NCBI GenBank assembly: GCA_964391185.1
Contig: CAYMIX010000004.1
Span: 48,088-112,087, forward strand
Length of the DNA stretch: 64,000 nt
Source of the DNA: an uncultured Candidatus Peribacteria bacterium
GTDB taxonomy: Bacteria > Patescibacteriota > Gracilibacteria > Peribacterales > Peribacteraceae
Direction of reading: 5' to 3'
Shown: piece after piece, positions 1 to 64,000 of the stretch
Layout of the letters: each line of letters opens with the position of its first letter
Numbering within the stretch: position 1 is the stretch's first letter
The notes under the pieces: model-generated
Told to the model about the DNA's origin: nothing
Database searches by the model: none
What the model saw: the letters and a program-made list of their open reading frames with translations, nothing else
Program-made: the position numbers and the translations under genes

Positions 1-493
1 CAGCGAGCAATACATCTGGTCGTGGAGCAACTTCGGCGTCCCAGATTCGGAGCTTGTGGAAGATCACGGAGAGATAGAATCGTTTCAATGGTCCGAATAG
101 TCCTCGTCCTGCTTGGTTCTGAACGTCGTGTGTGCGATCCCAGAGGTAACGGGCTGGGGAATGGATGAAGCTGATGTGTTTTGGTTTGCCGTTCGTGATA
201 ATCCCGTGGGCGAATGCAGAGGAACTGCTGATAACGAGATCGTACTCAGAAAGGTCAAAGGCTTCGATAGCTTTGGGGAACTGCCTGAGATACCGATGAT
301 GATTGAACGACGTCGCGCTTTCTTGAAGAATGCTTGGTCGCACTCTTGCTTTAGGAAACCAGTCGCCGAGTTTCTGTTCGTCGTAGAGAAGTGTGTAGAT
401 AGGTGCATCAGGAAACATGTCTGCGAGTACGCGCAGCGTGCCTTCGGCGCCGCCTTTCATTGTGAGGAGTTCGTGGACAAGTGCGACCTTCAT
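1..493 (-). CDS. Glycosyltransferase family 4 (GT-B), N-terminal part; gene runs off window start
   Basis: Own translation of minus strand from ATG 493..491: MKVALVHELLTMKGGAEGTLRVLADMFPDAPIYTLLYDEQKLGDW...LVISSSSAFAHGII...IHSPARYLWD. Open to position 1, so absent from ORF track. The + ORF 113..550 is its antisense shadow. Confidence 0.7.
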   Translation of the reverse strand, partial: MKVALVHELLTMKGGAEGTLRVLADMFPDAPIYTLLYDEQKLGDWFPKARVRPSILQESATSFNHHRYLRQFPKAIEAFDLSEYDLVISSSSAFAHGIITNGKPKHISFIHSPARYLWDRTHDVQNQAGRGLFGPLKRFYLSVIFHKLRIWDAEVAPRPDVLLA

Positions 494-515
494 ATCTTCT
501 CTAGGGTAGCGCAAG

Positions 516-935
516 GTGACTCTGTCCGCGCAGACATTTTCTGCTCGTAAAAAATCAGCATTTTTGCTACACTACGCACACACATTTACATACATATCCA
601 TTCCCTCACACATGATAAGTTCTTCCGCAAGTTTTGGCTCTGCAGCGATGTTGAGATTAGCGAGGAAGAAGGGGAATACGTGCAGAATGAATGCGCATGC
701 GTCATGGGATCAGCTTTGTACTGCGCTTGAGCATGGGCCCGTTCTTATTCGTTGTGTTGGTGATGATGGTCGTAGGATGTCTCGTATTGTGATTGGTATT
801 CATGCGCATGTTGTATTAGTGAAAGAATGTGAGAATGGTTTGATCACGCGCATTACACCGGAAGCTTTTGTTCAGTCGTGGTCTGGTTGTACAGATACGA
901 TTGATGCTCACGGTTGGATGATGTCGGTGGAATGA
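516..935 (+). CDS. Hypothetical protein (start uncertain, internal Met candidates)
   Basis: ORF from track, no recognisable motif; followed by a perfect hairpin at 944-970. Confidence 0.25.
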   Translation: MTLSAQTFSARKKSAFLLHYAHTFTYISIPSHMISSSASFGSAAMLRLARKKGNTCRMNAHASWDQLCTALEHGPVLIRCVGDDGRRMSRIVIGIHAHVVLVKECENGLITRITPEAFVQSWSGCTDTIDAHGWMMSVE

Positions 936-943
936 TCTTCTTT

Positions 944-970
944 TCCACCTTTGTCCGCGACAAAGGTGGA
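944..970. other. Perfect 12-bp stem / 3-nt loop hairpin (tccacctttgtc-cgc-gacaaaggtgga)
   Basis: Read directly; lies between ORF 516..935 and the 3' end of the SDR gene; no clean T-run on either side. Confidence 0.4.
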
Positions 971-1117
971 GCCAAAGCGCCTGCGCGCCAGTGCTCCTCC
1001 GCCTGGCCCCGCGTCTCCTCAGCGACGTCGACTCGGTTACGACATCGCTTCGTCGACATAACGATCGGGGCCTCCCGCAACACCCCCCGTGGCGCGCAAC
1101 CCCTCCGGTGGAAGTTT

Positions 1118-1894
1118 TTATATTTCTTGCTGATTCCTTCGCGCAATAGATGCAGCCATCGGTCTGGAGATTAATCGTGTTCCGAAAATAAGGAATTTGT
1201 TTCTGAATCCTGGAACAATGATTGTTTTTCCTCGGAGACACGCTTTATATCCAATACGTGCAACATCGTCAGCTTGCATGAGAAGTCCGCGGAAGAGACG
1301 AGATTTTTTGAGTCCGGCGTGCATTGCGAATCCTGTGTTGGTTGGCCCAGGGCACAAGCACGTCGCGGTCACGCCTGTTCCTTTGAGTTCATTACTGAGC
1401 GCAACGGAAAAGCTCAGTACATACGCTTTGCTTGCGTAGTACACAGCCATCAATGGTCCTGGTGGGAATGCAGCAGTAGACGCAACGTTCAGGATGCGAC
1501 CGTGTTTGCGTTTGATCATCTCTGGAAGTAACGCGCGCGTAAGCATCGTGAGAGCTTTTATATTGAGGTCCATCATGGATGCCAAACTCTCTGCATCTGA
1601 CTGTGCGAAAAGCCCGTACTGACCGAAGCCAGCGTTATTGATGAGCATCGTTATAGAAAGCTTCTTCTTCGTGAGTTCTTTCGTGATGCGTTCGATGCTT
1701 TCAGGATCAGAAAGGTCTGCAGCAATGACTATCGCATGAATGCCATGTGCTTTGGTGAGCTCTTTTGCGAGAGCACTCAGTGCATCAGCGGACCTTGCGA
1801 CGAGCACGAGATCAGATTTGTCTGCAGCGCAGAGCCGAGCGAATTCTTCTCCCAACCCGCCCGATGCCCCTGTGATCAATGTGATCTCTTTCAT
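1118..1894 (-). CDS. Short-chain dehydrogenase/reductase (SDR family oxidoreductase)
   Basis: TGASGGLG Rossmann motif, NNAG, catalytic YASKA (YxxxK). Confidence 0.9.
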   Translation of the reverse strand: MKEITLITGASGGLGEEFARLCAADKSDLVLVARSADALSALAKELTKAHGIHAIVIAADLSDPESIERITKELTKKKLSITMLINNAGFGQYGLFAQSDAESLASMMDLNIKALTMLTRALLPEMIKRKHGRILNVASTAAFPPGPLMAVYYASKAYVLSFSVALSNELKGTGVTATCLCPGPTNTGFAMHAGLKKSRLFRGLLMQADDVARIGYKACLRGKTIIVPGFRNKFLIFGTRLISRPMAASIARRNQQEI

Positions 1895-1936
1895 AAGAAA
1901 GATTGTAGGGGCACGGGTGGCAAAAGCCGATGTACA

Positions 1937-2017
1937 TCAGCTGAGGATGAAGTATAAGAATCCCCAGCCGCCGCCGAAGATGGCTGCGATTACTAAAGCT
2001 ATAAGTAGTTTGCGCAT
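1937..2017 (-). CDS. Possible 26-aa hydrophobic micropeptide (MRKLLIALVIAAIFGGGWGFLYFILS)
   Basis: Own translation, ATG 2017..2015 to TGA 1939..1937; sits between two co-oriented genes; below ORF-track size cutoff. Confidence 0.25.
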   Translation of the reverse strand: MRKLLIALVIAAIFGGGWGFLYFILS

Positions 2018-2051
2018 ATGCCCTATAAGACGACGGAGCTTGGTAAAGCTG

Positions 2052-2720
2052 TCACGGCACATTCTTGTTCACTTCATCAATCACTTTCTCGAGCATGTGT
2101 TTAAGTTGCTTTCGACGTTTTTCTTGAAAGTGATAAATAACGAGTGCAGCAACGATAGCGCCGATCATGTTTGCGATGAGGTCCCAGCCTGTGTTTGTGT
2201 AACCGCCGACGTTTGTATTGGGAATAAGTAGTGTTGCGACGAATTCAATGATTTCATTGAGTGCGCCCAGACCCATACCTGCGAGTAAGCAGAGTGTAAG
2301 AACTCCTGCAGTTGGGAGAGATTTCGGGAGTAGAGCGTGCAATGTCTGCCAGGAAACCCATGTGGCAATGCCGAATCCGTACGAGTGCACAAATTGATCG
2401 TATTTAAAGTAATTGGGGATAATCCACCAGCTATAGAGAACGTGTTTGTCGCCGCTGACGAGCCAGTCATCAGGAACGGGAACAAGCCCGCCCATCATAT
2501 GAAGAAGCCCCCAGATACTCAGGCACCACAGTGCACCTTTGCTGAGATTCACGCGACGATGCAGGCTTGCGACGAGCAACGCCAACACCAACATCACGAT
2601 GATGTAAAAGACAAACTCCCAGTTTTGCGTGCGGAAGGCAAAAACGGTGGCAAGGCCGATATACCCAAGCGTGAATGCTGCGACCGGCCGTATGGAGTTG
2701 TGCATGGCCAGGAGTATCAC
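2052..2720 (-). CDS. Polytopic membrane protein (YjdF/DUF2238-like by impression)
   Basis: About 6 hydrophobic helices. GTG start at 2720 or ATG at 2705. Family assignment is a weak recollection only. Confidence 0.6.
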   Translation of the reverse strand: MILLAMHNSIRPVAAFTLGYIGLATVFAFRTQNWEFVFYIIVMLVLALLVASLHRRVNLSKGALWCLSIWGLLHMMGGLVPVPDDWLVSGDKHVLYSWWIIPNYFKYDQFVHSYGFGIATWVSWQTLHALLPKSLPTAGVLTLCLLAGMGLGALNEIIEFVATLLIPNTNVGGYTNTGWDLIANMIGAIVAALVIYHFQEKRRKQLKHMLEKVIDEVNKNVP

Positions 2721-2824
2721 GTGATGACCGGTTTATCGCAAATGCTTGCTGTATACCTTGCTTGTGCAACGCTGTAATATGTGGCGCTGATATTCGTCCT
2801 CATACCTGTCTACCCCTCCTTTGT

Positions 2825-3709
2825 ATGAAGATCCCTTTGCCTTCCCATGTCGGCATGTTTGCCCTCACAGGTGTTCTCGTCGTAGCGCCAGTACTCGCGG
2901 TGACGACGATGTTCGCACAGCCGTTTTATTGTGATCCATACACGCAGAATTGTGGAACGGTGAATAATCAGAATACGTACAATCCATATCTGACGAACCC
3001 AAACTTGGGTGCCCAGCAACATGCGTACAACGAAGCGTTTAATAATTTCTACACGCAGTATCGCAATCAACCCGTCCGAATGGACATCGGTCCGGGCGGA
3101 CCGAATGGGAATAATCAAAACCATGGTCAGGTGAATCAGCCGGTAGACCAGAGTTGGTTGCAGCGATCTTCTGCACGTTCGAGGAGTTTGATCAATTATC
3201 AAGATCCGATCTATCCACCATATGGTGAGAATGGAACGTCGTTTGGTTACCCGTATCAGGGATATAACCCAAATTATTATGGATCAACGAGTTCGGCTCG
3301 TTCATCTGTGTACTACGCACAGTCAACGAATATGAATATGTGGGTGCAGTACCTGAGCCAGGAGCGTTATATGGAGTGTATGCAGGATGTGGTGGAGCGT
3401 CGTGAACAGGATGTGCAAGATGTGTATGGTGATTATCATCGTCAGTATGAACAATTGCTGCTCGAACGATCACAGGGTCGCATAACAACATGGCAGATAA
3501 CCGATAGCAGGCGTCGTCGTGATAGAGAACGTCAGGTGGATCGCGATTTCCGCGAACGTTTCCGCGACCTGGAACGTTGGCTCGATGATCGCGAAGATGA
3601 CATCGAAGACGCGTACCGCAACGATAGCCGTGAGTGTGATCGCGTGCGCAAAGAAATGGAGCGACAGGAGCGTGACCAGGAACGCGAATTGCAACGTGCG
3701 AGTAGATAA
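2825..3709 (+). CDS. Secreted low-complexity protein: signal/TM, Q/N/Y/P-rich middle, R/D/E-rich C-terminus
   Basis: Start moved to ATG 2825 (MKIPLPSHVGMFALTGVLVVAPVLAV). Composition is read from the track translation. Confidence 0.6.
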   Translation: MKIPLPSHVGMFALTGVLVVAPVLAVTTMFAQPFYCDPYTQNCGTVNNQNTYNPYLTNPNLGAQQHAYNEAFNNFYTQYRNQPVRMDIGPGGPNGNNQNHGQVNQPVDQSWLQRSSARSRSLINYQDPIYPPYGENGTSFGYPYQGYNPNYYGSTSSARSSVYYAQSTNMNMWVQYLSQERYMECMQDVVERREQDVQDVYGDYHRQYEQLLLERSQGRITTWQITDSRRRRDRERQVDRDFRERFRDLERWLDDREDDIEDAYRNDSRECDRVRKEMERQERDQERELQRASR

Positions 3710-3761
3710 TGCGAAAGTTTCTTGTGCACTTTAAGCGCGACATTCGTCAGTTCTGGCACTT

Positions 3762-3790
3762 TGCTTTAGTGCACTAAAGAGCTACATCTT
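3762..3790 (+). promoter_or_regulatory. Copy 1 of a conserved ~28-nt palindromic upstream motif (TGCTTTAGTGCACTAAAGAGCTA-CATCTT)
   Basis: Shares about 26/29 nt with 10370-10402 and most of 9125-9152. Ends about 38 nt before the ATG at 3825. Confidence 0.45.
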
Positions 3791-3824
3791 GTCAGGTGGT
3801 TTGTGAGGGTTATCTTGGGTGCAT

Positions 3825-4592
3825 ATGCGTACCTCCCCCCTCATTATCTTAGGTTTTATCATTTTACCGTTGGCTGCCAACGCGGCCACTATTGATCGCT
3901 CCACCGTTGTGAAACCGACGCGCGGTGTGTATCAGCAATCCACTAACACGCCATTAAAATATAAAAGCCCAAAGGACTCACTTCCTGCTGTCACACAGAA
4001 GCCGTACACATCTATCAACAACCCCTATAAGTTTTCCTATCCGAGCAATTGGAAGACATATGACTTTGTGAAAAACCGCGGCGTTTCAGTATTTCCGATT
4101 GATGACAAAATGAGCGTCAGCGGCAAGCGCTTGAGTGTGATTAAATTAGGTATCATCCCGATTGCTGACAAAAAGGATTATTCGCTTGAGGAAATCGAAA
4201 CGTACTTTTTGACACACGCAACATTGTCTACAGAGACGAAGCTTGCAGACTGGTATATCCCATCATTCGGTTTCATTAGTTCTGAAGATTCAACATTGTT
4301 GGGACACACAGCGAAGAAATACATGTACACGGGTGAATGGCAGAGCAAGAAATATAAAGCTATCGAATATATAACCTCGTTCAATAAGAATTTGTATGTA
4401 GTGACATATCAGGTTGAACCAACATATTTTGATACTGATTTGCCTGTATTCGAAAGCCTTTTCAAGACTATAAAATTAAAGTCTGCAAAAGCTACAAGTG
4501 CTTCATCTACTACTAAGAGTAATGCAGTCAGGAAAACGACGGTGAAATCTTTAGCAAAATCTTCATCAACGTCTTCTGTACAATTCAAGTAA
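3825..4592 (+). CDS. Secreted protein, paralog A of tandem pair (PsbP/DcrB-like fold suspected), Ser/Thr-rich tail
   Basis: Signal peptide. VTQKPYTSINNPYKFSYPSNWKTYDFVKNRGV is shared almost verbatim with the next gene. Confidence 0.7.
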   Translation: MRTSPLIILGFIILPLAANAATIDRSTVVKPTRGVYQQSTNTPLKYKSPKDSLPAVTQKPYTSINNPYKFSYPSNWKTYDFVKNRGVSVFPIDDKMSVSGKRLSVIKLGIIPIADKKDYSLEEIETYFLTHATLSTETKLADWYIPSFGFISSEDSTLLGHTAKKYMYTGEWQSKKYKAIEYITSFNKNLYVVTYQVEPTYFDTDLPVFESLFKTIKLKSAKATSASSTTKSNAVRKTTVKSLAKSSSTSSVQFK

Positions 4593-4652
4593 GAAAGTAG
4601 ATGTAAAGAACCTCCGTCTTGTAATGAATGGCGTGCGCATTATCCTAAGGGG

Positions 4653-5441
4653 GTGCGTACGCTTTCTCTGAGTCTTTTGGTTCTGATCATGCTGCCGCTT
4701 GCTGCAGATGCAGCGTATTTCAAGCTTCCATCGGTCACGAAGCCCACACGCAACCAGTATCAGATCACGTCAAAACAGCTGGTGAAAAAGAGCAGGTCTT
4801 CTTCGTTGTCGGTTACGCAGAAGCCATACACATCGATCAATAATCCATTCATATTTTCATACCCAAGTGATTGGGAAACGTATGACTTGGTGAAGAATAG
4901 GGGAGTGACAATTTCGCCGAAAGATGATGGCGTGACCCTGAAAAGTCAGCGCCCGAGCCAAGTCGCGTTCACGGTCGATACTGGCGCAAAGAAGAAAGAA
5001 TATTCTGTGACAGAACTCGATCAGTATTTTATGAATAAGGCGACACTTGCCGGTGAAAGCAAGCTGATCGATTGGTATATTCCCTCCTTCAAACTCATAT
5101 CGTCGGACGACGACACATTATTTGAGAAACCCGCGAAGCGATACGTGTATGAAGCAGAAATCGAAAGCAAAAAATTTAAAGTTCTTACATTTTTCTCCGT
5201 ATTCGACGGTAAATTCTATCGCGTGTCGTTCCGTGCAGAACCAGAAAATTATGATGCTGATAGTGCCGTCTTCTTCCAGAAGATATTCCCATCTCTTCGC
5301 TTGAGTGACGCGGTGTTTAGTAGTTCATCTTCCAAAATAAGTAGGACGCTCTTGCGCGTGCAAAAGCGAACGTCATCTGCGAAGTCACATTCGAGCTATT
5401 CGTCGGTGAGTTCCGGGAGCCGTTATTCGTCTGATTCGTAG
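4653..5441 (+). CDS. Secreted protein, paralog B of tandem pair, Ser-rich tail
   Basis: GTG start, signal peptide, VTQKPYTSINNPFIFSYPSDWETYDLVKNRGV, WYIPSF shared with paralog A. Confidence 0.7.
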   Translation: MRTLSLSLLVLIMLPLAADAAYFKLPSVTKPTRNQYQITSKQLVKKSRSSSLSVTQKPYTSINNPFIFSYPSDWETYDLVKNRGVTISPKDDGVTLKSQRPSQVAFTVDTGAKKKEYSVTELDQYFMNKATLAGESKLIDWYIPSFKLISSDDDTLFEKPAKRYVYEAEIESKKFKVLTFFSVFDGKFYRVSFRAEPENYDADSAVFFQKIFPSLRLSDAVFSSSSSKISRTLLRVQKRTSSAKSHSSYSSVSSGSRYSSDS

Positions 5442-5538
5442 AGGACAAAACGCCAAAGGAATTTGGGTGAGTTTGATTCCTGCATTCGTGATGGTGGTGT
5501 TTTGGTTGTGGCTGAGCCAACAGCCGTTTAGTTGATGA

Positions 5539-5901
5539 CTACATTTTAAATCCTGGCACCAAACGCATCTCCCGATGTATCAATTGCATTTGATCTTCAA
5601 GACTTTTCCATTTATCAGAGCTTTCGTTATATTCCAATTGCTTCTCGGCCAAAATTTGGATTTCATTTTTAGCTTCTTCAGAAATAGCGCTTTGTATAGC
5701 GAGCAGTTGCGCAGTCACATTTTCAGGAAGCATACCTCTGAATTCTTTCTGCAGAACTACGGCTTGAGTTCTTGCAGCAGTTGCAGCTGCATTAATTTCT
5801 GATCCTGGCAATTTGGTCATTTCGTCCATGTGACCGATGAATTCGGTTATTTGCTGTCCAAGGACTTCGTATTCTTCATTGTGTTCGGATGATTCAGGCA
5901 T
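5539..5901 (-). CDS. Hypothetical helical protein
   Basis: ORF only; no motif recognised. Confidence 0.45.
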   Translation of the reverse strand: MPESSEHNEEYEVLGQQITEFIGHMDEMTKLPGSEINAAATAARTQAVVLQKEFRGMLPENVTAQLLAIQSAISEEAKNEIQILAEKQLEYNESSDKWKSLEDQMQLIHREMRLVPGFKM

Positions 5902-5991
5902 AGGTTGACCATACTCTCCATCAGAGGCACAAGGAAATGAGCATGGGCGAGGGTCGACAGAGGCTTGAAAATGGCTATAGTACGTGCACTT

Positions 5992-6067
5992 GGGTCGGTA
6001 GCTCAGCTGGTAGAGCAGTGCCCTTTTAAGGCATTGGCCGCGGGTTCGAATCCCGCCCGACCCACCA
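5992..6067 (+). tRNA. tRNA-Lys (anticodon UUU), CCA encoded
   Basis: Cloverleaf read by eye: gggtcgg/ccgaccc acceptor, anticodon loop cTTTTaa, T-arm gcggg-ttcgaat-cccgc. Confidence 0.9.
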
Positions 6068-6383
6068 TGACACCCTTTTTCAAGGGGTCATTTCCATGTT
6101 TTCCGCTTTCCGATGGGATCACATCGGTTCGACCCACTGGAATTGCTCCGGTAATAGCCATCGGATCGAATCGGAAGAACACCTTTGCGCGACGTTCCTG
6201 CTCGTTATCGGTGACTTCGATGCGATCCACAAGGACATCAACGACTCTCTGTTTATCGGAATAACTGAGCCTCCGAACTTTCTTGAACTGCTTCGCGAAC
6301 ACGCGGACCTGATCCTTTGCGATCTGATACTGACCGAGCTGTGTGATTCTTCCTTCGAGCTCAGTCTTTTGCGCAACGCCCTC
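6056..6383 (-). pseudogene. Remnant of large serine recombinase C-terminus (coiled-coil/terminal segment only)
   Basis: Own minus-strand translation: EGVAQKTELEGRITQLGQYQIAKDQVRVFAKQFKKVRRLSYSDKQRVVDVLVDRIEVTDNEQERRAKVFFRFDP... This parallels the C-terminus of the 55259..56929 recombinase (QKKIMCQLLIERVEMSRRKVHGRWKTHGQVVFHFN). The frame reads into the tRNA 3' end, and the catalytic domain is missing. Confidence 0.55.
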
Positions 6384-6389
6384 CTACAC

Positions 6390-6878
6390 ATGCTCCTCGG
6401 TATTATCTCCGATACCCACGAACATATTGAGAATATTGAGAAGGCAAAACGTCTCTTTGCCTCAAAGGGAGTGTCTCCCATTATTCACCTAGGAGATTAT
6501 TGTGCTGGACCCTCTGTTCGTGCATTCGCTGGTGCAAAGATCATCGGTATTCTCGGGAACAACGATGGCGATCACCTGCGTCTCGAACAGAACTTCAAGC
6601 AAATAGGAGGAGATTTCCGATGGGAATTCTGTGTGCTGGAGTTCGATGGCCTCAAGATTGCCTGTTACCACGGTACTGTCCCTGAAATCACAGAGGCCCT
6701 CATCAGGTGCAAGAAGTACGATGTCGTGCTGTCCGGGCACACGCACGAATCTTCTCTCGATACGAGAGACGGGGTACTCGCATTGAATCCGGGGAGTGCG
6801 CATGGTTTCGAGAGGGCAGCAACAGTTGCGATCCTTGATACAAAAACAAAACAGGCAGAGATCATCACGTTGTCATAG
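6390..6878 (+). CDS. YfcE/MJ0936-family metallophosphoesterase
   Basis: Start moved to ATG 6390. Motifs GIISDTHEH, HLGDY, GNNDGD, SGHTHES. Confidence 0.85.
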   Translation: MLLGIISDTHEHIENIEKAKRLFASKGVSPIIHLGDYCAGPSVRAFAGAKIIGILGNNDGDHLRLEQNFKQIGGDFRWEFCVLEFDGLKIACYHGTVPEITEALIRCKKYDVVLSGHTHESSLDTRDGVLALNPGSAHGFERAATVAILDTKTKQAEIITLS

Positions 6879-6892
6879 TAGAATAGGATTCG

Positions 6893-7507
6893 ATGAGCAC
6901 CGATCCCACACAACAATTCTACGAATCTCATGTTCGTGAATACGAAGAGCAGACTCTCAATTTGCTGCCCCAGAGCTTTCTTCAAAAGTTCATGGAGACC
7001 CTGCCACGCAATTGCAGAATTCTCGATGTGGGATGCGCCTTCGGCCGGGATTCGGCAGTACTTGCCGAACATGGCTTCAGAGTGACTGGAGTTGATTATG
7101 CTGCGGCTTTGATTGAACGGGCAAAGCAGCGAGTTCTGAACGTCGAGTTCCTTGTTGCTGATATGCGTGAGCTTCCATTCCATTCCGGATCCTTCGATGG
7201 CATCTGGGCGTACATGAGCCTTCTCCATCTGCAAAAGAGTGAAGTCCCTGCGGTTCTTCAAGAATTCGCTCATGTTCTTGCCCCGAAGGGCCTCCTAGCG
7301 CTCGGCATGAAGGTAGGACAAGGAGAAGGATATATCAGCGATCAACGGTACGGCGGGGCGCAGAAATACTTCGCGAACTTCGAGGTGGATGAAATGCACG
7401 AACTCCTGCAACGGGCAGGATTCGAGGTACTGGAGAGTGCTGTGCGGGAGCGCCAACTCCCGTATCAGGATCTTCCTGTGATGGAGATCCTGTCTCGAAG
7501 GGGCTGA
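6893..7507 (+). CDS. Class I SAM-dependent methyltransferase
   Basis: Motif I ILDVGCAFGRDS, acidic post-I VTGVDY. Confidence 0.85.
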   Translation: MSTDPTQQFYESHVREYEEQTLNLLPQSFLQKFMETLPRNCRILDVGCAFGRDSAVLAEHGFRVTGVDYAAALIERAKQRVLNVEFLVADMRELPFHSGSFDGIWAYMSLLHLQKSEVPAVLQEFAHVLAPKGLLALGMKVGQGEGYISDQRYGGAQKYFANFEVDEMHELLQRAGFEVLESAVRERQLPYQDLPVMEILSRRG

Positions 7508-7607
7508 TCTGCCTCACACTCGTGAACCGGGGCATGTTATTCTGCCGCACGGCAAGGGGGGTAACGAACATCCAGAGAAAATGGACCTTCTCCTCCCGAC
7601 CCACCAC

Positions 7608-7635
7608 TGGACAAGGTAATATGAATTGATATAAT
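7608..7635 (+). promoter_or_regulatory. Sigma70-like promoter (tggaca - 16 nt - TGaTATAAT extended -10)
   Basis: Read directly upstream of ORF 7645. Confidence 0.45.
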
Positions 7636-7644
7636 AAATTTCTT

Positions 7645-7893
7645 ATGACGGAATGGCAAGATGACAGAGACGGCCTATTGGTAGACAACATCATGGCTAC
7701 TCTTCGCGAGGGCAAGGAAGTCAGACTGGCATATCAAAATAGTGATCCGAATACTGTGAATGAAGTTAAAGAAGCTCTGGGGGATTTGTATCGGAGTACA
7801 TACGGTGAAGATATTCAGATTACTTCAATGGTCAGAGATATCAGTGGCGATCTGCATGTTGTTTTTCAGTGTAAAAGAGAAGAGAACGAATAA
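7645..7893 (+). CDS. Small hypothetical protein
   Basis: ORF with a plausible promoter upstream and a REP hairpin downstream. Confidence 0.5.
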   Translation: MTEWQDDRDGLLVDNIMATLREGKEVRLAYQNSDPNTVNEVKEALGDLYRSTYGEDIQITSMVRDISGDLHVVFQCKREENE

Positions 7894-7910
7894 TTGAGGA
7901 TCGATCCTAT

Positions 7911-7941
7911 TGTCACCCTTCGACTACGCTCAGGGTGACAC
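7911..7941 (-). repeat. REP-like hairpin, CCCT/AGGG variant (tgtcaccct-tcgactacgctc-agggtgaca)
   Basis: Perfect 9-bp inverted repeat; member of the GTGTCA-stem-GAGC..CGAA-stem family. Confidence 0.7.
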
Positions 7942-7949
7942 TGTAAGGT

Positions 7950-8720
7950 ATGCCTATGATCGACTCTCACTGCCACCTCGCGGACACACAATTCTCTGAA
8001 GACCTTTCTGATGTTCTCAAGCGTGCGAAGGCTGCAGGTATCCACACCATGGTAACGATTGCCGATTCGATTCCTGAAGCAGAAGATTGTGTGAAGCTCG
8101 CAGGGAAACATAAGAATATTTTCTGCACAGTTGGCGTACATCCGCACAATGCAAAAGAGTGGAAAAGAGGGGATAGCGACCTACTGAAAGACATGGTCAG
8201 TGGTTCCAAGAAAGTCCGTGCGATCGGAGAGATTGGGTTGGATTACCACTATGATCATTCACCACGCGATACGCAGCGCGGAGTGTTCCTCGAACAGCTC
8301 ACACTCTCACGTGAATTAGGATTACCTGCAGTCGTACATTCCAGAGAGGCGATCAAGGATGTGGAGACGATCATCCGTGAAGTAGAGCCTCTGCAAGTGG
8401 TTATCCATTGCTGCACGGAGAAATGGGACGATGTCGCGTGGCTCGTAGAGCTCGGGCATTTCCTTTCGTTCACGGGCATCGCGACGTATGCGAAATCGAA
8501 AGATATTCATGAGACAATCAAAAACTGTCCTCTCGAACAAATGATGATCGAAACGGATAGCCCGTACCTCGCACCAGAACCACATCGTGGAAAAAGAAAT
8601 GAACCAGCGTATGTGGTAGAAGTCGCAAAACACGTCGCGAAGCTCAAAGATGTTTCCGTGGAAGAAGTAGAGAAGGCTACAACAAAGAATGCGATGGAGT
8701 TTTTTGGCTTACCCAACTAA
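7950..8720 (+). CDS. tatD: TatD-family metal-dependent hydrolase/DNase
   Basis: [31 protein letters not shown]. Confidence 0.9.
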
Positions 8721-8833
8721 CATTCGTGCTCATCGCCCTTGTAGGTTATCGGCCTTCGTCTATGGACTACGGCCGACAGGCCTCCTAGACCGCTGGCCTC
8801 CGACCTGCCCACCGAAGCCATAAGGAATATTTT

Positions 8834-8910
8834 GTGCCTGTAGTTCAATTGGATAGAGCGTCGCCCTCCGAAGGCGAAGGTTGTGGGTTCAAATCCCGCC
8901 AGGCACACCA
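8834..8910 (+). tRNA. tRNA-Arg (anticodon CCG), CCA encoded
   Basis: gtgcctg/caggcac acceptor, anticodon arm tcgcc-CTCCGAA-ggcga. Confidence 0.9.
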
Positions 8911-9124
8911 TTATTAGTCATGGCGAAGGTGGAAGCCGGAAATACAGGTTCAATTCCTGCCTGCCCGTCCGTAGTCCCGCAGGACGAAGGAGGGTCGAGG
9001 GCATCACGAAGTACACATTCACTTCGTTCATGCGACTTCATGGCAGGCCACTTTGTATAATCGTAATTGCGTACTTCGTGTCCTGTAGTCGTGCGAAGCA
9101 TGTACTACGGGGCATGATTCAACA

Positions 9125-9152
9125 TGCTTCAGTGCTTTACAGAGCTAAAGCA
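9125..9152 (+). promoter_or_regulatory. Copy 2 of the ~28-nt upstream motif (TGCTTCAGTGCTTTACAGAGCTAAAGCA)
   Basis: Two mismatches to copy 3. Ends 37 nt before the ATG at 9190, with a tagaat -10-like box between. Confidence 0.45.
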
Positions 9153-9189
9153 GACAATAAGATCGATATCTCATAGAATTTATTATTCT

Positions 9190-9477
9190 ATGTTTACCGT
9201 ATACGTTCTTCGCAGTTTTAGAGACAATTCTCTCTATGTTGGTTATACGACCAATATGAGTCAGCGTCTTGATACACACAATAAGGGGAGTGTTACTTCG
9301 ACTAGGAATAAAAGGCCATGGAGACTTATTTTTGCCGAAAGTTACCTTTCACAAGACGATGCTTTGAGGCGTGAGAAATACTTGAAGACTACACAAGGTA
9401 AGAACGCTCTGAAGCACATGTTACGTGAGACGTTGAAATCATCACTCATTTCCCATTCTTCCAATCCCGCGCCATAA
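9190..9477 (+). CDS. GIY-YIG nuclease-family protein (UPF0213-like, stand-alone)
   Basis: Start moved to ATG 9190. MFTVYVLRS..SLYVGYTTNMSQRLDTHNKG....T....PWRLIF.E......A.RREKYLK matches the GIY-YIG signature. Confidence 0.8.
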   Translation: MFTVYVLRSFRDNSLYVGYTTNMSQRLDTHNKGSVTSTRNKRPWRLIFAESYLSQDDALRREKYLKTTQGKNALKHMLRETLKSSLISHSSNPAP

Positions 9478-9665
9478 ATCTTCCGGGTTTGCCAGTGAGA
9501 ACGTGGAGAGCTTTTGCGAGATTACGATCTGAGCGGTGAATTGCACGGTATTAAGTGTACCGCACCTGGGGGTTGCACTAACACCCGATATCCGTAAAAT
9601 AGGAGTTGCTCTTGCGGATGGCATCTAAGGACCGCAAGGCACGTTCTTTATGTAGAAGAAGAAAT

Positions 9666-9742
9666 GCGGATGTAGCTCAATTGGCTAGAGCGACGCCTTG
9701 CCATGGCGTAGGTTGCGAGTTCGAGTCTCGTCATCCGCTCCA
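9666..9742 (+). tRNA. tRNA-Gly (anticodon GCC), CCA encoded
   Basis: gcggatg/catccgc acceptor, anticodon arm acgcc-TTGCCAT-ggcgt. Confidence 0.9.
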
Positions 9743-9900
9743 TCCTTCGCGTTGCGAAGGATGCCGTCCATAGTTCCTGAGATCGATCACATCAAAACAT
9801 CATCAAACCCGCGTCGCTACGGATGGCTGGCCGATAAGGAACGAAGGAGGGCAATCTTCATTTCAACGAACGTGTACGCTATCGTAACCGGCGTTTTCAG

Positions 9901-9974
9901 CGCGGGATTAGTACAGTGGTAGTACGTTGGCTTCCCAAGCCAAAGATGCGGGTTCGATTCCCGTATCCCGCTCC
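9901..9974 (+). tRNA. tRNA-Gly (anticodon CCC), CCA encoded
   Basis: gcgggat/atcccgc acceptor, anticodon arm ttggc-TTCCCAA-gccaa. Confidence 0.9.
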
Positions 9975-10010
9975 AATTGACAAGAAATTATATAATATTA
10001 ATATATAGAT

Positions 10011-10256
10011 ATGGAAATATTACGAGCTTATGACGATGAGGCAGGCGACGTTTCGAGGGAAACCTCAGAATTGATTGGCCTACCAATCAACGAATTCAGA
10101 CAGAGATTAATTGAGAGGTTTGCATTTGATGTTTTCAGCCCAATAGAAGAATCGGAAGTTCCATTCTGGAGCACGAGACCGAGGGTGGTTTTAGTAAAAG
10201 TAGAAGGTGGAAAAGTTGAAAGATTCACTCCATCAGTTCCGAATAAGCTCCCATAA
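10011..10256 (+). CDS. Small hypothetical protein
   Basis: ORF only. Confidence 0.4.
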   Translation: MEILRAYDDEAGDVSRETSELIGLPINEFRQRLIERFAFDVFSPIEESEVPFWSTRPRVVLVKVEGGKVERFTPSVPNKLP

Positions 10257-10369
10257 GGAGCTCCATCCGGCTTCGCCCATTCGGGCTACGCCGCGATTTC
10301 GCTCATAAGATGTTTTTTAGCAGATAAAGCCGGATGCCGCGGCGAAGTTCGCAAACGAAGCCGGGCAGC

Positions 10370-10402
10370 TGCTTTAGTGCTTTAAAGAGCTAAAGCATCT
10401 TT
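10370..10402 (+). promoter_or_regulatory. Copy 3 of the ~28-nt upstream motif (TGCTTTAGTGCTTTAAAGAGCTAAAGCATCTT), followed by TATAAT
   Basis: Contains the inverted repeat gctttag...ctaaagc. TATAAT lies at 10406-10411 and the ATG at 10431. Confidence 0.5.
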
Positions 10403-10430
10403 TCTTATAATGATGAGGCAATATGTATGA

Positions 10431-10688
10431 ATGCATTTTGTTTATATCCTTGAATCTGCTGATTCCTGTCATTCGTATATAGGCCACAGTGTTCACACTG
10501 ATAAATTTTCCGGATGGGAATTAAAGATGTACGTTGCTTTTAGGAACAAAGAAAAAGCTGAAGCATTTGAACGCTATCTCAAATCCCATTCCGGGCTGGG
10601 AATGGACAGGAGAACCCCTGCCGCCGTAGTCTATGAATGCCTTACCAAGGAGAGTGTTACCTTAATGCTGCAACCGAACAAATATTGA
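10431..10688 (+). CDS. Degenerate GIY-YIG-like protein (core of domain deleted)
   Basis: MHFVYILES...SYIGHS keeps the GIY and YIG strands. The segment corresponding to RL..HN.G....T....PW of the intact copy is absent. The tail AFRNKEKAEAFERYLKSHSG is retained. Confidence 0.4.
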   Translation: MHFVYILESADSCHSYIGHSVHTDKFSGWELKMYVAFRNKEKAEAFERYLKSHSGLGMDRRTPAAVVYECLTKESVTLMLQPNKY

Positions 10689-10719
10689 CAATATCATTTT
10701 AAAATAATTTAATGTCATT

Positions 10720-11499
10720 ATGAATACCAATTATATTTCCAGTCTTCCAAATCCCGGGCTTCATGTAACCCCAGAAATTCATCATAATCTCGACATAACA
10801 ACACTGTTCAATCAACGAAGACTCACAAGGGACGCATTTGAAAAAGTAGGATTTCTCTTATTTCATGAGTATCATCCTGCAGGAGATGACTCACGCAGTG
10901 AGCGTCCAATACCGGACACTCGTATAATTGATGGTGTGGTGCGAGATATTAGTGGGACTCAATTAATGCACAAAGACGGCGATGGGGGCAGGCATGTTTT
11001 GCAGCTTCGTTATGATGGACAAAGTGGCAAAAGAAATTGCGATACGATCGTGGCAACCGACCAGGAAAAATTGTTTGAACTGTTCATCGCCTTTTTCCGA
11101 GATAACTACGAAAATCTTCTTTGCCATTCAATGGTGCCAAAGCCTGTTGAAGATTTAATCGAAATTATCCAACAAAAAGGAGTTCAAGCAGTAGCGGAAC
11201 ACCCTGCCCGTGAGTCATTCGATGGAAAGAACTGGCGCTCCTATCTATTCCATGGATTTGGTATTTCAGTGATCAGCAATCCCATTCTGGAAGTGTTTTA
11301 CAAGGATGCGGCTGCAAGAGGATTGATCTATGCGCATCGTTGGCAAAAAGGACAAACACTCATCATCAATAACAACAACATGCTTCACGCACGGCTGATG
11401 CGAGATCCATCCGATGGCCCATTTGATCCCGCACTTGCCCAGCGCACATTCTATGCTTGGGACGATGAAGAATTGCGAGTTTTGCCTCCTAAAGTATAA
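10720..11499 (+). CDS. Hypothetical; possible TauD/TfdA-like Fe(II)/2-oxoglutarate oxygenase
   Basis: The C-terminal HRWQKGQTLIINNNNMLHAR resembles the W..GD...WDN....H.R motif. A candidate HxD lies at MHKD about 147 residues upstream. Confidence 0.35.
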   Translation: MNTNYISSLPNPGLHVTPEIHHNLDITTLFNQRRLTRDAFEKVGFLLFHEYHPAGDDSRSERPIPDTRIIDGVVRDISGTQLMHKDGDGGRHVLQLRYDGQSGKRNCDTIVATDQEKLFELFIAFFRDNYENLLCHSMVPKPVEDLIEIIQQKGVQAVAEHPARESFDGKNWRSYLFHGFGISVISNPILEVFYKDAAARGLIYAHRWQKGQTLIINNNNMLHARLMRDPSDGPFDPALAQRTFYAWDDEELRVLPPKV

Positions 11500-11597
11500 A
11501 TCCCTCAGTATTTCATATATTTATAACATATAATTCTATTTATCATAGTAGCCCAATCTCGCTCTTTGGGCTTGTTTCTGCTATAATAAAGGGATTT

Positions 11598-12041
11598 ATG
11601 CATACACACTTCATCACTTCAAAAGGCATTATAAATGTGATGTTGAGCGTCACCTTCCTCGTGAGTACGACCAACGCATATGCGCAGAATCCACCCCCGG
11701 GTAACCCGGCAGATGAAAATCCTTTTATCTACACCAATACTCCCATACGCCTGCTTCAACCTCCGGATGACGCGACGTATACATTGGAAGCTGAGCCGGG
11801 ATTGGGGACATTCTTCACATATTTTAATCTTATTTGGCCGTGGATCATTGGATGTGCAGCGGGCATCGCGGTATTGCAGTGCCTTATTGGCGGCATGCAA
11901 ATGATGATGTCCGGTGGTGACTCTGGTAAACGTGAAGAAGGAAAAACAAAACTGATGTGGGCGATTGCTGGGCTTTTGCTCATCGGTCTTTCAGGTGTGA
12001 TTTTGGAAACGATTAATCCGCTCTTCTACACGCAAGTCTAA
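11598..12041 (+). CDS. TrbC/VirB2-like (T4SS-type) pilin paralog 1
   Basis: Signal peptide, then two TM helices flanking a charged loop (GGMQMMMSGGDSGKREEGKTKLMWAIAGLLLIGL). Confidence 0.7.
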   Translation: MHTHFITSKGIINVMLSVTFLVSTTNAYAQNPPPGNPADENPFIYTNTPIRLLQPPDDATYTLEAEPGLGTFFTYFNLIWPWIIGCAAGIAVLQCLIGGMQMMMSGGDSGKREEGKTKLMWAIAGLLLIGLSGVILETINPLFYTQV

Positions 12042-12637
12042 TGTTTACTACGTTGTACTACATTGGCACTTTGCTCTGCAGCTCACTCGTTGAGCTCTCA
12101 CATGCAGCAGTGCCAGATACTCCATGCGGAGATCTTCCTGGTTGTGGTGCTGGACCAAGTAATATTATTTTGAATAATGCTCCGAAAGTTGCAGGGCTTG
12201 GTATCGCGATTGCAGCAGGAGGTGCCGTGCTATTTATCGCGTGGGCTGGCTTCCAAATGGTTCTTGCAGCCGGTGATGAAGGAAAAATTGGGGAGCAGAA
12301 AAAGGCGATTCTCCATGCGCTTATAGGATTGGGTATCGCAATTCTAGCCCAGGGAATTGTGTCGATTGTTGGTACGCAGAACTATGGTCAGGAACAGGGC
12401 CCGAGTGGTCTACCTGCGAACATTATCGCTTCCGCAATCGGTATTATTCTCACTGTTTTCAATGTCGTCTTTATCGTGGTTGTTATCTACGCTGGTATGC
12501 GGATGGTGTATGCCCAAGGTAAAAGTGATGAATTCAGCAATGGTCGTAAGATGATCACGTGGTGCATCGTTGGTGCGATCGTGACCAACCTAGCGAATGC
12601 GCTTGTACAAGCGTTCGTTGCTATCTTTGGCGTGTAA
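12041..12637 (+). CDS. TrbC/VirB2-like pilin paralog 2 with internally duplicated pilin module
   Basis: Two consecutive TM-loop-TM modules: FQMVLAAGDEGKIGEQKKAILHALIGLG and GMRMVYAQGKSDEFSNGRKMITWCIVGA. The start overlaps the previous stop by 1 nt. Confidence 0.7.
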   Translation: MFTTLYYIGTLLCSSLVELSHAAVPDTPCGDLPGCGAGPSNIILNNAPKVAGLGIAIAAGGAVLFIAWAGFQMVLAAGDEGKIGEQKKAILHALIGLGIAILAQGIVSIVGTQNYGQEQGPSGLPANIIASAIGIILTVFNVVFIVVVIYAGMRMVYAQGKSDEFSNGRKMITWCIVGAIVTNLANALVQAFVAIFGV

Positions 12638-12649
12638 CAAACAAATTGT

Positions 12650-13030
12650 ATGATGAACCTTTTCTCAACAATCCTCGGCGCACTCACGACAACCGCTCAT
12701 GCAGCTCAGCTTGATAGCTGGGGTACTCAAAACAGTGGCGTGCAGCAGATGTGGGCAAAGGTTCGTGAAACGCTTTACACACGTGAGGAACCTGTACAGG
12801 CACTTCTTGGTGCGACCATATCGTTTATCTTTCCATTGATCGGTGTTGCTGCTGTCATCATCATCATTTACGCAGGTATTCGTATCGTGAGCTCACAGGG
12901 TAAAGAAGATGTTGTGTCTGAAGCCAAGAACATGATCTTTTACGCTAGTATCGGTGTGATCCTGAGCATTATGGGATCGACGATTGTGGCGTACTTTGCG
13001 ACGGTGTTCTTCCCGACGTTGTACCAGTAA
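12650..13030 (+). CDS. TrbC/VirB2-like pilin paralog 3
   Basis: Signal peptide plus YAGIRIVSSQGKEDVVSEAKNMIFYASIGVIL module. Confidence 0.7.
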   Translation: MMNLFSTILGALTTTAHAAQLDSWGTQNSGVQQMWAKVRETLYTREEPVQALLGATISFIFPLIGVAAVIIIIYAGIRIVSSQGKEDVVSEAKNMIFYASIGVILSIMGSTIVAYFATVFFPTLYQ

Positions 13031-13135
13031 GAGGGTAACGGGAGTAATTGGGGTAGGGAGGGTATAGGGGGTAATTTGCTGAACCTCAAACTCCCCATAC
13101 ACCCAAGACCCTCCTTACCCCCCATACTCAATTGG
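13031..13135. repeat. G-run/C-run imperfect palindromic element (ggggtagggagggtataggggg ... ccccatac..accctccttacccccc)
   Basis: Read directly in the pilin-metG spacer; same flavour as the in-CDS element at 42326-42387. Confidence 0.5.
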
Positions 13136-13150
13136 GCTACAATCTCCGCC

Positions 13151-14713
13151 ATGTCCAAGCGCCAGTACATCACCACAGCTATCGACTACCCAAATGCCGC
13201 TCCGCACATGGGGCACGTATTGGAGAAAGTATTGGCAGATGTGATGGCTCGTTGGTTTCGGTTGCGTGGCGATGATGTTCGGTTTCAAATTGGTACGGAT
13301 GAGCACGGTATCAAGATTCAGCAGACGGCGAAAAAGCAGGGGATGACAGCGTCTGCATTGGTCGATAACAATGTACCACTCTTTGAAGATTTGTATGCCA
13401 AACTAAATGTCTCCGCAGACATCTTTATTCGCACATCCGATCATCCAGTTACATGGCCAAATGTTGATGCCATCAAGCACCGTCCAACGGTTGAGGCACT
13501 GTGGAATAAGCTGAAGGATGCTGGCATGCTCGAGAAGCGTTCATACACGGGATTGTATTGTCCCGGCTGCGAGCGGTTTGTGACGAAGAAAGATTTGGTC
13601 GATGGTAAATGTCCTGACCACGATCGTATTCCCGATGAAGTGGTGGAAGAGAACTATTTCTTTTTACTTTCGAAGGAATCTGATTGGCTGAAGAAACTGC
13701 TGAAATCTGATTATAAAATCGTCCCTGACTATCGCAGTGAAGAAACTCTCGCGCTGCTTGAACGCGGTCTTGAAGACGTATCGTTCTCACGCCCTAAGTC
13801 GAGCTTGGCGTGGGGCATTCCAGTTCCGGGCGACCCAGACCAAACTATGTATGTATGGTGTGATGCGCTGACGAACTATGTCTCAGGATTGGGATTGCTG
13901 ACGGATCATGCCAAGAATGAATACTGGGATGATGCCGAAGTGATGCACGTGATCGGCAAAGACATCGCGCGTTTCCATGCGCTCATCTGGCCGGCGATGC
14001 TCAAACATGCGGGAATCCGCACACCAGATCGTCTCCTGATGCACGGATTTGTGACGAGCGAAGGGCAAAAAATGAGTAAGAGCTTGGGCAACGTTGTTGA
14101 TCCTGTCGACGCACTCGCAAAATTCAGCGGTAACCCAGACCCTATTCGCTTTTTCCTCTGTCACGAAATTCCTGTCGGACGAGATGGAGATTTCAGCTGG
14201 AAGCGCTTAGAAGAAATCTATGATAGTAAACTGCGCAATCAGCTTGGTAACATGCTGAACCGTGTGCTTGTGATGCTCAAGAAAGAAAACGCAGATCTGA
14301 CAATTCCTGTGTCTGCGGATGATCAAGAAGGAACGAAGGCGCTTTGGAAAACATACAGCGACGCCCTCGATGCATTTGATATTCACGCAGCTATCCAGAT
14401 GATTACAACGGGAATCGATAAAATGAACGCGAACTTCAACGAAGCTCAGCCATGGAAAAAAGAAGGAGCAGACCGTCTCACGACACTTTCAACGTTTGCA
14501 GAATTGCTACGCCTGACAGCGTTGATGCTTTTGCCATTCGTGCCAGATGCTGCCTATAGAATGTCGAAGCAGTTAAATGTGCCGTATGCAGAGTTGATGC
14601 TCGAGAAAACCTTTGTGCTGACAGATGAACTCAAAGCCTGGGGCGGAGCGAAGGATTGGAAGAGAGTAGGCGAGCCATCGATACTGTTTGCACCGCTTGA
14701 ACCGAAGGAGTAA
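13151..14713 (+). CDS. metG: Methionine--tRNA ligase
   Basis: Start moved to ATG 13151. AIDYPNAAPHMGHV (HIGH-type), KMSKSLGN, Cys knuckles CPGC...CPDH. Confidence 0.9.
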   Translation: MSKRQYITTAIDYPNAAPHMGHVLEKVLADVMARWFRLRGDDVRFQIGTDEHGIKIQQTAKKQGMTASALVDNNVPLFEDLYAKLNVSADIFIRTSDHPVTWPNVDAIKHRPTVEALWNKLKDAGMLEKRSYTGLYCPGCERFVTKKDLVDGKCPDHDRIPDEVVEENYFFLLSKESDWLKKLLKSDYKIVPDYRSEETLALLERGLEDVSFSRPKSSLAWGIPVPGDPDQTMYVWCDALTNYVSGLGLLTDHAKNEYWDDAEVMHVIGKDIARFHALIWPAMLKHAGIRTPDRLLMHGFVTSEGQKMSKSLGNVVDPVDALAKFSGNPDPIRFFLCHEIPVGRDGDFSWKRLEEIYDSKLRNQLGNMLNRVLVMLKKENADLTIPVSADDQEGTKALWKTYSDALDAFDIHAAIQMITTGIDKMNANFNEAQPWKKEGADRLTTLSTFAELLRLTALMLLPFVPDAAYRMSKQLNVPYAELMLEKTFVLTDELKAWGGAKDWKRVGEPSILFAPLEPKE

Positions 14714-14723
14714 ACATCGAGAT

Positions 14724-15668
14724 ATGCCGATCGACATCCAAGTACAGCCAGAATCGTTGCCGAAGCAGGATGAAGCAGTTCGCGATGCACATATTCGTTT
14801 TTTAGAGTGGCGTAGAGAAGTAACGGCAAAAAAAGTACAAACGTTGTTGGATGCGCCAGCTGAAGATACGTGTGACCAGAAGATTTTGATGGGTTGGCGC
14901 AATACTGATCCGCAATGGAAAACAGCAATACATCTTCTGATGACAGAGCGTATTGGCCATATGCCAAATGAGAGGAAAGAATCCTTATTGAATGCCCTAG
15001 AAAGAATTATCCTCGAGGGTGGCGCGTCCGATTTATGTGAGCTTGCTACGGTCAGTAATGAGTATTTTGAGGTGGGTGATGATTCTTCGGAGACTGAAAA
15101 AGAATTGGTTAGGTTGGCAACAGAGTATATGCGAACAGCTATATCCTCTGAGGATCCAGCTGCTTCTGCTGAATATGCAGGAAAAGCGTGGCTTGCCATG
15201 CGAGCCCTACGTGGAGGGTCATTGTTACCTCGGGGCCGGACCGATCTCAGTGCATTGAATCGTTTTCCCAATGATGAGCTTTTGGAGCGATGTCGCGATC
15301 TGCTGATCGCACCTCCGAACAATGAGGTATTGTGTGAACTTTTGGCGTTTGTTGGTGAATGCGGCGATGAGACGTTTGTGCCCGTGCTCGGGAATATTCT
15401 CAGCACTGTTCCCGATGAGGGAGTTCTATCTTATACGATAAGAGCCCTTGGATATATTGGTGGTACTGAATCGTCGAGAGTGCTCATTCGTTTTATCAAA
15501 AAGCCCGGAACCTTAGTGAAACTCCAGCAATCGGCCTGGGAAGCTATCAATGCATTACGAACAGGGGGTTCAACAGATTGGTCTACGGGCGAAGATTTAA
15601 AAGATTGGGAACCTGCTGATCAATTAAGCCGATGGAAGACGCACAATCGGAGGATTGTCATAGTTTAA
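14724..15668 (+). CDS. Hypothetical protein with HEAT/PBS-lyase-like repeats
   Basis: Start moved to ATG 14724. Repeat-like segments ..LLAFVGECGDETFVPVL.. and ..IRALGYIGGTESSRVLIRF.. Confidence 0.5.
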   Translation: MPIDIQVQPESLPKQDEAVRDAHIRFLEWRREVTAKKVQTLLDAPAEDTCDQKILMGWRNTDPQWKTAIHLLMTERIGHMPNERKESLLNALERIILEGGASDLCELATVSNEYFEVGDDSSETEKELVRLATEYMRTAISSEDPAASAEYAGKAWLAMRALRGGSLLPRGRTDLSALNRFPNDELLERCRDLLIAPPNNEVLCELLAFVGECGDETFVPVLGNILSTVPDEGVLSYTIRALGYIGGTESSRVLIRFIKKPGTLVKLQQSAWEAINALRTGGSTDWSTGEDLKDWEPADQLSRWKTHNRRIVIV

Positions 15669-15716
15669 GGATTGGCATTCTGGACCACTTCGCCGCTGAC
15701 AATCGTTACGGGACAT

Positions 15717-15745
15717 TTGACAATTTATGCAAATAAATGTATAAC
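15717..15745 (+). promoter_or_regulatory. Sigma70-type promoter TTGACA - 17 nt - TATAAC
   Basis: Exact -35 hexamer and canonical spacing, read directly. Confidence 0.55.
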
Positions 15746-15751
15746 TTATAG

Positions 15752-15858
15752 GAAGGAATATGTCCTTTGCGGACTTAAGCCAACCGGGCGTTCCTTCGTT
15801 TCTCCTCTTGGATCGCCCACCGCTTTCAGAGCACCGGGCCCCAAGAGGAGATTTTTTT
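15752..15858 (+). ncRNA. Candidate ~105-nt small RNA / leader, with its own promoter and a hairpin plus U-run terminator. It also contains a possible 41-codon sORF (15760-15885).
   Basis: Stem gaaggaa/ttccttc. Long stem tctcctcttgg...ccaagaggaga (15801-15851) followed by ttttttt. AGGAAGG lies 4 nt before ATG 15760. Confidence 0.35.
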
Positions 15859-16003
15859 GTTGTCCAATATCTGCTCATATCATAGAGTACACTCGTTCCG
15901 GGATTGCGAGCTCGTTGAGGACGACTCAGGAGACGCCACCAGAGGAGCATGGTTACACTGCACACCAACTACAACGTGCAGATATTTATTCCCCAATTTA
16001 TCT

Positions 16004-16315
16004 ATGTTTGATCCAATGTCCGAACTTGCTGGCAGCGGTATGCCACAGGAAGATCGCCCTGCGATGCCTCCTCAGCAGCAGTTCAATAACAATGCAGCCG
16101 GAGGACGTAGTTTTGCGCAGGATGTTCACTCTGTGACAATCCACGCTCGCCAGCGCACCTTCTATATCGACTTGAAGCAGTCCGGCAACGGCCGCTTCTT
16201 CAAGGTTTCCGAGAAGTCCCGCGGCGGTCAGAAGACAACAATCATGTTCGATTCTGAAGATCTTGATAAGTTCATCGCAGCTTTCCAGGAAATGAAGACG
16301 AAGCTTGAGGCGTAA
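16004..16315 (+). CDS. PUR-alpha-like (DUF3276-type) nucleic-acid-binding protein
   Basis: Start moved to ATG 16004. RTFYIDLKQSGNGRFFKVSEKSRGGQKTTIMFDSEDLDKFIAAF matches the PUR repeat pattern. Confidence 0.6.
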   Translation: MFDPMSELAGSGMPQEDRPAMPPQQQFNNNAAGGRSFAQDVHSVTIHARQRTFYIDLKQSGNGRFFKVSEKSRGGQKTTIMFDSEDLDKFIAAFQEMKTKLEA

Positions 16316-16331
16316 GCTATTTGCATATCAA

Positions 16332-16372
16332 AGCGTGTCGCCCTTCGTCGTGCTCAGGGTGACACGCTTTTT
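16332..16372 (+). terminator. Rho-independent terminator built from a REP-family hairpin
   Basis: 13-bp stem agcgtgtcgccct/agggtgacacgct (one G-U) followed by ttttt. Confidence 0.7.
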
Positions 16373-16382
16373 ATATAGCTCG

Positions 16383-16410
16383 GTGTCATGGTGAGCCCGA
16401 CGAACCATAC
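16383..16410 (+). repeat. REP-like element, TGGT/ACCA variant (gtgtcatggtgagcccgacgaaccatac)
   Basis: Read directly; lies between convergent genes. Confidence 0.6.
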
Positions 16411-16413
16411 TGC

Positions 16414-17292
16414 TTACCGTCGTCCCCGTCTCCACTCCTCCGCAAACATTTCCTTCTTTCCTGGTGGTTGGAGTTTTATTACATGCAGTGTTGTTTCGTT
16501 CCCGCATCCAACAGGAATGGAATGTTGTTCCTGTGTCAGTGATGTTTCGATGAGCTTCACTGTCACGCCCATGACATCACACGTAACACCTGGCCATGGA
16601 TTGAGTGCACGCACGCGTCTGTCTATATCGATAGCAGTTGTCTTCTCACGATCAGCGATGCCATCTTCTTTTTCAAGTTTGCGACAAAAGGTCACACCTT
16701 CGGTTGGTTGAGGCTTCGGATCAAGTGGTTGTTTGAGCGTTTCTACAAGGAGGTTTGCACCAAGAGCGCTCAATGTTTTTCGTAACTCCGTCGCAGTGTC
16801 TCGCAATCCAATCGGCAAACGTGCGACAGAAAGAATTGGTCCCGCATCAAGCTCTTGCACCATCACCTGAACGGTTACGCCTGTTTCGGTATCACCACTG
16901 AGAACTGCATGTTCAACAGGGGATGCACCTCGCCAGCGAGGGAGAATACTTCCGTGCACATTCACTGCGGCGATCGCAGGAACTTCGAGAACTGTTTGGG
17001 ATAAAATTTTTCCGTACGCAACGACGACGAGGAAGTCGGGTTGCAATTCAGGATGTGCATTGATGTAGGGCAAAAGTTCCTCATTCACATTCCCTGGCTG
17101 CAGTACAGGAATGCCCAATTGTTCCGCAGCAACTTTTACAGCTGGAGGTGTGATTTCTTTTTTTCGTCCCACAGGTTTATCCGGTTGGGTGACCACAAGC
17201 TTCACGCTGAATGCGGGATCGGCAACGAGTGCTTGCAATGCAGGGACTGCGAAGTCTGGGGTTCCACAGAAAATAATTGTTGACGGTTGCAT
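16414..17292 (-). CDS. fmt: Methionyl-tRNA formyltransferase
   Basis: IIFCGTPDFAVP, HGSILPRWRGASPVEHAVL; start taken at Met 11 of the track ORF. Confidence 0.9.
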   Translation of the reverse strand: MQPSTIIFCGTPDFAVPALQALVADPAFSVKLVVTQPDKPVGRKKEITPPAVKVAAEQLGIPVLQPGNVNEELLPYINAHPELQPDFLVVVAYGKILSQTVLEVPAIAAVNVHGSILPRWRGASPVEHAVLSGDTETGVTVQVMVQELDAGPILSVARLPIGLRDTATELRKTLSALGANLLVETLKQPLDPKPQPTEGVTFCRKLEKEDGIADREKTTAIDIDRRVRALNPWPGVTCDVMGVTVKLIETSLTQEQHSIPVGCGNETTLHVIKLQPPGKKEMFAEEWRRGRR

Positions 17293-17470
17293 GCGACGAT
17301 ATTGAAGCTTCGCGACGCGCACTGCAAGTCTGAGCGATATTCAATTGCAAACGTCGAAAAAATTTTTCGTTAACTACATGTCACAAACATGTATCGCATT
17401 CCGAGTGTGTATTAGTCGCAATGTCAGTTCTTTGTTGTTTGAGCGTCTTCGCCATAGGATAAATCCCTTT

Positions 17471-18475
17471 ATGGTTCAGCATTCAGATGCTCAGGCTTTC
17501 AGTGACATGCTCCGTAGTGCTGAACGTGTAGTGTGCGTGTGTCATCGCGGTCCTGATGGAGATGCTATTGGTTCTCTTATAGGAATTGCGCTACTCATAG
17601 AGCAAAATATGAAAGGGAAATCCGTGCAGTTATGGTGTGTCGACGATGTTCCAGAGTCATTCTTATTTTTGCCAAATGTTGGACGCATTCAAGAGCCGAG
17701 TGAACTCAAGAAAGGAGATGTGATCGTGACAGTCGACAGTGCAGAACCAAAACTGACAGACATGCACGTGTCCCATCCACACATGTTTGATGGTACATAT
17801 CCACTCATAAAAATTGATCATCATCCCAATAGTCCAGGCTTTGGAAAGCTCAATATTGTTTTACCGGAAGCTGCATCAACATGCGAAATCATTGTGCAGA
17901 TTGCTGATGAATTAAGCTGGAAGATAGAACCTGATGTTGCGACGGTTCTTCTCACGGGAGTATTTACCGATACCGGCGGATTACTCCATAGCAACACAAC
18001 ATCACAAGTGTATCGCACCGTTGCGCGCTTACTTCGTGCGGGTGCGCGTCAGCAGCAAATAGTTGGTGCAGTATTCCGTACGGCGAAGCTCAGTACGCTG
18101 AAGCTCTGGGGACGCGTGCTCGAAAAAATTTCTGTGACCGAAGAAGGTGGAGCAGTGTCTGCGGTGACAGAAGGGGACTTCCGCGCGACAGGTGCAGAAT
18201 ATTCTGAGCTTGCTGGAGCGATCGATTACGTGAATGCGATTCCGGGCATGCGCTTCTCGATGATTCTCTCCGAACGTGATGGTAAAGTAAAAGGCAGCCT
18301 GCGCACACTCCGTGATGATGTCGATGTCGCGGCTATGGCAGGGAAGTTCCACGGCGGTGGACACAAGAAAGCTGCAGGCTTTGCGGTATCGGGAAAGCTC
18401 CGACCAGAAATGAGATGGAAAGTCATTGAAGAACAACAACCTCCGTCGAAGAACGAGAAAACGAAGAACGAATGA
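17471..18475 (+). CDS. nrnA: DHH/DHHA1 phosphoesterase (NrnA-like oligoribonuclease/pAp phosphatase)
   Basis: Start moved to ATG 17471; motifs HRGPDGDAIGS, DHHPN, GGGHKKAAG. Confidence 0.8.
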   Translation: MVQHSDAQAFSDMLRSAERVVCVCHRGPDGDAIGSLIGIALLIEQNMKGKSVQLWCVDDVPESFLFLPNVGRIQEPSELKKGDVIVTVDSAEPKLTDMHVSHPHMFDGTYPLIKIDHHPNSPGFGKLNIVLPEAASTCEIIVQIADELSWKIEPDVATVLLTGVFTDTGGLLHSNTTSQVYRTVARLLRAGARQQQIVGAVFRTAKLSTLKLWGRVLEKISVTEEGGAVSAVTEGDFRATGAEYSELAGAIDYVNAIPGMRFSMILSERDGKVKGSLRTLRDDVDVAAMAGKFHGGGHKKAAGFAVSGKLRPEMRWKVIEEQQPPSKNEKTKNE

Positions 18476-18478
18476 TCG

Positions 18479-20458
18479 TTACTCGTTCTTTGTTGATTCG
18501 TTATTCGTCAATGTATCTGCAGCATCATCTTTCACCTTATTCGCAGCCAACACTTCAGATGGCTTTGTCGTGATGAGCGCAGACTCCTCCGGACTTGCGA
18601 CCACTTCCATCGCCACGTGTTTGTACCCTGCGAAGAGAATTCCTTGTCCGACATCGGAGTTTAGAAGTACGTACTTTTCTCCATCAGTGAGGTAGAAGAG
18701 TTTCTGCAAGTTATCGACAGTTGTCGGTGATTGCTTGAGAAGTACTTGCAGTGCGGAGTTTGTGATGATCGGCTTGCCGAACGGAGATTCAACGAAGTCA
18801 TCGATGTCCTGCGTGATGGTTGTGACACCAAGGTAATACTTGCGTGCGCGCTTTACGATGCCATAGAGGAAGCGTGCAGAGTCTTCGTGTTGCATCAGGT
18901 TCCATGCTTCGTCGATGACGAGCAGGCGCTTCTTGAGGTTGGCTCGAATGCGGTTCCATAGGAAGTTCAACACGATATAAATCGCGATTGGGCGGAGCTG
19001 TTCTTCAAGGTCACGAATCTGGAACACGATCATTTGAGCGTCGAGCTCAACGTTCGTCTTCTGGTCGAAGAGTCCGGCGAAGCTTCCTGTTGTGTACTTC
19101 TGAAGAATCTGTGCCATGTTTTCACCACCCTCAGTCGTCATAAGAACGTCGACCAATTGCTGCAAGGTCGGTGGGTCCATGTCGCCGGGATTCGGTGTTG
19201 TCAGTGTGATCCCATTGAGTGCATATGTATCGATAATTGCTTTATCGAGCACGCCGTCTTCGCTTGGAGTTATAGGGCCAAGCATAAGGCGAAGGAGGCC
19301 GTGCAAGTTAATAACAGCAGCGCGCAATACTTCACCGACTGCGGCATCGTCTCCGCGAACAGCTTTAGGGAGATCAAATGGATTGATGCGGAAGTTGCTC
19401 TGAATCGAGAGGGGAATGAAGCTTCCTCCAACTGCCTGGCACAGGTTTGTGTATTCATTTTCTGGGTCGATGACGAGCACTTCTGTTCCGAGCATCATGT
19501 AGCGCAAAAGTTCGAGCTTTGCCGTGAAAGATTTACCAGCTCCAGATGTAGCGAAGATGTTGCTGTTCGCGTTTGGTAAATCAAAACGATCGAAGATAAT
19601 CAGCGAATCGTTGTGACGGTTGATGCCATAAAGAATTCCATGATCGTCTGTGAGGTCGGAGCTGGAGAAGGGGAAGCTCGCAGCCAACGGTGACGTGTTC
19701 ATGTTACGGTTGATTTCGATTTCATCGAGACAGATTGGGAGTGTCGACGTCCATGCATGTTCCATCTGGAACATCGCAGGCTTTGTCAGCACAAGCTTTC
19801 CTCCAAGAACAGATTCGATGTCTGTCTGAACTTTCTTGAGGCGTGCTTCGTCTTCTGCATAAATCGTGATGTACATGCCGAACTGGAAGAGCTTCTCCTG
19901 GCCACGAGCGAGGAGGTCGCGCAGTTCTTCTGCATCTTGCAACGCAGCTTCAAGCGTCGGATCGCGAACGATTCCGCGCTGTTCCAACATACGAATACTT
20001 GAGCGCAATTCCGCAACTTTCTTGCGGAGCATTTTCATAATCGCCTTATTAGAACTTGGGAAAATGAAGTGCGAAATATCCATCGTCGCATCTTGGTTGA
20101 TGGTCTGTGCCATCCAGTTTGGATAGATATAGTTTGGCCAGTTGTACACATACAACGTGCGAACATACATGTCGTTAATGATGATGTCTTTGTTGCGCAC
20201 TTGTAATCCTGAAGGCGCGATCAAATCCAGCATTTTCTGCAACCCTTCCTCATAACGCTTAATAACCTGACGATCATCAGGGGAAAGTGTTTCATCGGAC
20301 TTCTTTTTCTCGAGTAATTCATCTGCACGCTTCGTAAGACCCAATAGATCATCAATAGCTTCGATCAGCGGGCTTGCTGGGTGCATATTCATGTTCGGAG
20401 CCTGCCCGACTAGGGTTTCGTTCAGGCGGGCCGGGTTTGGTGTTGGTATGTCGGACAT
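18479..20458 (-). CDS. VirB4/TrbE-like type IV secretion ATPase
   Basis: Walker A ATSGAGKSF, Walker B LLVIDEAWNL, C-terminal GVTTITQDIDDF motif. Confidence 0.8.
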   Translation of the reverse strand: MSDIPTPNPARLNETLVGQAPNMNMHPASPLIEAIDDLLGLTKRADELLEKKKSDETLSPDDRQVIKRYEEGLQKMLDLIAPSGLQVRNKDIIINDMYVRTLYVYNWPNYIYPNWMAQTINQDATMDISHFIFPSSNKAIMKMLRKKVAELRSSIRMLEQRGIVRDPTLEAALQDAEELRDLLARGQEKLFQFGMYITIYAEDEARLKKVQTDIESVLGGKLVLTKPAMFQMEHAWTSTLPICLDEIEINRNMNTSPLAASFPFSSSDLTDDHGILYGINRHNDSLIIFDRFDLPNANSNIFATSGAGKSFTAKLELLRYMMLGTEVLVIDPENEYTNLCQAVGGSFIPLSIQSNFRINPFDLPKAVRGDDAAVGEVLRAAVINLHGLLRLMLGPITPSEDGVLDKAIIDTYALNGITLTTPNPGDMDPPTLQQLVDVLMTTEGGENMAQILQKYTTGSFAGLFDQKTNVELDAQMIVFQIRDLEEQLRPIAIYIVLNFLWNRIRANLKKRLLVIDEAWNLMQHEDSARFLYGIVKRARKYYLGVTTITQDIDDFVESPFGKPIITNSALQVLLKQSPTTVDNLQKLFYLTDGEKYVLLNSDVGQGILFAGYKHVAMEVVASPEESALITTKPSEVLAANKVKDDAADTLTNNESTKNE

Positions 20459-20508
20459 GTTGAATTATCTATTAATTATAGCAGAAATACCCTTTACCCG
20501 CAATCACC

Positions 20509-21363
20509 TCAATTGGCGTTTGGGTCTATTAAACTGCGGTCAAACCCCGAATTACGCCTGTCTCGGTAGGTCCCATTCTCGATGAGCCCAAGGTCATCTA
20601 CACCCGGCACATCTATCACTTTAATGCCCGCAATGAAGGCATCGCGGTTCGTATTGAGTGCAGCGAGCCTTTCTCCGGCTACTTCGATGAGATCTTTGAA
20701 TAATCTGATGATGCTGCGCTGTTTATCTTCGCGTGCTTCTACCTCAGCAAGTGTTGTTTCGGCTTCTATCAGGCGTTCTTGCAGGCTACCTGCGGTCGAG
20801 AAGTTCTCTTCACGGATAGAAACGTTTAATGCACGCTGAATATCGCCAGCTTCCTTGCGTGCTTCACGGCGTTCATCGGAAATAGTGTCTGCTTCCTGTT
20901 CGAGTGCTTCTAAACGGATTTCGCTCACACTGCGCAATTGGGTTAATTCTCGTACGTAATCATCAAATGCGTTAGGGCGTTCGGTACTGCGATTGAGCAT
21001 ATCCATCACATCCACCTGAAGCATGCTTCCAAACTCTTCTAAAAGCGCGAATGCTTCATCTTGGATACGGTCATCATCAAAGAGATATTCCATCTGTGCA
21101 CTGATTCCTTCGAGAGCACTTTTGAACACCGACGTATGCATGATGAAATTCGACATATACACACCGAGCAACGCACTCGGGTGGAGTGGTTGTGCGAAGA
21201 GTAATTGCCGTGTCATTTCCTGCGTCCACAATGCGGCGTATGTCGCGATCGTTTGGCGAGGCGAATTGTTGCTTCCCAACCATGAGCAGTTGGAAAGTAA
21301 GAGTGACATTGCGATGAGTGCGGTGAGTCTGTGTGAACTTTTCACTACATTATTATAGCGCAT
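20509..21363 (-). CDS. Coiled-coil lipoprotein upstream of the VirB4-like gene
   Basis: LLLSNC lipobox-like cysteine after a signal helix, E/R/L-rich heptads; ATG 21363 preferred to GTG 21378. Confidence 0.55.
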   Translation of the reverse strand: MRYNNVVKSSHRLTALIAMSLLLSNCSWLGSNNSPRQTIATYAALWTQEMTRQLLFAQPLHPSALLGVYMSNFIMHTSVFKSALEGISAQMEYLFDDDRIQDEAFALLEEFGSMLQVDVMDMLNRSTERPNAFDDYVRELTQLRSVSEIRLEALEQEADTISDERREARKEAGDIQRALNVSIREENFSTAGSLQERLIEAETTLAEVEAREDKQRSIIRLFKDLIEVAGERLAALNTNRDAFIAGIKVIDVPGVDDLGLIENGTYRDRRNSGFDRSLIDPNAN

Positions 21364-21580
21364 TTTTGCGTTTGGCACAATATATGGCTTATTAATGCCA
21401 AAATCGATGATTCACATAGTGCCGAATACATGATGTCGTCAGGCATTTTTACATCCTAAAAATGTGCACAAAACGTGAGTATTTTATGTGTGCAAGATCA
21501 AATAATTATTTCAACTAGATGGGTCATTTATATCTGATACAGTTCAGCCAATTTCCGCATAGAACTTTTGTTCATGTCCC

Positions 21581-23278
21581 ATGTTTGACCACCTGACTTC
21601 AGAGGCTAAACAGATTCTCGAAACGATCGAGGGCCTTACCGACGTTGTTGTCACCTGGGAGCCACCTCGGGAAGCTGGTCATGGAGATCTTTCGACGACG
21701 GTTTGTCTGCGTGCGGGAAAAATACTTGGCAAGAAACCTCAGGACGTTGCAAAAGTTCTTGCTGATGGACTCCAGAATTCTCCATCGATCGAAAAAGTTG
21801 AAGTCGCGGGTCCGGGGTATGTAAACGTGTGGCTCAAGCCACACGTGTTGCTCGAACAATTGGATACCGTGAGGAAGCATGTGTCACCAAAGAAAACGCG
21901 CAAAGAAGATCCAGTGATCGTCGAATATTCACAACCAAACATTGCAAAGCCACTCGGCATCCACCACCTCATAGGGACGGTGATTGGCCAATCGGTTGCA
22001 AATATGTACGAGCACACAGGCTTTCCTGTCATTAAATGGAACTACATCGGCGATTGGGGTACACAGTTTGGCAAGCTCTCTGTCGCATTTGAAAAATGGG
22101 GAACGAAGCCAGCGTCCAAGTGTACGATCGATGAATTGCTCGCGCTCTACGTAAAATTCCATCAGGAAGTAGAAAAGGATGAGACGCTGGAAGCACAAGG
22201 ACGTGAAGCATCGCGCAAGCTTGAACAAGGCGATAAAGAGCTTCGAAAGTTTTGGAAAGATGTCGTCACCGTGACAAAAGCTTCGTTATCAGATGTATAC
22301 CGTCGCTTGCACGCGTCGTTTGATTTGGATCTCGGCGAGAGTTTTTACGAAGATAAAATGGAGCCTATTTTGGCTGAGGGAAAGAAAAAGAAAGTATTTA
22401 CCGAAGGAAAAGAAGGAGCGCTCATTGTTGCATTCTCCGAAGAGAAGAATATGACGCCATATGTGGTGCAACGCGGTGATGGAGGAACGCTTTATTCCAC
22501 GCGCGATATCGCTCAAATGCGTTATCGCATTGACACATACCATCCACAGAAGATTTTAATTTTTACCGATATCGCTCAGAAGCTGCACTTCGAGCAGTTG
22601 GTAGAAACGTGCATCATGCTGGGATGGGATCTACCTGCCTTTGAAAACGTGCTCTTCGGACGTATGCGTTTTACCGATAGTGCGATGAGTACTCGCAAAG
22701 GAAATATTCTTAAGCTCCAAGAAGTACTGGATGAAGCGGTTAGCCGCGCAACCAAGATTCTCGAAGAGCGTGGCGATGCCATACAGACCGATGATCCTGC
22801 GGACCTCGCAGAGATGATGGGCGTGGGGGCGCTCGTGTATGGCATCGTCAGCCAGAATAGAAAGATGGACATCGTGTTCGATTGGGACAAGATGCTCAGT
22901 TTCGATGGAAACAGTGCCCCATATTTGCAGTACACACACGCGCGTGCGAAGTCTGTCTTGCGCAAAGCGGGTATCGAAGAAGGCGAGATTGGAGTGGGAG
23001 ACATCGCAGAGCTTTCAGCACACGAGCGCAATCTACTCACCAAACTTTTGCAATTTCCCACAGTGATCGAAAACGCACGTCATGAACATTTGCCGCATAA
23101 GCTCGCGAATTATTTGTTTGAGCTCAGCCAAATATTCAATGCGTTTTACAACGTCGAGAATATTCTTCAATCAGAAGAGCCACAGCGCAGTTTGCGTCTT
23201 TCACTTACGTCTCACACTGCTGCCGTTCTGAAGAGCGGCGCCTCCCTCTTGACGATTCGTGTTCCGGATCGCATGTAA
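21581..23278 (+). CDS. argS: Arginine--tRNA ligase
   Basis: N-terminal Arg_tRNA_synt_N-like segment, AKPLGIHHLIGT class I motif, C-terminal DALR-type helices ending ..VPDRM. Confidence 0.9.
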   Translation: MFDHLTSEAKQILETIEGLTDVVVTWEPPREAGHGDLSTTVCLRAGKILGKKPQDVAKVLADGLQNSPSIEKVEVAGPGYVNVWLKPHVLLEQLDTVRKHVSPKKTRKEDPVIVEYSQPNIAKPLGIHHLIGTVIGQSVANMYEHTGFPVIKWNYIGDWGTQFGKLSVAFEKWGTKPASKCTIDELLALYVKFHQEVEKDETLEAQGREASRKLEQGDKELRKFWKDVVTVTKASLSDVYRRLHASFDLDLGESFYEDKMEPILAEGKKKKVFTEGKEGALIVAFSEEKNMTPYVVQRGDGGTLYSTRDIAQMRYRIDTYHPQKILIFTDIAQKLHFEQLVETCIMLGWDLPAFENVLFGRMRFTDSAMSTRKGNILKLQEVLDEAVSRATKILEERGDAIQTDDPADLAEMMGVGALVYGIVSQNRKMDIVFDWDKMLSFDGNSAPYLQYTHARAKSVLRKAGIEEGEIGVGDIAELSAHERNLLTKLLQFPTVIENARHEHLPHKLANYLFELSQIFNAFYNVENILQSEEPQRSLRLSLTSHTAAVLKSGASLLTIRVPDRM

Positions 23279-23308
23279 CATCCTTCCTCCTTTTTCCATT
23301 TTTTGTGT

Positions 23309-24766
23309 ATGTCCCGCAGTCATTATCTATCACGTTCTTATCCATCTCGTCGTCCTTCGTCACGCTCAGGACAGACGCAAAAAGCTCCTTTAGTGGGTTT
23401 CATCTTAATCGCATCATTCGGCATTTTGTTTGCCGGTTGTAGCGGGCCTGAGTCTGTCGAAGACGAAGAGCTCGTCTTCACACAAGATGACCTCGCTCGT
23501 TACCGTGAGCTCGCAGCAGAATCTGGTAGTGGTTCTACAGACGACATTCCGGAGATTGATATTTCTGCGTCTGGTAGTGGTGCGACTAATGCAGATGCTG
23601 TGGAGCTCGATCTCTCGCAAGTGGATACCTACAATGGTTTGCGCGCGAGCATGGCTGGAGGCGATGGTTATCAAGTAAACAATGAATTCTTGAATGTGCG
23701 CGAAACGCCTTCAACTGCAGCAAAATCAATCGTCCAACTGAAGTTCGGTGATGCAGTGAATGTGACAGAATTCTTGGATTCCCAATGGGCAAAGATCACA
23801 ATTGCTGGCGGCCAGACAGGATACGTGTCCCACAAATATCTCTCAAAAGTTACGAGTGATGACAAGTTAGAAGCGGAGAAGAAGCAATTCGAAAACATGT
23901 ACTACGTGAGCTTTGGGTTTGTGAACATGCGCAAGGAAGCGGACCAGAGTTCGGAAAAAATTGGAGAAATCCCTGGAGGCAAAATCATAAAGCCAATCAG
24001 CATCGATAAAGGATGGGCGAAGGTTTCCTACGATGGAAAAGATGGATATGTTTCCACGTCGTACCTCGCAGCATTCTTGCCAAACTTCATTGTACGTCAG
24101 GATACATACACGTTGCCAGTGCTTCGCTACAGCGTGGTGAAAGAACAGGAAAAAGAAGTGCTTCAAGCGCTTGGTCAGCATGTAAACGACCTGAAAGGAA
24201 AAGGTTACACTTTTATGACCATGGCTCAGTTCCGCGATCAGTTGCTTGCTCAGCAGCAGCGTGATGTGCGTCTCGAAGGAAAGAATGTCATCGTTGCGGT
24301 GACAGGAATCACGCCAGGCAACATCAAAGCAATTTCCGATGCGCTTACGACGGCAAACGTCAAGGCTACACTCTTCATCGAAACACAAAATGTAGGTGTC
24401 TCTGGTATCACAGAAAAAACCCTCCTCACGATGATGGCGAATGGATTTGATATCCAGTCAGCGACGCACACAGGTGACGACCTCCGTGCACTGACGGATT
24501 CACGCGTAGAGCTTGAGCTCAAGCAAAGCCGCAAACTCCTTGAGGACTACACGAACAAGCCAGTGTTTGCTGTCGCATATCCACAGGGTGGCGTGAATGA
24601 CCGCGTTGCAAAAATTGCAGGTGAAGCGGGTTACTTACTCGGTCTCGGTGACGATGCTGATGCGAGCTTCTCGCGTGGTCAGCTCTTGCGCTTGCCGGCG
24701 ATGACGGTGTTCCCAAGCATGTCTCCAGAAGAGGTCACGAAATTTGTGACTGGAGGTGAGCAATAA
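23309..24766 (+). CDS. Secreted 2x SH3b-domain protein with C-terminal polysaccharide deacetylase (NodB-like) domain
   Basis: Signal/TM, WAKITIAGGQTGYVSHKYLS and WAKVSYDGKDGYVSTSYLA SH3b repeats, deacetylase-like C-terminal half (..TLFIETQNV.., ..SATHTGDDL..). Confidence 0.7.
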   Translation: MSRSHYLSRSYPSRRPSSRSGQTQKAPLVGFILIASFGILFAGCSGPESVEDEELVFTQDDLARYRELAAESGSGSTDDIPEIDISASGSGATNADAVELDLSQVDTYNGLRASMAGGDGYQVNNEFLNVRETPSTAAKSIVQLKFGDAVNVTEFLDSQWAKITIAGGQTGYVSHKYLSKVTSDDKLEAEKKQFENMYYVSFGFVNMRKEADQSSEKIGEIPGGKIIKPISIDKGWAKVSYDGKDGYVSTSYLAAFLPNFIVRQDTYTLPVLRYSVVKEQEKEVLQALGQHVNDLKGKGYTFMTMAQFRDQLLAQQQRDVRLEGKNVIVAVTGITPGNIKAISDALTTANVKATLFIETQNVGVSGITEKTLLTMMANGFDIQSATHTGDDLRALTDSRVELELKQSRKLLEDYTNKPVFAVAYPQGGVNDRVAKIAGEAGYLLGLGDDADASFSRGQLLRLPAMTVFPSMSPEEVTKFVTGGEQ

Positions 24767-24791
24767 GACACCACAAATACACAGACAAACG

Positions 24792-24818
24792 AAAAGGTGC
24801 TCGCAGGGCACCTTTTTT
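24792..24818. terminator. Bidirectional intrinsic terminator (aaaaggtgc-tcgcagg-gcacctttttt)
   Basis: A-run, GC stem and T-run read directly between convergent genes. Confidence 0.7.
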
Positions 24819-24819
24819 A

Positions 24820-24927
24820 AGTTCGAAATCCGAAACTCGAAACAAGTCTGAATAGAAAATTGTTTAACCGTTCTAAATTCAAAACATTTAGATTTGTTTC
24901 GGATTTCGAACTTCGTGCTTCGGATTT
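24820..24927. repeat. MITE-like palindromic element, CGAAATCCGAA family, copy A
   Basis: Arms gttcgaaatccgaaactcgaaacaagtctgaat / atttagatttgtttcggatttcgaacttcgtgcttcggattt. Confidence 0.75.
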
Positions 24928-25297
24928 ACTGCTGTATGTACTGCTCCAGCTGATCCATCAGACTTTCTTGTGAGTACTCAGCGGATTGCTTTACTGCTTC
25001 TTTGGTGATCTGTTCCATTACTTCTGCACCGTGCTTATAGAAGTACCACGTGCTCCACACGACGATAATGATTGGAATGAAACCAATGAGCGTCTTGAAG
25101 AATCCGCCAACCGTTCGTAAGCGATCGCGACTATTCATCTGATGAAGATAATGCACGATCAAATCGAGCTTTTCCTCATGTGTGAGGCCAACTGGCGGCG
25201 CATCATGCGCATCGTTGTCATGTTGATGAAGATGACTGTGATCGTGGAGATCAAGATCGATTGTTGGCTCCTCTGAGGAAGCTGCTTTGCGTGGCAT
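24926..25297 (-). CDS. His/Asp-rich N-terminus, single-TM hypothetical membrane protein
   Basis: Start at ATG 25297 (MPRKAASS..); TM helix LIGFIPIIIVVWSTWYF. Confidence 0.5.
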   Translation of the reverse strand: MPRKAASSEEPTIDLDLHDHSHLHQHDNDAHDAPPVGLTHEEKLDLIVHYLHQMNSRDRLRTVGGFFKTLIGFIPIIIVVWSTWYFYKHGAEVMEQITKEAVKQSAEYSQESLMDQLEQYIQQ

Positions 25298-25313
25298 GGG
25301 CCGAGTATAGAGA

Positions 25314-26408
25314 TCAGAAGCCCCTGCGCCACTTGCGGACAAACTCAAACGCACGTGTCACGTAATACGAGTTCTTCAGAGGAATATCGACGCAGTGCAT
25401 GAGGGGTAATGGCTTTCCGCCGAATCCCGTCTTAAATGTCGTCACACCTGCGAACGGATGATGCTTATCGATAATTACTTCGTCACCGTTTTCCAATGAC
25501 TTCCTCGGAGCGATTCCCCAGAAGTTATAGATATCATCACCACGACCGAGAGCTTCTTTAATAGCTGTCCACTGCAGTAAATAACTCGCTGGAATCTTCG
25601 CATACTTATGCGTACTCGCACCGTGGTGATAGCTGGTAATCCCACCAAAGCTCATATGCACAGAAGCTGCGACCGCTTCTCCTTGGTATCGCGCGACATA
25701 GACGATCGCCTGATTCTTTGGGGCGAAGTGTTTCACTTGTGCGCGAATATAGGAATCGCGATAGGGGACAAAGTGATGACGCTTGAAGGTTTCTTTCTGG
25801 AGCTCGAAGTAGATCTCCAGATCCTTAAGAGGATCTTTCGAAGCTTCTACGGTCACGCCTTCACGTTGTGCCCTTCCAACTAAGTTTCTTGTCGTCTTTC
25901 TCATATCTGCAAGAATGCTCTCTTCAGAGCGTTTCGAGTTTCGGATTTCGTGCTTCGAGTTTCCCGCATTCCATCTATCACCTTCATTTAGCGGGATGTA
26001 CCACGTGTATTCAGATAAAAGATGCAGCGGAGAATCTTTCGCTCCAGCCTGATGCAGCTGTTCGATGCGAGGATCTTGTGCAGTCCAGAACGGACTCATC
26101 CGAATAAACGAACACTGATGATCGCGCGCGGCGTTCTTGAGAGCTTCAAGAATCTGTTGTAATTGATCTGGTGATGAGAGCAGTGGTCCGTACTGCACCA
26201 TCAGGTGGCGTCCACGGCGCGCAGGAACGACGATCGCCTGAGCAACGCCAGTTATGACGTTATCCTCTCGTACTTCGATCCTGATGGGTTCCTGACCGAT
26301 ATCCCGATACACCTCGCCCATCGTCCAGCTCTGGAGAAAGAGTGGAAACTGTTGAGCACTCACGAATGCATCCCATTGAGCCGAATCTGTAGCTGACTGA
26401 ACGTGCAT
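25314..26408 (-). CDS. FemAB-family peptidoglycan interpeptide-bridge peptidyltransferase (FemX/MurM-like)
   Basis: FLQSW.WGEV-type N-terminus, YHHGAS.HKY...PASYLLQW, FKTGFGG. Confidence 0.8.
   Translation of the reverse strand: MHVQSATDSAQWDAFVSAQQFPLFLQSWTMGEVYRDIGQEPIRIEVREDNVITGVAQAIVVPARRGRHLMVQYGPLLSSPDQLQQILEALKNAARDHQCSFIRMSPFWTAQDPRIEQLHQAGAKDSPLHLLSEYTWYIPLNEGDRWNAGNSKHEIRNSKRSEESILADMRKTTRNLVGRAQREGVTVEASKDPLKDLEIYFELQKETFKRHHFVPYRDSYIRAQVKHFAPKNQAIVYVARYQGEAVAASVHMSFGGITSYHHGASTHKYAKIPASYLLQWTAIKEALGRGDDIYNFWGIAPRKSLENGDEVIIDKHHPFAGVTTFKTGFGGKPLPLMHCVDIPLKNSYYVTRAFEFVRKWRRGF
25931..25964. repeat. Solo arm of the CGAAATCCGAA MITE family, in frame inside the FemAB-like CDS
   Basis: gtttcgagtttcggatttcgtgcttcgagtttcc encodes NSKHEIRNSKRS on the minus strand. 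It is nearly identical to the arm of copy A. Confidence 0.7.
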
Positions 26409-26413
26409 AGAAG

Positions 26414-26440
26414 GTATGGTTCGTCTCCGCTCACCATGAC
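26414..26440 (-). repeat. REP-like element, TGGT/ACCA variant (reverse orientation)
   Basis: Reverse complement reads gtcatggtgagcggagacgaaccatac. Confidence 0.6.
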
Positions 26441-26474
26441 ATTTAGTTGTCGCGCATCACCGTGACGCCTAGAC

Positions 26475-26504
26475 GTGTCACCCCGAGCGGAGACGAGGGG
26501 CGAC
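26475..26504 (+). repeat. REP-like hairpin, CCCC/GGGG variant (gtgtcaccccgagcggagacgaggggcgac)
   Basis: Read directly; followed by tcttttt. Confidence 0.6.
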
Positions 26505-26517
26505 TCTTTTTACAATG

Positions 26518-26922
26518 CTATCTATCTTTGAGACGGTACACGAATTTTAAACCCGACCAGGCATCATCGACAGCGCACACTTTCACATCGACGAGCCCAT
26601 TCCTCTGACCAATGTCGCGAATAATATTTTCAGTCAGGTCCGAAGGAATGCCAGAAATTCTTCGTGGCCACGAAACCCACAGTGCGTGCGGCTTACCGAG
26701 AATTTTCTTGAGCTTCGGGAATGAAGTTTCCAAGTCAGATTTCTGCTGCACGAACACGTGGATGATATCAGCGTTTTCTTCGATACCTTGGACAAGACGT
26801 GCCTGCGTAATCAGCGCGCCAAGAGCTTCGATGTATCCCGCAGGTGCATTGATGATGCACGCAGTAAAACCGGGCTTGATGCCGAGCTTCTGCGGTAACG
26901 GCGTGAGTGAATAGCCAGTCAT
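26518..26922 (-). CDS. DUF3052-family protein
   Basis: MTGYS.TPL.QKLGIKPG...LWVSWPRR.SGIPSDLTE...VDVKVCAVDD.WSGLKFV pattern recalled for DUF3052. Confidence 0.6.
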   Translation of the reverse strand: MTGYSLTPLPQKLGIKPGFTACIINAPAGYIEALGALITQARLVQGIEENADIIHVFVQQKSDLETSFPKLKKILGKPHALWVSWPRRISGIPSDLTENIIRDIGQRNGLVDVKVCAVDDAWSGLKFVYRLKDR

Positions 26923-26926
26923 AGAA

Positions 26927-28204
26927 TTATTTAGAAAGAAGGGGATTGAGAGTCTGCACTAATTCCTTGGCTTGGGTAAGCGTCGTTGTTGGGTGAGTTG
27001 GGAGACTCAAGATTTGTTCTCCAGCCATTTCTGCATCAGGGTCTTGACCATCTTTGTAGCCAACAGCCTCACCATCAGCGGCAGCTGGGCAGATCACGCA
27101 ACCTGTCCAACCATCATGCAGGTGAATGTTGTGTTTCTTGAGTTGCTGACGAATGCGTTCTGCTTTATCTACAAATAGCGGGAACTTCTGAAGGGGGAGA
27201 TCGGGCGTAACTCCCAATAACATTGGCCAATTATGTTTCGTGCCTTCATCAAAATAGAACTTCGTCAGCATCCGGCGATGGTCATTTATTTCTTTGAGAC
27301 GATGCAGTTGATCAAGGGCCAACGCCGCGCACGCATTGGGAATGCGATGAAGTTGCGCCTGCATTTTTCCAGCCTTCTCACTGCGCGTGAGAATAGGTAC
27401 GAGCATCTTCAGTTTAGATGCAATGACAAGTAAGGCTTTGCCAATTCCCAAGCCATAGATCGGCTTTGCGAGTGCATAGAGAATGGGATACAGCACGAAC
27501 ATCTTGATGCGAATCAGACCAAGATCCTGCGCATCGTTATATAACTTAGAGAGTTCTTCGCAGATATCTTTTCGTGTACAAATAACAGCTCCACCGGCGA
27601 CACCAGAAATCGCTTTGTCCCTGCCAAAACTACAGAACATCACATCGCCAAGATGTCCTATTTCTTTTGGTCCCGACGCATCGGGCATGATGTGTGCGCA
27701 GTCTTCGATAAGCGCGAGCGAATGGCGATCGCACATATCGCGGAGTCTTTTGGTGAAAGCGGGAATTCCAAATGTGTGCTGGCAAATAATCGCACGTGTC
27801 TTCGGTGTGATTTTGGCTTCGAGGTCATCCAAATCTATGTTCAATGTATCGCGTTCTATGTCTGCATACACCGGAACCATTCCTGCAGCGATGATCGCAT
27901 TGGGAACTACGACACATGTGTAACCTTGGACAATTACTTCTTCGTCACGCTGATAGTGAAGAGCTTTGAGAATGGCGAGCAGTGATTCGCGACCTGAAGA
28001 AAACGTGAATGCTTCCCTGCCCGAACGACCGGCGTCTGGTCGGGCGGGGCCACCGAATTGGTTGCTCAGTGCATCTTCCAGTTTTTTCACATCGCTACCC
28101 TTCTTCCAGCGTCCTGGCTGAAAAAGAATGTTCCACGCGAGACGAACCTGACGGCTGTCAGCCATCGGCGCGAATGTGTGATGAATAGGGGAAAACAAGC
28201 TCAT
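26927..28204 (-). CDS. DegT/DnrJ/EryC1/StrS-family PLP-dependent aminotransferase
   Basis: Start at ATG 28204 (ATGA overlap with the murF-like stop). SSGRESL, FGRDKAIS with the PLP lysine. Confidence 0.8.
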   Translation of the reverse strand: MSLFSPIHHTFAPMADSRQVRLAWNILFQPGRWKKGSDVKKLEDALSNQFGGPARPDAGRSGREAFTFSSGRESLLAILKALHYQRDEEVIVQGYTCVVVPNAIIAAGMVPVYADIERDTLNIDLDDLEAKITPKTRAIICQHTFGIPAFTKRLRDMCDRHSLALIEDCAHIMPDASGPKEIGHLGDVMFCSFGRDKAISGVAGGAVICTRKDICEELSKLYNDAQDLGLIRIKMFVLYPILYALAKPIYGLGIGKALLVIASKLKMLVPILTRSEKAGKMQAQLHRIPNACAALALDQLHRLKEINDHRRMLTKFYFDEGTKHNWPMLLGVTPDLPLQKFPLFVDKAERIRQQLKKHNIHLHDGWTGCVICPAAADGEAVGYKDGQDPDAEMAGEQILSLPTHPTTTLTQAKELVQTLNPLLSK

Positions 28205-29793
28205 GGGAGGAGGCGAGTGACGGTGGAAAGTGGCATACGACCAACACAAACTAAGACGGAACTAGCATCTACTTTTTTCGTGGTAGATGACAATATTTCG
28301 ACATCTTTTCCGAATGCTGTTGCGAATATGTCAGCACCATGTTTATTGGTGAATACCACACGCTCAACAGAATCTTTTGCCTGCGCCCCTAGTTCCTTGA
28401 GGAAGTGATGTTCTTCAGGTCCAGTTTCCTGTAGACCACTGGTGAGAAGTACACGAGGACGTTGTTTCTGCTCTGCAGCCCAATGGAGAGCGGCTTTAAA
28501 GCTCAATGGACTGATGTTGTAGGTGTCATCGAGAACTAATACTCCAGATTCAGTTTTTACATCGAATGTATGTGCGGTTTGCTTGAAGCTCTTAAGCAAT
28601 TCCGAGATTCTTTTATCTGCGATGCCGAGATGTTTAGCGACAGCGATCGCCAGTAAAATATTATGAATATTATGAGAGCCGTGCAGTGCAATCTCATAGC
28701 CCATAGCCTGGAGCTCAAAGCGCAATCCGTTCTTCGTTTCTTCGTTCTTCGTGAGTTTGAGATCAGTTGTCAGTGTCACATCACAGTGAGCTTTTTTTGC
28801 GAGATCTGTGCATCCGTCGTTTTCTCCATAGAAGAATGCGTGACCATCTTTTGGAAGTGCTTCGATAAGTTCACCATTCGCTTCGATAATTGCTTGTTCA
28901 GATCCAAAGAGCGCCAGGTGATCGGAGCCAAGTGCCGTCATCACGCCGATGGTTGGCTGGGCGATGTCGCACAGAAGTTTGATTTCACCTTTGCGGTAGG
29001 CACCCATTTCTACGATGACAACACGTTGATTCGTTAATTCGTTAATTCGTGAGCTGCTTCTCGATAGCCATTGAGCGACTCCCATTTCTGTATTTACATG
29101 TGCCGGAGTCGTCATCGGTTTTAAATCTTGCAGCAGGTGATTGATCAGTTCCTTCGTTGTTGTTTTTCCGACACTTCCTGCAATGCCGATGACTGTTGCA
29201 TCTTTCCATGACGCACGAAGATCACGCGCGCTGTTCATTACTTTTGTTTTCATCCTTGAATCAATTGGTTTTAGAAGCGCCCATACGAGCAATACAAACA
29301 TCGGCTGAAGAGCTATTACAAATGGAATCAGCAATGGCGAAAGAAACATCGCCGCTAGAGAAAGAACTGCTGCTCCGGAAAAAATCAGCAGGGCTTTAGA
29401 TGTCCACACTGGCTTTCGTTGTTTGCGCAAAGCAATTTGCACAATTGATAACAACGCGAAAAGTCCGATAAATCCAAACATGACCATTGTTCGGATAATG
29501 TGCTGTGCCGCAACGGCGTCATACGTTGCTGTAGATTTCAAAGACGGAAGTGGATTCAAGATCGCATATAGTTCCCATGCAATGAATGCAGCGAGCAAAA
29601 ATGGTCTTACTCTCCCGAAAGCTTGGTTCAAAAAACCGCGTTGTCGGAAATGTTCATTCAAACGATCCCATCGCCATTCTTTCTGCTGGAAAAGCGTCGT
29701 AAACGTAAGGAGTGGCGAGCTTAAAGAGAAGAACAATATAAGGCCCCATAGGCCTATTATGATCTCGCCTGCGAAAACTGGAGGATTACCCAT
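28201..29793 (-). CDS. murF: Mur ligase (MurF-like D-Ala-D-Ala adding enzyme) with ~190-aa polytopic membrane N-terminal domain
   Basis: Central GIAGSVGKTTTKEL P-loop and Mur central/C-terminal layout. Residues 1-190 are 5-6 hydrophobic helices instead of the usual soluble domain 1. Confidence 0.7.
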   Translation of the reverse strand: MGNPPVFAGEIIIGLWGLILFFSLSSPLLTFTTLFQQKEWRWDRLNEHFRQRGFLNQAFGRVRPFLLAAFIAWELYAILNPLPSLKSTATYDAVAAQHIIRTMVMFGFIGLFALLSIVQIALRKQRKPVWTSKALLIFSGAAVLSLAAMFLSPLLIPFVIALQPMFVLLVWALLKPIDSRMKTKVMNSARDLRASWKDATVIGIAGSVGKTTTKELINHLLQDLKPMTTPAHVNTEMGVAQWLSRSSSRINELTNQRVVIVEMGAYRKGEIKLLCDIAQPTIGVMTALGSDHLALFGSEQAIIEANGELIEALPKDGHAFFYGENDGCTDLAKKAHCDVTLTTDLKLTKNEETKNGLRFELQAMGYEIALHGSHNIHNILLAIAVAKHLGIADKRISELLKSFKQTAHTFDVKTESGVLVLDDTYNISPLSFKAALHWAAEQKQRPRVLLTSGLQETGPEEHHFLKELGAQAKDSVERVVFTNKHGADIFATAFGKDVEILSSTTKKVDASSVLVCVGRMPLSTVTRLLP

Positions 29794-29963
29794 ATAAATG
29801 TGCGGTGGATTGTACCTGAACCGGTTATTGCAAATATATGTAAAATGTTATATAATATATACATGGAAAATAAACACAGTACAGTGGTTCATGTGGCATC
29901 AGGATTCGTCTTGGCATCGATGTACTTCGTGTACATGTTTGTCCTTCTGCCCAATTTTTGATT

Positions 29964-30083
29964 GGGAAATCCGAAGCACGAAGTTCGAAATCCGGAACAA
30001 ATCTGAGTGTTTGAATTTAGAATGTTTTTAAACATTCACGATTCAGATTTGTCTCGAGTTTCGAGTTTCGGATTTCGAGTTTG
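29964..30083. repeat. MITE-like palindromic element, CGAAATCCGAA family, copy C
   Basis: Arms gggaaatccgaagcacgaagttcgaaatccggaacaaatctgagt / attcagatttgtctcgagtttcgagtttcggatttcgagtttg. Confidence 0.75.
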
Positions 30084-30818
30084 TTCAAGAATGACTTTTG
30101 CAATCTCTGCGGCTTTGTCCCTATGCACTCTGTGTCGCACTCCTTGGAATAAGTGGAGCTTGCTCTCGCGGATTCCTTTTTTCATGAGGTATGCATCGCT
30201 TACAGGAGTCATCTGGTCATCGGTTCCCCAGAAAATATCGGTTGGCACTTCGATAAATGGCAGCAGTGGACGCAAGTCTTCAGCAGTGACGCGAACGAGT
30301 GTATCGCGCATGACAGGTGTCGCTTGTTCATAATCATGCACACGAACCAATCGATAGAGGAACTTTTTGCCGAATGGTTGCAGATGTTTGAACCCAGGAA
30401 TCGACAGGAAAATTTTACCGGTCTTTGCGAGCATCAAGCCAATAATGCGTTTGATGTGACGCGGATGTCGAATGCCCGCTGCAGCGCACAAGTACAAGTG
30501 ATCGATTGGAACTGTTCCACGAACTGCGAGCTTGATGGCGATGCGTCCGCCGTGAGAGTGACCTAACACGCTGATTCGGGTTTCGAGTGTAGCCTGTCCT
30601 GAGCTCTGGCGAAGGGGGTTTCGGGTTTGGAGCCACTGCTCGACCCAATCTGCATAGTCATCGATCGTCCATGGCTTCTTCGGTTCAGGTTCATCACCAA
30701 AACCCGGAAGGTCCGGTGTCAGAATTTCAATGCCAGATTCCTTTAGTGTTTCACGGAGTTCCGTGAAAGATTCCTTCGAGCCGCCCCAACCATGAAGACA
30801 TACCAAGGTCGATTTCAT
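30036..30818 (-). CDS. Alpha/beta hydrolase
   Basis: LVCLHGWGGS, nucleophile elbow GHSHGG. The last 16 codons lie inside MITE copy C. Confidence 0.8.
   Translation of the reverse strand: MKSTLVCLHGWGGSKESFTELRETLKESGIEILTPDLPGFGDEPEPKKPWTIDDYADWVEQWLQTRNPLRQSSGQATLETRISVLGHSHGGRIAIKLAVRGTVPIDHLYLCAAAGIRHPRHIKRIIGLMLAKTGKIFLSIPGFKHLQPFGKKFLYRLVRVHDYEQATPVMRDTLVRVTAEDLRPLLPFIEVPTDIFWGTDDQMTPVSDAYLMKKGIRESKLHLFQGVRHRVHRDKAAEIAKVILEQTRNPKLETRDKSES
30572..30630. repeat. Composite REP/MITE-like insertion, in frame inside the alpha/beta hydrolase
   Basis: ctgattcgggtttcgagtgtagcctgtcctgagctctggcgaagggggtttcgggtttgg encodes QTRNPLRQSSGQATLETRIS just before GHSHGG. Confidence 0.55.
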
Positions 30819-30924
30819 GTATGACCAGTGTAGCGGCTTTGACTATCCATCGCGACCGTCGTAGAGTGCGTTCCTTTGATTTTTCACATCATCTGTTCCT
30901 CCATCCACCTTCTCTTTTGAGGAA

Positions 30925-31515
30925 GTGTTTCCTCAGTATACCATTCGGGTAAGAGAAGATGCCGTGGAGGAAAGGAGTGTGTACGTGGCTATCTCTGTGT
31001 ACCCCCTTAAGATTGAATGGTTGACCCCATTGGTGCAGCTGCAGGATGCTTGTTTAAATCAAAATCATTGGCGATATTTGGATCCGCGGATTCTTGCTTT
31101 GTTCCTTTGCCAGCCACACAATGGTGGACTGGTTGTCGTCGAGTATGACGAAGAGATTGTTCGTCAGGCCGCCCATCAAATCGGGGAGAAAGGCAACAAT
31201 AGGGACGCGGAAACCAACTGGCACAAGGCAGTGCTGACCACTGGGACCTGGCAGTCGTTTCTGTTGTACAAAAACGAGCTCGGGTCCCAAGTCGACATTC
31301 AGAGTATTGGTACCCGGGCTGGGATGCGACGCAAGCAGCTTGCGACATCGCTTGTCAACACTCTGAAAAGCAAGATGCCCGAACTCGATGTCCGGCGGAT
31401 GCGCGCCATCGTTAATCAGAATAGCAATGCGGATGTTAAGAATTTCTTTCATTCATGCATGACATGCGTCACGCATGAACATCCGCACGGGATGATTTTC
31501 GAATACAAAAACTGA
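30925..31515 (+). CDS. Hypothetical, possible GNAT-type acetyltransferase
   Basis: GTG start; IGTRAGMRRKQLATSLV resembles GNAT motif A; otherwise unrecognised. Confidence 0.35.
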   Translation: MFPQYTIRVREDAVEERSVYVAISVYPLKIEWLTPLVQLQDACLNQNHWRYLDPRILALFLCQPHNGGLVVVEYDEEIVRQAAHQIGEKGNNRDAETNWHKAVLTTGTWQSFLLYKNELGSQVDIQSIGTRAGMRRKQLATSLVNTLKSKMPELDVRRMRAIVNQNSNADVKNFFHSCMTCVTHEHPHGMIFEYKN

Positions 31516-31581
31516 GAAGAGTCTTTCATGCTCTCACGGCACGCGGCCACCTCGTTCATCGGGGTGGTCGCTTTTCTATAT

Positions 31582-32544
31582 TTATTCGATGTATCCCTTC
31601 TGCATATCAAGTTTTTGCGTGGAACGTACTTTTCCATTCGATCCAATGACAGTTGCTTCCCATGTGAGGCGCACCCCGGTTTCGAAGCGAGTGTCCGATG
31701 TCAGTACTGCCTTGAGTGCTTCACCTTTTTGAATATCAACCGATGTATGAAGCGGCAAATAAATCTGTTCCCAGTGCGTTGGCTTTTCCCATGGGCTCGT
31801 TGATAACGTCACACCAGGAACGAGGCCTGATTCCCAAAACACGCAGAAGCCGTTCACGGTTGCTGGCTTATCGAATATCCACGATACCTCGCCACGGCGC
31901 TGGCTTTTTTCGTGTTTGGTGAAGTTCAGTGTGTCCCATGTTTTTACTGCATCTTTCGAGAGGAGATCTTTCGGGTCCACCGTCTTCACATACATATTAT
32001 TGATGCTGATATCCCGCGCTTCATCCCATGCGAGATCAAACCCAATGTCGTGCCAAATATCGACATTCTTTTTTAGTCGACCACCAGTCACAGGAACGAT
32101 TTTATGAACGAGGGTTTGTGGAATCATCACGCCGCCTGGCTTAAGGAATCGCTTCGCATCTTCCATATTTTCTATCAGGTGTTCTTCCAGTGCATAGTTA
32201 CCCAGAGTCTCCGAAATAACGATGTCTGTTTGCACGGGCTTTTTCATCATGTGCGCGTGCGCGTGGATAAACTCACAGCCGTGGATCTTATTGCGTTTTG
32301 CGAGCTGTTTGCTGATGCCAATCAAATCACTCGAAAGCTCGTACAAGTAACACTTCTTCGCACCGAGTTGCATCGCGAGGAAGCTCAGGAAGCCTGTGCC
32401 AGAACCGATATCCGATACAGTCATTCCTGGCTTGATGACCTTCTTCAGCGCTTCGTAAAACGCTTGATTGCGGACATCATCACCCATTAATTTGCGCTGG
32501 AGTTCGATCATGGGAGGATTGTAGCAGGTGCGAATGTAATCCAC
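31582..32544 (-). CDS. Protein arginine N-methyltransferase (PRMT)-like class I methyltransferase with beta-barrel domain
   Basis: L.GDDVRN.AFYEAL; motif I VSDIGSGTGFLS; post-I LYELS; double-E-type SETLGNYALEEHL; THW loop PTHWEQ. Start is GTG 32544 or ATG 32511. Confidence 0.7.
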   Translation of the reverse strand: MDYIRTCYNPPMIELQRKLMGDDVRNQAFYEALKKVIKPGMTVSDIGSGTGFLSFLAMQLGAKKCYLYELSSDLIGISKQLAKRNKIHGCEFIHAHAHMMKKPVQTDIVISETLGNYALEEHLIENMEDAKRFLKPGGVMIPQTLVHKIVPVTGGRLKKNVDIWHDIGFDLAWDEARDISINNMYVKTVDPKDLLSKDAVKTWDTLNFTKHEKSQRRGEVSWIFDKPATVNGFCVFWESGLVPGVTLSTSPWEKPTHWEQIYLPLHTSVDIQKGEALKAVLTSDTRFETGVRLTWEATVIGSNGKVRSTQKLDMQKGYIE

Positions 32545-32553
32545 TGGCTCTGA

Positions 32554-33090
32554 TTAAGATTCTGGACCTAACACTCCTTCCTTTGTAACAAATCTCTTAA
32601 ACAAGGCGTCCATTTTTATGATTTCATATTCAATTTGCCCGATGAAGTATACTTCTGCCTGACGTGATTGACTTTGTTCCCACGTATCTGCTGCCCATGC
32701 TTCACAAGAAAGTATCGAACCCCATCCTGTAGCAACGAGTAATTCAAATGCTTGTTTCGTATCACGTGTATTATCAATGATATTGATACGGTTCTGGTGG
32801 AGGGCAATTCTTGCTTCTGCCGCCGTCCGTTCTGCTTTTATATGGGCGCCAATAAGCGGGCCAATTTTAGCCGCGATGGGTGAACGCAGACGGTCGAGAA
32901 GTTCTTTTACTAAAGTGCCACAACCTTCCATCATCATGGTGCCGGAATTTGGATCACGCGCGTTCATCAGGCGAACAAGCTCTGCAACGCGGAGGAGAGC
33001 TTCTCCAGCAATGCGATTTGTCGGCTGATCGTACACACGCACAAGGCCCGTCAACGTATCCATCGGCGATGGTGATGATGTTTCAACCAT
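32554..33090 (-). CDS. Hypothetical protein directly upstream of the PRMT-like gene
   Basis: ORF only; 7-nt gap to the downstream gene. Confidence 0.5.
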   Translation of the reverse strand: MVETSSPSPMDTLTGLVRVYDQPTNRIAGEALLRVAELVRLMNARDPNSGTMMMEGCGTLVKELLDRLRSPIAAKIGPLIGAHIKAERTAAEARIALHQNRINIIDNTRDTKQAFELLVATGWGSILSCEAWAADTWEQSQSRQAEVYFIGQIEYEIIKMDALFKRFVTKEGVLGPES

Positions 33091-33210
33091 GGTCGGGCAG
33101 TCTGCCAGATTCCTTAGAGGAGTCTAGTGTTCAATAGACCGAACAATCATTCATGAATGCTGGAGGTTGATTATGGGAGAGATTGATACGCAAAGACTGG
33201 ATATGGACAT

Positions 33211-34839
33211 CTACGCCCCCAACGGAAACCCAACCGATTTCAATGCGTCGCGTGTGTTCTCGAAGACCGTTCCATCTTTTTCTTTTTGGCGGAACCAGGA
33301 AGTCTTCTCAAGCATTGGCTTGATACATTCGCTCGCGCCGGTAATCAAAATTGCTCTGCCAGATTTCTCCTGATCTTTGATAATTTCATGCAATGTTTCG
33401 AGTCCATCAAGGTCGATGTAGAACAGGTTACGCAGGCTGAGCACAACTGTGCCAGCGGTAATTTCTTTGATTGCATCTTCATGAGATTTACCATTGAAAT
33501 ACGTGAGCTCTCCCGCAAACCGATAGACCGTCACATCACTTTGATCTTTATATTCACCCAGTCGGTGATGGGGGATGCGAGCAAACATCTTTTTATCTTT
33601 ATGCAGTGTTAGTTCGCTCTGGCCGCGGGAGAGGTGATGGACGAATTCCAAGAGTGAAATTGTTGCACCTACAAGAATGCCGACCATCGGGTCGATACCA
33701 AAAGAAAGCCCAGCGACAAGCATTGCGAGCCAGAAGGAGCTTTGATCGAATCGGAAAAGTTGCTTGAAATGTTCTGGTCCCACCATGCGGATAGCAGCGA
33801 ATACAAGAATGCTTGCGACAGCGGCGAGTGGCATGTACTGGAAGCCTTGGAAAAGAAGCAACGCAATAAGCATAACAAAGATTGCATTGATGCCTGATGC
33901 ATAGCGCGACGTTGCGCCACTCTTTGCATTGAGTGCTGTACGAGCAAGTACACCAGTGGCAGGGAGACCCCCCGCAAGACCAGATAGAATGTTTGCGATA
34001 GCAAGTCCGAATGTTTCGCGTTTTTGGTTAAAACGTGTGTTTGTCATATTATCGGCGATTTTTGCGGAGAGCAGCGTTTCGAGGACGGCCACAATCGTGA
34101 CGGTGAATACCACTTTCAGGAAGTCGATGTTCAATGTCGAAATATCGAATGATGGCATCTGGATAAGTGTTGCCTTAAATGTGCCGTATTTAGAGAACAG
34201 TGTTTGTACGGTGAAAGGCAGCATTTGTATTTCTGATAGGTACCCGATCGTAATACCGATAACTGCAACGACAACAGCGCCTGGCACGCGTGGGAGCCAA
34301 CGGACGAGGGTAAAGAGCAGTGTGAGCATCAGCACAAAGAGAATCAACGAAGGCATTTCTGTTTGTCCCAGATGGGAGAATGATTCGCCAAGGTTTGCTA
34401 TGACAGATTCATGCACTGGTAATCCTTTGAGTCCGAGAGCCGCGTTCATTTGACCAAGAGCGATGGTGAGTCCGACGCCGAGCGTGAAGCCGTGCATCAC
34501 ACTCGAAGGAATAAACACGAGGTATTTGTCCCAGCGGAAAATATAAAAAACGAAGATGAGAACACCTGTGCAAATCGCGAGCATTGGGAGCATCTCCGCG
34601 CCGCTTGTGAGAGCGAACGCTGCGAGGATTCCGGAGAGCGCTCCTGCTGGCCCGACAACGTTGTAGTTACTTCCTCCGAAGATCGCTGCAGCAAGACCTG
34701 CCCACACCGCCGTGATAATACCCATGATCGGCGTTGCGCCGGATGCGATGGCGAGCGAAAGCGAGAGTGGGACCGAGACAAGCGCAACGGTGAGTCCTGC
34801 TTTCCAGTTCTGTGAAATTTGGCGGAGGATGTTATTCAT
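33211..34839 (-). CDS. SulP-family anion permease with C-terminal STAS domain
   Basis: N-terminal W....LTVALVS.PLSLSLAIASGA, many TM helices, cytoplasmic STAS-like tail. Confidence 0.85.
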   Translation of the reverse strand: MNNILRQISQNWKAGLTVALVSVPLSLSLAIASGATPIMGIITAVWAGLAAAIFGGSNYNVVGPAGALSGILAAFALTSGAEMLPMLAICTGVLIFVFYIFRWDKYLVFIPSSVMHGFTLGVGLTIALGQMNAALGLKGLPVHESVIANLGESFSHLGQTEMPSLILFVLMLTLLFTLVRWLPRVPGAVVVAVIGITIGYLSEIQMLPFTVQTLFSKYGTFKATLIQMPSFDISTLNIDFLKVVFTVTIVAVLETLLSAKIADNMTNTRFNQKRETFGLAIANILSGLAGGLPATGVLARTALNAKSGATSRYASGINAIFVMLIALLLFQGFQYMPLAAVASILVFAAIRMVGPEHFKQLFRFDQSSFWLAMLVAGLSFGIDPMVGILVGATISLLEFVHHLSRGQSELTLHKDKKMFARIPHHRLGEYKDQSDVTVYRFAGELTYFNGKSHEDAIKEITAGTVVLSLRNLFYIDLDGLETLHEIIKDQEKSGRAILITGASECIKPMLEKTSWFRQKEKDGTVFENTRDALKSVGFPLGA

Positions 34840-35017
34840 GATAGGAGGTATTAGGTGTCAGATGTACTACTCGCACGTGAAAAGTGAGTCAATAATAATG
34901 GTTACACCGGTGTAAAGCTCATGAAGGAGGTTTAGGTTTTTTCTAAAAAAGCGAGAGGCGCTGAGGCCTCCCGCGGTGCCTGGTCTGTGACCAGGCGTTG
35001 TCTGCTTAAAACTCTAG

Positions 35018-35242
35018 CTACTCGAGCGGGTGCACGATATAGCACCCATGGTACCCGACGCATGAGATCTGCCATCCCACTGCGACCAGGATGCCCCCGA
35101 TAATCATGCTGGCCAAACGCAGCACGTACCAGGGGATGGTCAACTTCTTTTCCATCCAGTCGCAGATCTTTTCGCCGGTGACCATGCCGCCGCTCACAAG
35201 CAGCGCTCCGGCCAAAACCATCCAGAAACCCAACGTCTCCAT
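35018..35242 (-). CDS. Small two-TM membrane protein
   Basis: METLGFWMVLAGALLVSGG... and LASMIIGGILVAVGW helices. Confidence 0.4.
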   Translation of the reverse strand: METLGFWMVLAGALLVSGGMVTGEKICDWMEKKLTIPWYVLRLASMIIGGILVAVGWQISCVGYHGCYIVHPLE

Positions 35243-35436
35243 TGCGTTCTCCTTAGCTATAGGTGGTGTCAAAAAACAGACAAGCGCATTATCGTCATAA
35301 TATTATTCCAAACAATGGTTTTAGAGACTTGTATACTATTCCGAAGGACTGTATAATGTCCGGTTTTGTCTAAACAGGGCGAGAATGGTGCGATAATCAC
35401 ATGGACTACAAGTGTCGTAACGGGGTCATCATTATT

Positions 35437-36039
35437 TTAACAACCAAATTGCCCCTCATTGCAGGGGGAAATGACCGAAGTGCCCTTGAATGATCCTGGC
35501 TCAGTCCCGCTCACCACGTAATCTTTGACATTCGTCTTTCCCCATTCCCCTTCGTGGTTCCACAGGTTCCAGAAATATCGCCACTCATTCCAACCAATGC
35601 CGAGATGTTGCACGTAGATCCCATGCTTCGTCAGCATCTGACCGATTTTGCGGCCCGTCATGCACGGCATGGAATAGCAGTAGACGATAATCTTCTTATT
35701 TGCTGGCAGCTCCTTGAAGGAGGTGACAATGCGCTCGACATCATCATATGCGGAATGATCTGGGTCGCTGTATGCGGGGATGCTCACTGCTCCCACAATA
35801 TGTTCCTTCTCGTATTCCTGCGAGCTTCGCAGATCGACAAGGATGAAATCTTGCGTAGTCTCACTCATTTTTTTGCGGAGGGAGTGAGGGCTGACATGCA
35901 CGGCGTTCTCTGTATCGTAGAAATCCCGAATAAGTGCCGCATCACTACGAACATAGGGTTCCAATACTGTGGAGGAGGCTACACCTCCAGCTAGTCCGGC
36001 TATCAATCCGACAATGATGACGAGGATATAGTTACGCAT
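35437..36039 (-). CDS. Membrane-anchored rhodanese-domain sulfurtransferase-like protein
   Basis: N-terminal TM, FILVDLRS..EY...HI.GA..IP, active-site loop VYCYSMPCMTGR. Confidence 0.75.
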   Translation of the reverse strand: MRNYILVIIVGLIAGLAGGVASSTVLEPYVRSDAALIRDFYDTENAVHVSPHSLRKKMSETTQDFILVDLRSSQEYEKEHIVGAVSIPAYSDPDHSAYDDVERIVTSFKELPANKKIIVYCYSMPCMTGRKIGQMLTKHGIYVQHLGIGWNEWRYFWNLWNHEGEWGKTNVKDYVVSGTEPGSFKGTSVISPCNEGQFGC

Positions 36040-36222
36040 GAGCGGATAGTATCAGATCGATTTGGTGGTTTGAATTGCTAGTGGTCACACAGGTTCCAAA
36101 ACATCATACTTGGTTGTGATGGAGGTGAACATGGCTTCAGCAAGAGCCATGAAATATGTCGACGTCGCTAAGCCCGCTATCACATTTCTGTGACAGCGGG
36201 CTCAGGTTTCCGGTGGTTCGGA

Positions 36223-36432
36223 TCAGATGCGGAGCGGCGGCAGACCCGCCACGGCCTCTTCCTTGATCTGTCGGTCGAATGACCACATGTTCAGAGGGAA
36301 GAACCATGCCATGTTCGCAACGCGCATGATCATCTTCGCGTCGTTGCCGAAGGCTTCCGAGATCAACATGATCCCGGCGAACAAGGCGATCTGACTCAAT
36401 CCGAACACACACCACTTTTGGTAGGCTTTCAT
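36223..36432 (-). CDS. Small membrane protein
   Basis: Strong AGGAGG 5 nt upstream of ATG 36432; one or two hydrophobic helices. Confidence 0.45.
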   Translation of the reverse strand: MKAYQKWCVFGLSQIALFAGIMLISEAFGNDAKMIMRVANMAWFFPLNMWSFDRQIKEEAVAGLPPLRI

Positions 36433-36507
36433 ACCCACCTCCTTTCTTTGGGTGAATGACCAAAAACCTAATTAGCAATATAATTTATTTTACTAAGTCT
36501 GTCAAGA

Positions 36508-36583
36508 TGGTGTCACGGGCCGGGATTGAACCGGCGACCCCGGGCTTATGAGTCCCGTGCTCTACCGACTGAGCTACCGTGAC
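36508..36583 (-). tRNA. tRNA with CAU anticodon (elongator Met or Ile2), CCA encoded
   Basis: Reverse complement folds: gtcacgg/ccgtgac acceptor (a G1-C72 pair argues against initiator), loop CTCATAA, T-arm gccgg-ttcaatc-ccggc. Confidence 0.85.
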
Positions 36584-36665
36584 ATGGGTCGATTACTCCA
36601 ATGGTTTGATATTATCACCGAGCACTGTTCTCTTATTTACGCCTCGGGCAAGCCCTCGGCGGTCA

Positions 36666-36688
36666 ACTGAGCTACCGTGACATGGGTC
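36666..36688 (-). repeat. 23-bp perfect direct repeat of the tRNA-CAU 5' end plus 7 upstream nt (partner at 36568-36590)
   Basis: actgagctaccgtgacatgggtc occurs twice, 98 nt apart. Confidence 0.8.
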
Positions 36689-36802
36689 TGTTTGCTGCAC
36701 AATGATGAGTTAAACGATCAAACATGCTCTTTAAGAGCCCGGAAAGAGTAGCCAAAGCCAAAGGCTTCGACAAGCGTAAATCGGACCTTAGAACCTCTTT
36801 CC

Positions 36803-37564
36803 TTACGATTTGGAACCCCAAGAAAACATTGATGTCATTCTTCTAAATAACCCCTTTGGCTTTTCTGGTGCAGAAGGAGGTGTAACAGTGACTGGCTGTG
36901 CAATCGGAGATGGAGTCTTTGGTTTCGACACACCTCCGGCATGTATCCACGCCCGCTTGGCAGCCTCGTTGGCAGCGTTCACCGAGAGTGTCGCTCGGAA
37001 TTCTTTCTTGAGATCATAAATAGCCTTCAGCGTTGCTTCAGATATATGTTCGTCGAGGCGCAGTTTCACTGTTTTGTTGTTCTCAAGCTGTGCGCGAACG
37101 GCCGCAAGATTAATGCCCGATGAGCGGATGCCTTCTTCAACAATGTTCGTTCTACGATCAAACGGATCGATTGAATCAGTTGGCTTTCCGTGTACAACGA
37201 ACGCTTCTTTGGCTCCCACAGTCTGGGTTCTATTTTCTCCGCGTAGCTGTGCGGCAATATCTTTATTCGTCGTTCTTGCTCGCACCTTGATTCCCTGTGC
37301 TTTTAATGTAGGCATAACGACGTTTCGCAGCTCATCGAGCTGTGCTCTCGTGTGGATCTGATATGTTGCAATTCCATTACTAACATTCTTTGCATACAGG
37401 CCCACGTTGAGAGGGTGTGCTTCAAAGGTTGTTTCTCCAACTGCATCAGGGATGACTCCATCAATTGCAGTCGTGCTGCCTGCAGCATCAACCGTGTCCG
37501 TTGTGAATGGTCGGCTGTATTCGATTCGTTCATTCAGAAGTATCTGAAGGGATAATTCGCGCAT
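36803..37564 (-). CDS. Hypothetical protein
   Basis: ORF only. Confidence 0.5.
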   Translation of the reverse strand: MRELSLQILLNERIEYSRPFTTDTVDAAGSTTAIDGVIPDAVGETTFEAHPLNVGLYAKNVSNGIATYQIHTRAQLDELRNVVMPTLKAQGIKVRARTTNKDIAAQLRGENRTQTVGAKEAFVVHGKPTDSIDPFDRRTNIVEEGIRSSGINLAAVRAQLENNKTVKLRLDEHISEATLKAIYDLKKEFRATLSVNAANEAAKRAWIHAGGVSKPKTPSPIAQPVTVTPPSAPEKPKGLFRRMTSMFSWGSKS

Positions 37565-37630
37565 GAATGAGGGGAAAAATAGCGGCGTATCCTACATTTT
37601 CAACATGGTCTGTCAAAGACGTTTCACTTT

Positions 37631-37987
37631 CTACAGCATCAAAAACAACGCCACGCTGCTCAGCAACAATCCAATATCGCGAATGGCGATGTCGTTCCAG
37701 CCTGTTTGCGTGAGGATTGCGAGGAGGTGCAAAGCAACGAGAATTGATCCTGCTTGTTGTACGCGGCGATGGGGAATCAAAAGGAGGATCGCGAAGAACA
37801 TTTCCGTTGCACCAGTAATCATCAGCCATTGTTCACGCGTGAAACCCATTAATTCTTCCAGCCACATTGGCATCCATCCGATCCAGATATCCGGATTCAT
37901 GAATTTATCCAGACCAAAATATCCGAAGACAAATGCGAGGCTGGCAACAAGAATCCATTTTGCAGAGTTTTGTCGTTGCATAGCCAT
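37631..37987 (-). CDS. DoxX-family membrane protein
   Basis: Four helices, FGYFGLDKF and HLLAIL segments typical of DoxX. Confidence 0.55.
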   Translation of the reverse strand: MAMQRQNSAKWILVASLAFVFGYFGLDKFMNPDIWIGWMPMWLEELMGFTREQWLMITGATEMFFAILLLIPHRRVQQAGSILVALHLLAILTQTGWNDIAIRDIGLLLSSVALFLML

Positions 37988-38038
37988 GAAGGTTACCTTA
38001 GCATGAGATCTCTGTCATTTTTTCCCCCATTGATTTCT

Positions 38039-38560
38039 ATGTACAAAACTCGATTGATGATTGTACTTTCATGCGTATCACTTTTGGGTGCATGTAATGC
38101 ATCTACAACAACAGAAGATTCCGATTCTTCATCGTCATCGATGATGATGGAAGATGCCAGCTCTTCGTTCGATCCAAATGCTCCATTCCTCGATGACGAT
38201 GCATCTTCGTCCGATGGAGTAGAACTCAATGTGCATTCGAGCGAGTCCGCATCAGCAATGACGACTTCTGCACCATCGGCAGCAGTACCACGTGTCATCA
38301 CCGTCTCCGTGACTGATTGGTCTTTTTCTCCAACAATGATCAATGTAAAGAAAGGTGAAAAAGTTCAGCTCAAACTCGTTGGTGGTACAGGTATTCACAG
38401 CTTTGCTGTTCCAGGACTCGACATGAATGTTCGTATCGAAGCTGGTCAGACAGTGATTGTCGACTTGCCAACAGATATTGCTGGATCATTTGATGCTTCC
38501 TGCCGCATCCCATGTGGACCTGGGCACAAGGATATGAAGGCGACGGTTGTGATTGCGTAA
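38039..38560 (+). CDS. Lipoprotein with cupredoxin domain carrying a CuA-type motif
   Basis: LLGAC lipobox, acidic/Ser linker, GIHSFAVP and CRIPCGPGHKDM (C-x3-C-G-x2-H-x2-M). Confidence 0.65.
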   Translation: MYKTRLMIVLSCVSLLGACNASTTTEDSDSSSSSMMMEDASSSFDPNAPFLDDDASSSDGVELNVHSSESASAMTTSAPSAAVPRVITVSVTDWSFSPTMINVKKGEKVQLKLVGGTGIHSFAVPGLDMNVRIEAGQTVIVDLPTDIAGSFDASCRIPCGPGHKDMKATVVIA

Positions 38561-38612
38561 TATTTCTATTTTGTAGAGACGTGCGAATCGCACGTCTCTA
38601 CAATTGGTTTAT

Positions 38613-39251
38613 ATGAAACGTTTCATTCCTGCATTAATCGCCTTAATCATTTTCGCCTGCACGGCGATTTATTCACGTCAGCCTCGTGCGAACCCAGACC
38701 CTAACCACACGCATGCTGACTTCGCGATTTGGATCAACGGACAGATGGCGGATTTCACTGATCAAAAATATCAGAGTGAAGCGTATGACCCTGAAAGTGG
38801 TAACCAAGTTCGTGTGGACCCAATGCGTAAGTACCTACATTTACATGATGGGAATGGTCACGTGCTACATCGTCACAAGCCAGGGCTGACATTTGGAGAG
38901 TTCTTGGAATCCCTCGGTATAGTTATCAGCAAGAGTGGACTAAACCTTTGCATGGAAATTCCTGGGAAACAAAATGAATGTGAGAATGAAGCATTGCACA
39001 TCAATTGGGTGATGATTGTGAATGGTGAACGCAAGCCGTTCTTTGATATCGCATATGATTTCAATGATGGCGACAAGATTCTCATCGAGCTTCCACAGAC
39101 TGATGCAGAAGATATTCCCATGGTGTGGGAGCACTGGGGACTGATGACGGATGACGCATGTATGTTCTCCAAAACGTGTCCATGGCGCGGTGCACCTCCA
39201 ACGGAAAACTGTCTCGCAGATGCTTCTATTCCATGTGTCATTCCCGACTAA
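38613..39251 (+). CDS. Secreted/anchored His-rich protein of unknown function
   Basis: HTHADFAIWINGQ ... LHLHDGNGHVLHRH ... LTFGEFLESLG conserved-looking metal-ligand pattern; Cys-rich C-terminus. Confidence 0.55.
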   Translation: MKRFIPALIALIIFACTAIYSRQPRANPDPNHTHADFAIWINGQMADFTDQKYQSEAYDPESGNQVRVDPMRKYLHLHDGNGHVLHRHKPGLTFGEFLESLGIVISKSGLNLCMEIPGKQNECENEALHINWVMIVNGERKPFFDIAYDFNDGDKILIELPQTDAEDIPMVWEHWGLMTDDACMFSKTCPWRGAPPTENCLADASIPCVIPD

Positions 39252-39263
39252 TGACTAAATTGA

Positions 39264-39298
39264 GCGTGTCATCCTGAGCCCGACGAAGGAGACGCGCG
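39264..39298 (+). repeat. REP-like element, TCCT/AGGA variant
   Basis: gcgtgtcatcctgagcccgacgaaggagacgcgc. Confidence 0.6.
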
Positions 39299-39300
39299 AA

Positions 39301-39330
39301 TGTGATGGTTCGTCGAGCTCACCATGACAC
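39301..39330 (-). repeat. REP-like element, TGGT/ACCA variant (reverse)
   Basis: Reverse complement reads gtgtcatggtgagctcgacgaaccatcaca. Confidence 0.6.
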
Positions 39331-39355
39331 ATTCGATTCCTGATAGACTACTCAT

Positions 39356-39859
39356 ATGACCGACCCCCAAGATTCCACCGCCGGCCAACCTGTAAATGAT
39401 GCAGCAGTGCAAATAGCTGCACTACAAGCAGAACTCGCGAAGCTCAAAGACATCGCAGCTCGCGCTCAGGCAGATCTTCAAAATGCAAAGGCTCGCGTAG
39501 AGCGTGATGGTGAAGAATTGCGTAGGTTCGCATCAGAAACGGTTATCCGTCGCATGCTCCCAACACTCGATAACTTCCAGCGCGCATTCGTGCATATACC
39601 AGAAGAATTGCAGAATCATGAATGGGTGAAGGGTGTTTCTGCTATTGAATCCGACCTGATGAAACAGATGTCTGATGTTGGGCTCAAGAAAATTAAATCT
39701 CTCGGAGAAGTATCCGATCCTAACCGTCATGAAGTAATCAATATTGGTCCAGGCGCAGAGGGTGTTGTGACGGAAGTCTTCGAAGATGGTTATGAGCTGC
39801 ACGGCAAAGTCTTGCGTCCGGCAAAGGTGAAAGTAGGCGATGGGAGCGTGTCATCCTGA
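39356..39859 (+). CDS. grpE: Nucleotide exchange factor GrpE
   Basis: Coiled-coil N-terminus, LLPTLDNFQRA, DPNRHEVI, beta C-domain. The last 4 codons and stop lie in a REP copy. Confidence 0.85.
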   Translation: MTDPQDSTAGQPVNDAAVQIAALQAELAKLKDIAARAQADLQNAKARVERDGEELRRFASETVIRRMLPTLDNFQRAFVHIPEELQNHEWVKGVSAIESDLMKQMSDVGLKKIKSLGEVSDPNRHEVINIGPGAEGVVTEVFEDGYELHGKVLRPAKVKVGDGSVSS

Positions 39860-39876
39860 GCCCGGACGAAGGACAT
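39848..39876 (+). repeat. REP-like element, TCCT/AGGA variant, overlapping the grpE stop
   Basis: gtgtcatcctgagcccggacgaaggacat. Confidence 0.6.
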
Positions 39877-39884
39877 GCCTTAAC

Positions 39885-39914
39885 GTGTCATGGTGAGCGG
39901 AGACGAATCCATAC
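39885..39914 (+). repeat. REP-like element, TGGT/ACCA variant
   Basis: gtgtcatggtgagcggagacgaatccatac. Confidence 0.6.
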
Positions 39915-39923
39915 ACATTCAGG

Positions 39924-40574
39924 TTAGCTCAATGATTGTGTCGTAATCAGAATGAGGAAAATTCCGATCGTATTGAAGAAGAAGCAGGTGAAGGCAAATG
40001 TTCTTTCTTTGATCTCACTCATACCACCTAAGAGCGTCACGCCAATTTCATCCGGAAGAGGGGATGCAATGATAATGCCGGCGAAGGTCCAGAGAATGTA
40101 TTCGCGAATACGTTCAGGAACACTTTCATGATGCAGCTTTTCACCGACCCAACGGAATACTGCTGTCGTGCGAAGCTTGTGGAGCTCATCAGCAAATGAG
40201 AAGCGAATCCATTCGAAGATGCACATATCCGAAAGAACCGCGCCGATACCGGCAACAAGCGCGCCGAGCCCTGGGTGCACTTCGTCTGCCATCGCGATGA
40301 AAATGGCGATTGCAAAAGGCGTTGTAAATCCGAAGGAAAAGAGTGCGCCGCCGAGGAACATGGAGATGTAGCCGTGACCGTGAAGGTATACTGGCAATGC
40401 ATTAAAAAGGCCTATTTGATACAGCACGTAGGCAAGAATAAACGTGCAGCAGAGCAGAAGAAGTTTTGGATACTGTATGTATGTTTTCACATATTTATTA
40501 TACCAAAAAATGGGTATTTTGGCTATAGGCGCCACGTCATCCTGAGGTGCCCGCACGATGGATTCGAGGCTCAT
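39924..40574 (-). CDS. Polytopic membrane protein, unknown function (start uncertain)
   Basis: Hydrophobic helices throughout. The annotated N-terminus MSLESIVRAPQDDVAP is encoded by REP-like sequence; an alternative GTG lies near 40490. Confidence 0.55.
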   Translation of the reverse strand: MSLESIVRAPQDDVAPIAKIPIFWYNKYVKTYIQYPKLLLLCCTFILAYVLYQIGLFNALPVYLHGHGYISMFLGGALFSFGFTTPFAIAIFIAMADEVHPGLGALVAGIGAVLSDMCIFEWIRFSFADELHKLRTTAVFRWVGEKLHHESVPERIREYILWTFAGIIIASPLPDEIGVTLLGGMSEIKERTFAFTCFFFNTIGIFLILITTQSLS

Positions 40575-40637
40575 CTTCGCTACGCTCAGATTCGCACCTC
40601 ACCATGACGTGCGGTGCCTCGAAGGACCGTGGCGCCA

Positions 40638-41951
40638 CTATGCTTTTATCAGTTCTTGAAACTGCCCTCCTTTGTCTTCAAAGTTCTTAAACATGCCGTA
40701 GCTTGGCGATGCGGTTGAAAGGAGGGTGATTGGATTTAGGACATCGGACTTAGGACATCGGATGGCTGTATCGACAGCTTCTTTCATTGATGCTGCTTCG
40801 TGGAATTCCACCTGTGCATTCGCTGCCTGAATTGCTGCTTTAATCTTGGGTCCGGAACCTGGGAAGAGGATAACGTTTTTTACCGATGACAATGCGATGC
40901 GCTCGCCAAGTGTACCGAAGTCATAGCCGCGGTCTTGGCCACCCAAAATAATCGTCTGCACGCGGCCCGCCAGACCGTTGTCGGGCTGGTCACCGAGTGC
41001 ATCAAGCGCAGCAATTGTACTTTCTGGTGTGGTGGAAATGGCATCATCCACCCAATCGATTCCGTGATAGTTTCCGACGAATTCAAGGCGATGTGGGAGT
41101 CCTTTAAAGTTTTTGATTACATCGATTATTGTTGTATCGCTGATGCCCAATTCCTGTGCGACACGCGTTGCAGCACCAATGTTACTCAAGTTATGTGCGC
41201 CGAGTAATTTTGTTTCTTCTATCGCAACTGGAGCATCTTCAGCGGAGAAGGGGAGTTTGCGAGCTGCTCCTTCTTTTGCGATTTCGATCGCTCCATGGGA
41301 AGACTGATTGAAGAACAACATGTCATCAGCCTTCTGGAAACGTGCGATGTGTTTCTTGGCTTCCAAATATGCATCGATACTTCCATGGTAATCCAAATGT
41401 TCCGGGAAAAAGCTCGTGACCACGGCTATGTGCGGGCTCGTTGTAAGAAGCATGAGTTGATAGCTGCTCATTTCCAATACAACGTACGTTCCTTTTTTGA
41501 CATCAGCTAGATGTGCAATCGCGGGGTCTCCGATATTTCCCAAGAGTAGTACATCTTTTTTTGCAGCCGAAAGAATCGCCGCGATCAGACTCGAAGTCGT
41601 ACTTTTTCCTTTGGATCCTGTGACGCCGATGATGGTTGCTCCATGGTCGGCGATGGTATCGAGGAAGACTTGTGTGCTCGTGGTAAGTGGTAAGTGGGAT
41701 GTGTCAGGCAATTCCTTTGGAGGGATGCCTGGGGATGTAACAATCACATCGAATTTATTCAGATTATGTAACCAACCTGAACCAACTTGTAACCAATGTT
41801 TTGCGTTCTCCGACTTCACAGATTCATCTTTATCAGCAATCGTTATTTCGCATGTAGGAGCGAATTTCTCGAGAGCGCTTACAACAGCTTTTCCTTCGCG
41901 ACCGTAGCCGAGGACGCATATATTTTTGCCGGCAAAGTCTGCGATCTTCAT
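40638..41951 (-). CDS. murD: UDP-N-acetylmuramoyl-L-alanine--glutamate ligase (MurD or MurD2-type)
   Basis: VLGYGREGKA Rossmann N-domain, GVTGSKGKSTTSS P-loop, Mur C-domain; ATGA overlap with the upstream gene. Confidence 0.85.
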   Translation of the reverse strand: MKIADFAGKNICVLGYGREGKAVVSALEKFAPTCEITIADKDESVKSENAKHWLQVGSGWLHNLNKFDVIVTSPGIPPKELPDTSHLPLTTSTQVFLDTIADHGATIIGVTGSKGKSTTSSLIAAILSAAKKDVLLLGNIGDPAIAHLADVKKGTYVVLEMSSYQLMLLTTSPHIAVVTSFFPEHLDYHGSIDAYLEAKKHIARFQKADDMLFFNQSSHGAIEIAKEGAARKLPFSAEDAPVAIEETKLLGAHNLSNIGAATRVAQELGISDTTIIDVIKNFKGLPHRLEFVGNYHGIDWVDDAISTTPESTIAALDALGDQPDNGLAGRVQTIILGGQDRGYDFGTLGERIALSSVKNVILFPGSGPKIKAAIQAANAQVEFHEAASMKEAVDTAIRCPKSDVLNPITLLSTASPSYGMFKNFEDKGGQFQELIKA

Positions 41952-43360
41952 AGGTTCTCGATCAATGGCTTGAATGGTGCAGGAAGGCTTTCGAGTGAAG
42001 CGCTGGAAATACTTTCTTCAATCACTTCTTTCGGGTCCTTAATATGTGGTAACGCTTCAGCAATAAACATTTTCATCGCAGCAGTGTCATCGTATTGCTT
42101 TGTCTTATGTGCAAGCAAGAACGCCGCCGCTACCTCACGCGCAGTTCCGACGCATTCAAATGGCTTGTGGCCTTCGATGCCCAAGAGTTCGCGATAGAGC
42201 GGAAGCAATGCTTCATCTTCAAACAAACTGTGATTGAAGATCTGCTTCATTTCGTCTGGCTCCAAAAATGGTGCAAAAATTGCAAAGCTAAACGCGCACT
42301 TAGGACACTCGGTACACCAACGCGGCCCCACCCCACTCGTTACACGAGTGTTCCTCCCCCCTTGGGGGAGGGATTTATGGTGGGGGCGGATGTGCCAGTT
42401 GCGGTTGCAGCTGGTGAAAAGTGGCAAGTAGCGCTCGTACTGAACCAATTCATGTGCGATCTGCAATTCGCTGAGTGGTCGCAACATGCTGAAGACCGTT
42501 ACATTCGGAGAAATATTCGTATGGATGTACTCATTCAATAAGTTTTCAAATTGCAGGCTCTTACTCCACTGATGATTCACATCGCGGTCGCCGTGTTTGA
42601 AGTTTCCTTCATCTGCACTGCGTTCATTGCTGAATGCGACGTATGGATGATCTGTAAGTAACGCGATGATGACTGTGAGACAGCTCAAATATGCCGTGAT
42701 AGGAATGTGTCCGTTGAGTGCACCTTCTGCATTGAGGTCGAAAAGCGCTCCGGAAAGTTTTCGTTCGATGGTAATCATCGGGAGTCCTGCAGTGCGCGCC
42801 ATCTCTACAATGTATGGATGATGACCCAAGCGAAGAAGTGTGAGTTGGAAACCAGATTTCTTGAGGAGTTCGATTGTTACTAATGAATCTTTTCCGCCAC
42901 CGATGGGAACTAAGACCTTAGTGTCATGGTGAGGTGTCATGGTGAGCTCCGACGAACCACGAACCATACCCTCTTTATGTCGCACTTCGCCGAGCTCAGT
43001 GTGACACGGAAAGTTCACGATGCCCGTTGGATCAATATTATTTCTGAAGAAGAATTCTCCGAGTCCATTTTCATACACCGTTTTCCAAAACGTAGATTCT
43101 GGTTCAGAAAGTTTCTGGTTCCTCAGTTCAATTTTTTTTGGCAAACATGTTTTGTAGTAACTGATGCCACCGATCACATGGAGTGCCTGGAGTGCGCGCA
43201 GAACTTCCGGGTCTTTGCAACGGTTAAAGGGAACGTTCGCTGGCAGAACCAATCGCTCAACGAACTCGATTTCGTTATCAAGCCAATAGCGCAGTTCTAT
43301 CGAGTGCGTAGGTTCATCAAAGGCAGCCGATTCAAAAACGAATGATTGATACTGTTTCAT
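41948..43360 (-). CDS. PP-loop (SGGKDS-type) ATP pyrophosphatase-family protein; candidate MurL-like UDP-MurNAc-L-Ala-L-Glu epimerase
   Basis: VPIGGGKDS PP-loop and CNRNW...WCTECPKC Cys cluster; translationally coupled to murD; carries two in-frame repeat insertions. Confidence 0.45.
   Translation of the reverse strand: MKQYQSFVFESAAFDEPTHSIELRYWLDNEIEFVERLVLPANVPFNRCKDPEVLRALQALHVIGGISYYKTCLPKKIELRNQKLSEPESTFWKTVYENGLGEFFFRNNIDPTGIVNFPCHTELGEVRHKEGMVRGSSELTMTPHHDTKVLVPIGGGKDSLVTIELLKKSGFQLTLLRLGHHPYIVEMARTAGLPMITIERKLSGALFDLNAEGALNGHIPITAYLSCLTVIIALLTDHPYVAFSNERSADEGNFKHGDRDVNHQWSKSLQFENLLNEYIHTNISPNVTVFSMLRPLSELQIAHELVQYERYLPLFTSCNRNWHIRPHHKSLPQGGRNTRVTSGVGPRWCTECPKCAFSFAIFAPFLEPDEMKQIFNHSLFEDEALLPLYRELLGIEGHKPFECVGTAREVAAAFLLAHKTKQYDDTAAMKMFIAEALPHIKDPKEVIEESISSASLESLPAPFKPLIENL
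42326..42387. repeat. G-run/C-run structured element, in frame inside the PP-loop gene
   Basis: ccccacc...cactcgttacacgagtg...cctccccccttgggggagg...ggtgggg encodes PHHKSLPQGGRNTRVTSGVG. Confidence 0.55.
42921..42968 (+). repeat. REP-like element (TGGT/ACCA variant, head duplicated), in frame inside the PP-loop gene
   Basis: gtgtcatggtgag gtgtcatggtgagctccgacgaaccacgaaccatac encodes MVRGSSELTMTPHHDT just before the PP-loop. Confidence 0.65.
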
Positions 43361-43445
43361 ACGTAGGGGAAGGATAGCACGGATTGCCTTATGATTCTGC
43401 GGTTTTCTCTAAGCTCAGACTGCGCTAATATGACCCAGCTTTCGT

Positions 43446-43530
43446 GCCATGGTGGCGGAATTGGTATACGCGCGCGACTCAAAATCGCGTTCCGCAAGGA
43501 TTGAGGGTTCGAGTCCCTCCCATGGCACCA
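43446..43530 (+). tRNA. tRNA-Leu (anticodon CAA), long variable arm, CCA encoded
   Basis: gccatgg/ccatggc acceptor, cgcga-CTCAAAA-tcgcg, 14-nt variable arm. Confidence 0.9.
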
Positions 43531-43628
43531 TTCGCAGTGGCGAACTCCTCATGGCAGTCCTTAAAGGGAGCTTCTTTTACATCCAAGCATGATCTTGATT
43601 TCCTGTTCGCCGGGAATATTCTCGGAGC

Positions 43629-44096
43629 ATGACGAGCATTGAATCACCACAACATGTAGATGTTGTTTCAGCCACAGAGATTCCACAGGGGCAAAAACCC
43701 GCAATTACTTTTACACAGGAACAACTTGTAGCTGCTTATCAGCAAATTGTTGCCGAAAGAACGGCAGAAAAAGATGCAGCGGATGCAGTTGCTGCTCATC
43801 TTTCAGCTGAGACAGGTTTCAAATTTGAAGTGCCAATGATTGATTCTCGATCAGGGGATCAAAAAATGATGACGCCCGACAGGCACGTGCACTCCTTGGT
43901 CATGCGACTGACCGAACATGATGATTGGGCAGGTGCACTGCGCATTCTTGCACAACATGGTGTGCACATGCGGCCTTGGTCAGGAAACTTGAGTCATGAG
44001 CCGACCGGTACATATGCACCACCAGCTGATTTGCATCCTGCAGCCCAGGAGAGTTATTCATTGATTATCAAAGAATTGCTCCTGGTGGATTGTTAA
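43629..44096 (+). CDS. Hypothetical protein
   Basis: ORF only. Confidence 0.45.
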   Translation: MTSIESPQHVDVVSATEIPQGQKPAITFTQEQLVAAYQQIVAERTAEKDAADAVAAHLSAETGFKFEVPMIDSRSGDQKMMTPDRHVHSLVMRLTEHDDWAGALRILAQHGVHMRPWSGNLSHEPTGTYAPPADLHPAAQESYSLIIKELLLVDC

Positions 44097-44180
44097 CAGA
44101 ATGAAAAAGTGGAACCGTTCGCTTCTTCACCGAGGTTCCGATTTGTCTCTTGTATCTCGTCTCTTGTATCTTAGATACAT

Positions 44181-45101
44181 ATGTACGACGTTTTAATCAT
44201 CGGTCTCGGTTGCGCCGGATACACAGCAGCTATTTACAGTGCGCGTTACAAACTTAAAACCTATCTCGTGGGCAATGTGCAGGGTGGGCTTGGTATCACC
44301 GCTGCAGAAGTAGGGAACTGGCCTGGTGATATGGAAATCACCGGACCAGACTTGATGGAAAAGTTTCACAAGCACGCAGCAAGTTTCGAAGAAGTCACCG
44401 TGAAGCTCGCACGTATCGATAAAATAGAAAAGATCGAAAGTGGTTTTCGTTTACATCAAGATGATGGCTGCACGGTCGATGGAAAAACAATTATCTTCGC
44501 GATGGGCAGTAACAAGCGTCATTTGGGCGTGCCAGGGGAAGAGCGTTTATCAGGAAAAGGTGTCACGTACTGTGCGACATGCGATGCGTTCTTCTATCGT
44601 GGAAAAGATGTCGCTGTGATAGGTGGTGGAGATAGTGCCGTCGAAGGTGCTGCGATTGCCGCTCAGGTTGCGCGTCGTGTGTACCTGATCCACCGTCGCG
44701 ATAGCTTCCGCGCAGAGCCATACTGGGTTGATCGTGTGAAATCCAAAGATAACGTGACGATGGTTCTCAATACGAACATCACAGAAATCTTGGGTGATCA
44801 GAAGGTATCCGGTATCAAGATCGATACGCCATTCGAGGGGTCCAACGAGATTAAAGTTGATGGTGTGTTTATCGAGATTGGTGCTGACCCAGCGACAAGC
44901 TTGGCACAGTCGATCGGTTGTACAGTGGATGCCAAAGGGTACTTAATTGTTGATAATGCGATGAAAACGCCGGTTCCAGGAGTCTATGGCGCGGGTGATA
45001 TCACCAATGGAAACAATTACTTCGCCCAATTCGTCACGGCAGCAGGAGAAGGTGCTGTGGCTGCAAATAGCGCTTTTGCGTACCTGCAGGCGTCCCATTA
45101 A
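44181..45101 (+). CDS. trxB: Thioredoxin-disulfide reductase
   Basis: IIGLGCAGYTAA FAD motif, redox CATCDA, GGGDSAVEGA NADPH motif. Confidence 0.9.
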   Translation: MYDVLIIGLGCAGYTAAIYSARYKLKTYLVGNVQGGLGITAAEVGNWPGDMEITGPDLMEKFHKHAASFEEVTVKLARIDKIEKIESGFRLHQDDGCTVDGKTIIFAMGSNKRHLGVPGEERLSGKGVTYCATCDAFFYRGKDVAVIGGGDSAVEGAAIAAQVARRVYLIHRRDSFRAEPYWVDRVKSKDNVTMVLNTNITEILGDQKVSGIKIDTPFEGSNEIKVDGVFIEIGADPATSLAQSIGCTVDAKGYLIVDNAMKTPVPGVYGAGDITNGNNYFAQFVTAAGEGAVAANSAFAYLQASH

Positions 45102-45225
45102 ATTACAGTATTAAGGGGTATGTAGTAAGGAGTACGGGATGCCCATAATACGTAATACATGACCCGTATCCCTGTTTTAGGTAAATACTTGCACTCGGAA
45201 CGAAATTGTATAGAATCTCCCCATT

Positions 45226-45420
45226 ATGCCACGCGGTAAGCGAACTGTTTTTGCCGGCTTCTGTGCTGAATGTGGTGCTCGTATTGCGACGATGCGCTTC
45301 CACAAACAGGACAAACAAGGTGTTTCTTGGAAGGAACACGTTGAAGGTATGCAGAAGTTCTGTGCAGACGATCGCAAGCTCGTTGCAGTGAAGTTTAAGG
45401 AAGAGAAGCATTCCAGCTAA
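45226..45420 (+). CDS. Small zinc-ribbon protein, possibly divergent ribosomal protein L33
   Basis: CAEC knuckle near the N-terminus and ..KFCADDRKLVAVKFKEEK tail reminiscent of L33 (..YC..C.KHT.HKE.K). Longer than typical and lacks the second CxxC. Confidence 0.35.
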   Translation: MPRGKRTVFAGFCAECGARIATMRFHKQDKQGVSWKEHVEGMQKFCADDRKLVAVKFKEEKHSS

Positions 45421-45440
45421 AAAGAAGTTATACTCGAACC

Positions 45441-45908
45441 GTGACCGATATGTATCGTCAGGCGGCATCGATGCTTTTGCTGAAACCCGAGAACGGGGGA
45501 GGCTATTCGATTCTGCTTTTGCATAAGCCACGAAAGAAAGATGCATGGCAGCTCCCACAAGGAGGTGTAGAAGGAAATGAAACGCCAGAAGAGTGTGCAG
45601 TTCGCGAGCTCCAGGAGGAAGCCGGCTTATCCGATGCGCGCGTTTTGGGACGGAGCGACACCATATACCAGTACGATTTCCCGACCTCGTATAGGAGATT
45701 TCGTCCGGACAACATCTGCGGACAGAAGATCTACTTTGTATTCGGTCTCGCGCCGCTTGGGAGTGATGTGCAGGTGGATAACAAAGAAGTCGATCAATTC
45801 CGTTGGTTGCCAGTCGAACAACTACCAAAGTTTCTCAAACGTAAAGAGTACTTAGATTTGGTGAAGCATTTGTACGACGAAGCACTGAAACTCGTAGAGA
45901 TGCAGTAA
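45441..45908 (+). CDS. NUDIX hydrolase (RppH-like)
   Basis: Nudix box GGVEGNETPEECAVRELQEEAGL. Confidence 0.85.
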   Translation: MTDMYRQAASMLLLKPENGGGYSILLLHKPRKKDAWQLPQGGVEGNETPEECAVRELQEEAGLSDARVLGRSDTIYQYDFPTSYRRFRPDNICGQKIYFVFGLAPLGSDVQVDNKEVDQFRWLPVEQLPKFLKRKEYLDLVKHLYDEALKLVEMQ

Positions 45909-45938
45909 CTGCTTACTGCTTATAGTCTGGAATGAGCT

Positions 45939-46847
45939 TTATTTTGCTATGACACCAGCCAAGACAACCGCTACTAAGCCGAAAATATATGCAGGCAAAA
46001 GAGGCTCCTGAAAAAACAAAGCTATAAGAAGTGCGGCGATCACTGGAGTAAGGAAGACAAAAGGTGCAACAAAAGAAGCTTTTCCATGTTTGAGTGCTTG
46101 AAGCCATAACACATAAGAAAGTCCGTTGATGAGCGCACCGTTAACAAGTATTGGAAGCCATGCCATGCCCTGAGGAATGGCAAAATGTGATGTCAGCAAC
46201 ATCGTGAATGCTGAGAATACAGTAGCTGAGATGAAAAAGTAGACTGTTGCGCTATATGCTTCATTGTTAGATTTTTTGCTCAAGACGGAAAAGAGGCCGA
46301 AGACGCTGGCCGCAATTAAGACAATGAAATCGGCGCCGAGGTTGCTGAATTCTAATGTTTTAATCCGTCCTTTGGTAAGAACGATAAGAACTCCCAAAAA
46401 TCCTAAAATGAGAGCAACAATAGTTCGTGCATTTGGGCGTTCTTTGAGGAATACAACTGAGAACAGTACAATGAATATTGGCCACGTATACTGCAAAGCA
46501 AGAACCTCGAGCCCCTGAGCATGGGCATAGCCGTGATAGAGCAAAAGGTAATAGAGAAACGTACCCAAGAATCCCAAGAAAAGGGCGTGCAGTATTCGTT
46601 TCGGTGAGTATGCTTTCATTGAAGAAATCTTCCCTGCAAAGACTGCGGCTAAAAACACAATCACTAATGAAAGTGCACTCGACCAAAAAAGAAATTGCAC
46701 ATTATCCAACGTGCTCTGTCCGAATTTTGAGACAACGGGAATAAACGCCCATAGTAAGATGCAACTAAGTGTGTAGCAGATCGCTTTCATCTTCGAATTT
46801 TTAGCCTCCATAAAGTTAGAATACCATGTTATGACACAAAGATTCAT
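45939..46847 (-). CDS. EamA/DMT-family transporter
   Basis: 10 TM helices in two EamA-like halves; start uncertain (Met at 46811 or 46790 possible). Confidence 0.75.
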   Translation of the reverse strand: MNLCVITWYSNFMEAKNSKMKAICYTLSCILLWAFIPVVSKFGQSTLDNVQFLFWSSALSLVIVFLAAVFAGKISSMKAYSPKRILHALFLGFLGTFLYYLLLYHGYAHAQGLEVLALQYTWPIFIVLFSVVFLKERPNARTIVALILGFLGVLIVLTKGRIKTLEFSNLGADFIVLIAASVFGLFSVLSKKSNNEAYSATVYFFISATVFSAFTMLLTSHFAIPQGMAWLPILVNGALINGLSYVLWLQALKHGKASFVAPFVFLTPVIAALLIALFFQEPLLPAYIFGLVAVVLAGVIAK

Positions 46848-46934
46848 GTCAGTTATAGGATCAATGGTGAGCCAGATGTTTTATGCTGGGGGCTTGCCTG
46901 TCCGTAGACAGGCTTTGAGCTATACTCTTTTTCT

Positions 46935-48050
46935 GTGCGAATCATTTCATTTTCCCTCGAGCAATTCCGCAACTATTCCGTACAAGCGGTTCATTTAACG
47001 GATGAAGATATCCAGTTGTTTGTCGGACGGAACGGAAGCGGCAAAACGAACTTACTCGAAGCGTTATCGATCCTTTCGATTACGCGTTCATGCCGCGGCA
47101 AAGACGATACTGATATGGTGCAGTGGGAAAAGGGTCACTACCGCATTCGTGCAGTTGTCCGGTCGGATAGTGGCGACGAGCATCGTCTCGAGGCGGTATG
47201 TGAGCTAAATCCTCGCAAGCGCAAAGCATTCTTTATCAATGACGTTCGCACACAACTTCCAGGATTCGTTGGGTTCCTTCCAAGCGTTGCGTTTTTGCCG
47301 CAGGATCTCGAACTCTTTAGTGGAGCACCTGCGGAACGTCGCAGATTTTTAGATCAACTACTGAGCCAGTTAAATGCAGATTATTTGGTGTACCTCTCGC
47401 ATTATCAAAAAATTCTGCACCAACGTAATGCGTTACTGAAGCGCATCAATGCCGGGGCAGATTCCCCAGATTCGTTAGACTTGTGGGATCGCGAACTTGC
47501 GATGCGTGCGTCGCATATCACACTCGCACGTCTTGAATTGATCGAAACATTGAATCTTTCGTTCCTGGAAGAACTGCAAAGTCTTGGAGAAACATGGACT
47601 GATGTACGTCTTCAATACGATCGCAAAACACAGAGTCGCATCGCTCCAGAGCTTGAAGCGGAACTGATGGCATTACTCAAGACGAATCGTGAACGTGATG
47701 TGATTGTGCAGTCGACAACAGTCGGTCCGCATCGTGATGATTGGCAGGTATTCCGCAATGGGCGAGCACTCCCAAGCTTTGCTTCACGCGGCCAAGAACG
47801 AGTCGCAGTGCTTGCGTTGCTACTCCTCGAAGTTTCCTATTTAGAATTGCGAAGAGGGGAGAAACCGGTGATCTTACTCGACGATGCGTTCTCTGAGCTC
47901 GATGATGAACATCAAGAAGCATTGCTCGATGGATTCCGTGGATATCAAGTGTTGATGACTGCTACGCGCGTGCCTCCCAATGCAAAGAATGCAACAGTGT
48001 TTCCGGTTACACCTGGAGTGGTCGGAGCTGTGGATTTAGTGACGCATTGA
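46935..48050 (+). CDS. recF: DNA replication/repair protein RecF
   Basis: GTG start, F.GRNGSGKTNLLEA Walker A, LLDD Walker B-like ILLDDAFSELD. Confidence 0.85.
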   Translation: MRIISFSLEQFRNYSVQAVHLTDEDIQLFVGRNGSGKTNLLEALSILSITRSCRGKDDTDMVQWEKGHYRIRAVVRSDSGDEHRLEAVCELNPRKRKAFFINDVRTQLPGFVGFLPSVAFLPQDLELFSGAPAERRRFLDQLLSQLNADYLVYLSHYQKILHQRNALLKRINAGADSPDSLDLWDRELAMRASHITLARLELIETLNLSFLEELQSLGETWTDVRLQYDRKTQSRIAPELEAELMALLKTNRERDVIVQSTTVGPHRDDWQVFRNGRALPSFASRGQERVAVLALLLLEVSYLELRRGEKPVILLDDAFSELDDEHQEALLDGFRGYQVLMTATRVPPNAKNATVFPVTPGVVGAVDLVTH

Positions 48051-48510
48051 GCGCTCCATACACTGCAAGCGCCAGTGCATCCGCAGCATCATCAGGTTTA
48101 GGTATTTGATCAAGCTTTAGCAAATGCACAAGCATTGTCTGCACCTGCAATTTATCTGCTGAACCATCACCGGTAATTCCTAGTTTCATTTGCAATGGCG
48201 TTGGTTCGATCATTGGGATCCCACGCTGTGCAACAGTGAGGACAATCACTCCGCGTGCGTGTGCGACATCGAGCGCAGTCTTTTCGTTTGTTGCGAAGAA
48301 GAGCTTTTCTATCACGACTAGCTCAGGTTTAAAATCATCGATAAATTCCGCGAGATCTTTTTGGATTTCCATCAGTCTATCCGAAAGGGGGAGTCCTGCT
48401 TTTGTCTGAATGGTCAGCCAATCAGGGTTTTTCATATCATGCGGACCATTCGCATCGATTGTTCCAATGCCGACGGTGGCCAAGCCTGGGTCTATTCCAA
48501 GGATGCGCAT
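48007..48510 (-). CDS. ruvC: Crossover junction endodeoxyribonuclease RuvC
   Basis: MRILGIDPGL, E at VIEKLFF, DAADALALA. Confidence 0.85.
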   Translation of the reverse strand: MRILGIDPGLATVGIGTIDANGPHDMKNPDWLTIQTKAGLPLSDRLMEIQKDLAEFIDDFKPELVVIEKLFFATNEKTALDVAHARGVIVLTVAQRGIPMIEPTPLQMKLGITGDGSADKLQVQTMLVHLLKLDQIPKPDDAADALALAVYGALNASLNPQLRPLQV

Positions 48511-48546
48511 AGATGGATTGTACTCGCCGTTGCCATCCTTCGCGAC

Positions 48547-48610
48547 GGCCGCAGTGTGTCATGGTGAGGGATTTTGCGCACAAAATTGTCGCAAGTCATC
48601 ACACTGCGGC
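48547..48610. repeat. 12-bp perfect inverted repeat ggccgcagtgtg ... cacactgcggcc enclosing a partial REP head
   Basis: Read directly in the ruvC upstream spacer. Confidence 0.5.
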
Positions 48611-48701
48611 CTCCTCAGGACGACACGGCTGGTAGTAGTCTATTGACATTCTACTAAATAGGTATGTATTACCGTACTCAAAACAGTGATTTTGGGCTAT
48701 A

Positions 48702-50153
48702 ATGAGAGGAAACATGCACAACAAGACACACATATCAAAAAGGCACCGTTGGACCATCGGAATTCCAGTGTTTTTGGCGTGTTTGGCGCTCAGTATGAGC
48801 GACGTTCTACTTCCAGCATCTGTGCTCACGCAGCCACCGTCCGTCATTCTTGAAGGAAGCGTCGTGCAGTCTGGTTCAGTTGTGACCATGCAAAAGGGAA
48901 CGGCTTCAATTACTGCACGTGACTTGGTAACTATTCACGCTGAAGATGTAACTATTTCTGCATGGCACGGAGCATTTGATATTTCTGCTGATGCACAAAA
49001 GCTCACGATTGCAGCTCTGACGACTCCGGTACTTCTCACTAAAGGTACACGGCAATGGATAATCCCAGCGTCGATGCAGGGAATTTTCCATATAGATCAG
49101 GAAATAACAGATGAACCATATACGTGGATAGATGATGTGCAGCTGTACCCAATGCCTGCGCATTATATGGAGGAACGTTTGCCTGTTGCACGGCGCATCA
49201 TGAGTGCGTTCAAGGGTGTATCTCTCAGTGAAACATCGCCATTGTTTGAGCTTCATAAAGCTCTAGTAGATGGTCACTTGGAACAAGCTCGCACATTGCT
49301 GATGCAGCCAGGAATGGAAATGAATTTGCGTACAGCCGATGAATCATTGCGTTCAGACATGTACGTGAATGCTCGTGCACTTGGACTAGAGAATGTCTTC
49401 CTCGCATTCTTGGCAGGGGATTCCAAAGACTTACAGATGCTCACACTCGCTCATCCGCTCACGCGCGCAGATGCGTGGGTTCTTCCACATGAGAATAATC
49501 TCACGGAGGTTCTGATGTTGATCCCGAGTGATCGCTTGGAAGATGCAGTCCCACAATTGGTTATTGACCAATGGGCTGCAGAACTCGCCCAGGCAATGGA
49601 CAATGCCGAAGACATGAATGTGTTCGCATCCGCAACGTTCCCGGCTTTCCACGAGATGATCGCAGCTCTTCGCGATGCTGGTTACCCACACAGGTCTAAG
49701 CAATATGCACAGGCGATTGTGAACGCATTGCACAAAGACATTCGCTCGCTCAATGACGATGCTCGTGCATCATTTGCATCCATCGAAACACTCGCTCACG
49801 GCGATGTGCCGGTTGCGGAAGAAGTCGTTCTTCCTGTTACTGAAACAGGTTCTGTATCAGCGAGCGAAACTGTCGATGTTGTCTCCATCAATATAAACGA
49901 AGCTGTTGCTACTCTCCGTGCAAACTTAGCCGGCTACGGCGCGATGTTTACGAGTAAGACACTTATCGCCCCAAACACCTCCGGACGCATCCAGGTCGAT
50001 GGCTTGGTCATTGCGACGGCTCATGGCGATACATTGCTGCGCTTCACATATAACCCAGCCTCCGACGAAGTTGAAAACATCGAACACGACGGCAAAATCC
50101 TTCCGTACAGTCTCAGCTTGGAGAAGTACGTGGAGTGGGTGAAGGGGAAATAA
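48702..50153 (+). CDS. Large secreted/anchored hypothetical protein
   Basis: N-terminal TM/signal IGIPVFLACLALS; no motif recognised. Confidence 0.55.
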   Translation: MRGNMHNKTHISKRHRWTIGIPVFLACLALSMSDVLLPASVLTQPPSVILEGSVVQSGSVVTMQKGTASITARDLVTIHAEDVTISAWHGAFDISADAQKLTIAALTTPVLLTKGTRQWIIPASMQGIFHIDQEITDEPYTWIDDVQLYPMPAHYMEERLPVARRIMSAFKGVSLSETSPLFELHKALVDGHLEQARTLLMQPGMEMNLRTADESLRSDMYVNARALGLENVFLAFLAGDSKDLQMLTLAHPLTRADAWVLPHENNLTEVLMLIPSDRLEDAVPQLVIDQWAAELAQAMDNAEDMNVFASATFPAFHEMIAALRDAGYPHRSKQYAQAIVNALHKDIRSLNDDARASFASIETLAHGDVPVAEEVVLPVTETGSVSASETVDVVSININEAVATLRANLAGYGAMFTSKTLIAPNTSGRIQVDGLVIATAHGDTLLRFTYNPASDEVENIEHDGKILPYSLSLEKYVEWVKGK

Positions 50154-50167
50154 GATATCATGCGCTC

Positions 50168-50947
50168 ATGTACTACGAGCAATCGCTTTCCGTTGAGTAC
50201 AAAGGCCAAACGTTTGATATTTCCTATGCTGAAGTGAAGCGCGGTGGAACGACCGTGATTTGTTTGCACGGGCTACAATCGAATAAAGAGATGTTTGCAC
50301 CGATGCAGGATTTGTTTGAGCGGAAGAAGTTTTCCACGATTGCCATCGACTTTATTGGCTTTGGGAAATCATCGAAGCCTTTGGACTTCTCGTATGACGT
50401 AGAAGATCAGGCGGGGATTATCGATAAAGTTTTTGAAAAACTACGTCTGCAGAAGTTCTGCATCTTGGGCCACAGCATGGGTGGAATGGTTGGCACCATG
50501 CTGCTGAAATCGTGGCGGAGTAGTCTGCTGGAATTTGTGAATATGGAAGGGAATTTTGTGCTGGAAGATTGTGGTGCGAGTTTGCCAGTATCGCAAATGT
50601 CCTTCGAAGAATTCTCGCAGAAGTGGTATCCAGAATTTCTCGCATCACTAGAAACATCTGCGGAGCCAGGTGCAAAAGATCGCAGGAAATGGCTTCGCTC
50701 TACGCCGGATTACGTGTTCTACAAAACGTCCAAGTCTATCGTCGATTGGTCACGCAGTGAGAAGTTACTTCCGATGTTTACCGAATCTCCCGTACAAAAA
50801 TCATTCTTCTACGGAGAGAAAAATGCGCGGAAGAGAGAAGTGCTCCCAGCATCCATTCCTACATCCAAAATTCCCAACGCAGGGCACTTTATGTTTGCGG
50901 ATAACCCAGAAGAGACATTGAGGGCAATTGATGATTTCCTGCTGTGA
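50168..50947 (+). CDS. Alpha/beta hydrolase
   Basis: Start moved to ATG 50168; VICLHGLQSN, GHSMGG. Confidence 0.8.
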   Translation: MYYEQSLSVEYKGQTFDISYAEVKRGGTTVICLHGLQSNKEMFAPMQDLFERKKFSTIAIDFIGFGKSSKPLDFSYDVEDQAGIIDKVFEKLRLQKFCILGHSMGGMVGTMLLKSWRSSLLEFVNMEGNFVLEDCGASLPVSQMSFEEFSQKWYPEFLASLETSAEPGAKDRRKWLRSTPDYVFYKTSKSIVDWSRSEKLLPMFTESPVQKSFFYGEKNARKREVLPASIPTSKIPNAGHFMFADNPEETLRAIDDFLL

Positions 50948-51173
50948 TAATGGTGGTGGGCGACTGCCGAGTAGATACTTACTGTTCCATATTCCTATAG
51001 TCCTAGAGAAAAAGATACATTTCGTGGATAACGGGCAGTTCAGGAAGGGCTATGAGAAAGTGGTGGTGAGGGAATTGGATGTGAGGTCGGACCAATGGAA
51101 GAACTCGGATGCAGAGGTATTAGCGCGATAGAGGAGATAGCAATATAAGCACGGAAGCCTATAATTGCATGTA

Positions 51174-53225
51174 ATGAAATATGTGAGAATATTCAAGGAA
51201 ATAGATAAACACCATGTTTTAGAAGCAGGGGGAAAGGGCGCGTCTCTTGGTGAGCTTTTGAAAGCTGGTATTCCAGTTCCAAAAGGATTTGTCATTACTT
51301 CAAGAGCCTTCGACATATTTATCAAAGAGTCTGCTTTAGACACAGAGATTGAAGCTGCTCTCGATAAAGTTGATACAAGAGAAATGCACACGGTGGAGAA
51401 TGCTTCGGAGAGGATTCACGCTCTCATTGAGAAAGAAGATTTGCCTGAAAACCTCAAGAAAGAGATTGCAGAGTCATTCAGAAAGCTTGGTACAAAGTAC
51501 GTTGCAGTTCGTTCGAGTGCGACGGCAGAAGACAGTGATATTGCTGCATGGGCAGGACAACTTGAAACATATCTGAATACGACGGAAAAAACGCTGATTG
51601 AGAAGGTAAAGAAGTGCTGGGCTTCACTATTCTCGCCAAGGGCCATCTTTTACCGCTTTGAGAAGGGATTTCATAAACAGAAAGTCTCAGTTGCCGTAGT
51701 CGTGCAGGCCATGATCGAAAGTGAAAAGTCTGGCATCGCTTTCTCGGTGCATCCTGTGACTCAAGATAAAAACCAACTCATCATCGAAGCAGGATTTGGT
51801 TTGGGTGAAGCAATCGTTTCAGGGTCCATTACGCCAGACAGTTATGTTATACGGAAAGATAACTGGAAGATCATTGATAGACAGATTCAGACACAAGCAC
51901 GCGGTCTCTATAGGGCTAAAAATGGCGGCAATGGATGGATAGCACTGCCTGTATCCAAAGGCAGAAAGCCCACGCTGTCAGATAGTGAAGCCATTACTCT
52001 TGCAAAGCTTGTTACAAAAATAGAAAAGCATCATGGCTTTCCTGTTGATGTTGAATGGGCAATGGCCGAAAAGAAGTTTTCCATTTTGCAGTCGAGGCCA
52101 ATCACAACATTGAATGAAAAAGTCCCTGTTGATATTTTCGATTCCTCAAGGAAGTGGGTTCCCTATCTGACACGTCCTTTCAATCTCTTCGGTGCTTCGC
52201 TATGGCAGTCATGGTATGACTCTGATCTCATCAAGAAGCTCCTCGGTATCTATTTTCCTTCTGCGTTATTCATTGAAGAGCATTTTAATGTTGTAAAGCT
52301 GTACCGTGAAGCTAACGATCTGTCTGCATTCAAATCTTCTATCAAAAATATTGTCACAAAGAAAGCATCGTATCTCCAATCAATCTTTGAGCATGGGTTT
52401 GAGCTTAACAATACAGCCTTAGCCTATATAAACGGCAAAAAGAAATGCGCTGATCTCAATGAGGCCGTGAGTTTTATGGTTGAACTCGCTCTCCATGCCA
52501 CGGTTATTCCGAACTTCGCATTACCTCTCATTGTGGAGATGAAGAAAGAATCAAAGCTGCAAAAGCTCGGCGAGGAACTACGGGGAAAATCTCATTATCC
52601 CAAGTTCATATCGCATATTCTTATGCCTTTAGCACAGAAAAAACTACGACAGCTAAAGTTTGCAGATGGAAAACGTGCAATCGAGTTAATCACGCTCCAA
52701 GAGTTACTTGCAGGAAATGTTCAGGAGCTTCCAAAGCGCATGAAGGCACGTTACAAGTTGGGACAACGATTCGTGTATCAGAAAACGGATAAGAGCGAGA
52801 TAGTGAGCTGGGTAGCAGACCCACTGTCACTCATTGCCGAATTAGAAGGCATTGATCTGGGAAGCAGCAAGGGTTTGAAGCAGTTGAAAGGACAGATTGC
52901 CTTCAAAGGAAAGGTGAAAGGTATCGCCAGAGTTATTCTGAGCGACAATACAAAGGGCGTCCGATTCGATATGGGTGATATTCTGGTTTCGATTCATTCC
53001 AGTCCTACCCTCATGCCATTGATTTTGCGCTGTGCGGCTATTGTCACTGATGAAGGTGGTATTTCCTGTCACGCAGCAATTGTTTCGCGTGAATTGAAGA
53101 AGCCATGTGTAATGAGTACCAAAATCGCAACATCGGTCATCAAAGACGGAGATTTGATTGAGGTGGATGCTGAACGAGGGATTGTTAGCATTCTAAAACC
53201 AAGGAGAAGCCATGCCGCTCGCTGA
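51174..53225 (+). CDS. PEP-utilizing-enzyme family phosphotransferase: PPDK_N ATP-grasp domain + unknown middle + C-terminal swivel phosphohistidine domain (no PEP/pyruvate TIM barrel)
   Basis: GGKGASLGEL, VAVRSSATAEDS, AAWAGQLETYLN, VEWA...ILQSRPIT; C-terminal VTDEGGISCHAAIVSRELKKPCV. Confidence 0.8.
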   Translation: MKYVRIFKEIDKHHVLEAGGKGASLGELLKAGIPVPKGFVITSRAFDIFIKESALDTEIEAALDKVDTREMHTVENASERIHALIEKEDLPENLKKEIAESFRKLGTKYVAVRSSATAEDSDIAAWAGQLETYLNTTEKTLIEKVKKCWASLFSPRAIFYRFEKGFHKQKVSVAVVVQAMIESEKSGIAFSVHPVTQDKNQLIIEAGFGLGEAIVSGSITPDSYVIRKDNWKIIDRQIQTQARGLYRAKNGGNGWIALPVSKGRKPTLSDSEAITLAKLVTKIEKHHGFPVDVEWAMAEKKFSILQSRPITTLNEKVPVDIFDSSRKWVPYLTRPFNLFGASLWQSWYDSDLIKKLLGIYFPSALFIEEHFNVVKLYREANDLSAFKSSIKNIVTKKASYLQSIFEHGFELNNTALAYINGKKKCADLNEAVSFMVELALHATVIPNFALPLIVEMKKESKLQKLGEELRGKSHYPKFISHILMPLAQKKLRQLKFADGKRAIELITLQELLAGNVQELPKRMKARYKLGQRFVYQKTDKSEIVSWVADPLSLIAELEGIDLGSSKGLKQLKGQIAFKGKVKGIARVILSDNTKGVRFDMGDILVSIHSSPTLMPLILRCAAIVTDEGGISCHAAIVSRELKKPCVMSTKIATSVIKDGDLIEVDAERGIVSILKPRRSHAAR

Positions 53226-54483
53226 AACATTCACGCCCGGCTTTCTCGCTTCTGTAGGCATTTCTCCTAAGCGTTTGGAATCAGCCATTGCAACGATTCG
53301 CTCAGTTTTCTCAGAGGAGTACTTAGAAAATTTGAAGAAGCTCTATAAAGGCGAAAAGGCGTATCAGGTTTTCAAGCACCCAATCTATAACGGAATGCTT
53401 ATGGGGGAAGTCAGTCTTGATACGCCAATCGTAATTGAGCTTGCAGCATGCTTGGAGAAACTAAAGGGCAAACCCAACCTCGCTGGCATTATTCAAAGAT
53501 TGAAGGACCTCGATGACTTCGACGATTATTTCTATCAGCTATCTACGGCATACAGATTGAGTTTTCTTGACCCAAATATCCAAATGGAACCTCTCATTAA
53601 ACAGAAGACGCCCGATAATGTGATCGAGTTTGGTGGAAAGAAATGTGCAATCGAATGCACTGTGATGTCGGGTTCTCATACATATGGAAAATTGGAAGAT
53701 GCAATGCACCGCGTGAAGTCAGTTGTCTTTTCACAAGCCGAAAAAAGCAACTATCCATGCAACATCCACCTTACTGCAACTCAGTTATCCATCGTCACTC
53801 CTGAGAATGTTGAAGCAATGAAGAATGCAATACGGGAGATGATTGAGAAGAAAAGCGCACCACAGGAAAGGGATTTAGGATTCTGCAAAATTGCGATCCT
53901 TCCACCACATCAGAGACCAGAAAAAGCGGAGATGGGAATGATGCAAACATGGACACCTCTAGCTGGTGCGCAGGAATTGCATTTAAGAGGAATTACCAAT
54001 GAAGAACAGAAATACACGGCAGGCTTTTTTGTGAGCATTAGCCCGATTCGCTCTTTGTTGATTAAAGAAGCTGAAGATAGAGTTTATGAGAAGATAGAGA
54101 GTAAAAGAGCACAGGTTAAAGTCTTGAAAGACGACCATGAAATCTTCTTATTCATTGATACAGATATAAGTGACAGGCAACTCGCTGAACGGGAAAAAGA
54201 GATAAGTCACGAGATCATTTCAAATTTTCTCGCTAAAGATGATCCTCTCTTTTCTCTCATCGTTCTGACAAACAGACCAAGAGGCAATCACAGTTTATTT
54301 GCGATTAATCGAATGATCTATGGTGAGAAAGGCATTGATCAGCAGTGGCTTGAGAAATTTTGGAAGGGCTATATGCAGCCCTCTGTAGACCACAATTTTT
54401 TTCTAAAAACTGTAGGTAGGAATGACCTTTGTCCCTGTGGAAGTGGAATGAAATTCAAGCGATGCCACGGGTATCATATTTAA
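53212..54483 (+). CDS. Unknown-function protein with C-terminal SEC-C metal-binding motif
   Basis: Terminal GRNDLCPCGSGMKFKRCHG; overlaps the upstream gene by 14 nt. Confidence 0.6.
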   Translation: MPLAETFTPGFLASVGISPKRLESAIATIRSVFSEEYLENLKKLYKGEKAYQVFKHPIYNGMLMGEVSLDTPIVIELAACLEKLKGKPNLAGIIQRLKDLDDFDDYFYQLSTAYRLSFLDPNIQMEPLIKQKTPDNVIEFGGKKCAIECTVMSGSHTYGKLEDAMHRVKSVVFSQAEKSNYPCNIHLTATQLSIVTPENVEAMKNAIREMIEKKSAPQERDLGFCKIAILPPHQRPEKAEMGMMQTWTPLAGAQELHLRGITNEEQKYTAGFFVSISPIRSLLIKEAEDRVYEKIESKRAQVKVLKDDHEIFLFIDTDISDRQLAEREKEISHEIISNFLAKDDPLFSLIVLTNRPRGNHSLFAINRMIYGEKGIDQQWLEKFWKGYMQPSVDHNFFLKTVGRNDLCPCGSGMKFKRCHGYHI

Positions 54484-54552
54484 TCGAACTCAAGCATTGT
54501 TGTGCAGAGTTGCACGTATTTCATTTCTAGTACGTGCTGTACAATGTTCCTT

Positions 54553-55014
54553 ATGCCAACAGGTAGAAACTCGAAGTACAGCACGCAGATACAAGCTGCG
54601 CTCTGTAAATGGCTCAAAAAGGGTTGTAGCTACAAAGATGCATGCGCCATGGAGGGAATCAGCTACGAAACCTTCCGCACGTGGGAGAAGGAGAAATCTG
54701 CGTTTTCTGTGGCCTTAAAAAAAGCGGAGGCCGAATGTAAGGCTGCACGTATTGCAACGATCCTCAAAGCCTCAGAGAAGAGCTGGCAGGCGGCCGCGTG
54801 GTGGCTAGAGAGGCGGTGCCCTGATGAGTATGGGCGCATGGTAAAGGAAGAGAAGCCAACAAACATCGTAACGATTGAAGAATTTGAAGAGGCGGCTCGT
54901 CAACAGGATGCAATGCGGTGCAAGACGATAGAGGAGGCACGAGCACGAAAATTGGAGAGAGAAGACAGGAGTGCTGTGATAAACTGTTCGTACATCATTC
55001 AACTTTCCTATTGA
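54553..55014 (+). CDS. Phage-type HTH DNA-binding protein (terminase-small-subunit-like / possible directionality factor)
   Basis: ..GCSYKDACAMEGISYETFRTWEKE.. HTH and WQAAAWWLERRCPDEYGR signature. Confidence 0.5.
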   Translation: MPTGRNSKYSTQIQAALCKWLKKGCSYKDACAMEGISYETFRTWEKEKSAFSVALKKAEAECKAARIATILKASEKSWQAAAWWLERRCPDEYGRMVKEEKPTNIVTIEEFEEAARQQDAMRCKTIEEARARKLEREDRSAVINCSYIIQLSY

Positions 55015-55258
55015 AGCCACACGTCCCTCGGGACGCGCGGGCGCGCTTTGCGATGTCCTCAGAAACCAGTCACAAACGGCAGAAGAGAAAGCGATGTCCT
55101 ACGGACCTCACGCTCTCCGTGCGTTACCCTGAAGAGAATCCACCGAATGCCCTTGAAGACATCACAAACGTGCTGGCATACACAGGCTTCTTTGATGGTA
55201 TAAAGCAACAATGACTACCTTTGTTTGAGTTCGATCTAAAAAGGGATAGAATCTCGGC

Positions 55259-56929
55259 ATGTCGGGTCTCGCACATAATGGAGAGAAGAGGCGTTTAGCG
55301 ATCTATATACGTGTTTCTACGCAGGAACAGAAGATGGATGGATATGGATTGGAAGCACAGGAAAAGCGTCTGACTGACTATGTAGAGAAGAATGAGGGTC
55401 TAGGGTTACAAACCAAGAAACAATGGCTCTACACGGACGTACATACGGGCAGTGACCTTAGCCGTGATGGACTCAATCGCTTACGAGAAGACGTGCGTGC
55501 TGGGAAGTACGATGCTGTGCTTGTGTGGAAGATTGACCGCCTTTCACGCAGCCTCAAGCACCTTCTCACGATCTTTGAAGAGTTTCAGAAGCATGATGTG
55601 AGCTTTATCTCCATTCAGGAGAACATTGATTTTCGTGGACCTATAGGAAACCTCATTTTTCAGATATTCGGTGCAATCGCACAGTTCGAGCGCGAACTTA
55701 TCAAAGGCCGCACACAGATGGGACGTATTGCCTCTGCGGAAATGGGGAACTTTACGGGTACGAACATTCCCTACGGGTACAACAAAGTGCCGAACGAACG
55801 AGGTAAGGGCAGCAAGCTTGTTCTCATCCCAGCAGAGAAGAAATGGGTCGAACAAATCTACAAATGGTACATCTATGAAGATATGGGTGATGGACAAATA
55901 GCAACGAGGCTCAATGAACTCAAAGTGCAGAAAACCAATCACAAGCGTACGAGCAGAGCGAGTATGGAATGGACGCACATCATGGTGCGTACCATCGTCA
56001 CAAACCCTCTCTATCGGGGCGAGTTCGTTGCCAATAGAACCGATGAAATGAATACGATTCTTCCTGAAGATCAGTGGACCCTCGTAGCCATTCCAGCATG
56101 TGTTTCAGAGTTCACCTTTCTGCAAGCGCAGGAAGCGCGCAAACAGCGTGTAAGCAATATTGCTGGTACAGAGTACCTTCTGAGCGGAAAGCTGGTGGAT
56201 ATGGACCTAGAAAGGCCTAAGCGATTCGTGGGAGCTAAGCGGTACAAGGGAGGGTTCAGCTATCGCCGCAAACAATTCGACAAAGGCGGTAAGCACTATC
56301 CCGTGTTCGAGATCGCAGGGCAGCAGATGGAAGATTTTGTGTGGGATAAGATTGTTGAGGCTTTGAATGACCCTCAAGCATTCATCAAGCACTACCTGAG
56401 CCGTGAACATGCAGACCCAAGCCGCATTGATATGTTGCAGCAGCAACTTTCAACGCTGCGTGAACGCAAAATGAATAATGATCTCGCTATTGCTCGAATC
56501 GAGAATGCATACGAAGAGGGCAGGTACTCACAAGAAAAGATGGAAGAGAAGGTAGTTGAGCGAAACAAGGAAAATGTGGAGATCGAAATGAAGGTGCAGG
56601 AAACAGAGGATCAACTCGCCATTATCAGTAGCCATGAAATCCAAATCGAAAAGCTCGAAGAAATTTCAAAGCAGACGAAAGAAAACCTCAAAAACTATGA
56701 TAGGAGGCAGAAGAAAATCATGTGCCAGCTACTTATTGAGCGCGTCGAAATGAGCAGGCGCAAGGTTCACGGACGCTGGAAAACCCACGGACAGGTGGTC
56801 TTCCATTTCAACCTCAACAAGTTTGAGAGGGAGGTAGATATGGGTAGAACCGTGAAAAAGCTTGTGCAAAACGTAAAGTCGAGATCAAGACCGAAAATTG
56901 ATGTAGATGGTGGGCGACGGCAGACTTGA
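55259..56929 (+). CDS. Large serine recombinase (resolvase/invertase catalytic domain + recombinase domain + coiled coil)
   Basis: LAIYIRVSTQEQ (catalytic Ser), VWKIDRLSRS, FGAIAQFERELI. The last 7 codons and TGA lie inside the tRNA-Ile gene (antisense). Confidence 0.9.
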   Translation: MSGLAHNGEKRRLAIYIRVSTQEQKMDGYGLEAQEKRLTDYVEKNEGLGLQTKKQWLYTDVHTGSDLSRDGLNRLREDVRAGKYDAVLVWKIDRLSRSLKHLLTIFEEFQKHDVSFISIQENIDFRGPIGNLIFQIFGAIAQFERELIKGRTQMGRIASAEMGNFTGTNIPYGYNKVPNERGKGSKLVLIPAEKKWVEQIYKWYIYEDMGDGQIATRLNELKVQKTNHKRTSRASMEWTHIMVRTIVTNPLYRGEFVANRTDEMNTILPEDQWTLVAIPACVSEFTFLQAQEARKQRVSNIAGTEYLLSGKLVDMDLERPKRFVGAKRYKGGFSYRRKQFDKGGKHYPVFEIAGQQMEDFVWDKIVEALNDPQAFIKHYLSREHADPSRIDMLQQQLSTLRERKMNNDLAIARIENAYEEGRYSQEKMEEKVVERNKENVEIEMKVQETEDQLAIISSHEIQIEKLEEISKQTKENLKNYDRRQKKIMCQLLIERVEMSRRKVHGRWKTHGQVVFHFNLNKFEREVDMGRTVKKLVQNVKSRSRPKIDVDGGRRQT

Positions 56930-56984
56930 ACTGCCGACCTCGACATTATCAGTGTCGCGCTCTAACCAGCTGAGCTAGCCGCCC
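56908..56984 (-). tRNA. tRNA-Ile (anticodon GAU), CCA encoded
   Basis: Reverse complement: gggcggc/gtcgccc acceptor, cgaca-CTGATAA-tgtcg, ggcag-ttcaagt-ctgcc. Confidence 0.9.
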
Positions 56985-57109
56985 ATTGTTTTCTTCATGG
57001 GCTCTCGCCCATACAAAACGCTCCTTTTAGGAGTAGGGAGAGAGTAGGCAGAAATGCCCCATAGGTCAAGGTAACGAGGCATCAGGGTGGGGATACGCCG
57101 GAGAACCAA

Positions 57110-57134
57110 AAAAAGCGCCTTTCGGCGCCTTTTA
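57110..57134 (-). terminator. Intrinsic terminator (aaaaggcgccgaaaggcgcttttttt on the minus strand)
   Basis: GC stem and T-run just downstream of the Ser-rich gene. Confidence 0.65.
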
Positions 57135-57156
57135 CGTTTCAAGATGATAGTCAGGC

Positions 57157-57720
57157 TTAGTTCGAGCTAGAAGAGCTGCTCATGGAGGAGCTCATGGAGC
57201 TGGACATAGCGCTGCCGGAGCTAACGGAAGAAGACTTCGAAGAACGGCTAGAAAGACCGTGCCGGTTTGCTTTCATAGGTTCTAGGTGGCGGCGGATAAG
57301 CTTTTTGATGACCTTCTTTTCTACGTGCTCCATTTTCTTCTCTACTTTCTGCTTAACGATTGCTGTGCGGAGGCAGACAGCTTTTTCTGTGCCTGTCTTG
57401 TCCTTGCACGCCGCAATGCGCTCGTGAGCAGCGGCGCTCATGCGTGGAGTTTCCTTCTTTTCTTCTTTTTTACCCTTGAGCTCTTTGACCATGCACATCA
57501 CTTTGTCCAAGCCTTTCACATCGGCACATGGGCCCGTCATATAGTTTGGTGTCGACTTCCAGCTGCTTGCAGCAGAGGACATCATGGAAGATGATGACGT
57601 AGAAGTGGAGGATACGGACATTGCTGATGACGATGACATGCTGCTTGCGCTCTGGGCCATTGCTGGCATTGCAGACATCAGCATGGAGAGCCCGACCATG
57701 AGAGAAACTGATTTATTCAT
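57157..57720 (-). CDS. Secreted protein with poly-Ser/Met low-complexity ends and a Lys/Glu/Cys core
   Basis: Signal peptide ..SAMPAMAQS, runs of S at both ends, four Cys in the core. Confidence 0.6.
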   Translation of the reverse strand: MNKSVSLMVGLSMLMSAMPAMAQSASSMSSSSAMSVSSTSTSSSSMMSSAASSWKSTPNYMTGPCADVKGLDKVMCMVKELKGKKEEKKETPRMSAAAHERIAACKDKTGTEKAVCLRTAIVKQKVEKKMEHVEKKVIKKLIRRHLEPMKANRHGLSSRSSKSSSVSSGSAMSSSMSSSMSSSSSSN

Positions 57721-57796
57721 AGGAAAAAATGGGGAAAGAGACAACCCGTGAACTCTACCATAAAGGAAGCTGTCCAGAACTTGCTTTTTTATAGAA

Positions 57797-58723
57797 TTAT
57801 TTCTTTTTATACATATCAGTCACACTCTCTCTGTTTTCAATGTGGCGAATAACCTCTGCAAGTAATGGGGCAATGGGAAGGACGGTCAGCCCTGGGAAGG
57901 TGTGGCGAGGTGGAATGGTGTCCGTGACAACTACTTCGGCAAATTTTGCCGCAGTTAAGCGTTCTATCGCTGGCCCAGCAAACACAGCGTGCGTGGCAGC
58001 AACATAAATCTCTGGGTTTGCTCCGCGCTTGAGGAGGTTGTCCTTGGCAGTGACCAACGTTCCCGCAGTATCAATCATGTCATCAAACAAGATGCACGTG
58101 CGACCTTCTACGTGTCCGACTACCTCGGTTACTTCAGCCTGATGATGACCACTGCGAGTTTTGTGCATGATCGCAAGGTCAGCACCCATTTGGTCGGCGA
58201 ACTTCTTCGCCTGCTTAGCTCCGCCAATATCAGGGGAGACGACGACAGGTTTGTCGAGTTTATTTGCGAAGTATTTGGCAAAAATAGGTCGTGCGTCGAG
58301 CACATCGACGGGAACAGAGAAGAATCCCTGAATCTGGTCGGAGTGAAGGTTCATCGTAATAATGTGGTCTGCTCCAGCTTTTTCGAGGAGCATTGCCATC
58401 AATTTTGCAGATATTGGTTCGCGGGGTTCACTCACACGATCCTGACGTGCGTAGGGGAAATATGGGAGAATCACGTGTACACGAGAAGCAAAGCTCAACT
58501 TGGCCGCCTGACACATAAGGAAGAGCTCAAAAAGGTCATCGTGTGGGTTTACGCCTGTTGCCTGGAGGAGGTACACGTCCTTTCCACGAACAGACTCTTC
58601 GTAACGCACATAGCACTCCCCAGAGGCGAAACGCTTGAGGGTAATCTTGCCCAAATCGATGCCTAACTCCTTACCAAGGCTAGTGCTGAGGGCCGGATGG
58701 GATGTTCCTGCAAAGATGTGCAT
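57797..58723 (-). CDS. prs: Ribose-phosphate pyrophosphokinase
   Basis: NLHSDQIQGFF, VVSPDIGG, DDMIDTAGT PRPP loop. Confidence 0.9.
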   Translation of the reverse strand: MHIFAGTSHPALSTSLGKELGIDLGKITLKRFASGECYVRYEESVRGKDVYLLQATGVNPHDDLFELFLMCQAAKLSFASRVHVILPYFPYARQDRVSEPREPISAKLMAMLLEKAGADHIITMNLHSDQIQGFFSVPVDVLDARPIFAKYFANKLDKPVVVSPDIGGAKQAKKFADQMGADLAIMHKTRSGHHQAEVTEVVGHVEGRTCILFDDMIDTAGTLVTAKDNLLKRGANPEIYVAATHAVFAGPAIERLTAAKFAEVVVTDTIPPRHTFPGLTVLPIAPLLAEVIRHIENRESVTDMYKKK

Positions 58724-58744
58724 TTGTCTGTACTATTATAGCAG

Positions 58745-59299
58745 ATGCACGTCCGTTTCTCCACCGTCGCTGGGTTGCCCATTGTCGAAGAAGAACGTGA
58801 GCAACATGTGGCTTCTATGAGCGGAATACTCATACATCCCGATATGGGCAAAATTGAGGGTTTTTTCGTGACAGTTCCGGCATTTTTACACACAACAGAA
58901 CTCTTCCTTCCTACCGTCGATATCCAACATTGGGGTAGTAGGGTGCGTATTCGGGATGCAGACACGCTTTCGCCATTGGACGATTTAGTACGTTTACAAA
59001 CATTGGCTGAAGAACGTCGCACTGTTATCGGTCAGCGCATTATTACTGAAGGCGGAGCGGTGTTGGGTGTGTGTCGAGATGTGCAGTTTGATACGAAGAC
59101 CTTCATGCTTGAGTGGTTATTTCCCAAAAAATGGTTCCGTTGGCAGCGGCCGATCCCTATTTCGTCTGTGGTTCTTGTTCGCACAGATGCGATAGTTGTA
59201 CGAGACGCAGTAACTATCCCAGAAGTAGTAACGGGTCCATCGGTACTAGAAACATTGGATCCACTGGGAACGACGACGGCATCGAGATCTGCTGAGTAG
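58745..59299 (+). CDS. Hypothetical protein with two PRC-barrel-like segments
   Basis: GLPIV..E....G.I.G..I and G.R.ITE.G..LG.C.DV.FD patterns; weak. Confidence 0.4.
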   Translation: MHVRFSTVAGLPIVEEEREQHVASMSGILIHPDMGKIEGFFVTVPAFLHTTELFLPTVDIQHWGSRVRIRDADTLSPLDDLVRLQTLAEERRTVIGQRIITEGGAVLGVCRDVQFDTKTFMLEWLFPKKWFRWQRPIPISSVVLVRTDAIVVRDAVTIPEVVTGPSVLETLDPLGTTTASRSAE

Positions 59300-59302
59300 T
59301 TT

Positions 59303-59367
59303 GTGTGTCACCCTGCCTGCCGGGCGTAGCTCGCAAGCGGAGACTGGAGCCCGACGAAGGACGACAC
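59303..59367 (+). repeat. Extended REP-like element (gtgtgtcaccctgcc...gagcccgacgaaggacgacac)
   Basis: Read directly between convergent genes. Confidence 0.55.
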
Positions 59368-59393
59368 AAAAAAGCGGAGCCGAAGCCCCGCTT
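59368..59393 (-). terminator. Intrinsic terminator of the pilin gene (aagcgggg-cttcgg-ctccgctt + tttttt on the minus strand)
   Basis: Stem, cttcgg loop and T-run read directly. Confidence 0.7.
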
Positions 59394-59416
59394 AGTAGCA
59401 TCGATACATTCAGTAC

Positions 59417-59809
59417 TTATGCGCTCACCTCGCCTGCGAGGTACACCGTGACCAAGCTCACGATGACGCGAGCAAAGAGAACAACAACGAGACCGACGAT
59501 AGCGTAGAGAATCGTCTTCTTTGCTTTGTCCTTCTGTTCATCTTCACCCTGGGAAACAATAAGGCGGATACCAGCGATGATGATAATAATAACGGCAATA
59601 AGTGCGAGGAAGTTCAAGATCGCAGCGAGAATATCGACGATCACTTGGCGAACATCATCCGGGCTGCTTGCGTCTGGAAGACCTCCGATATCTGGAGATT
59701 CACCAGCGAAGTCGTTCGTACCCTGTGCGAATACAGTGGAAACGTAAGCTGCAGACATCATGCTTGCGACTGCGAGCGAGCGTCCTGCTTTTTTCAAATT
59801 TTGGATCAT
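59417..59809 (-). CDS. TrbC/VirB2-like pilin paralog 4
   Basis: Start moved to ATG 59809 (MIQNLKKAGRSLAVASMMSAAYVSTVFAQG signal); AGIRLIVSQGEDEQKDKAKKTILYAIVGLVVV module. Confidence 0.7.
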   Translation of the reverse strand: MIQNLKKAGRSLAVASMMSAAYVSTVFAQGTNDFAGESPDIGGLPDASSPDDVRQVIVDILAAILNFLALIAVIIIIIAGIRLIVSQGEDEQKDKAKKTILYAIVGLVVVLFARVIVSLVTVYLAGEVSA

Positions 59810-59957
59810 AGAGGGAAAGGAAGGAAGCCGTGAGCCACTCGTCCTTCGGACTTGGGTACACGGTGCGGACTCAGTGTCATCTAAGCGTGCACATGGTGCA
59901 AGATCTTTGGGGGACATCGCGTTGACGGAACGTCTATGTTTGTATCCGGTGACTAAT

Positions 59958-60074
59958 GAAATCCGAATTTCGAAACTCGAAATCCGAGACAATCACGAAT
60001 TGTTTAAAGTTTCAGAGTTAAAAATTCTTCATTCATATTTGTTTCGAGGTTCGGATTTCGTGTTTCGGGTTTCG
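59958..60074. repeat. MITE-like palindromic element, CGAAATCCGAA family, copy D
   Basis: gaaatccgaatttcgaaactcgaaatccgagacaa ... ttgtttcgaggttcggatttcgtgtttcgggtttcg. Confidence 0.75.
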
Positions 60075-60635
60075 TCAATCTTTTTCTGTATTTAAGAATC
60101 CAACAACCAGCAAAAGAATTGCTGGCAAACAAAACCACACATTTTGATAATCGACCATCGCATGTACGAGTGTGCTGTTTTGTAAGAGTGGTTGCAGCAA
60201 CGGCGCTTGCGCAAGCGTGCTATCGAGTAATGGCTTCGCTGCAATGTATGTAAGGAGTCCACACAGTAACAGACCAGATGTCACAAATCCGAGTGCTCCG
60301 GTGACAATTGGTTCCCATACACCATTGAGATCCTTCGCGTATTCCATTTCAAATCCACCTTTTATTGCGATAAAGATAATCATTGCGGTGAACAGCACGA
60401 GTTTGATGATGGAGATTACGTCCATGCTGAGGCCAAAGCCGAGCATATCGAGCATTGATGCTGATTGTCCGTTGAGCATCTCCAATAAATTGCCGATCGC
60501 CTGTACAGAAACTATCGAGATATAGGACGCAATGATGATTTTTACGGATTCATCTTTTCCAACAATAAAACTGTACGCGACGACTATCGCAAAGAAAATA
60601 ATAACTATTAAGTCCCAAGTGAGTGAAATCTCCAT
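60075..60635 (-). CDS. Polytopic membrane protein (CvpA-like by impression)
   Basis: N-terminal W.DLIVIIFFAIVVAYSFIVG pattern and 4-5 helices. Confidence 0.45.
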   Translation of the reverse strand: MEISLTWDLIVIIFFAIVVAYSFIVGKDESVKIIIASYISIVSVQAIGNLLEMLNGQSASMLDMLGFGLSMDVISIIKLVLFTAMIIFIAIKGGFEMEYAKDLNGVWEPIVTGALGFVTSGLLLCGLLTYIAAKPLLDSTLAQAPLLQPLLQNSTLVHAMVDYQNVWFCLPAILLLVVGFLNTEKD

Positions 60636-60656
60636 TGGAATGTATCGTACCGAAAA

Positions 60657-60774
60657 AAAATCTAAATTCTAAGCACTAATTCTCTAATTAAGCACTAATA
60701 ACATAATTTCAAAAAGTTCTTCCAAATTAGAACTTAGGATTTATTTAGAGAATTAGAAATTAGAACTTAGGATT
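60657..60774. repeat. AT-rich palindromic MITE-like element of a second sequence type
   Basis: aaatctaaattctaagcactaattctctaattaagcactaat ... attagaacttaggatttatttagagaattagaaattagaacttaggattt; internal duplications; overlaps the tsaD stop. Confidence 0.65.
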
Positions 60775-61795
60775 TAATAGCATCTGTAAGTGGAACTGAC
60801 GCTGCAGTTTCGAAAGAAGAATAAGCGTCATCACCAAGTTCTTCTGTCATGAAGTACGCAGCTGCTCCAATCATCGCTGCATTATCAGTGCAGTAGCCAA
60901 GGGTATGTGGCACACGCATCACACGATCGGGCAACGCGTCTTTGAGCATCGCACGCAGTCGTGTGTTTGCAGAAACTCCTCCGACGACGTGTACCTCGCG
61001 GATCTCTGGATACTTTTCAATCGCCTTAAGAACACGATCAATAAGGTGACGCGCGATGGCATACTCGAATGAAGCCGCGAGATTCGAGAGATGAGTTTCG
61101 AGTGGAGCATTGAGATCTCTGACTGTGTAACGCAGCGACGTCTTGAGTCCGGAGAAGCTGTAATCCAGCGTGTCTTCTTTTGTGAGTGGCAGTGGGAATT
61201 CAAACGCTCTCGCATCACCATCTTTTCCTGCAGCGGAAATTGCTGGTCCACCAGGGTAAGGGAGCCCGAGCATCGAGGCACCTTTATCGAATGCTTCGCC
61301 CGCGGCGTCATCGCGCGTGCGCCCAATCAGCTTTCCCTTGGTGTGACTCGTGCGAAGCCACAAGTCCGTGTGTCCACCGGATGCCGAGAGCGTGAGGATT
61401 GGAAACATCGGCAGATCTTCTTCTGTGGTCCCTAACCATGTGGAGCTCAAGTGTCCAAGGGTGTGATGCACGCCTATGAGTGGCTTGTTCCAGATGTGTG
61501 CTACCGCGCGCGCCGTCACAGTTCCTACTAAGAGTGACCCGAGCAGTCCCGGTCCACGTGTAACGGCGACTGCATCAAGTTCATCATGGCCAGCAATCAC
61601 GCCATCCATAGCTTGGTGCAGCACAGGCAAAATGCATTCCACTTGTCTGCGAGCAGCATCTTCGGGGATAACGCCCCCAGTCGATTCGAAAAACTTACGC
61701 GAGGTGGCAATCACATTGCTGCGCACATGCACGCCATTTTCAACGATCGCAATGCTCGTTTCGTCGCACGATGATTCGATAGCGAGGATCTTCAT
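60767..61795 (-). CDS. tsaD: tRNA N6-adenosine threonylcarbamoyltransferase TsaD
   Basis: ILAIESSCDETS, GVHHTLGH metal site, GGVSAN. Confidence 0.9.
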   Translation of the reverse strand: MKILAIESSCDETSIAIVENGVHVRSNVIATSRKFFESTGGVIPEDAARRQVECILPVLHQAMDGVIAGHDELDAVAVTRGPGLLGSLLVGTVTARAVAHIWNKPLIGVHHTLGHLSSTWLGTTEEDLPMFPILTLSASGGHTDLWLRTSHTKGKLIGRTRDDAAGEAFDKGASMLGLPYPGGPAISAAGKDGDARAFEFPLPLTKEDTLDYSFSGLKTSLRYTVRDLNAPLETHLSNLAASFEYAIARHLIDRVLKAIEKYPEIREVHVVGGVSANTRLRAMLKDALPDRVMRVPHTLGYCTDNAAMIGAAAYFMTEELGDDAYSSFETAASVPLTDAIKS

Positions 61796-61833
61796 TTGGT
61801 TGCGGCATGATACAGAACCTTTATATTCCTCGC

Positions 61834-62787
61834 ATGAGGAAGACGAATATCTTGTTTCTGACCCGGAAATGGTCAGGCTTTGGCGGAATGCAGCGTTTGA
61901 GCCGAGATTTGTCGTATCAGATCAAGAAGCACTACGGTCAACGTCCCTTCTTTACATTGCCTACACACATTCATATTGGTGATGCTTCACTGATCGTTCC
62001 AGGACTCATTCTTCGATTCTTTCTTAGGGCAAAGCTCAGTGTTACCGCATGTGGTCTCGATGTTATTTATCCAGCAGGTTGGTATCAGTGGATGATTCGT
62101 TGTTATCTTAAGAAAGCGGATCGCATTGTGTGTATTAGCGAAGCTACTGCTGAAGAAGTTCGACGTCGAGGCGTATCGAATGATCGCATCGTTGTTATCC
62201 CGTGCGGTATTGATGATGAATTGCCCATGAAGATGGCCCCTGCGGATCCAAACCTACTCGTCACCGTTGCTCGGCTGGTTCCTCGCAAGGGCATCGCATG
62301 GTTTATCGAAAACGTATTGCCGATTGTTCGTCAGTCGCATCCAGATGTTCGGTACATCGTTATTGGTTCGGGTCCAGAAGAATCGAATATTCGCGAAGTC
62401 ATTAAACGTACGGGGCAAGCATCATGTGTTGAGATAAAAACTGACTGTGATGACCATGAACGTGATGAGATTGTTTCGCGTGCTGCGATTTTTGTTGTGC
62501 CAAATATTCCCATCAAGAATGACATGGAAGGGTTTGGTATCGTGTGCCTCGAAGCGTCATCACATGGGATCCCAATTATTGTTTCGCGATTGGAAGGATT
62601 GAAAGATGCAGTACTCGAAGGCGAGACAGGATTATTTTTCGAACCACTGAATGCGAAAGATTGTGCAGAAAAAATGAATGAAGTGTTTGGTCGTGCAGAT
62701 GATTGCACTCTTGTAATCAATCGTATTCGCAGTCACTTCGGATGGAGTAAGATTTTCCCGCGCTATCAGGAACATGTCTTCATCTGA
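61834..62787 (+). CDS. Glycosyltransferase family 4
   Basis: Start at ATG 61834; EGFGIVCLEASSHGIPII (E-x7-E region). Confidence 0.8.
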   Translation: MRKTNILFLTRKWSGFGGMQRLSRDLSYQIKKHYGQRPFFTLPTHIHIGDASLIVPGLILRFFLRAKLSVTACGLDVIYPAGWYQWMIRCYLKKADRIVCISEATAEEVRRRGVSNDRIVVIPCGIDDELPMKMAPADPNLLVTVARLVPRKGIAWFIENVLPIVRQSHPDVRYIVIGSGPEESNIREVIKRTGQASCVEIKTDCDDHERDEIVSRAAIFVVPNIPIKNDMEGFGIVCLEASSHGIPIIVSRLEGLKDAVLEGETGLFFEPLNAKDCAEKMNEVFGRADDCTLVINRIRSHFGWSKIFPRYQEHVFI

Positions 62788-63820
62788 AAAAAAGATTGGC
62801 CTCGTTGCATGGGATTATTTTTCGCCGAAAGGTGGAATGGGACGATCGCTCAAATGGATTGTAAAAACTCTTGAGCTGTCAGGTTTCAGCTGTCAGGTTT
62901 CAGCGCCATCAAGAAAAATTCAGGGAGGTCAGATTCTATTTTCATTTCTGCTGCCATTCACTCTTGATAAATGGATTCGCCAGAACTCTATCGGTCGACT
63001 GGTGTTGCCTGTCGGCCCAGGTGGAGTTTTCCTTTTAAGAAAGACATCAATTCCAGTCGTATCAATTGTGTATCACACGTACCTTCAGCAATCACAATTA
63101 GTTCCAGGACAATGGTGGAAAAAAATATTTATTCCATTCGAACGTCGTACATTGAAGATGTCGCAGAAAATTTTGTGTTTTGCAGCGGATACAAAACGAG
63201 TGCTGATTCATGATCACAACATTCTAGAAGATCGTATTGAATTACTTCCACACGCGATTGATATTGATGCGTGGAATTATTCTGGTGAAAAAGATAATCG
63301 ATTGTGTGTGTGCGTTGCGCGATTGGAAAAAAGAAAAGGTGTCGATGTATTAATGCATGCATGGCCGTTGGTTATACAGAAAATTCCTGATGCAACATTA
63401 ATAATTGTTGGCAGGGGAGTGATGGCGAAGAAGATCGACTCAATGAAAATTTCATCCGTCACACGTCATGACTCGATGGATCAAAAAGAATTGCAGTCTC
63501 TCGTTGGGCGCGCAGCGATTGCACTGTGTCCTGCGTACCTCGAAGGCTTTGGTCTCGCCGCCGCAGAAGCGATGGCCGCAGGAACACCAGTGATAGCATC
63601 GGACACTGATGGCTTGAGAAATCTCGTCGATGAACATGCAGGGGTACTTGTTCCTGCTGGCGATGCTGAGAAATTGGCCGAAGCGATCGTTGAACTATTA
63701 AAAGATGATCAATCGCGAAAGAATAAAGGTGTGTATGCGAAGGCAATTTTCAAAAAGAAGTGTGATCCCATTACTTCAGCAGACCAGCTTGTGGTGGCGA
63801 TGCAAGACATCACAGCATGA
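62774..63820 (+). CDS. Glycosyltransferase family 4
   Basis: EGFGLAAAEAMAAGTPVIASD; overlaps the previous gene by 14 nt. Confidence 0.8.
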   Translation: MSSSEKKIGLVAWDYFSPKGGMGRSLKWIVKTLELSGFSCQVSAPSRKIQGGQILFSFLLPFTLDKWIRQNSIGRLVLPVGPGGVFLLRKTSIPVVSIVYHTYLQQSQLVPGQWWKKIFIPFERRTLKMSQKILCFAADTKRVLIHDHNILEDRIELLPHAIDIDAWNYSGEKDNRLCVCVARLEKRKGVDVLMHAWPLVIQKIPDATLIIVGRGVMAKKIDSMKISSVTRHDSMDQKELQSLVGRAAIALCPAYLEGFGLAAAEAMAAGTPVIASDTDGLRNLVDEHAGVLVPAGDAEKLAEAIVELLKDDQSRKNKGVYAKAIFKKKCDPITSADQLVVAMQDITA

Positions 63821-63851
63821 CGGAGATCTCAGGACGTCGTACACTGTTCTC

Positions 63852-64000
63852 ATGGCAAAGCGTGCGAAGCGGTTATCACAGAATCAGAAACTTCTTCTCG
63901 GAGGGGTATTGCTTTTGCTTCTCGTAAAATTCTTCCTCCCATTTTTCCTCTACGACACGCCACTTGGGTACGATGCGGGAATTTACAGATATCTCTTCGT
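63852..64000 (+). CDS. N-terminus of a membrane protein (runs off window end)
   Basis: Own translation MAKRAKRLSQNQKLLLGGVLLLLLVKFFLPFFLYDTPLGYDAGIYRYLF... Confidence 0.45.
   Translation, partial: MAKRAKRLSQNQKLLLGGVLLLLLVKFFLPFFLYDTPLGYDAGIYRYLF

Follow-up and report, generated by a model that had tools for sequence, protein, structure and literature searches.

The tRNA-Lys locus described here is, with a probability that we put at about 0.85, a decayed island of a large serine recombinase (LSR), in which the recombinase gene was split and its two ends lie around two imported genes. Islands of this kind are already known, and the host in the present case is a Peregrinibacteria (candidate-phyla) genome. 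What is new is that the "spacer" preceding the distal copy of the tRNA end is the predicted recombinase tail of the excised form. This reading is carried by a repeat of the tRNA end, the homology of a recombinase remnant, the habit of its family of ending in tRNA genes, the foreign cargo and a module edge that falls on the repeated core, each of them observed in the compared sequences. All positions refer to the window, i.e., the whole 64-kb stretch of DNA that was analyzed.

RESULTS

The 3' end of tRNA-Lys is repeated

The integration target is a tRNA-Lys(TTT) gene (5992..6067, plus strand, ARAGORN), preceded by a promoter-like site (5954-5981, promoter scan). Its last 12 nucleotides, CCCGACCCACCA, comprise the last T-stem base, the 3' strand of the acceptor stem, the discriminator and the CCA, and constitute the attL core (6056..6067, plus strand). 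As the initial annotation had pointed out, this 12-mer recurs exactly at 7595..7606 (plus strand), where the displaced copy of the tRNA-Lys 3' end forms the attR core at the right edge of the island and where homology to another genome, L080, stops. Neither strand of the 64 kb contains a further copy, whether exact or with a single mismatch; 0.14 matches were expected in shuffled sequences, and two copies were obtained in 0 of 100 shuffles. In 17 relatives, ~230 kb of DNA surrounding tRNA-Lys was searched, and a second exact copy was found at one locus only, in G010, where it lies within a 34-nt partial repeat of tRNA-Lys. Since the tRNA-Lys loci of relatives thus have no extra 12-mers apart from this tRNA fragment, sequence bias does not explain the repeat. 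The distal copy can also be aligned with a CCCTC-type variant of tRNA-Lys over 15 nt; the three added bases may be due to chance, and we made no use of this match.

A hairpin followed by a U-rich tract lies directly 3' of tRNA-Lys (6067..6091, plus strand; RNA fold of -11.5 kcal/mol, z score of -3.0). It was not reported by a simple scan for terminators, and we consider that it is probably the terminator of tRNA-Lys, one that would be made of element DNA. At the other end, a strong sigma-70-like promoter (7608..7635, plus strand; 11 of 12 consensus matches and a TG extension) sits in the host flank outside the island and precedes an orphan gene of 82 amino acids (7645-7893) and TatD (7950-8720).

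A recombinase fragment reads into tRNA-Lys

The C-terminal remnant of an LSR (6003..6383, minus strand) was recognized by phmmer, alignment and profile match. Its frame is open for 126 codons, from a TAG at 6384-6386 to a stop at 6003-6005 inside the tRNA gene on which it converges, and 105 of these codons (6069-6383) lie outside the tRNA, are encoded by the element and cover a coiled-coil region and a conserved C-terminal block. The initial annotation was thus accurate in placing a frame of roughly 105 codons on the opposite strand, abutting the tRNA and reading into its 3' end. A phmmer search against 1.8e9 proteins returned 18 matches, the best of which, P0001 (E value of 1.3e-16, 48% identity), has at its C-terminal end the same tRNA-Lys-derived residues as the remnant. 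Two of the matched proteins, P0012 (580 amino acids, encoded next to tRNA-His) and P0016, possess the Resolvase (PF00239) and Recombinase (PF07508) domains, and the remnant corresponds to their residues 459-540 and 335-414, respectively. The C-terminal profile matched the remnant with an E value of 8.6e-36, but the remnant is itself a member of that profile.

The 126 codons contain no Pfam domain, PF00239 and PF07508 both being absent, and the TAG upstream of the frame is followed by the start of a phosphodiesterase gene at 6390, in agreement with the earlier proposal that the catalytic domain is gone. Judging from its sequence, the tRNA-Lys locus holds a gene fragment and not a recombinase, and the remnant is in itself inert and ordinary. 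The recombinase upstream of codon ~450 is lost at 6379..6389, a deletion junction that coincides with the left edge of a module common to other genomes, homology starting at 6379 in L080 and at 6389 in G063. When the first half of the C-terminal profile was searched against PDB sequences, only designed coiled coils were matched (E values of 0.17-0.4), which fits with the coiled-coil arm of LSRs and does not prove it.

The remnant is closest to a clade of LSRs found at tRNA-Lys-TTT, tRNA-Val and tRNA-His (35-50% identity), the proteins of the Ile clade being ~21-27% identical. The suggestion that it resembles the C terminus of the recombinase at 55259 therefore holds as regards its homology to LSR C termini in general and fails as regards close kinship, given its place in the Lys/Val/His clade. 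A pairwise BLASTP comparison with the protein encoded at 55259-56929 gave a colinear match (residues 448-531 of 556) that is weak, with 21% identity and an E value of 0.003.

The far end of the island carries a probable second piece of the recombinase gene

A second piece of the recombinase gene, absent from the initial annotation (which had nothing at ~7488-7607 on the minus strand), was recovered by frame reconstruction and by comparisons with L080 and G079 (7488..7607, minus strand). It consists of ~40 conserved codons that, in the excised circle, would continue the reading frame of the remnant beyond the att core; across the reconstructed attP, 90 codons of the remnant frame are free of stops, and the minus frame of the far-end piece is open as far as 7337. 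All six substitutions (6/6) that distinguish L080 from the window in spacer codons 5-32 are synonymous. We rejected this pattern as proof of coding on the minus strand, because an open plus frame uses the same third codon positions. The copy of the far-end piece in G079, which is 46% identical and likewise precedes TatD at the corresponding position, is open in the recombinase (minus) frame alone and has stops in every plus frame, and this single divergent copy settles the predicted strand as minus. Tails of Ile-clade recombinases are likewise conserved between G000 and G169. In a database of 5.8 billion clusters, we found no long protein in which such a tail is joined to an LSR body, a result that carries little weight in either direction. 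In G051, where the tRNA-Lys LSR island is intact, tblastn found no such tail, and no core repeat of at least 11 nt is present within 12 kb.

Two imported genes occupy the interval

Between the two recombinase pieces lie a YfcE-family (Metallophos_2) phosphodiesterase gene (6390..6878, plus strand; PF12850 with an E value of 2e-30 and TIGR00040 above its cut-off) and a gene for a class I S-adenosylmethionine (SAM)-dependent methyltransferase (6893..7507, plus strand; PF13649 with an E value of 6e-24), the same two enzymes that had been named from the open reading frames. The phosphodiesterase is present in 8 of 61 genera and in 0 of 7 sister species, the methyltransferase in 2 of 91 family genomes (E value of ≤1e-20), and the pair is missing from all seven sister species. 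In other genera, the phosphodiesterase retains 86-90% amino acid identity. The distant genus represented by L080 shares 90% of the residues of the phosphodiesterase and 86% of those of the methyltransferase, versus 56% for TatD; G063 shares 86-88% and 75-76%, respectively, versus 40-63% for most other genes (77% for one). The earlier proposal to judge the pair as cargo by phyletic pattern and composition was thus borne out on the first point, with a patchy distribution and cross-genus identities far above those of housekeeping genes, and not on the second, where no signal was detected: the GC content of the island is 51.5% compared to 48.8 ± 4.7% for the genome, 17% of genomic windows being equally high, and its GC3 resembles that of core genes. 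These comparisons show the phosphodiesterase and the methyltransferase to be imported.

At the nucleotide level, L080 matches positions 6379-7607 with 86% identity, and the match stops at the end of the distal core. In L080, the module is also flanked by tRNA-Lys and a second core; the repeat is 55 nt, long for a serine recombinase, and there is no trace of a recombinase, the tRNA side being occupied by unrelated HAD-type genes. The phosphodiesterase neighbors tRNA-Lys in six genomes that belong to different genera (G000, G063, G055, G074, L080 and L084), on the 5' side of the tRNA in G063 and G055, and its identity in G074 and L084 is 71-75%, versus ~61% for TatD.

An LSR family ends in tRNA genes

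A search with the C-terminal profile matched 29 of 200 family genomes at 30 loci. The LSR frame ends inside a convergent tRNA, 7-61 nt deep, at 24 of these 30 loci, which sustains the view that a family of elements targets tRNA acceptor ends; five of the other six loci are at contig ends, so that the frame ends in a tRNA 3' end at 24 of the 25 loci that can be judged. The targets are tRNA-His, Lys-TTT, Lys-CTT, Val-TAC, Val-GAC, Ile-GAT, Ile-TAT, Arg-CCG, Arg-CCT, Tyr, Met and Leu, with 11 isoacceptors for 8 amino acids in use. Open frames of 556-632 amino acids occur at 20 loci in 18 genomes, the window's own intact LSR included, and short C-terminal fragments adjoin tRNAs in G074, G094, G168 and probably G146 as well. 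In intact relatives, cores ending at or near the CCA are found 6-19 kb away, and the 12-nt core of G169 and the 20-nt core of G190 are each significant alone.

Within the window, a tRNA-Ile island has the same geometry, with an 11-nt core, TGGTGGGCGAC, on the plus strand at 50954 and 56908. It holds a kinase-like gene, a gene for an SEC-C protein, a small-terminase-like HTH gene and, adjoining the latter, one intact LSR gene (55259-56929) with a Resolvase domain (PF00239, E value of 3e-38); none of these four genes is found in the decayed tRNA-Lys island. The LSR just mentioned is the sole member of the tRNA-end family left in the genome and belongs to the distant Ile clade, and there is no cognate LSR for the tRNA-Lys cores. 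The genome encodes two further LSRs on contig 2, considered as paralogues, which proved to be of a different type and are not located at tRNAs.

The interval between tRNA-Lys and TatD varies among relatives

Contigs from four independent wastewater metagenomes bridge both junctions in the same manner as the window, and these four data sets yielded no convincing empty site. One joint that skips from 6068 to 8403 (run X5) was rejected as an empty site: its short side of 34 nt and its depth of 16, compared to ~4, indicate that it probably stems from the tRNA-Lys of another organism. The tRNA-Lys loci of 15 relatives lack the phosphodiesterase, the methyltransferase and the 82-amino-acid gene, and neither the remnant nor the genes of the left flank occur there. 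Each relative examined has its own distinct genes at this flank, and the orientation of tRNA-Lys relative to TatD varies. Since the interval between the two differs in every relative examined, it is a hot spot of gene gain and loss in the family.

DISCUSSION

The presence in the spacer of a recombinase tail, encoded on the minus strand in register with the remnant, implies that the recombinase gene was split by insertion and that both of its ends were kept. We propose that the attP site lay inside the 3' part of the element's own recombinase gene and that it recombined with the acceptor end of tRNA-Lys at the core CCCGACCCACCA, a reaction that would have rebuilt the tRNA and would have been catalyzed by the LSR from which the remnant descends. 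Upon insertion, most of the recombinase gene would have come to lie antisense to the tRNA and to read into it, while at least ~40 terminal codons and, with them, one copy of the core would have been carried over to the opposite end of the island; the remnant and the tail piece would then derive from one element. A later deletion evidently removed the catalytic, Recombinase and zinc-ribbon parts, along with any other backbone genes, and left behind the 105 penultimate codons, the two cargo genes, the recombinase tail piece and the distal core. Since the island contains no catalytic domain, it cannot move by itself and is presumably immobile now. Arrival of the pair on a tRNA-Lys-specific island explains both its presence in a streamlined Peregrinibacteria genome and its absence from the sister species.

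Another history for the same arrangement is that the remnant and the block made of cargo, tail and core are the outer ends of two successive tRNA-Lys elements, the middle of which, including an internal core, was removed by the deletion. L080, with the same right-hand block next to HAD-type genes and without recombinase on the tRNA side, and G079, with the tail and without the phosphodiesterase-methyltransferase cargo, would fit such a composite, and stacked islands as well as recombinase-less units are known among the ssrA islands of Dehalococcoides (PMC3146451). However, only two cores are present, the two gene pieces are in frame across the core (as would also be the case for any two elements of the same clade), and one element with one deletion is simpler, so that we regard two elements as improbable. 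It is far less probable still that the phosphodiesterase and the methyltransferase are ancestral neighbors of tRNA-Lys, lost widely, that foreign DNA is limited to the 0.3-kb recombinase fragment and that the distal 12-mer has no relation to it. The proximity of phosphodiesterase and tRNA-Lys in six genomes from different genera, and the identity of the enzyme in G074 and L084, moderately above that of TatD, speak for such a history, but the cargo is 86-90% identical to that of L080 and G063, compared to 56% or less for housekeeping genes, the pair is missing in all seven sister species, the nucleotide homology to L080 crosses noncoding DNA and halts exactly at the core, and the region before the core is a conserved tail in the recombinase frame.

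Chance recurrence of the 12-mer combined with a spurious antisense open frame could be entertained on the grounds that the 12-mer is short and C-rich and that the match to the recombinase within the window has an E value of only 0.003. This explanation is already refuted, and has practically no chance of being correct, in view of the 0 of 100 shuffles with two copies, of the E value of 1e-16 obtained by the remnant against 1.8e9 proteins and of the L080 module bounded by the same core. Several observations count against the split-island explanation that we prefer: G051 is without repeat or tail, the repeat of L080 is 55 nt, the phosphodiesterase of G063 and G055 is on the 5' side, the GC content is unremarkable and the match to the window's intact LSR is weak; we also count the lack of an empty site, the strand neutrality of the synonymous pattern and the lack of a database protein with tail and LSR body.

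The closest precedent is provided by the ssrA islands of Dehalococcoides and their CcrB-like serine recombinase DsiB (McMurdie et al. 2011, PMC3146451). There, as here, an LSR inserts at the 3' end of a gene for a small stable RNA, and the island is flanked by a direct repeat of the end of that gene, of 20 bp in Dehalococcoides and 12 bp here. In a feature shared with the tRNA-Lys island, the 3' end of the dsiB gene always overlaps attL and stops only beyond the island, which led the authors to suggest that only the circular form might carry the entire gene; islands in tandem and islands devoid of a recombinase also exist (PMC3146451). In contrast to that system, the targets here are tRNA genes for at least eight amino acids instead of tmRNA, the host belongs to the Peregrinibacteria/CPR, the six-gene syntenic integration module and the small serine recombinase DsiA are absent from both islands, and the displaced tail has signs of purifying selection. 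Our results thus add evidence for a conserved displaced recombinase tail, the importance of which the Dehalococcoides work left open.

In streptococcal integrative and conjugative elements (ICEs) that target rumA with a single serine integrase, the repeats lie in the target gene and inside the integrase gene, such that insertion swaps the 3' ends and alters the C terminus of the integrase (PMC4701971). These ICEs differ from the present island in that they are large conjugative elements with repeats of 2-21 bp and alter a protein-coding target. We have considered, as a tentative and rather unlikely extension, that the split gene acts as a direction switch: the circle would encode a full-length, integration-competent LSR with a conserved tail of its own, the inserted form an LSR with a meaningless tRNA-derived tail and altered activity, the displaced tail piece would be under selection and decayed islands with both arms might be movable in trans by a cognate recombinase. 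Like cis-mobilizable elements (PMC3146451), the tRNA-Lys island keeps both att cores and the adjoining arms and has no working recombinase; unlike in their case, the sole LSR of the family in this genome is of the distant Ile clade.

Islander-type islands of tyrosine integrases (PMC4383910) resemble the tRNA-Lys island in targeting the tRNA 3' end, regenerating the tRNA and leaving a displaced fragment at the far end, and differ by their unrelated recombinase family. In a large survey, longer att cores and a preference for RNA genes were characteristic of tyrosine and not of serine integrases (PMC13626063). The present locus is a documented addition to serine-recombinase islands at tRNA ends, sites that are usually regarded as the domain of tyrosine integrases, and our literature search found no paper linking Peregrinibacteria with serine recombinases. 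Serine integrases that recognize short conserved tRNA ends could be of interest to builders of genome-insertion tools. Among the tycheposons and cryptic elements of Prochlorococcus, an LSR replaces the tyrosine recombinase in 27 of 937 cases, and some tycheposon-type elements carry terS-type packaging genes (bioRxiv 10.1101/2020.12.28.424599). Serine recombinases are the exception there, whereas they are the rule here, and the small-terminase-like gene of the tRNA-Ile sibling island constitutes a further likeness to tycheposons.

Recombinase remnant and 12-nt repeat at tRNA-Lys

The tRNA-Lys(TTT) gene predicted by ARAGORN at 5992-6067 on the plus strand ends with the 12-nt core CCCGACCCACCA (6056-6067), which recurs as an exact match on the same strand at 7595-7606. 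These are its only copies in the whole window when both strands are scanned with one mismatch tolerated; dinucleotide shuffles predict 0.14 matches and yielded two copies in 0 of 100 trials. As a biological control, ~230 kb around tRNA-Lys was searched in 17 relatives, and an extra exact copy was present in G010 only, where it belongs to a 34-nt partial repeat of tRNA-Lys. This 34-nt copy of the 3' part of the gene lies ~170 nt downstream of it (locus L025, 4711-4786 and 4954-4987) and looks like a nearly fully deleted island, or a scar. Another minimal tRNA-end repeat occurs in the relative G051, where the last 14 nt of tRNA-Gly(GCC) recur 79 nt downstream (L100, 2543-2553 and 2622-2632).

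Convergent with the tRNA gene, a minus-strand frame stays open over 126 codons, of which 105 lie outside the tRNA. It begins after a TAG (6384-6386) and runs to the stop codon at 6003-6005, and the end of the remnant contains a hairpin with a U-rich tract behind it (6067-6091). The coordinates given in the initial annotation all proved correct, and its identification of the frame as the C-terminal remnant of a large serine recombinase (LSR) was confirmed by phmmer, which retrieved LSR proteins from 1.8 billion representative sequences (18 matches; best E 1.3e-16, 48% identity). P0012 is full-length, with Resolvase and Recombinase domains, in P0016 both are present, the Resolvase domain without its start, and 8 of the 18 matches are fragments of 64-128 residues. 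The alignment reveals a conserved block behind the coiled-coil region, roughly Y..K..L.D.LVERIEV, then FRFDP, then IP.GRT. Judged from the sequences, the end of P0001, nearly identical to that of the remnant, corresponds to the reverse-strand translation of tRNA-Lys, and the ends of P0006, P0009, and P0011 correspond to tRNA-Lys translated in other frames. A domain search of the fragment found no catalytic domains, as had been claimed.

The remnant had also been called a sibling of the intact LSR of the tRNA-Ile island (55259-56929). Pairwise alignment gave a weak, colinear match to residues 448-531 of 556 (E 0.003), which upholds membership of the same family, but the two belong to different clades: the nearest kin of the remnant are the Lys-TTT, Val, and His recombinases, with 35-50% identity, versus about 27% for the Ile clade, which includes the intact LSR. 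The remnant is a member of the family, yet no recent duplicate of that protein. The G000 genome, from which the window comes (1.48 Mb, 31 contigs), contains no further copy of the C-terminal region seen in the remnant.

A recombinase family at tRNA ends

Of 200 genomes from this bacterial family, 29 gave a match to a profile of the C-terminal region. At 24 of 30 fetched loci, a count that pools full-length frames (556-632 aa) and fragments, the open frame is convergent with a tRNA gene and terminates 7-61 nt within its 3' end, in agreement with the proposal of an element family targeting tRNA acceptor ends; five of the six loci without this geometry are at contig ends. The targets comprise His, Lys-TTT, Lys-CTT, Val-TAC, Val-GAC, Ile-GAT, Ile-TAT, Arg-CCG, Arg-CCT, Tyr, Met, and Leu-TAG, and P0012 adjoins tRNA-His in three metagenome contigs. 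Short C-terminal fragments sit beside tRNAs in G074 (Arg), G094 (Tyr), G168 (Arg-CCT), and probably G146 (Val), and decay to the remnant state is therefore common. Plausibly, the C-terminal fragment would survive because deletions cannot reach into the essential tRNA or its terminator, probably the hairpin and U-rich tract at 6067-6091.

The G074 fragment, of 216 aa, adjoins tRNA-Arg(CCG) (L041, 10587-11237). About 2.9 kb from it, a weak minus-strand match to the tail of the Ile clade (E 0.008) comes after a tRNA-Lys-like CCTGACCCACCA; together (L041, 13355-13475) they may be an orphan far end. The intact recombinase in the tRNA-Ile island is preceded by a small-terminase-like helix-turn-helix gene (54502-55014), and P0006 has a similar terminase-like N-terminus fused with a recombinase C-terminal fragment. 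The terminase-like gene and the recombinase seem to be a backbone module, a pairing that hints at possible phage-satellite behaviour.

A recombinase gene probably split by insertion

When the two sides of the core were joined in silico, as they would be arranged in the excised circle, the frame of the remnant continued across the reconstructed attP for 90 further codons on the minus strand, from 7594 down to 7337. Between G000 and L080, a groundwater Peregrinibacteria MAG, all six substitutions in continuation codons 5-32 are synonymous; since the region is also open in a plus frame with identical third codon positions, this pattern alone does not assign the strand. A divergent third copy of the tail, in G079, occupies the corresponding position ~440 nt upstream of TatD and has 46% identity across 37 residues; its minus frame is open and all of its plus frames contain stops, so that this one divergent copy places the tail on the minus strand; it has no linkage to the cargo described below. 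In the Ile clade, the reconstructed frames are of 608 and 611 codons, and G000 and G169 share 74% identity in their far-end tails (~55 residues). The conserved minus-frame continuation implies that the "spacer" before the distal core represents the final piece of the recombinase gene, displaced by the insertion, and forms part of the element backbone. Sequence comparison thus points to a recombinase gene split by insertion and to a decayed island that retains both gene ends flanking the cargo. This conserved split-gene tail goes beyond the initial annotation.

Alternatively, the remnant and the cargo-tail block, here read as the two ends of one gene, would derive from two stacked elements, an origin that we regard as improbable. 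Contigs of four wastewater/aquatic metagenomes, each from a different study, span both junctions unchanged, and no convincing empty site was found among them. The observation itself is real, and its interpretation as the remnant of an element at tRNA-Lys is supported. Because the catalytic domain is missing, the island is immobile on its own; the sole remaining family member in the G000 genome is of the other clade.

Phage Mx8 has a tyrosine integrase gene whose end is altered when the phage inserts into a tRNA gene. Among described systems, the closest is that of the Dehalococcoides ssrA islands (PMC3146451), which share with this family a large serine recombinase (CcrB-like there) whose gene always overlaps attL, a similar repeat of the RNA gene 3' end (20 bp there), and tandem and recombinase-less units. 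Here, however, the targets are tRNAs instead of tmRNA, and both the six-gene integration module and the second recombinase are lacking. The streptococcal rumA-targeting ICEs likewise swap 3' ends (PMC4701971). Among tycheposons and related cryptic elements, large serine recombinases are in the minority (bioRxiv 10.1101/2020.12.28.424599).

Cargo and its boundaries

The island encloses a YfcE-family phosphodiesterase (6390-6878) and a class I SAM methyltransferase (6893-7507). L080 matches the window over 6379-7607 with 86% nucleotide identity, through both cargo genes and 87 nt past the methyltransferase, and the match stops at the final nucleotide of the distal 12-mer. The module is likewise downstream of tRNA-Lys there, bounded by a second core copy; the 12-mer, whose absence from relatives with the same genes would speak against an element, is therefore retained. 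In L080 the core lies within a 55-nt imperfect direct repeat (3972-4026 and 6206-6260), composed of 12 nt of tRNA end and 43 nt of hairpin-containing flank and unusually long for a serine-recombinase element, and two HAD-type genes replace the recombinase fragment. In G063, the tRNA-Lys is inverted, the cargo pair lies on its 5' side, and the distal end has been lost: a rearranged copy. Within 12 kb, the intact tRNA-Lys island of G051 shows no evident core repeat.

Of 61 sampled genera, 8 contain close homologues of the phosphodiesterase, but the seven other species of the genus have none; 2 of 91 genomes have the methyltransferase. Between G000 and G063, the phosphodiesterases are 86-88% and the methyltransferases 75-76% identical, the other shared genes at that locus being mostly 40-63% identical (one at 77%); between G000 and L080, the values are 90% and 86%, with only 56% for TatD. 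This patchy distribution and high cross-genus identity support the suggestion that the two genes are imported cargo and demonstrate cargo transfer between genera. Composition was uninformative: the GC content of the island gives no signal of foreign origin, as expected if the donors were related bacteria.

The variable region between tRNA-Lys and TatD

Even among close relatives, tRNA-Lys may point either way with respect to the conserved block of TatD, tRNA-Arg, and tRNA-Gly. Between G003 (L018, 7936-8011) and G004 (L017, 7962-8037), only the 76-nt tRNA-Lys, 100% identical, is inverted, and one species of this pair has additional DNA flanking it on either side. Between the island and TatD lies an 82-aa orphan gene with a near-consensus extended -10 promoter (together 7608-7893); the gene has no family match, and a single weak match was found among 120 family genomes. 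A REP-like motif of ~30 nt directly 5' of TatD (7911-7940) has 94-100% identical copies at many unrelated sites in relatives' genomes. In sister species, the tRNA-Lys/TatD interval holds small minus-strand ORFs (L017, 8102-8542, in G004; L019, 8782-9102, in G002) with similar C-terminal ends, which look like those of excisionase-type helix-turn-helix proteins.

Follow-up and report, generated by a model that had tools for sequence, protein, structure and literature searches.

A stand-alone PRMT-family methyltransferase gene from a Peribacteraceae bacterium and its bacterial relatives

Genes and features of the locus

The window, i.e. the whole stretch of 64,000 nucleotides analysed here, originates from an ultra-small wastewater bacterium of the family Peribacteraceae. 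[quoted passage not shown] Both the 320-aa and the 178-aa ORFs of the initial annotation were present in the ORF list, on the minus strand; the gap between them, however, given there as 7 nt, measured 9 nt from the upstream stop codon TAA (32556-32554) to the GTG, and would extend to 42 nt if the ATG at 32511 (Met12) is used. This ATG is probably the true start, since the public gene call (P0001) is 309 aa long, 36 out of 37 aligned homologues started at most five residues from Met12 (only P0028 displayed a long extension) and residues 1-9 of the 320-aa model had a pLDDT below 50.

Table 1. Coordinates of the features found at the PRMT locus
Feature	Coordinates	Strand	Remarks
PRMT-family methyltransferase gene	31582..32544	-	ORF with GTG start at 32544, 320 aa; likely 309 aa from ATG
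178-aa protein gene	32554..33090	-	ATG start; adjoins PRMT gene; product all helices, from a very small family restricted to its lineage
Hairpin rich in GC (9 of 12 pairs G-C)	31543..31571		Terminator-like on + strand; in the GNAT-PRMT gap

The hairpin is located in a 66-nt gap between a convergent GNAT gene (plus strand, ending at 31515) and the PRMT gene, which ends at 31582. It is a consensus match only, terminator-like sites in the region (three) being no more numerous than expected from shuffling (mean 2.4). It probably ends transcription, in which case the PRMT gene would not be co-transcribed with the downstream hydrolase gene here.

No Pfam or NCBIfam entry matched the 178-aa protein. 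A search among 1.84 billion representatives returned 16 matches at E ≤ 1e-3, of which ~11 were full-length; those to two long repeat proteins, an ant protein and a JGI 'methylglyoxal synthase', looked like the outcome of chance or low complexity. The AF2 model (pLDDT 82) was composed of helices only and had no Foldseek match in the PDB at E ≤ 1e-3.

Motifs and predicted structure of the PRMT-family protein

The full set of PRMT motifs had been claimed for the protein, and every string quoted was indeed present in the translation. Motif I, VSDIGSGTGFLS, occupies residues 43-54 and conforms to the class I Rossmann SAM-binding type D/E-x-G-x-G-x-G; the post-I glutamate is E69, within LYELS; the double-E loop, SETLGNYALEEHL, covers residues 111-123 and the THW loop, PTHWEQ, residues 255-260. 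The C-terminus also proved to be of beta-barrel length, with ~175 residues following the double-E loop and two C-terminal Pfam families scoring above their cut-offs, namely PRMT_C (PF22528, 46.4 bits versus 27) and PRMT5_C (PF17286, 33.4 bits versus 30.3). Methyltransf_31 scored 50.4 bits.

Across 38 sequences, 48-59 % identical to the window protein, residues D22, R25, D45, G47, G49, G51, E69, E112, E120, E121, T256, H257 and W258 were invariant. E112 and E121 are the two glutamates found nine residues apart in the double-E loop. D22 and R25, located in the helix before motif I, aligned together with E69 to their equivalents in Naegleria PRMT1 when the family profile was used, and the THW loop aligned to those of PRMT2 and Naegleria PRMT1.

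Searches against PDB sequences linked residues 15-278 to PRMT2 (phmmer, E 1.9e-20) and the family profile to Naegleria PRMT1 (E 2.2e-40), values that make a chance assignment untenable. The best 60 matches listed for the single protein and the best 60 for the profile were all eukaryotic PRMTs, type I enzymes coming first; PRMT7 and PRMT9 were weaker in the profile search and PRMT5 was absent among the 60 matches listed. By sequence, the nearest eukaryotic group thus appears to be the type I enzymes.

The AF2 model (pLDDT 93.3, pTM 0.89) displayed a Rossmann SAM domain (residues ~12-145) followed by a beta-barrel that includes the THW loop (~145-320), with a helix-loop-helix arm at residues 156-181 and beta-strands spanning residues 185 to 313. 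Foldseek superposed it over its full length on PRMT1 (1ori, TMq 0.84, rmsd 2.9, 316 columns); PRMT2, PRMT6 (E 2.6e-27) and CARM1 were full-length matches as well. The arm region differed from that of Naegleria PRMT1 by single-residue gaps only in the profile alignment. The outcome that the initial annotation had named as speaking against its assignment, with generic small-molecule methyltransferases as best profile matches and neither barrel nor THW loop on structural alignment, did not arise. The window protein is truly homologous to PRMTs in both of its domains.

The nearest known counterparts are the eukaryotic type I enzymes PRMT1/Hmt1, PRMT2, PRMT3, CARM1/PRMT4, PRMT6 and PRMT8. They share with the window protein the two-domain core, the order of the motifs, motif I, post-I glutamate, double-E and THW loops and an arm region of equal length, with profile E-values from 2e-40 to 1e-32 and TM-scores of 0.78-0.85 over ~316-330 columns. 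In contrast, identity in structural alignments was only ~19-24 %, no single paralogue was clearly closest and the host is bacterial. A further difference resides at the N-terminus, where neither a targeting domain nor the alpha-X helix with its YFxxY motif was found: 36 of the 37 homologues begin near Met12, directly at the D22..R25 helix, and PDB alignments of the family profile begin at profile position 3-4. This helix is typical of type I enzymes and does not define the PRMT family as a whole. At the positions that we take to correspond to Met48 and Met155 of rat PRMT1, as read from the family-profile alignment, the window protein displayed leucines.

Distribution and gene neighbourhood

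PRMT homologues had been described as rare in bacteria. This held for the control genomes (PRMT_C in none of 14) and for sampled Patescibacteria outside Peribacteraceae (none of 294) and did not hold where the family occurs, as homologues were common there: 112 out of 200 Peribacteraceae genomes and 35 out of 121 genomes from the gammaproteobacterial order that includes the cultured Nevskiaceae encoded one, and two high-GC Planctomycetota bins were added to these. In a species-level genome collection, a relative was encoded in 538 of the 566 pattern matches. The clade is therefore frequent in two unrelated lineages and the window gene is no lone oddity. The gene was found neither in the seven further species that make up the window's genus nor in 88 of the 200 Peribacteraceae genomes; its function is therefore dispensable.

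The patchy spread over at least three phyla suggests horizontal transfer. In an unrooted tree the 15 Pseudomonadota rows made up two starred clades, with which a single origin is still compatible. No close relative was detected on plasmids, where the nine distant matches were all below 60 % identity (listed at 24-28 %), or in phages, where four partial matches were confined to the methyltransferase core; a weak search among longer proteins revealed no fused forms. We found no paper devoted to this bacterial clade, which Aravind et al. 2011 may already list, and none joining 'arginine methyltransferase' with 'Candidate Phyla Radiation'; the titles and first abstract lines of papers on Peribacteria, arginine and methyltransferase held nothing on point.

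Synteny was examined in the PRMT neighbourhoods of nine relatives, at the corresponding locus of a congeneric genome lacking PRMT (G002) and at 80 loci from the species-level collection. No gene accompanied PRMT in most of these loci. The recurrent neighbours among the 80 loci were LigA (23 loci), a protein fusing AA_kinase and GNAT domains (13), MscL (13) and an alpha/beta hydrolase (10), and biosynthetic genes were encountered in none. The GNAT half of this AA_kinase protein is not related to the product of the window's GNAT gene. In the window, PRMT adjoins genes for an alpha/beta hydrolase, a MurF-like ligase and a DegT aminotransferase, and a genome of another genus (G008) displayed the same setting with PRMT directly upstream of the three. 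The hydrolase was located downstream of PRMT in six Peribacteria loci, the window included, and a hydrolase of only 24 % identity followed PRMT in four Stagnimonas-type loci. It was nevertheless dropped as a partner candidate, since G002 retains the block of hydrolase, MurF-like and DegT genes without PRMT. PRMT is a stand-alone gene in a housekeeping context.

Possible function and substrates

Textbooks commonly present arginine methylation as a modification of eukaryotes, and few of the enzymes that produce the methylarginine reported for bacterial proteomes are known. The window gene belongs to a coherent bacterial clade, as yet uncharacterised, in which all catalytic features of type I PRMTs are retained, as judged from sequence. 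We consider it reasonably probable that its product is a stand-alone, likely dimeric methyltransferase that targets the guanidino group of arginine in proteins of the cell itself. We infer here enzymatic activity, dimerisation, a protein and not a small molecule as substrate, and the methylation product. The protein is a minimal core made of a Rossmann SAM-binding domain and a PRMT beta-barrel with a putative dimerisation arm, and most likely works as a head-to-tail homodimer. S-adenosylmethionine would be bound through motif I, E69 and R25, the substrate guanidinium would be clamped between E112 and E121 with the help of H257 of the THW loop, and the methyl groups would go to arginine side chains in at least one protein of the bacterium itself. 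The clade to which the gene belongs is found in Peribacteraceae, in Gammaproteobacteria of the Nevskiaceae type and in a few Planctomycetota. Against this reading count the dispensability of the gene and the missing alpha-X helix, which lies over SAM in type I enzymes of eukaryotes.

The guanidino group methylated might instead be that of free arginine, of another metabolite or of a short peptide, and not of folded cellular proteins, which we regard as unlikely although it is a live alternative because of two precedents. Bacterial enzymes acting on the guanidino group of free arginine, SznE/StzE, are described in passages of PMC11705231 and PMC12637814, and bacterial PRMT relatives are presented as peptide methylases of antibiotic-like operons in passages by Aravind and colleagues (PMC3417536). 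PRMT-like genes of plasmids were moreover located beside iron-redox, Rieske, ATP-grasp, amidinotransferase and NRPS genes, and the AA_kinase and GNAT fusion, which resembles N-acetylglutamate synthase, lies tail-to-tail with PRMT in 13 of the 80 loci. Being convergent, however, the latter must belong to a separate operon, and a biosynthetic cluster surrounded the PRMT family in none of the 80 loci. SznF-like oxygenase or tailoring genes were likewise not found beside PRMT in the window or in the 80 related loci, a comparison to SznE/StzE that concerns context only. The genomes are small (1-1.5 Mb), and ultra-small bacteria of this kind generally have little secondary metabolism.

The bacterial PRMT-like enzymes embedded in clusters (Streptomyces and Pantoea plasmid genes) or fused to NRPS (Nostoc) resemble the window protein in their fold, which is shared over ~83 % of the length, and in the conservation of motif I and both double-E glutamates. 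They are only ~24-26 % identical to it, display insertions or deletions in the arm region and carry degenerate THW loops (TNW, SHW, HCW), in contrast to the invariant THW of the window family, which unlike them stands alone among housekeeping genes.

Candidate substrates were sought by scanning the whole genome for segments dense in RG/RGG. The scan uncovered a single GAR-like tail (..GGFGGGRPGGRPGGFRR), borne C-terminally by PNPase. This tail was present in all 22 Peribacteraceae genomes examined, of which nine encode the PRMT and 13 lack it, and was missing in the PRMT carrier G026 and in four out of four gammaproteobacterial carriers examined. It does not co-vary with the PRMT gene, which counts against the protein-directed reading, and may be considered a weak, lineage-specific substrate candidate. 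A bolder version, that bacteria possess in this stand-alone clade a true system of protein-arginine methylation, with the prokaryotic architecture nearest to the PRMT1 type, and that it methylates the PNPase tail of Peribacteraceae, seems quite improbable to us; the canonical THW loop and the full-length arm speak for the architectural part, and the Arg/Gly tail is carried by Peribacteraceae, unlike related families. If it were true, RGG-tail methylation of an RNA-processing enzyme would be a bacterial trait and the cultured Nevskiaceae carriers a model for the origin of eukaryotic arginine methylation. Since some carriers are cultured (Fontimonas thermophila DSM 23609, Stenotrophobium rhamnosiphilum GT1R17), tests in culture are possible.

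The initial annotation had proposed the 178-aa protein as substrate or partner of the PRMT. Such a functional pair, in which the small protein would be substrate, adaptor or regulator, agrees with the shared strand, the short gap (9 nt, or 42 nt from the likelier ATG) and the lack of any promoter-like or terminator-like site between the two genes. A single RNA-library contig of 151 nt (X20 record 7) also spans the junction at 32492-32642, although RNA libraries can contain DNA and a contig over two genes does not prove a single transcript. The two RNA-library runs gave contigs over parts of the 178-aa and GNAT genes and none over the PRMT body (31582-32491), an absence of cover that proves nothing. 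Co-transcription of both genes in this one genome is therefore possible. Against a pair, the 178-aa family was beside no PRMT gene of the other genomes examined: its profile, searched in six frames, matched nothing at their PRMT loci and had its sole match at a locus (L015) of the PRMT-less G002, and BLASTP at E ≤ 10 returned only noise at PRMT loci. Among 41 relatives, the family occurred in two, the window's own genome and G002, where the homologue is in opposite orientation. The protein contains no RG or RGG motif. A functional pair is thus highly doubtful; the 178-aa gene is a mere neighbour of PRMT and no conserved partner, which removes the operon-partner idea.

A life attached to other cells is commonly assumed for ultra-small bacteria. 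A eukaryote-like effector that reaches a host or partner cell and methylates proteins there would be in line with the patchy distribution over at least three phyla, which suggests horizontal spread. Such a role has been proposed for eukaryote-like proteins of Legionella. Passages of PMC10117894 list predicted PRMTs of unknown function among the protein methyltransferases of Legionella pneumophila. We judge this very improbable for the window protein, which begins at the catalytic core without signal peptide or extra domain, has no recurrent secretion genes beside its gene and is frequently encoded in a gammaproteobacterial order with cultured isolates.

The least credible reading is that the protein is PrmA, the ribosomal protein L11 methyltransferase, or its functional replacement, as might be supposed from public records naming some homologues '50S ribosomal protein L11 methyltransferase', from a Pfam PrmA match (44.8 bits) and from the failure to find an above-cut-off PrmA in this genome or any of 41 relatives: the two share a class I SAM methyltransferase core, and the Pfam match is indeed restricted to this generic part (profile positions 153-257 of 296), as is that to the NCBIfam equivalog TIGR00406 (27.6 bits versus a cut-off of 183.15, positions 151-256 only). 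PrmA is not known to have a PRMT beta-barrel or THW loop, whereas the C-terminal half of the window protein is a PRMT barrel, which is no part of PrmA. Displacement of PrmA by PRMT was rejected as well, since PrmA is missing from relatives with and without PRMT alike and no complementary pattern emerges. These PRMT-family proteins are misnamed where public records call them 'L11 methyltransferase'.

Affiliation of the window protein

[quoted passage not shown] Pfam detected a generic methyltransferase domain at residues 37-146, PRMT_C over residues 150-281 (46.4 bits, cut-off 27) and PRMT5_C (33.4 bits, cut-off 30.3). All 60 matches listed for the single protein among PDB sequences were eukaryotic PRMTs, led by PRMT2 (E 1.9e-20, residues 15-278) and followed by CARM1, PRMT8, PRMT3, PRMT6 and PRMT1. 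A profile of 38 family members, searched against sequences of solved structures, gave its best match with Naegleria PRMT1 (E 2.2e-40); type I enzymes ranked first, PRMT7 and PRMT9 were weaker, and neither PRMT5 nor bacterial entries figured among the 60 matches listed. Judged by sequence, type I enzymes are the nearest relatives. The AlphaFold2 model obtained from the family alignment (mean pLDDT 93.3, pTM 0.89) matched PRMT6 (E 2.6e-27, TM 0.78) and PRMT1 (1ori; TMq 0.84, rmsd 2.9, 316 columns) over the whole length, as it did PRMT2 and CARM1. The initial annotation as a eukaryote-type PRMT homolog was confirmed by the PRMT_C score, the exclusively PRMT structure matches listed and the full-length superposition; the opposite outcome, with generic methyltransferases matching best and no beta-barrel or THW loop, did not occur.

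Although the 38 aligned sequences were merely 48-59% identical to the window protein, residues D22, R25, D45, G47, G49, G51, E69, E112, E120, E121, T256, H257 and W258 were invariant. By reference to rat PRMT1, we take R25 and D22 to be the SAM-carboxylate arginine and its aspartate, D45/G47/G49/G51 to be motif I, E69 to be the ribose-binding glutamate, E112 and E121 to be the pair that clamps the guanidinium, and H257-W258 to be the histidine and tryptophan of the THW loop. The motifs initially quoted, VSDIGSGTGFLS, the post-I glutamate (E69), SETLGNYALEEHL and PTHWEQ, were all present in the translation. A helix-loop-helix was modelled at residues 156-181 and aligned, with only single-residue gaps, to a stretch of Naegleria PRMT1 which we assume to be its dimerisation arm. 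In contrast to eukaryotic type I PRMTs, the window clade lacked the N-terminal alpha-X/YFxxY helix, its N-terminus being a helix that bears the D..R motif. The window PRMT belongs to an uncharacterised, stand-alone bacterial clade of a known kind of enzyme.

Gene start and the 178-aa neighbour

The ATG at 32511 is more likely the true PRMT start than the GTG, since the public gene call (P0001) was 309 aa long, 36 of the 37 aligned homologues began at most five residues from the methionine encoded there, and residues 1-9 were disordered in the model. The distance from the upstream stop to the GTG was nine nt, not seven as first reported, and becomes 42 nt with the ATG.

Features of the window and of related loci
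Feature	Location	Strand	Remark
PRMT ORF	31582..32544	minus	320 aa counted from GTG
Upstream neighbour ORF	32554..33090	minus	178 aa, head to tail with PRMT ORF
Hairpin, GC-rich	31543-31571		12 pairs, between convergent GNAT and PRMT genes; T-run after hairpin on plus strand only
Alpha/beta hydrolase, Stagnimonas-type	L094:4941-5891	+	316 aa
MscS gene	L054:2928-3998	+	ends at PRMT gene start; one proteobacterial bin
MscL (example)	L049:1931-2311	-	strand opposite PRMT
PNPase with Gly/Arg-rich, GAR-like tail	G000 C7:26999-29287 (L110:500-2788)	minus	tail behind S1 domain; outside window
Pantoea dispersa cluster	L145:3238-8456		plasmid pAHKW2b.3

The 178-aa protein, proposed initially as a partner or substrate of the PRMT, displayed no family in Pfam or NCBIfam. 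A complete HMMER search across 1.84 billion representatives yielded 16 matching proteins (E<=1e-3), of which about 11 were full-length and 30-37% identical. Its model was all-helical with one 59-residue helix (pLDDT 82) and matched no solved structure at E<=1e-3. Among 41 relatives, a homologue was found only in G002, a genome of the same genus without PRMT gene, at the same chromosomal spot and in opposite orientation. This locus was also the sole match of the family profile in six frames of 100 loci (L002-L011 and L015-L104, including 80 collection loci and the relatives' loci), so that the protein is not a conserved PRMT partner and the proposal was not upheld. No promoter-like or terminator-like site was found between the two genes, and a single contig (32492-32642, 151 nt) from a wastewater RNA library spanned their junction. 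They may be co-transcribed in G000, the window's own genome; the contig is a weak hint, as the library possibly contained DNA and a two-gene contig does not equal a proven single transcript.

Distribution and history of the locus

G000 (1.48 Mb, 98.5% complete) carried a single PRMT copy. Homologues were found in 12 of the 41 nearest genomes (G035 displaying a partial core match only), among them none of the seven other species of the genus and nine of 24 other family genomes. Family-wide, 112 of 200 sampled genomes (85 of 151 high-quality ones; 49 of 84 genera) were carriers. In an even sample of the phylum, PRMT_C was detected in five of 301 genomes, all Peribacteraceae, and in none of 294 other Patescibacteria; 14 control genomes were likewise negative. 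In a species-level genome collection, 538 of 566 pattern matches were relatives, the best 80 of which were assigned by title to Peregrinibacteriota (57), Pseudomonadota (15), Planctomycetota (two) and Gracilibacteria (two), four having no phylum label (the fifth unlabelled row of the tree is the window). Among the Pseudomonadota rows were Stenotrophobium rhamnosiphilum GT1R17 and Fontimonas thermophila DSM 23609, both in culture, as well as a complete Stagnimonas chromosome; the main value of the clade is that such cultured carriers allow a direct test of PRMT-type arginine methylation in bacteria. In the order that includes Stenotrophobium, a homologue with 45-51% identity was present in 35 of 121 genomes (one flagged unpublished). 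The G+C content of Nevskiaceae and Planctomycetota loci was 57-74%, against 40-65% in Peribacteria-type loci, so that these are not stray Peribacteria contigs. In a quick maximum-likelihood tree, Pseudomonadota formed two well-supported clades amid Peribacteria clades, but deep forks were without support and their copies may have a single origin. The initial view that such homologs are rare in bacteria held for bacteria overall but not for at least two unrelated lineages (112/200 and 35/121), where the gene is frequent and dispensable.

Close homologues bore the public names Peregrinibacteria, Peribacteria and Peribacteraceae. JGI labels them 'protein arginine N-methyltransferase 1'; in NCBI records the usual names are 'methyltransferase domain-containing protein' and '50S ribosomal protein L11 methyltransferase'. 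The latter label (PrmA) was rejected for the window protein at 27.6 bits against a curated cut-off of 183; no true PrmA was found in G000 or 41 relatives. Nearly all of the window stretch was found in 18 DNA runs, which came from wastewater, sludge, aquaculture and further aquatic sources; 20 rows from nine studies contained some of it, a few possibly being the assembly's own source. Short G000 contigs (C10, C17, C18, C20, C21 and C27-C31; 2.6-38 kb) displayed 58-69% G+C against 45-50% in large ones and, although estimated contamination was low, may come from another organism.

Compared with G002, the window contained about 6.7 kb extra (30900-37600) between alpha/beta hydrolase and cupredoxin genes, encompassing GNAT, PRMT, a SulP/STAS transporter, an 84-aa membrane protein, rhodanese, a tRNA region and a 253-aa protein; G002 had only the inverted 178-aa homologue there. 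In G008, from another genus, the PRMT gene lay immediately upstream of hydrolase, MurF-like and DegT genes, as in the window, and the PRMT-hydrolase neighbourhood recurred in L031, L038, L043, L050 and L103. L043 and L050 were among the window's nearest tree rows, the window itself falling in no starred clade. From the G008 position and these recurring loci, we infer that the gene was inherited at its present site and lost in the sister species, rather than freshly imported.

Recurrent neighbours at the best 80 of 538 loci were LigA (23, convergent), an AA_kinase+GNAT protein (13, convergent), MscL (13) and hydrolase (10); in Nevskiaceae they were a divergent HrpB helicase, a hydrolase and a thioesterase. 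They point to no pathway. The 13 MscL loci were from Peribacteria, with MscL close to the PRMT gene and on the other strand. Stagnimonas-type Gammaproteobacteria (L087, L094, L096, L099) displayed PRMT followed by a same-strand alpha/beta hydrolase, an order shared with some Peribacteria, the two hydrolases being just 24% identical.

Protein or small-molecule substrates

Distant PRMT-like genes on plasmids, 24-26% identical over about 83% of the length (seven fuller matches), had surroundings typical of small-molecule metabolism. In Streptomyces, such a gene adjoined amidinotransferase, cupin, DUF3865 and arginine-deiminase-family genes; in Pantoea, iron-redox enzyme, Rieske protein and ATP-grasp enzyme genes. 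One distant sequence lay within a Nostoc NRPS. Their THW-loop equivalents were TNW, SHW and HCW. These contexts and altered loops are consistent with PMC3417536, in which bacterial relatives of PRMTs are called peptide methylases of antibiotic-like operons, and with the free-arginine enzyme SznE/StzE described in PMC11705231. Unlike these cluster-embedded enzymes, the window clade kept the canonical THW loop and a housekeeping gene context, which favours protein substrates, predicted with moderate confidence.

A genome-wide scan of G000 for RG-dense segments yielded a single GAR-like tail, at the PNPase C-terminus. It was present in all 22 Peribacteraceae genomes examined (nine with and 13 without the PRMT gene) and lacking in most other families of the class, in G026 (a related PRMT carrier) and in four of four gammaproteobacterial carriers examined. 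The tail is a candidate lineage-specific substrate, nothing more.

The Pantoea dispersa plasmid cluster was compact (iron-containing redox enzyme, Rieske protein, PRMT-like enzyme, MFS transporter, ATP-grasp enzyme), its PRMT-like gene being annotated as L11 methyltransferase, and looks like a pathway for a modified guanidino compound.

Follow-up and report, generated by a model that had tools for sequence, protein, structure and literature searches.

Two unrelated hairpin repeats probably fixed in frame in tolerant loops of a Peribacteria murL homologue

A murL homologue from an uncultured Candidatus Peribacteria bacterium is probably a functional gene in which two unrelated small palindromic elements have been fixed in frame, each within a loop that is structurally tolerant. 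The gene lies in a window of 64,000 nt, the whole stretch of DNA that was analysed (assembly GCA_964391185.1, contig CAYMIX010000004.1, positions 48,088–112,087 of the forward strand). The original prediction, which was made from this sequence, had placed two translated repeat elements within a PP-loop gene of MurL type. Both the placement of the elements and their minus-strand translations proved exact, with MVRGSSELTMTPHHDT corresponding to residues 132–147 and PHHKSLPQGGRNTRVTSGVG to residues 326–345 of the product. The frame was also correctly described as open across both elements; the whole ORF of 470 aa is open.

The murL homologue (P0001, 470 aa) occupies positions 41948..43360 on the minus strand and was identified by an ORF scan and a profile match. 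The NCBIfam model NF041275 matched residues 3–464 of P0001 over profile positions 6–440 of 447, giving 375.2 bits and an E-value of 3.4e-112. This model is a Xanthomonadales-specific equivalog with a cut-off of 700 bits, and the score of P0001 (375) falls under that cut-off. An identical protein in precomputed tables is annotated with Pfam MurL_N and MurL_epimerase_C, and the nearest homologues are from Peregrinibacteria/Peribacteraceae. The protein is laid out as an N-terminal domain (residues 1–106), a variable linker that extends up to residue 147 and a PP-loop domain from residue 148 onwards, with the motif PIGGGKDS at residues 152–159 and a cysteine cluster formed by C318, C349, C352 and C355. 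When the AlphaFold2 (AF2) model was searched with Foldseek, TtuA, QueC and NcsA were returned with a probability of 1.00, the QueC-normalised TM-score being 0.63–0.67. The model and the Foldseek matches place P0001 in the PP-loop ATP pyrophosphatase type of fold, which is Rossmann-like and has an SGGxDS-type loop, and, together with the NF041275 match, uphold the identity originally proposed for the gene. A sequence search of the PDB gave no relative at an E-value of 0.01 or better.

Immediately downstream of murL is a murD-type ligase gene (437 aa; 40638..41951, minus strand), seen as an ORF and by the presence of Pfam Mur_ligase_M and Mur_ligase_C on identical Logan contigs. The murL stop and the start of this gene overlap by 4 nt (ATGA). 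The genome comprises 31 contigs that total 1.48 Mb, with a completeness of 98.5% and 49% G+C, and has a single copy of murL. A search for glutamate racemase (Asp/Glu racemase, PF01177) found none in this 98.5%-complete genome, and the same search matched 10 of 14 control genomes. As judged from gene content, murL appears to be the only means by which the cell makes D-glutamate for its peptidoglycan. Separate assemblies of two sequencing runs, SRR16481186 and SRR16481187, contain an identical nucleotide sequence, which is therefore not a chimera created in assembling the genome bin.

The first of the two elements (site 1) had been described as a REP element of 48 nt. It is indeed a member of a repeat family, but its size had been underestimated, as a further arm lies just upstream with respect to the direction of coding. 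A doublet scan identified a complete inverted hairpin doublet of 87 nt, equivalent to 29 codons (CHTELGEVRHKEGMVRGSSELTMTPHHD; 42921..43007, minus strand; residues 119–147). The first arm (42978..43007, minus strand), read from the sequence, has the stem CACT/AGTG, where CCCT/AGGG is usual for the family. The second arm (42934..42967, plus strand) is of the TGGT/ACCA type and contains a 7-nt internal duplication, GAACCAC being followed by GAACCAT. The arms are in opposite orientation and are separated by a 10-nt spacer, which gives a doublet of 74 nt; a 13-nt tandem duplicate of the head (GTGTCATGGTGAG; 42921..42933, plus strand) brings the total to 87 nt. By taking the length from 74 nt to a multiple of three, the head duplication may have restored the reading frame. 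Head duplications like that of site 1 are also seen in intergenic copies.

The 13-mer GTGTCATGGTGAG has 14 copies in the window when up to two mismatches are allowed, compared to 1.8 expected, and none of 100 shuffles contained as many; there are 48 copies genome-wide with at most one mismatch. The family to which site 1 belongs, TGTCA-NNNN-GAG...CGAA, is spread across the genome. It is under-represented in coding sequence, with only 4 of 30 and 6 of 29 copies falling within long ORFs, although such ORFs make up 88% of the genome. A head-to-tail doublet scan found six simple doublets of the same build elsewhere in the genome (63–70 nt); one of the six, the intergenic doublet at C2:58162, has the same 7-nt internal duplication as site 1. 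The arm is also present in 52 of 120 other genomes of the family, where the control gave 0 matches. In this genome, the in-frame cases are MurL (at its two sites), the interdomain linker of an ADP-forming acyl-CoA synthetase (ACD) and probably CarA. Site 1 and the doublet within the ACD gene share their reading frame (CHxE...MVR...HHD). A match to the repeat pattern in a SufB-like gene, 'CHPELVEG', was not counted as an insertion, as it appears to be native to the gene.

The position of the doublet within the protein was compared with the corresponding region of the homologues. In 110 of these, the span from GLGEFF to PIGGGKDS is 35–60 residues, of which the fixed parts account for 18, so that the variable part of the linker is at least 17 residues long. 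In P0001, the variable linker consists of the 29 repeat-encoded residues and nothing else. As the variable linker is wholly repeat-encoded, the doublet replaced it rather than merely lengthening it. The same linker holds different simple repeats in the nearest relatives, L081 and L082 each having tandem heptamer arrays.

The second element (site 2; 42321..42388, minus strand; residues 326–345) is a three-stem G/C-run element, defined by its fold, by codon alignment and by the family copies. The loop that it occupies is bounded by the motifs SCNRNW and WCTECPKC and separates C318 from C349/C352/C355. The fold comprises an outer stem, CCCCACC/GGTGGGG, around two inner hairpins, CCTCCCCC/GGGGGAGG and CACTCG/CGAGTG, with a free energy of −44.8 kcal/mol (z = −3.3); none of 200 shuffles gave an equal value. 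The nearest MurL sequences (L081, L082 and L083) are on short Logan contigs and have 59–72% identity to P0001. In these three, the loop between SCNxNW and WCxxCPKC has 11 residues, compared to 25 residues in P0001. A codon alignment with the same three sequences gave a net gain of 14 codons at site 2, with ∼6 ancestral loop codons overwritten. The 20 residues originally assigned to this element therefore overstate the increase in length, part of the segment having taken the place of existing codons.

Site 2 had also been regarded as a repeat element. It is structured, and its family is repeated in related genomes, but in this genome it is a singleton: no second copy was found here using regular expressions with mismatches, blastn-short or nhmmer. 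The matches in related genomes have 82–93% identity across 27–41 nt, and the copy in L088 is likewise built from three stems. Of 120 other genomes of the family, 25 contain the pattern CCCCACC-N-CCYTCCCC-loop-GGGGARGG, with up to 21 copies in each, and the reversed control gave 0. That all three stems of a singleton are perfect fits better with a recent arrival, or with selection for the hairpin, than with passive drift. An exact 20-mer from the site-2 hairpin gave more than 120 matches in metagenomes from many unrelated habitats, such hairpins being common; among the flanks of these matches that were examined, none was murL-like. In the region 38000–45000 of the window, Rfam gave nothing at the gathering score except a tRNA, and neither a hammerhead nor any other type of ribozyme was identified where copies of the repeats lie.

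As judged from the homologous sequences, both sites have expanded repeatedly and independently. At site 2, the loop has the minimal length of 10–11 residues in 41 of the 118 homologues surveyed (35%) and is longer than 12 residues in 75 (64%), reaching 77 aa. The longer loops are unrelated in sequence and often derived from hairpins. Many have the peptide signature of a G/C-run hairpin (PLSP...GEG.G), and in L012 such a hairpin is seen directly in the DNA. A GAAMNPS.ASG segment is found in L008, L009, L019, L071 and P0009, and folds as a hairpin in the DNA of L009 and L071. In P0053, an identical GEGARGWG peptide is present at both sites. Repeats at these sites extend to distant genomes of the Candidate Phyla Radiation (CPR), a group of ultra-small bacteria: L039 has TGTCA-type repeat heads in the site-1 linker, and L027 has a related tail in the corresponding N-terminal region. 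With unrelated site-2 expansions in 64% of the 118 homologues, both sites are tolerant loops that have been hit repeatedly.

The two segments of P0001 are themselves lineage-specific, as had been suggested: among the 26 homologues aligned and the 118 surveyed, not one conserves either segment. Homologous residues at these positions in orthologues, which would have told against the prediction, were thus not observed. In the closest homologue, with 72% identity, the site-2 insert is missing altogether. Genomes of the same genus do not help to date the inserts, their MurL sequences being only 48–52% identical.

An AlphaFold2 model built from 27 sequences had a mean pLDDT of 86.7 and a pTM of 0.87. 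The only segments with pLDDT values below 50 were residues 123–143 and 324–343, which are the two inserts, in agreement with their proposed location in loops. Judged from pLDDT alone, the inserts are probably exposed at the surface. Wherever the other 26 MurL sequences of the alignment have an invariant column, P0001 has the same residue. C318, C349, C352 and C355 are all invariant in the alignment and probably constitute a QueC-like metal site. Outside the two sites, dN relative to L081 was 0.16 and dS was saturated; these values are averaged over the whole divergence from a relative that is 72% identical, so the constraint is compatible with a recent loss of function. The P0001 protein is probably active. 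The original prediction had left two outcomes, tolerated loops or silent inactivation of the gene, and it is the first that is favoured: the inserts are lineage-specific and low in pLDDT, the invariant columns are kept, murL is single-copy and a racemase was not found.

We suggest that the two elements came by insertion and not by local growth. The site-1 doublet would give rise to 29 disordered residues in the translated protein. At site 2, the three-stem G/C-run element would have replaced ∼6 codons, for a net addition of 14, in the Cys-cluster loop that runs from the first cysteine to the CxxCxxC motif. Both inserts would simply be translated, with neither being removed. Because murL is apparently the only D-glutamate route, any insertion that disrupted the reading frame or the protein fold would have been purged. 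Neither insert is clean, as ancestral loop codons are missing at both sites, and no target-site duplication is visible at the inserts.

Sizeable inserts close to functional motifs, one ending four residues before the PP-loop and the other within the Cys-cluster loop, might also be expected if murL were a recent pseudogene that has not yet acquired a stop or frameshift, the cell obtaining D-Glu precursors from elsewhere or having no peptidoglycan. CPR bacteria rely on hosts for many metabolites. We consider such a loss of function improbable, given that the frame of 470 codons is open with every invariant column kept, that the operon junction with murD is intact and that homologues bear larger inserts, of up to 77 aa, at the same two places. 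The single-copy status of murL, the failure to find a racemase and the confidence of the model outside the inserts all point the same way. A different possibility is that the hairpins are kept for a function of their own, whether as mRNA structures that slow the ribosome at a domain boundary or metal-site loop, as an RNase or regulatory site in the murL–murD transcript, or as co-opted peptides. The stems of site 2 are perfect without sister copies in the genome to homogenise them, and some variants of the arms are changed on both sides of the stem, as in CACT/AGTG; both observations would be in keeping with a function. The ACD case and site 1 of MurL also both fall exactly at interdomain linkers, although three cases are too few for a linker preference to be tested. 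However, close relatives differ completely at both sites and 35% of the homologues have a minimal site-2 loop, so no particular hairpin or peptide is required; moreover, the same families are mostly intergenic. A retained function is thus unlikely.

A last possibility is that the segments are low-complexity loops, either ancestral or grown locally, whose likeness to repeats is accidental, or that they are assembly artefacts. The two sites are variable in length in all lineages, heptamer arrays are present at site 1 in the nearest relatives and site 2 has no second copy in the genome, all of which would accord with local growth. Against this, each arm of site 1 has its counterpart in the intergenic doublets, down to the 7-nt duplication inside the arm, and site 2 shares both its design and 82–93% identity with dispersed copies in relatives. 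The shuffle controls were clear for the 13-mer count and for the site-2 fold, and an artefact is contradicted by the recovery of the same sequence from two separate run-level assemblies. These explanations have already been largely refuted and are very improbable. We therefore favour the in-frame fixation of two unrelated elements in tolerant loops of a functional murL.

One gene of RAYT type was identified in the genome (NF047646, 85.4 bits; C11:29389-29820), and RAYT was considered as the mobiliser of the site-1 family. It was rejected on present evidence, since no arm lies near C11:29389-29820, which is flanked by a different inverted hairpin, and since arms were found within 250 nt at only 1 of 30 RAYT loci in relatives. 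At C7:71048-71510, an arm is followed by a GIY-YIG gene (PF01541) and an opposite arm, with the gene replacing the spacer of the doublet. Each of the four GIY-YIG genes found here has arms no more than 250 nt away, compared to a genome arm density of 0.083 per kb. Across the family, 24 of 30 GIY-YIG loci have an arm within 200 nt, corresponding to 5.25 per kb compared to 0.31 elsewhere in the same loci. For the G/C-run hairpins, the association is with DUF559 genes. The single DUF559 gene in this genome (C3:65912-66226) is bracketed by two inverted hairpins of this type, and 17 of 30 DUF559 loci in the family have such a hairpin no further than 200 nt away, including 10 loci that are flanked on both sides, which gives ∼2.6 per kb compared to 0.06 elsewhere. 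A connection between site-1 arms and DUF559 genes was also considered and was dropped, being seen at 1 of 30 loci.

The site-1 family is therefore associated with genes for small GIY-YIG endonucleases, as opposed to RAYT transposases, and the site-2 family with genes for DUF559 endonucleases. The endonucleases may be involved in the spread of the hairpins, GIY-YIG for site 1 and DUF559 for site 2, whether by moving them or by homing into them. A more speculative scheme, which we put forward tentatively, is that the two hairpin families are the ends or preferred landing sites of tiny selfish elements that pervade the Peribacteraceae and encode an endonuclease only. One type would have a GIY-YIG gene (∼100–120 aa) between TGTCA-NNNN-GAG arms and the other a DUF559 (Vsr-like) gene between G/C-run hairpins, and miniature derivatives lacking the gene would colonise tolerant loops such as those of MurL. 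We found no description of hairpin-ended endonuclease elements of this kind in the literature searched.

In-frame hairpin repeats within genes are of an already known kind, represented by intragenic REPs and Rickettsia RPEs, and the present case adds a CPR example. What is new is the occurrence of two element families in one gene, the encoding of a whole interdomain linker by a repeat, the scale of recurrence at both sites, and the link to endonuclease genes instead of RAYT genes. There are also consequences for annotation. The length of CPR MurL homologues varies at two fixed positions, the differences amounting to tens of residues, a number of them carry the wrong name 'endonuclease domain-containing protein', and the repeat-derived peptides (...CHxE...HHD and ...PLSP..GEG.G) should not be taken for domains. 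The homologues amount to a natural experiment in which an enzyme that is probably essential takes up nearly any stretch of 10–70 residues in its interdomain linker and Cys-cluster loop, and they indicate two safe insertion points for engineering or crystallising MurL. Knowledge of how MurL works is unchanged by the finding.

The characterised relative of P0001 is MurL of Xanthomonas oryzae (XOO_1319), which with MurD2 represents an alternative D-Glu pathway; MurL is described as catalysing an ATP-dependent, one-way L-to-D epimerisation yielding AMP, and the published distribution of MurL covers a few proteobacterial and actinobacterial genera, and not CPR (PMC8788868). P0001 is like XOO_1319 in having full-length homology, an adjacent MurD-type gene and a genome without a detectable glutamate racemase. 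It differs from the characterised MurL enzymes in the two inserts, which are absent from them as judged from the profile match alone, and in scoring 375 bits compared to the 700-bit cut-off. At the level of RNA, site 2 aligns to the whole of the whalefall-1 model (RF01762), with its C/G-run hairpin, second hairpin and GGGUG(A/G)GG tail. It was not accepted as a member, the score being 21.6 bits compared to a gathering score of 37, and the two are probably alike because G/C-run hairpin repeats form a class that is widespread.

Among known repeats, dimers of intragenic REPs encode 20–30 aa and are sometimes found at two places in one ORF, and the GTAG- and CGTC/TGTC-tagged REPs have an 8–9-bp stem beginning with A-T pairs, a 4–5-nt loop and a terminal CGTC/TGTC tag (PMC3733652; Di Nocera, De Gregorio and Rocco 2013). 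Like these, the elements described here are short palindromes that are mostly intergenic and often oppositely paired, with a minority in frame within genes. The site-1 doublet (29 aa) fits the size of the dimers, its head, (G/T)TGTCA, contains TGTC and its stem begins with AT. In contrast, and by comparison with the published description, the site-1 unit has a stem of ∼5 bp and a conserved loop of 11–12 nt (GAGC-NNN-GACGA). The association here is with GIY-YIG and not RAYT, the host is one of the Peribacteria (CPR) and the gene entered is murL instead of a DNA-repair gene. REPINs, which are mobilised by RAYT transposases (Bertels and Rainey 2011, PMC3116915), resemble the site-1 family in being inverted doublets with a short spacer and tens of dispersed copies, and a RAYT-type gene is also present in this genome. 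They differ in that REPIN copies flank the cognate RAYT gene (a 'REPtron'), an arrangement not seen for the site-1 arms apart from 1 of 30 RAYT loci in relatives; the site-1 arms bracket or adjoin small GIY-YIG genes.

There is also a likeness of behaviour, with no relation in sequence expected, to the Rickettsia palindromic elements (RPEs; Ogata et al. 2000), which lie in frame in housekeeping genes according to the summary in PMC10969869. As described in that summary, RPEs, like the elements found here, are selfish palindromes that enter unrelated housekeeping genes in frame, at places compatible with the fold, and leave the gene functional. The summary gives RPEs a length of ∼100–150 bp and a conserved peptide per family, compared to 60–87 nt for the present elements. 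Relative to the RPEs as summarised there, the MurL case differs in that a single gene holds two families of element and that recurrent hits across a bacterial family fall in the same two loops.

The arms that make up the inverted hairpin doublet at site 1 of murL (TGTCA-NNNN-GAG) are of the same type as those found at GIY-YIG endonuclease genes (PF01541), which are small, at about 100-120 aa. In the genome that carries the window, all four copies of this gene, located outside the window at C7:71048-71510, C6:18035-18504, C2:7807-8112 and C3:46959-47431 (contig:positions), are bracketed or adjoined by these arms. Across the Peribacteraceae genomes, the same arrangement was seen at 24 of 30 GIY-YIG loci.

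Arms of the site-1 family are frequently nested, with one hairpin unit lying within the loop of another, as at window positions 42921-42967 and, elsewhere in the genome, at C7:33012-33060, C7:71540-71590 and C3:28673-28751. This frequent nesting suggests that the arm loop is itself a favoured insertion point.

The family also occurs within other coding sequences of the genome, outside the window. A 66-nt doublet (C2:108221-108286) lies in frame in the linker of the ADP-forming acyl-CoA synthetase gene, where it is translated as CHPERDEGQTRGSMVRRAHHD, in the same reading frame as the MurL site-1 doublet. A CarA-like ORF carries a single arm close to its N-terminus (C3:23810-23831); the strand opposite to the arm translates to PFDSAQDD, and the arm looks like a putative in-frame insertion of 7-8 residues.

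A separate repeat family, consisting of tandem TTTCGAG-like heptamers, is present within the window (24819-24927, 25931-25965, 29964-30083 and 59958-60087), including inverted copies. In the two nearest murL homologues (L081 and L082), site 1 is filled by different heptamer arrays. Some Peregrinibacteria MurL homologues (P0008, P0071 and P0080) carry the NCBI name 'endonuclease domain-containing protein'; all three are full-length MurL proteins without space for an endonuclease domain, and the name is probably an artefact. About 90 nt upstream of murL, the opposite strand carries a tRNA gene (window 43446-43527, + strand; Rfam score 59 bits).

The G/C-run design of the MurL site-2 element recurs at a DUF559 (Vsr-like) endonuclease gene, present as a single copy outside the window (C3:65795-66300, including flanks). 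On either side of this gene lie hairpins of that design in inverted orientation, and the reading frame of the gene enters the downstream hairpin. Such hairpins were found at 17 of 30 DUF559 loci in relatives. One copy of the G/C-run element, found in a relative (locus L086, at about 14030-14084 of G018:C35), adjoins TTATCCACA, which resembles a DnaA box, and seems to lie between genes.

The genome also encodes a RAYT-type tyrosine transposase (C11:29389-29820, outside the window; NF047646, above cut-off). This gene is flanked by inverted hairpins of its own (GGAGCAGCCCTTCG... and ...CGAAGGGCCGCTGCTCC), which differ from the TGTCA type. In a search across the family, 65 of 100 relatives had RAYT genes, with up to nine per genome.
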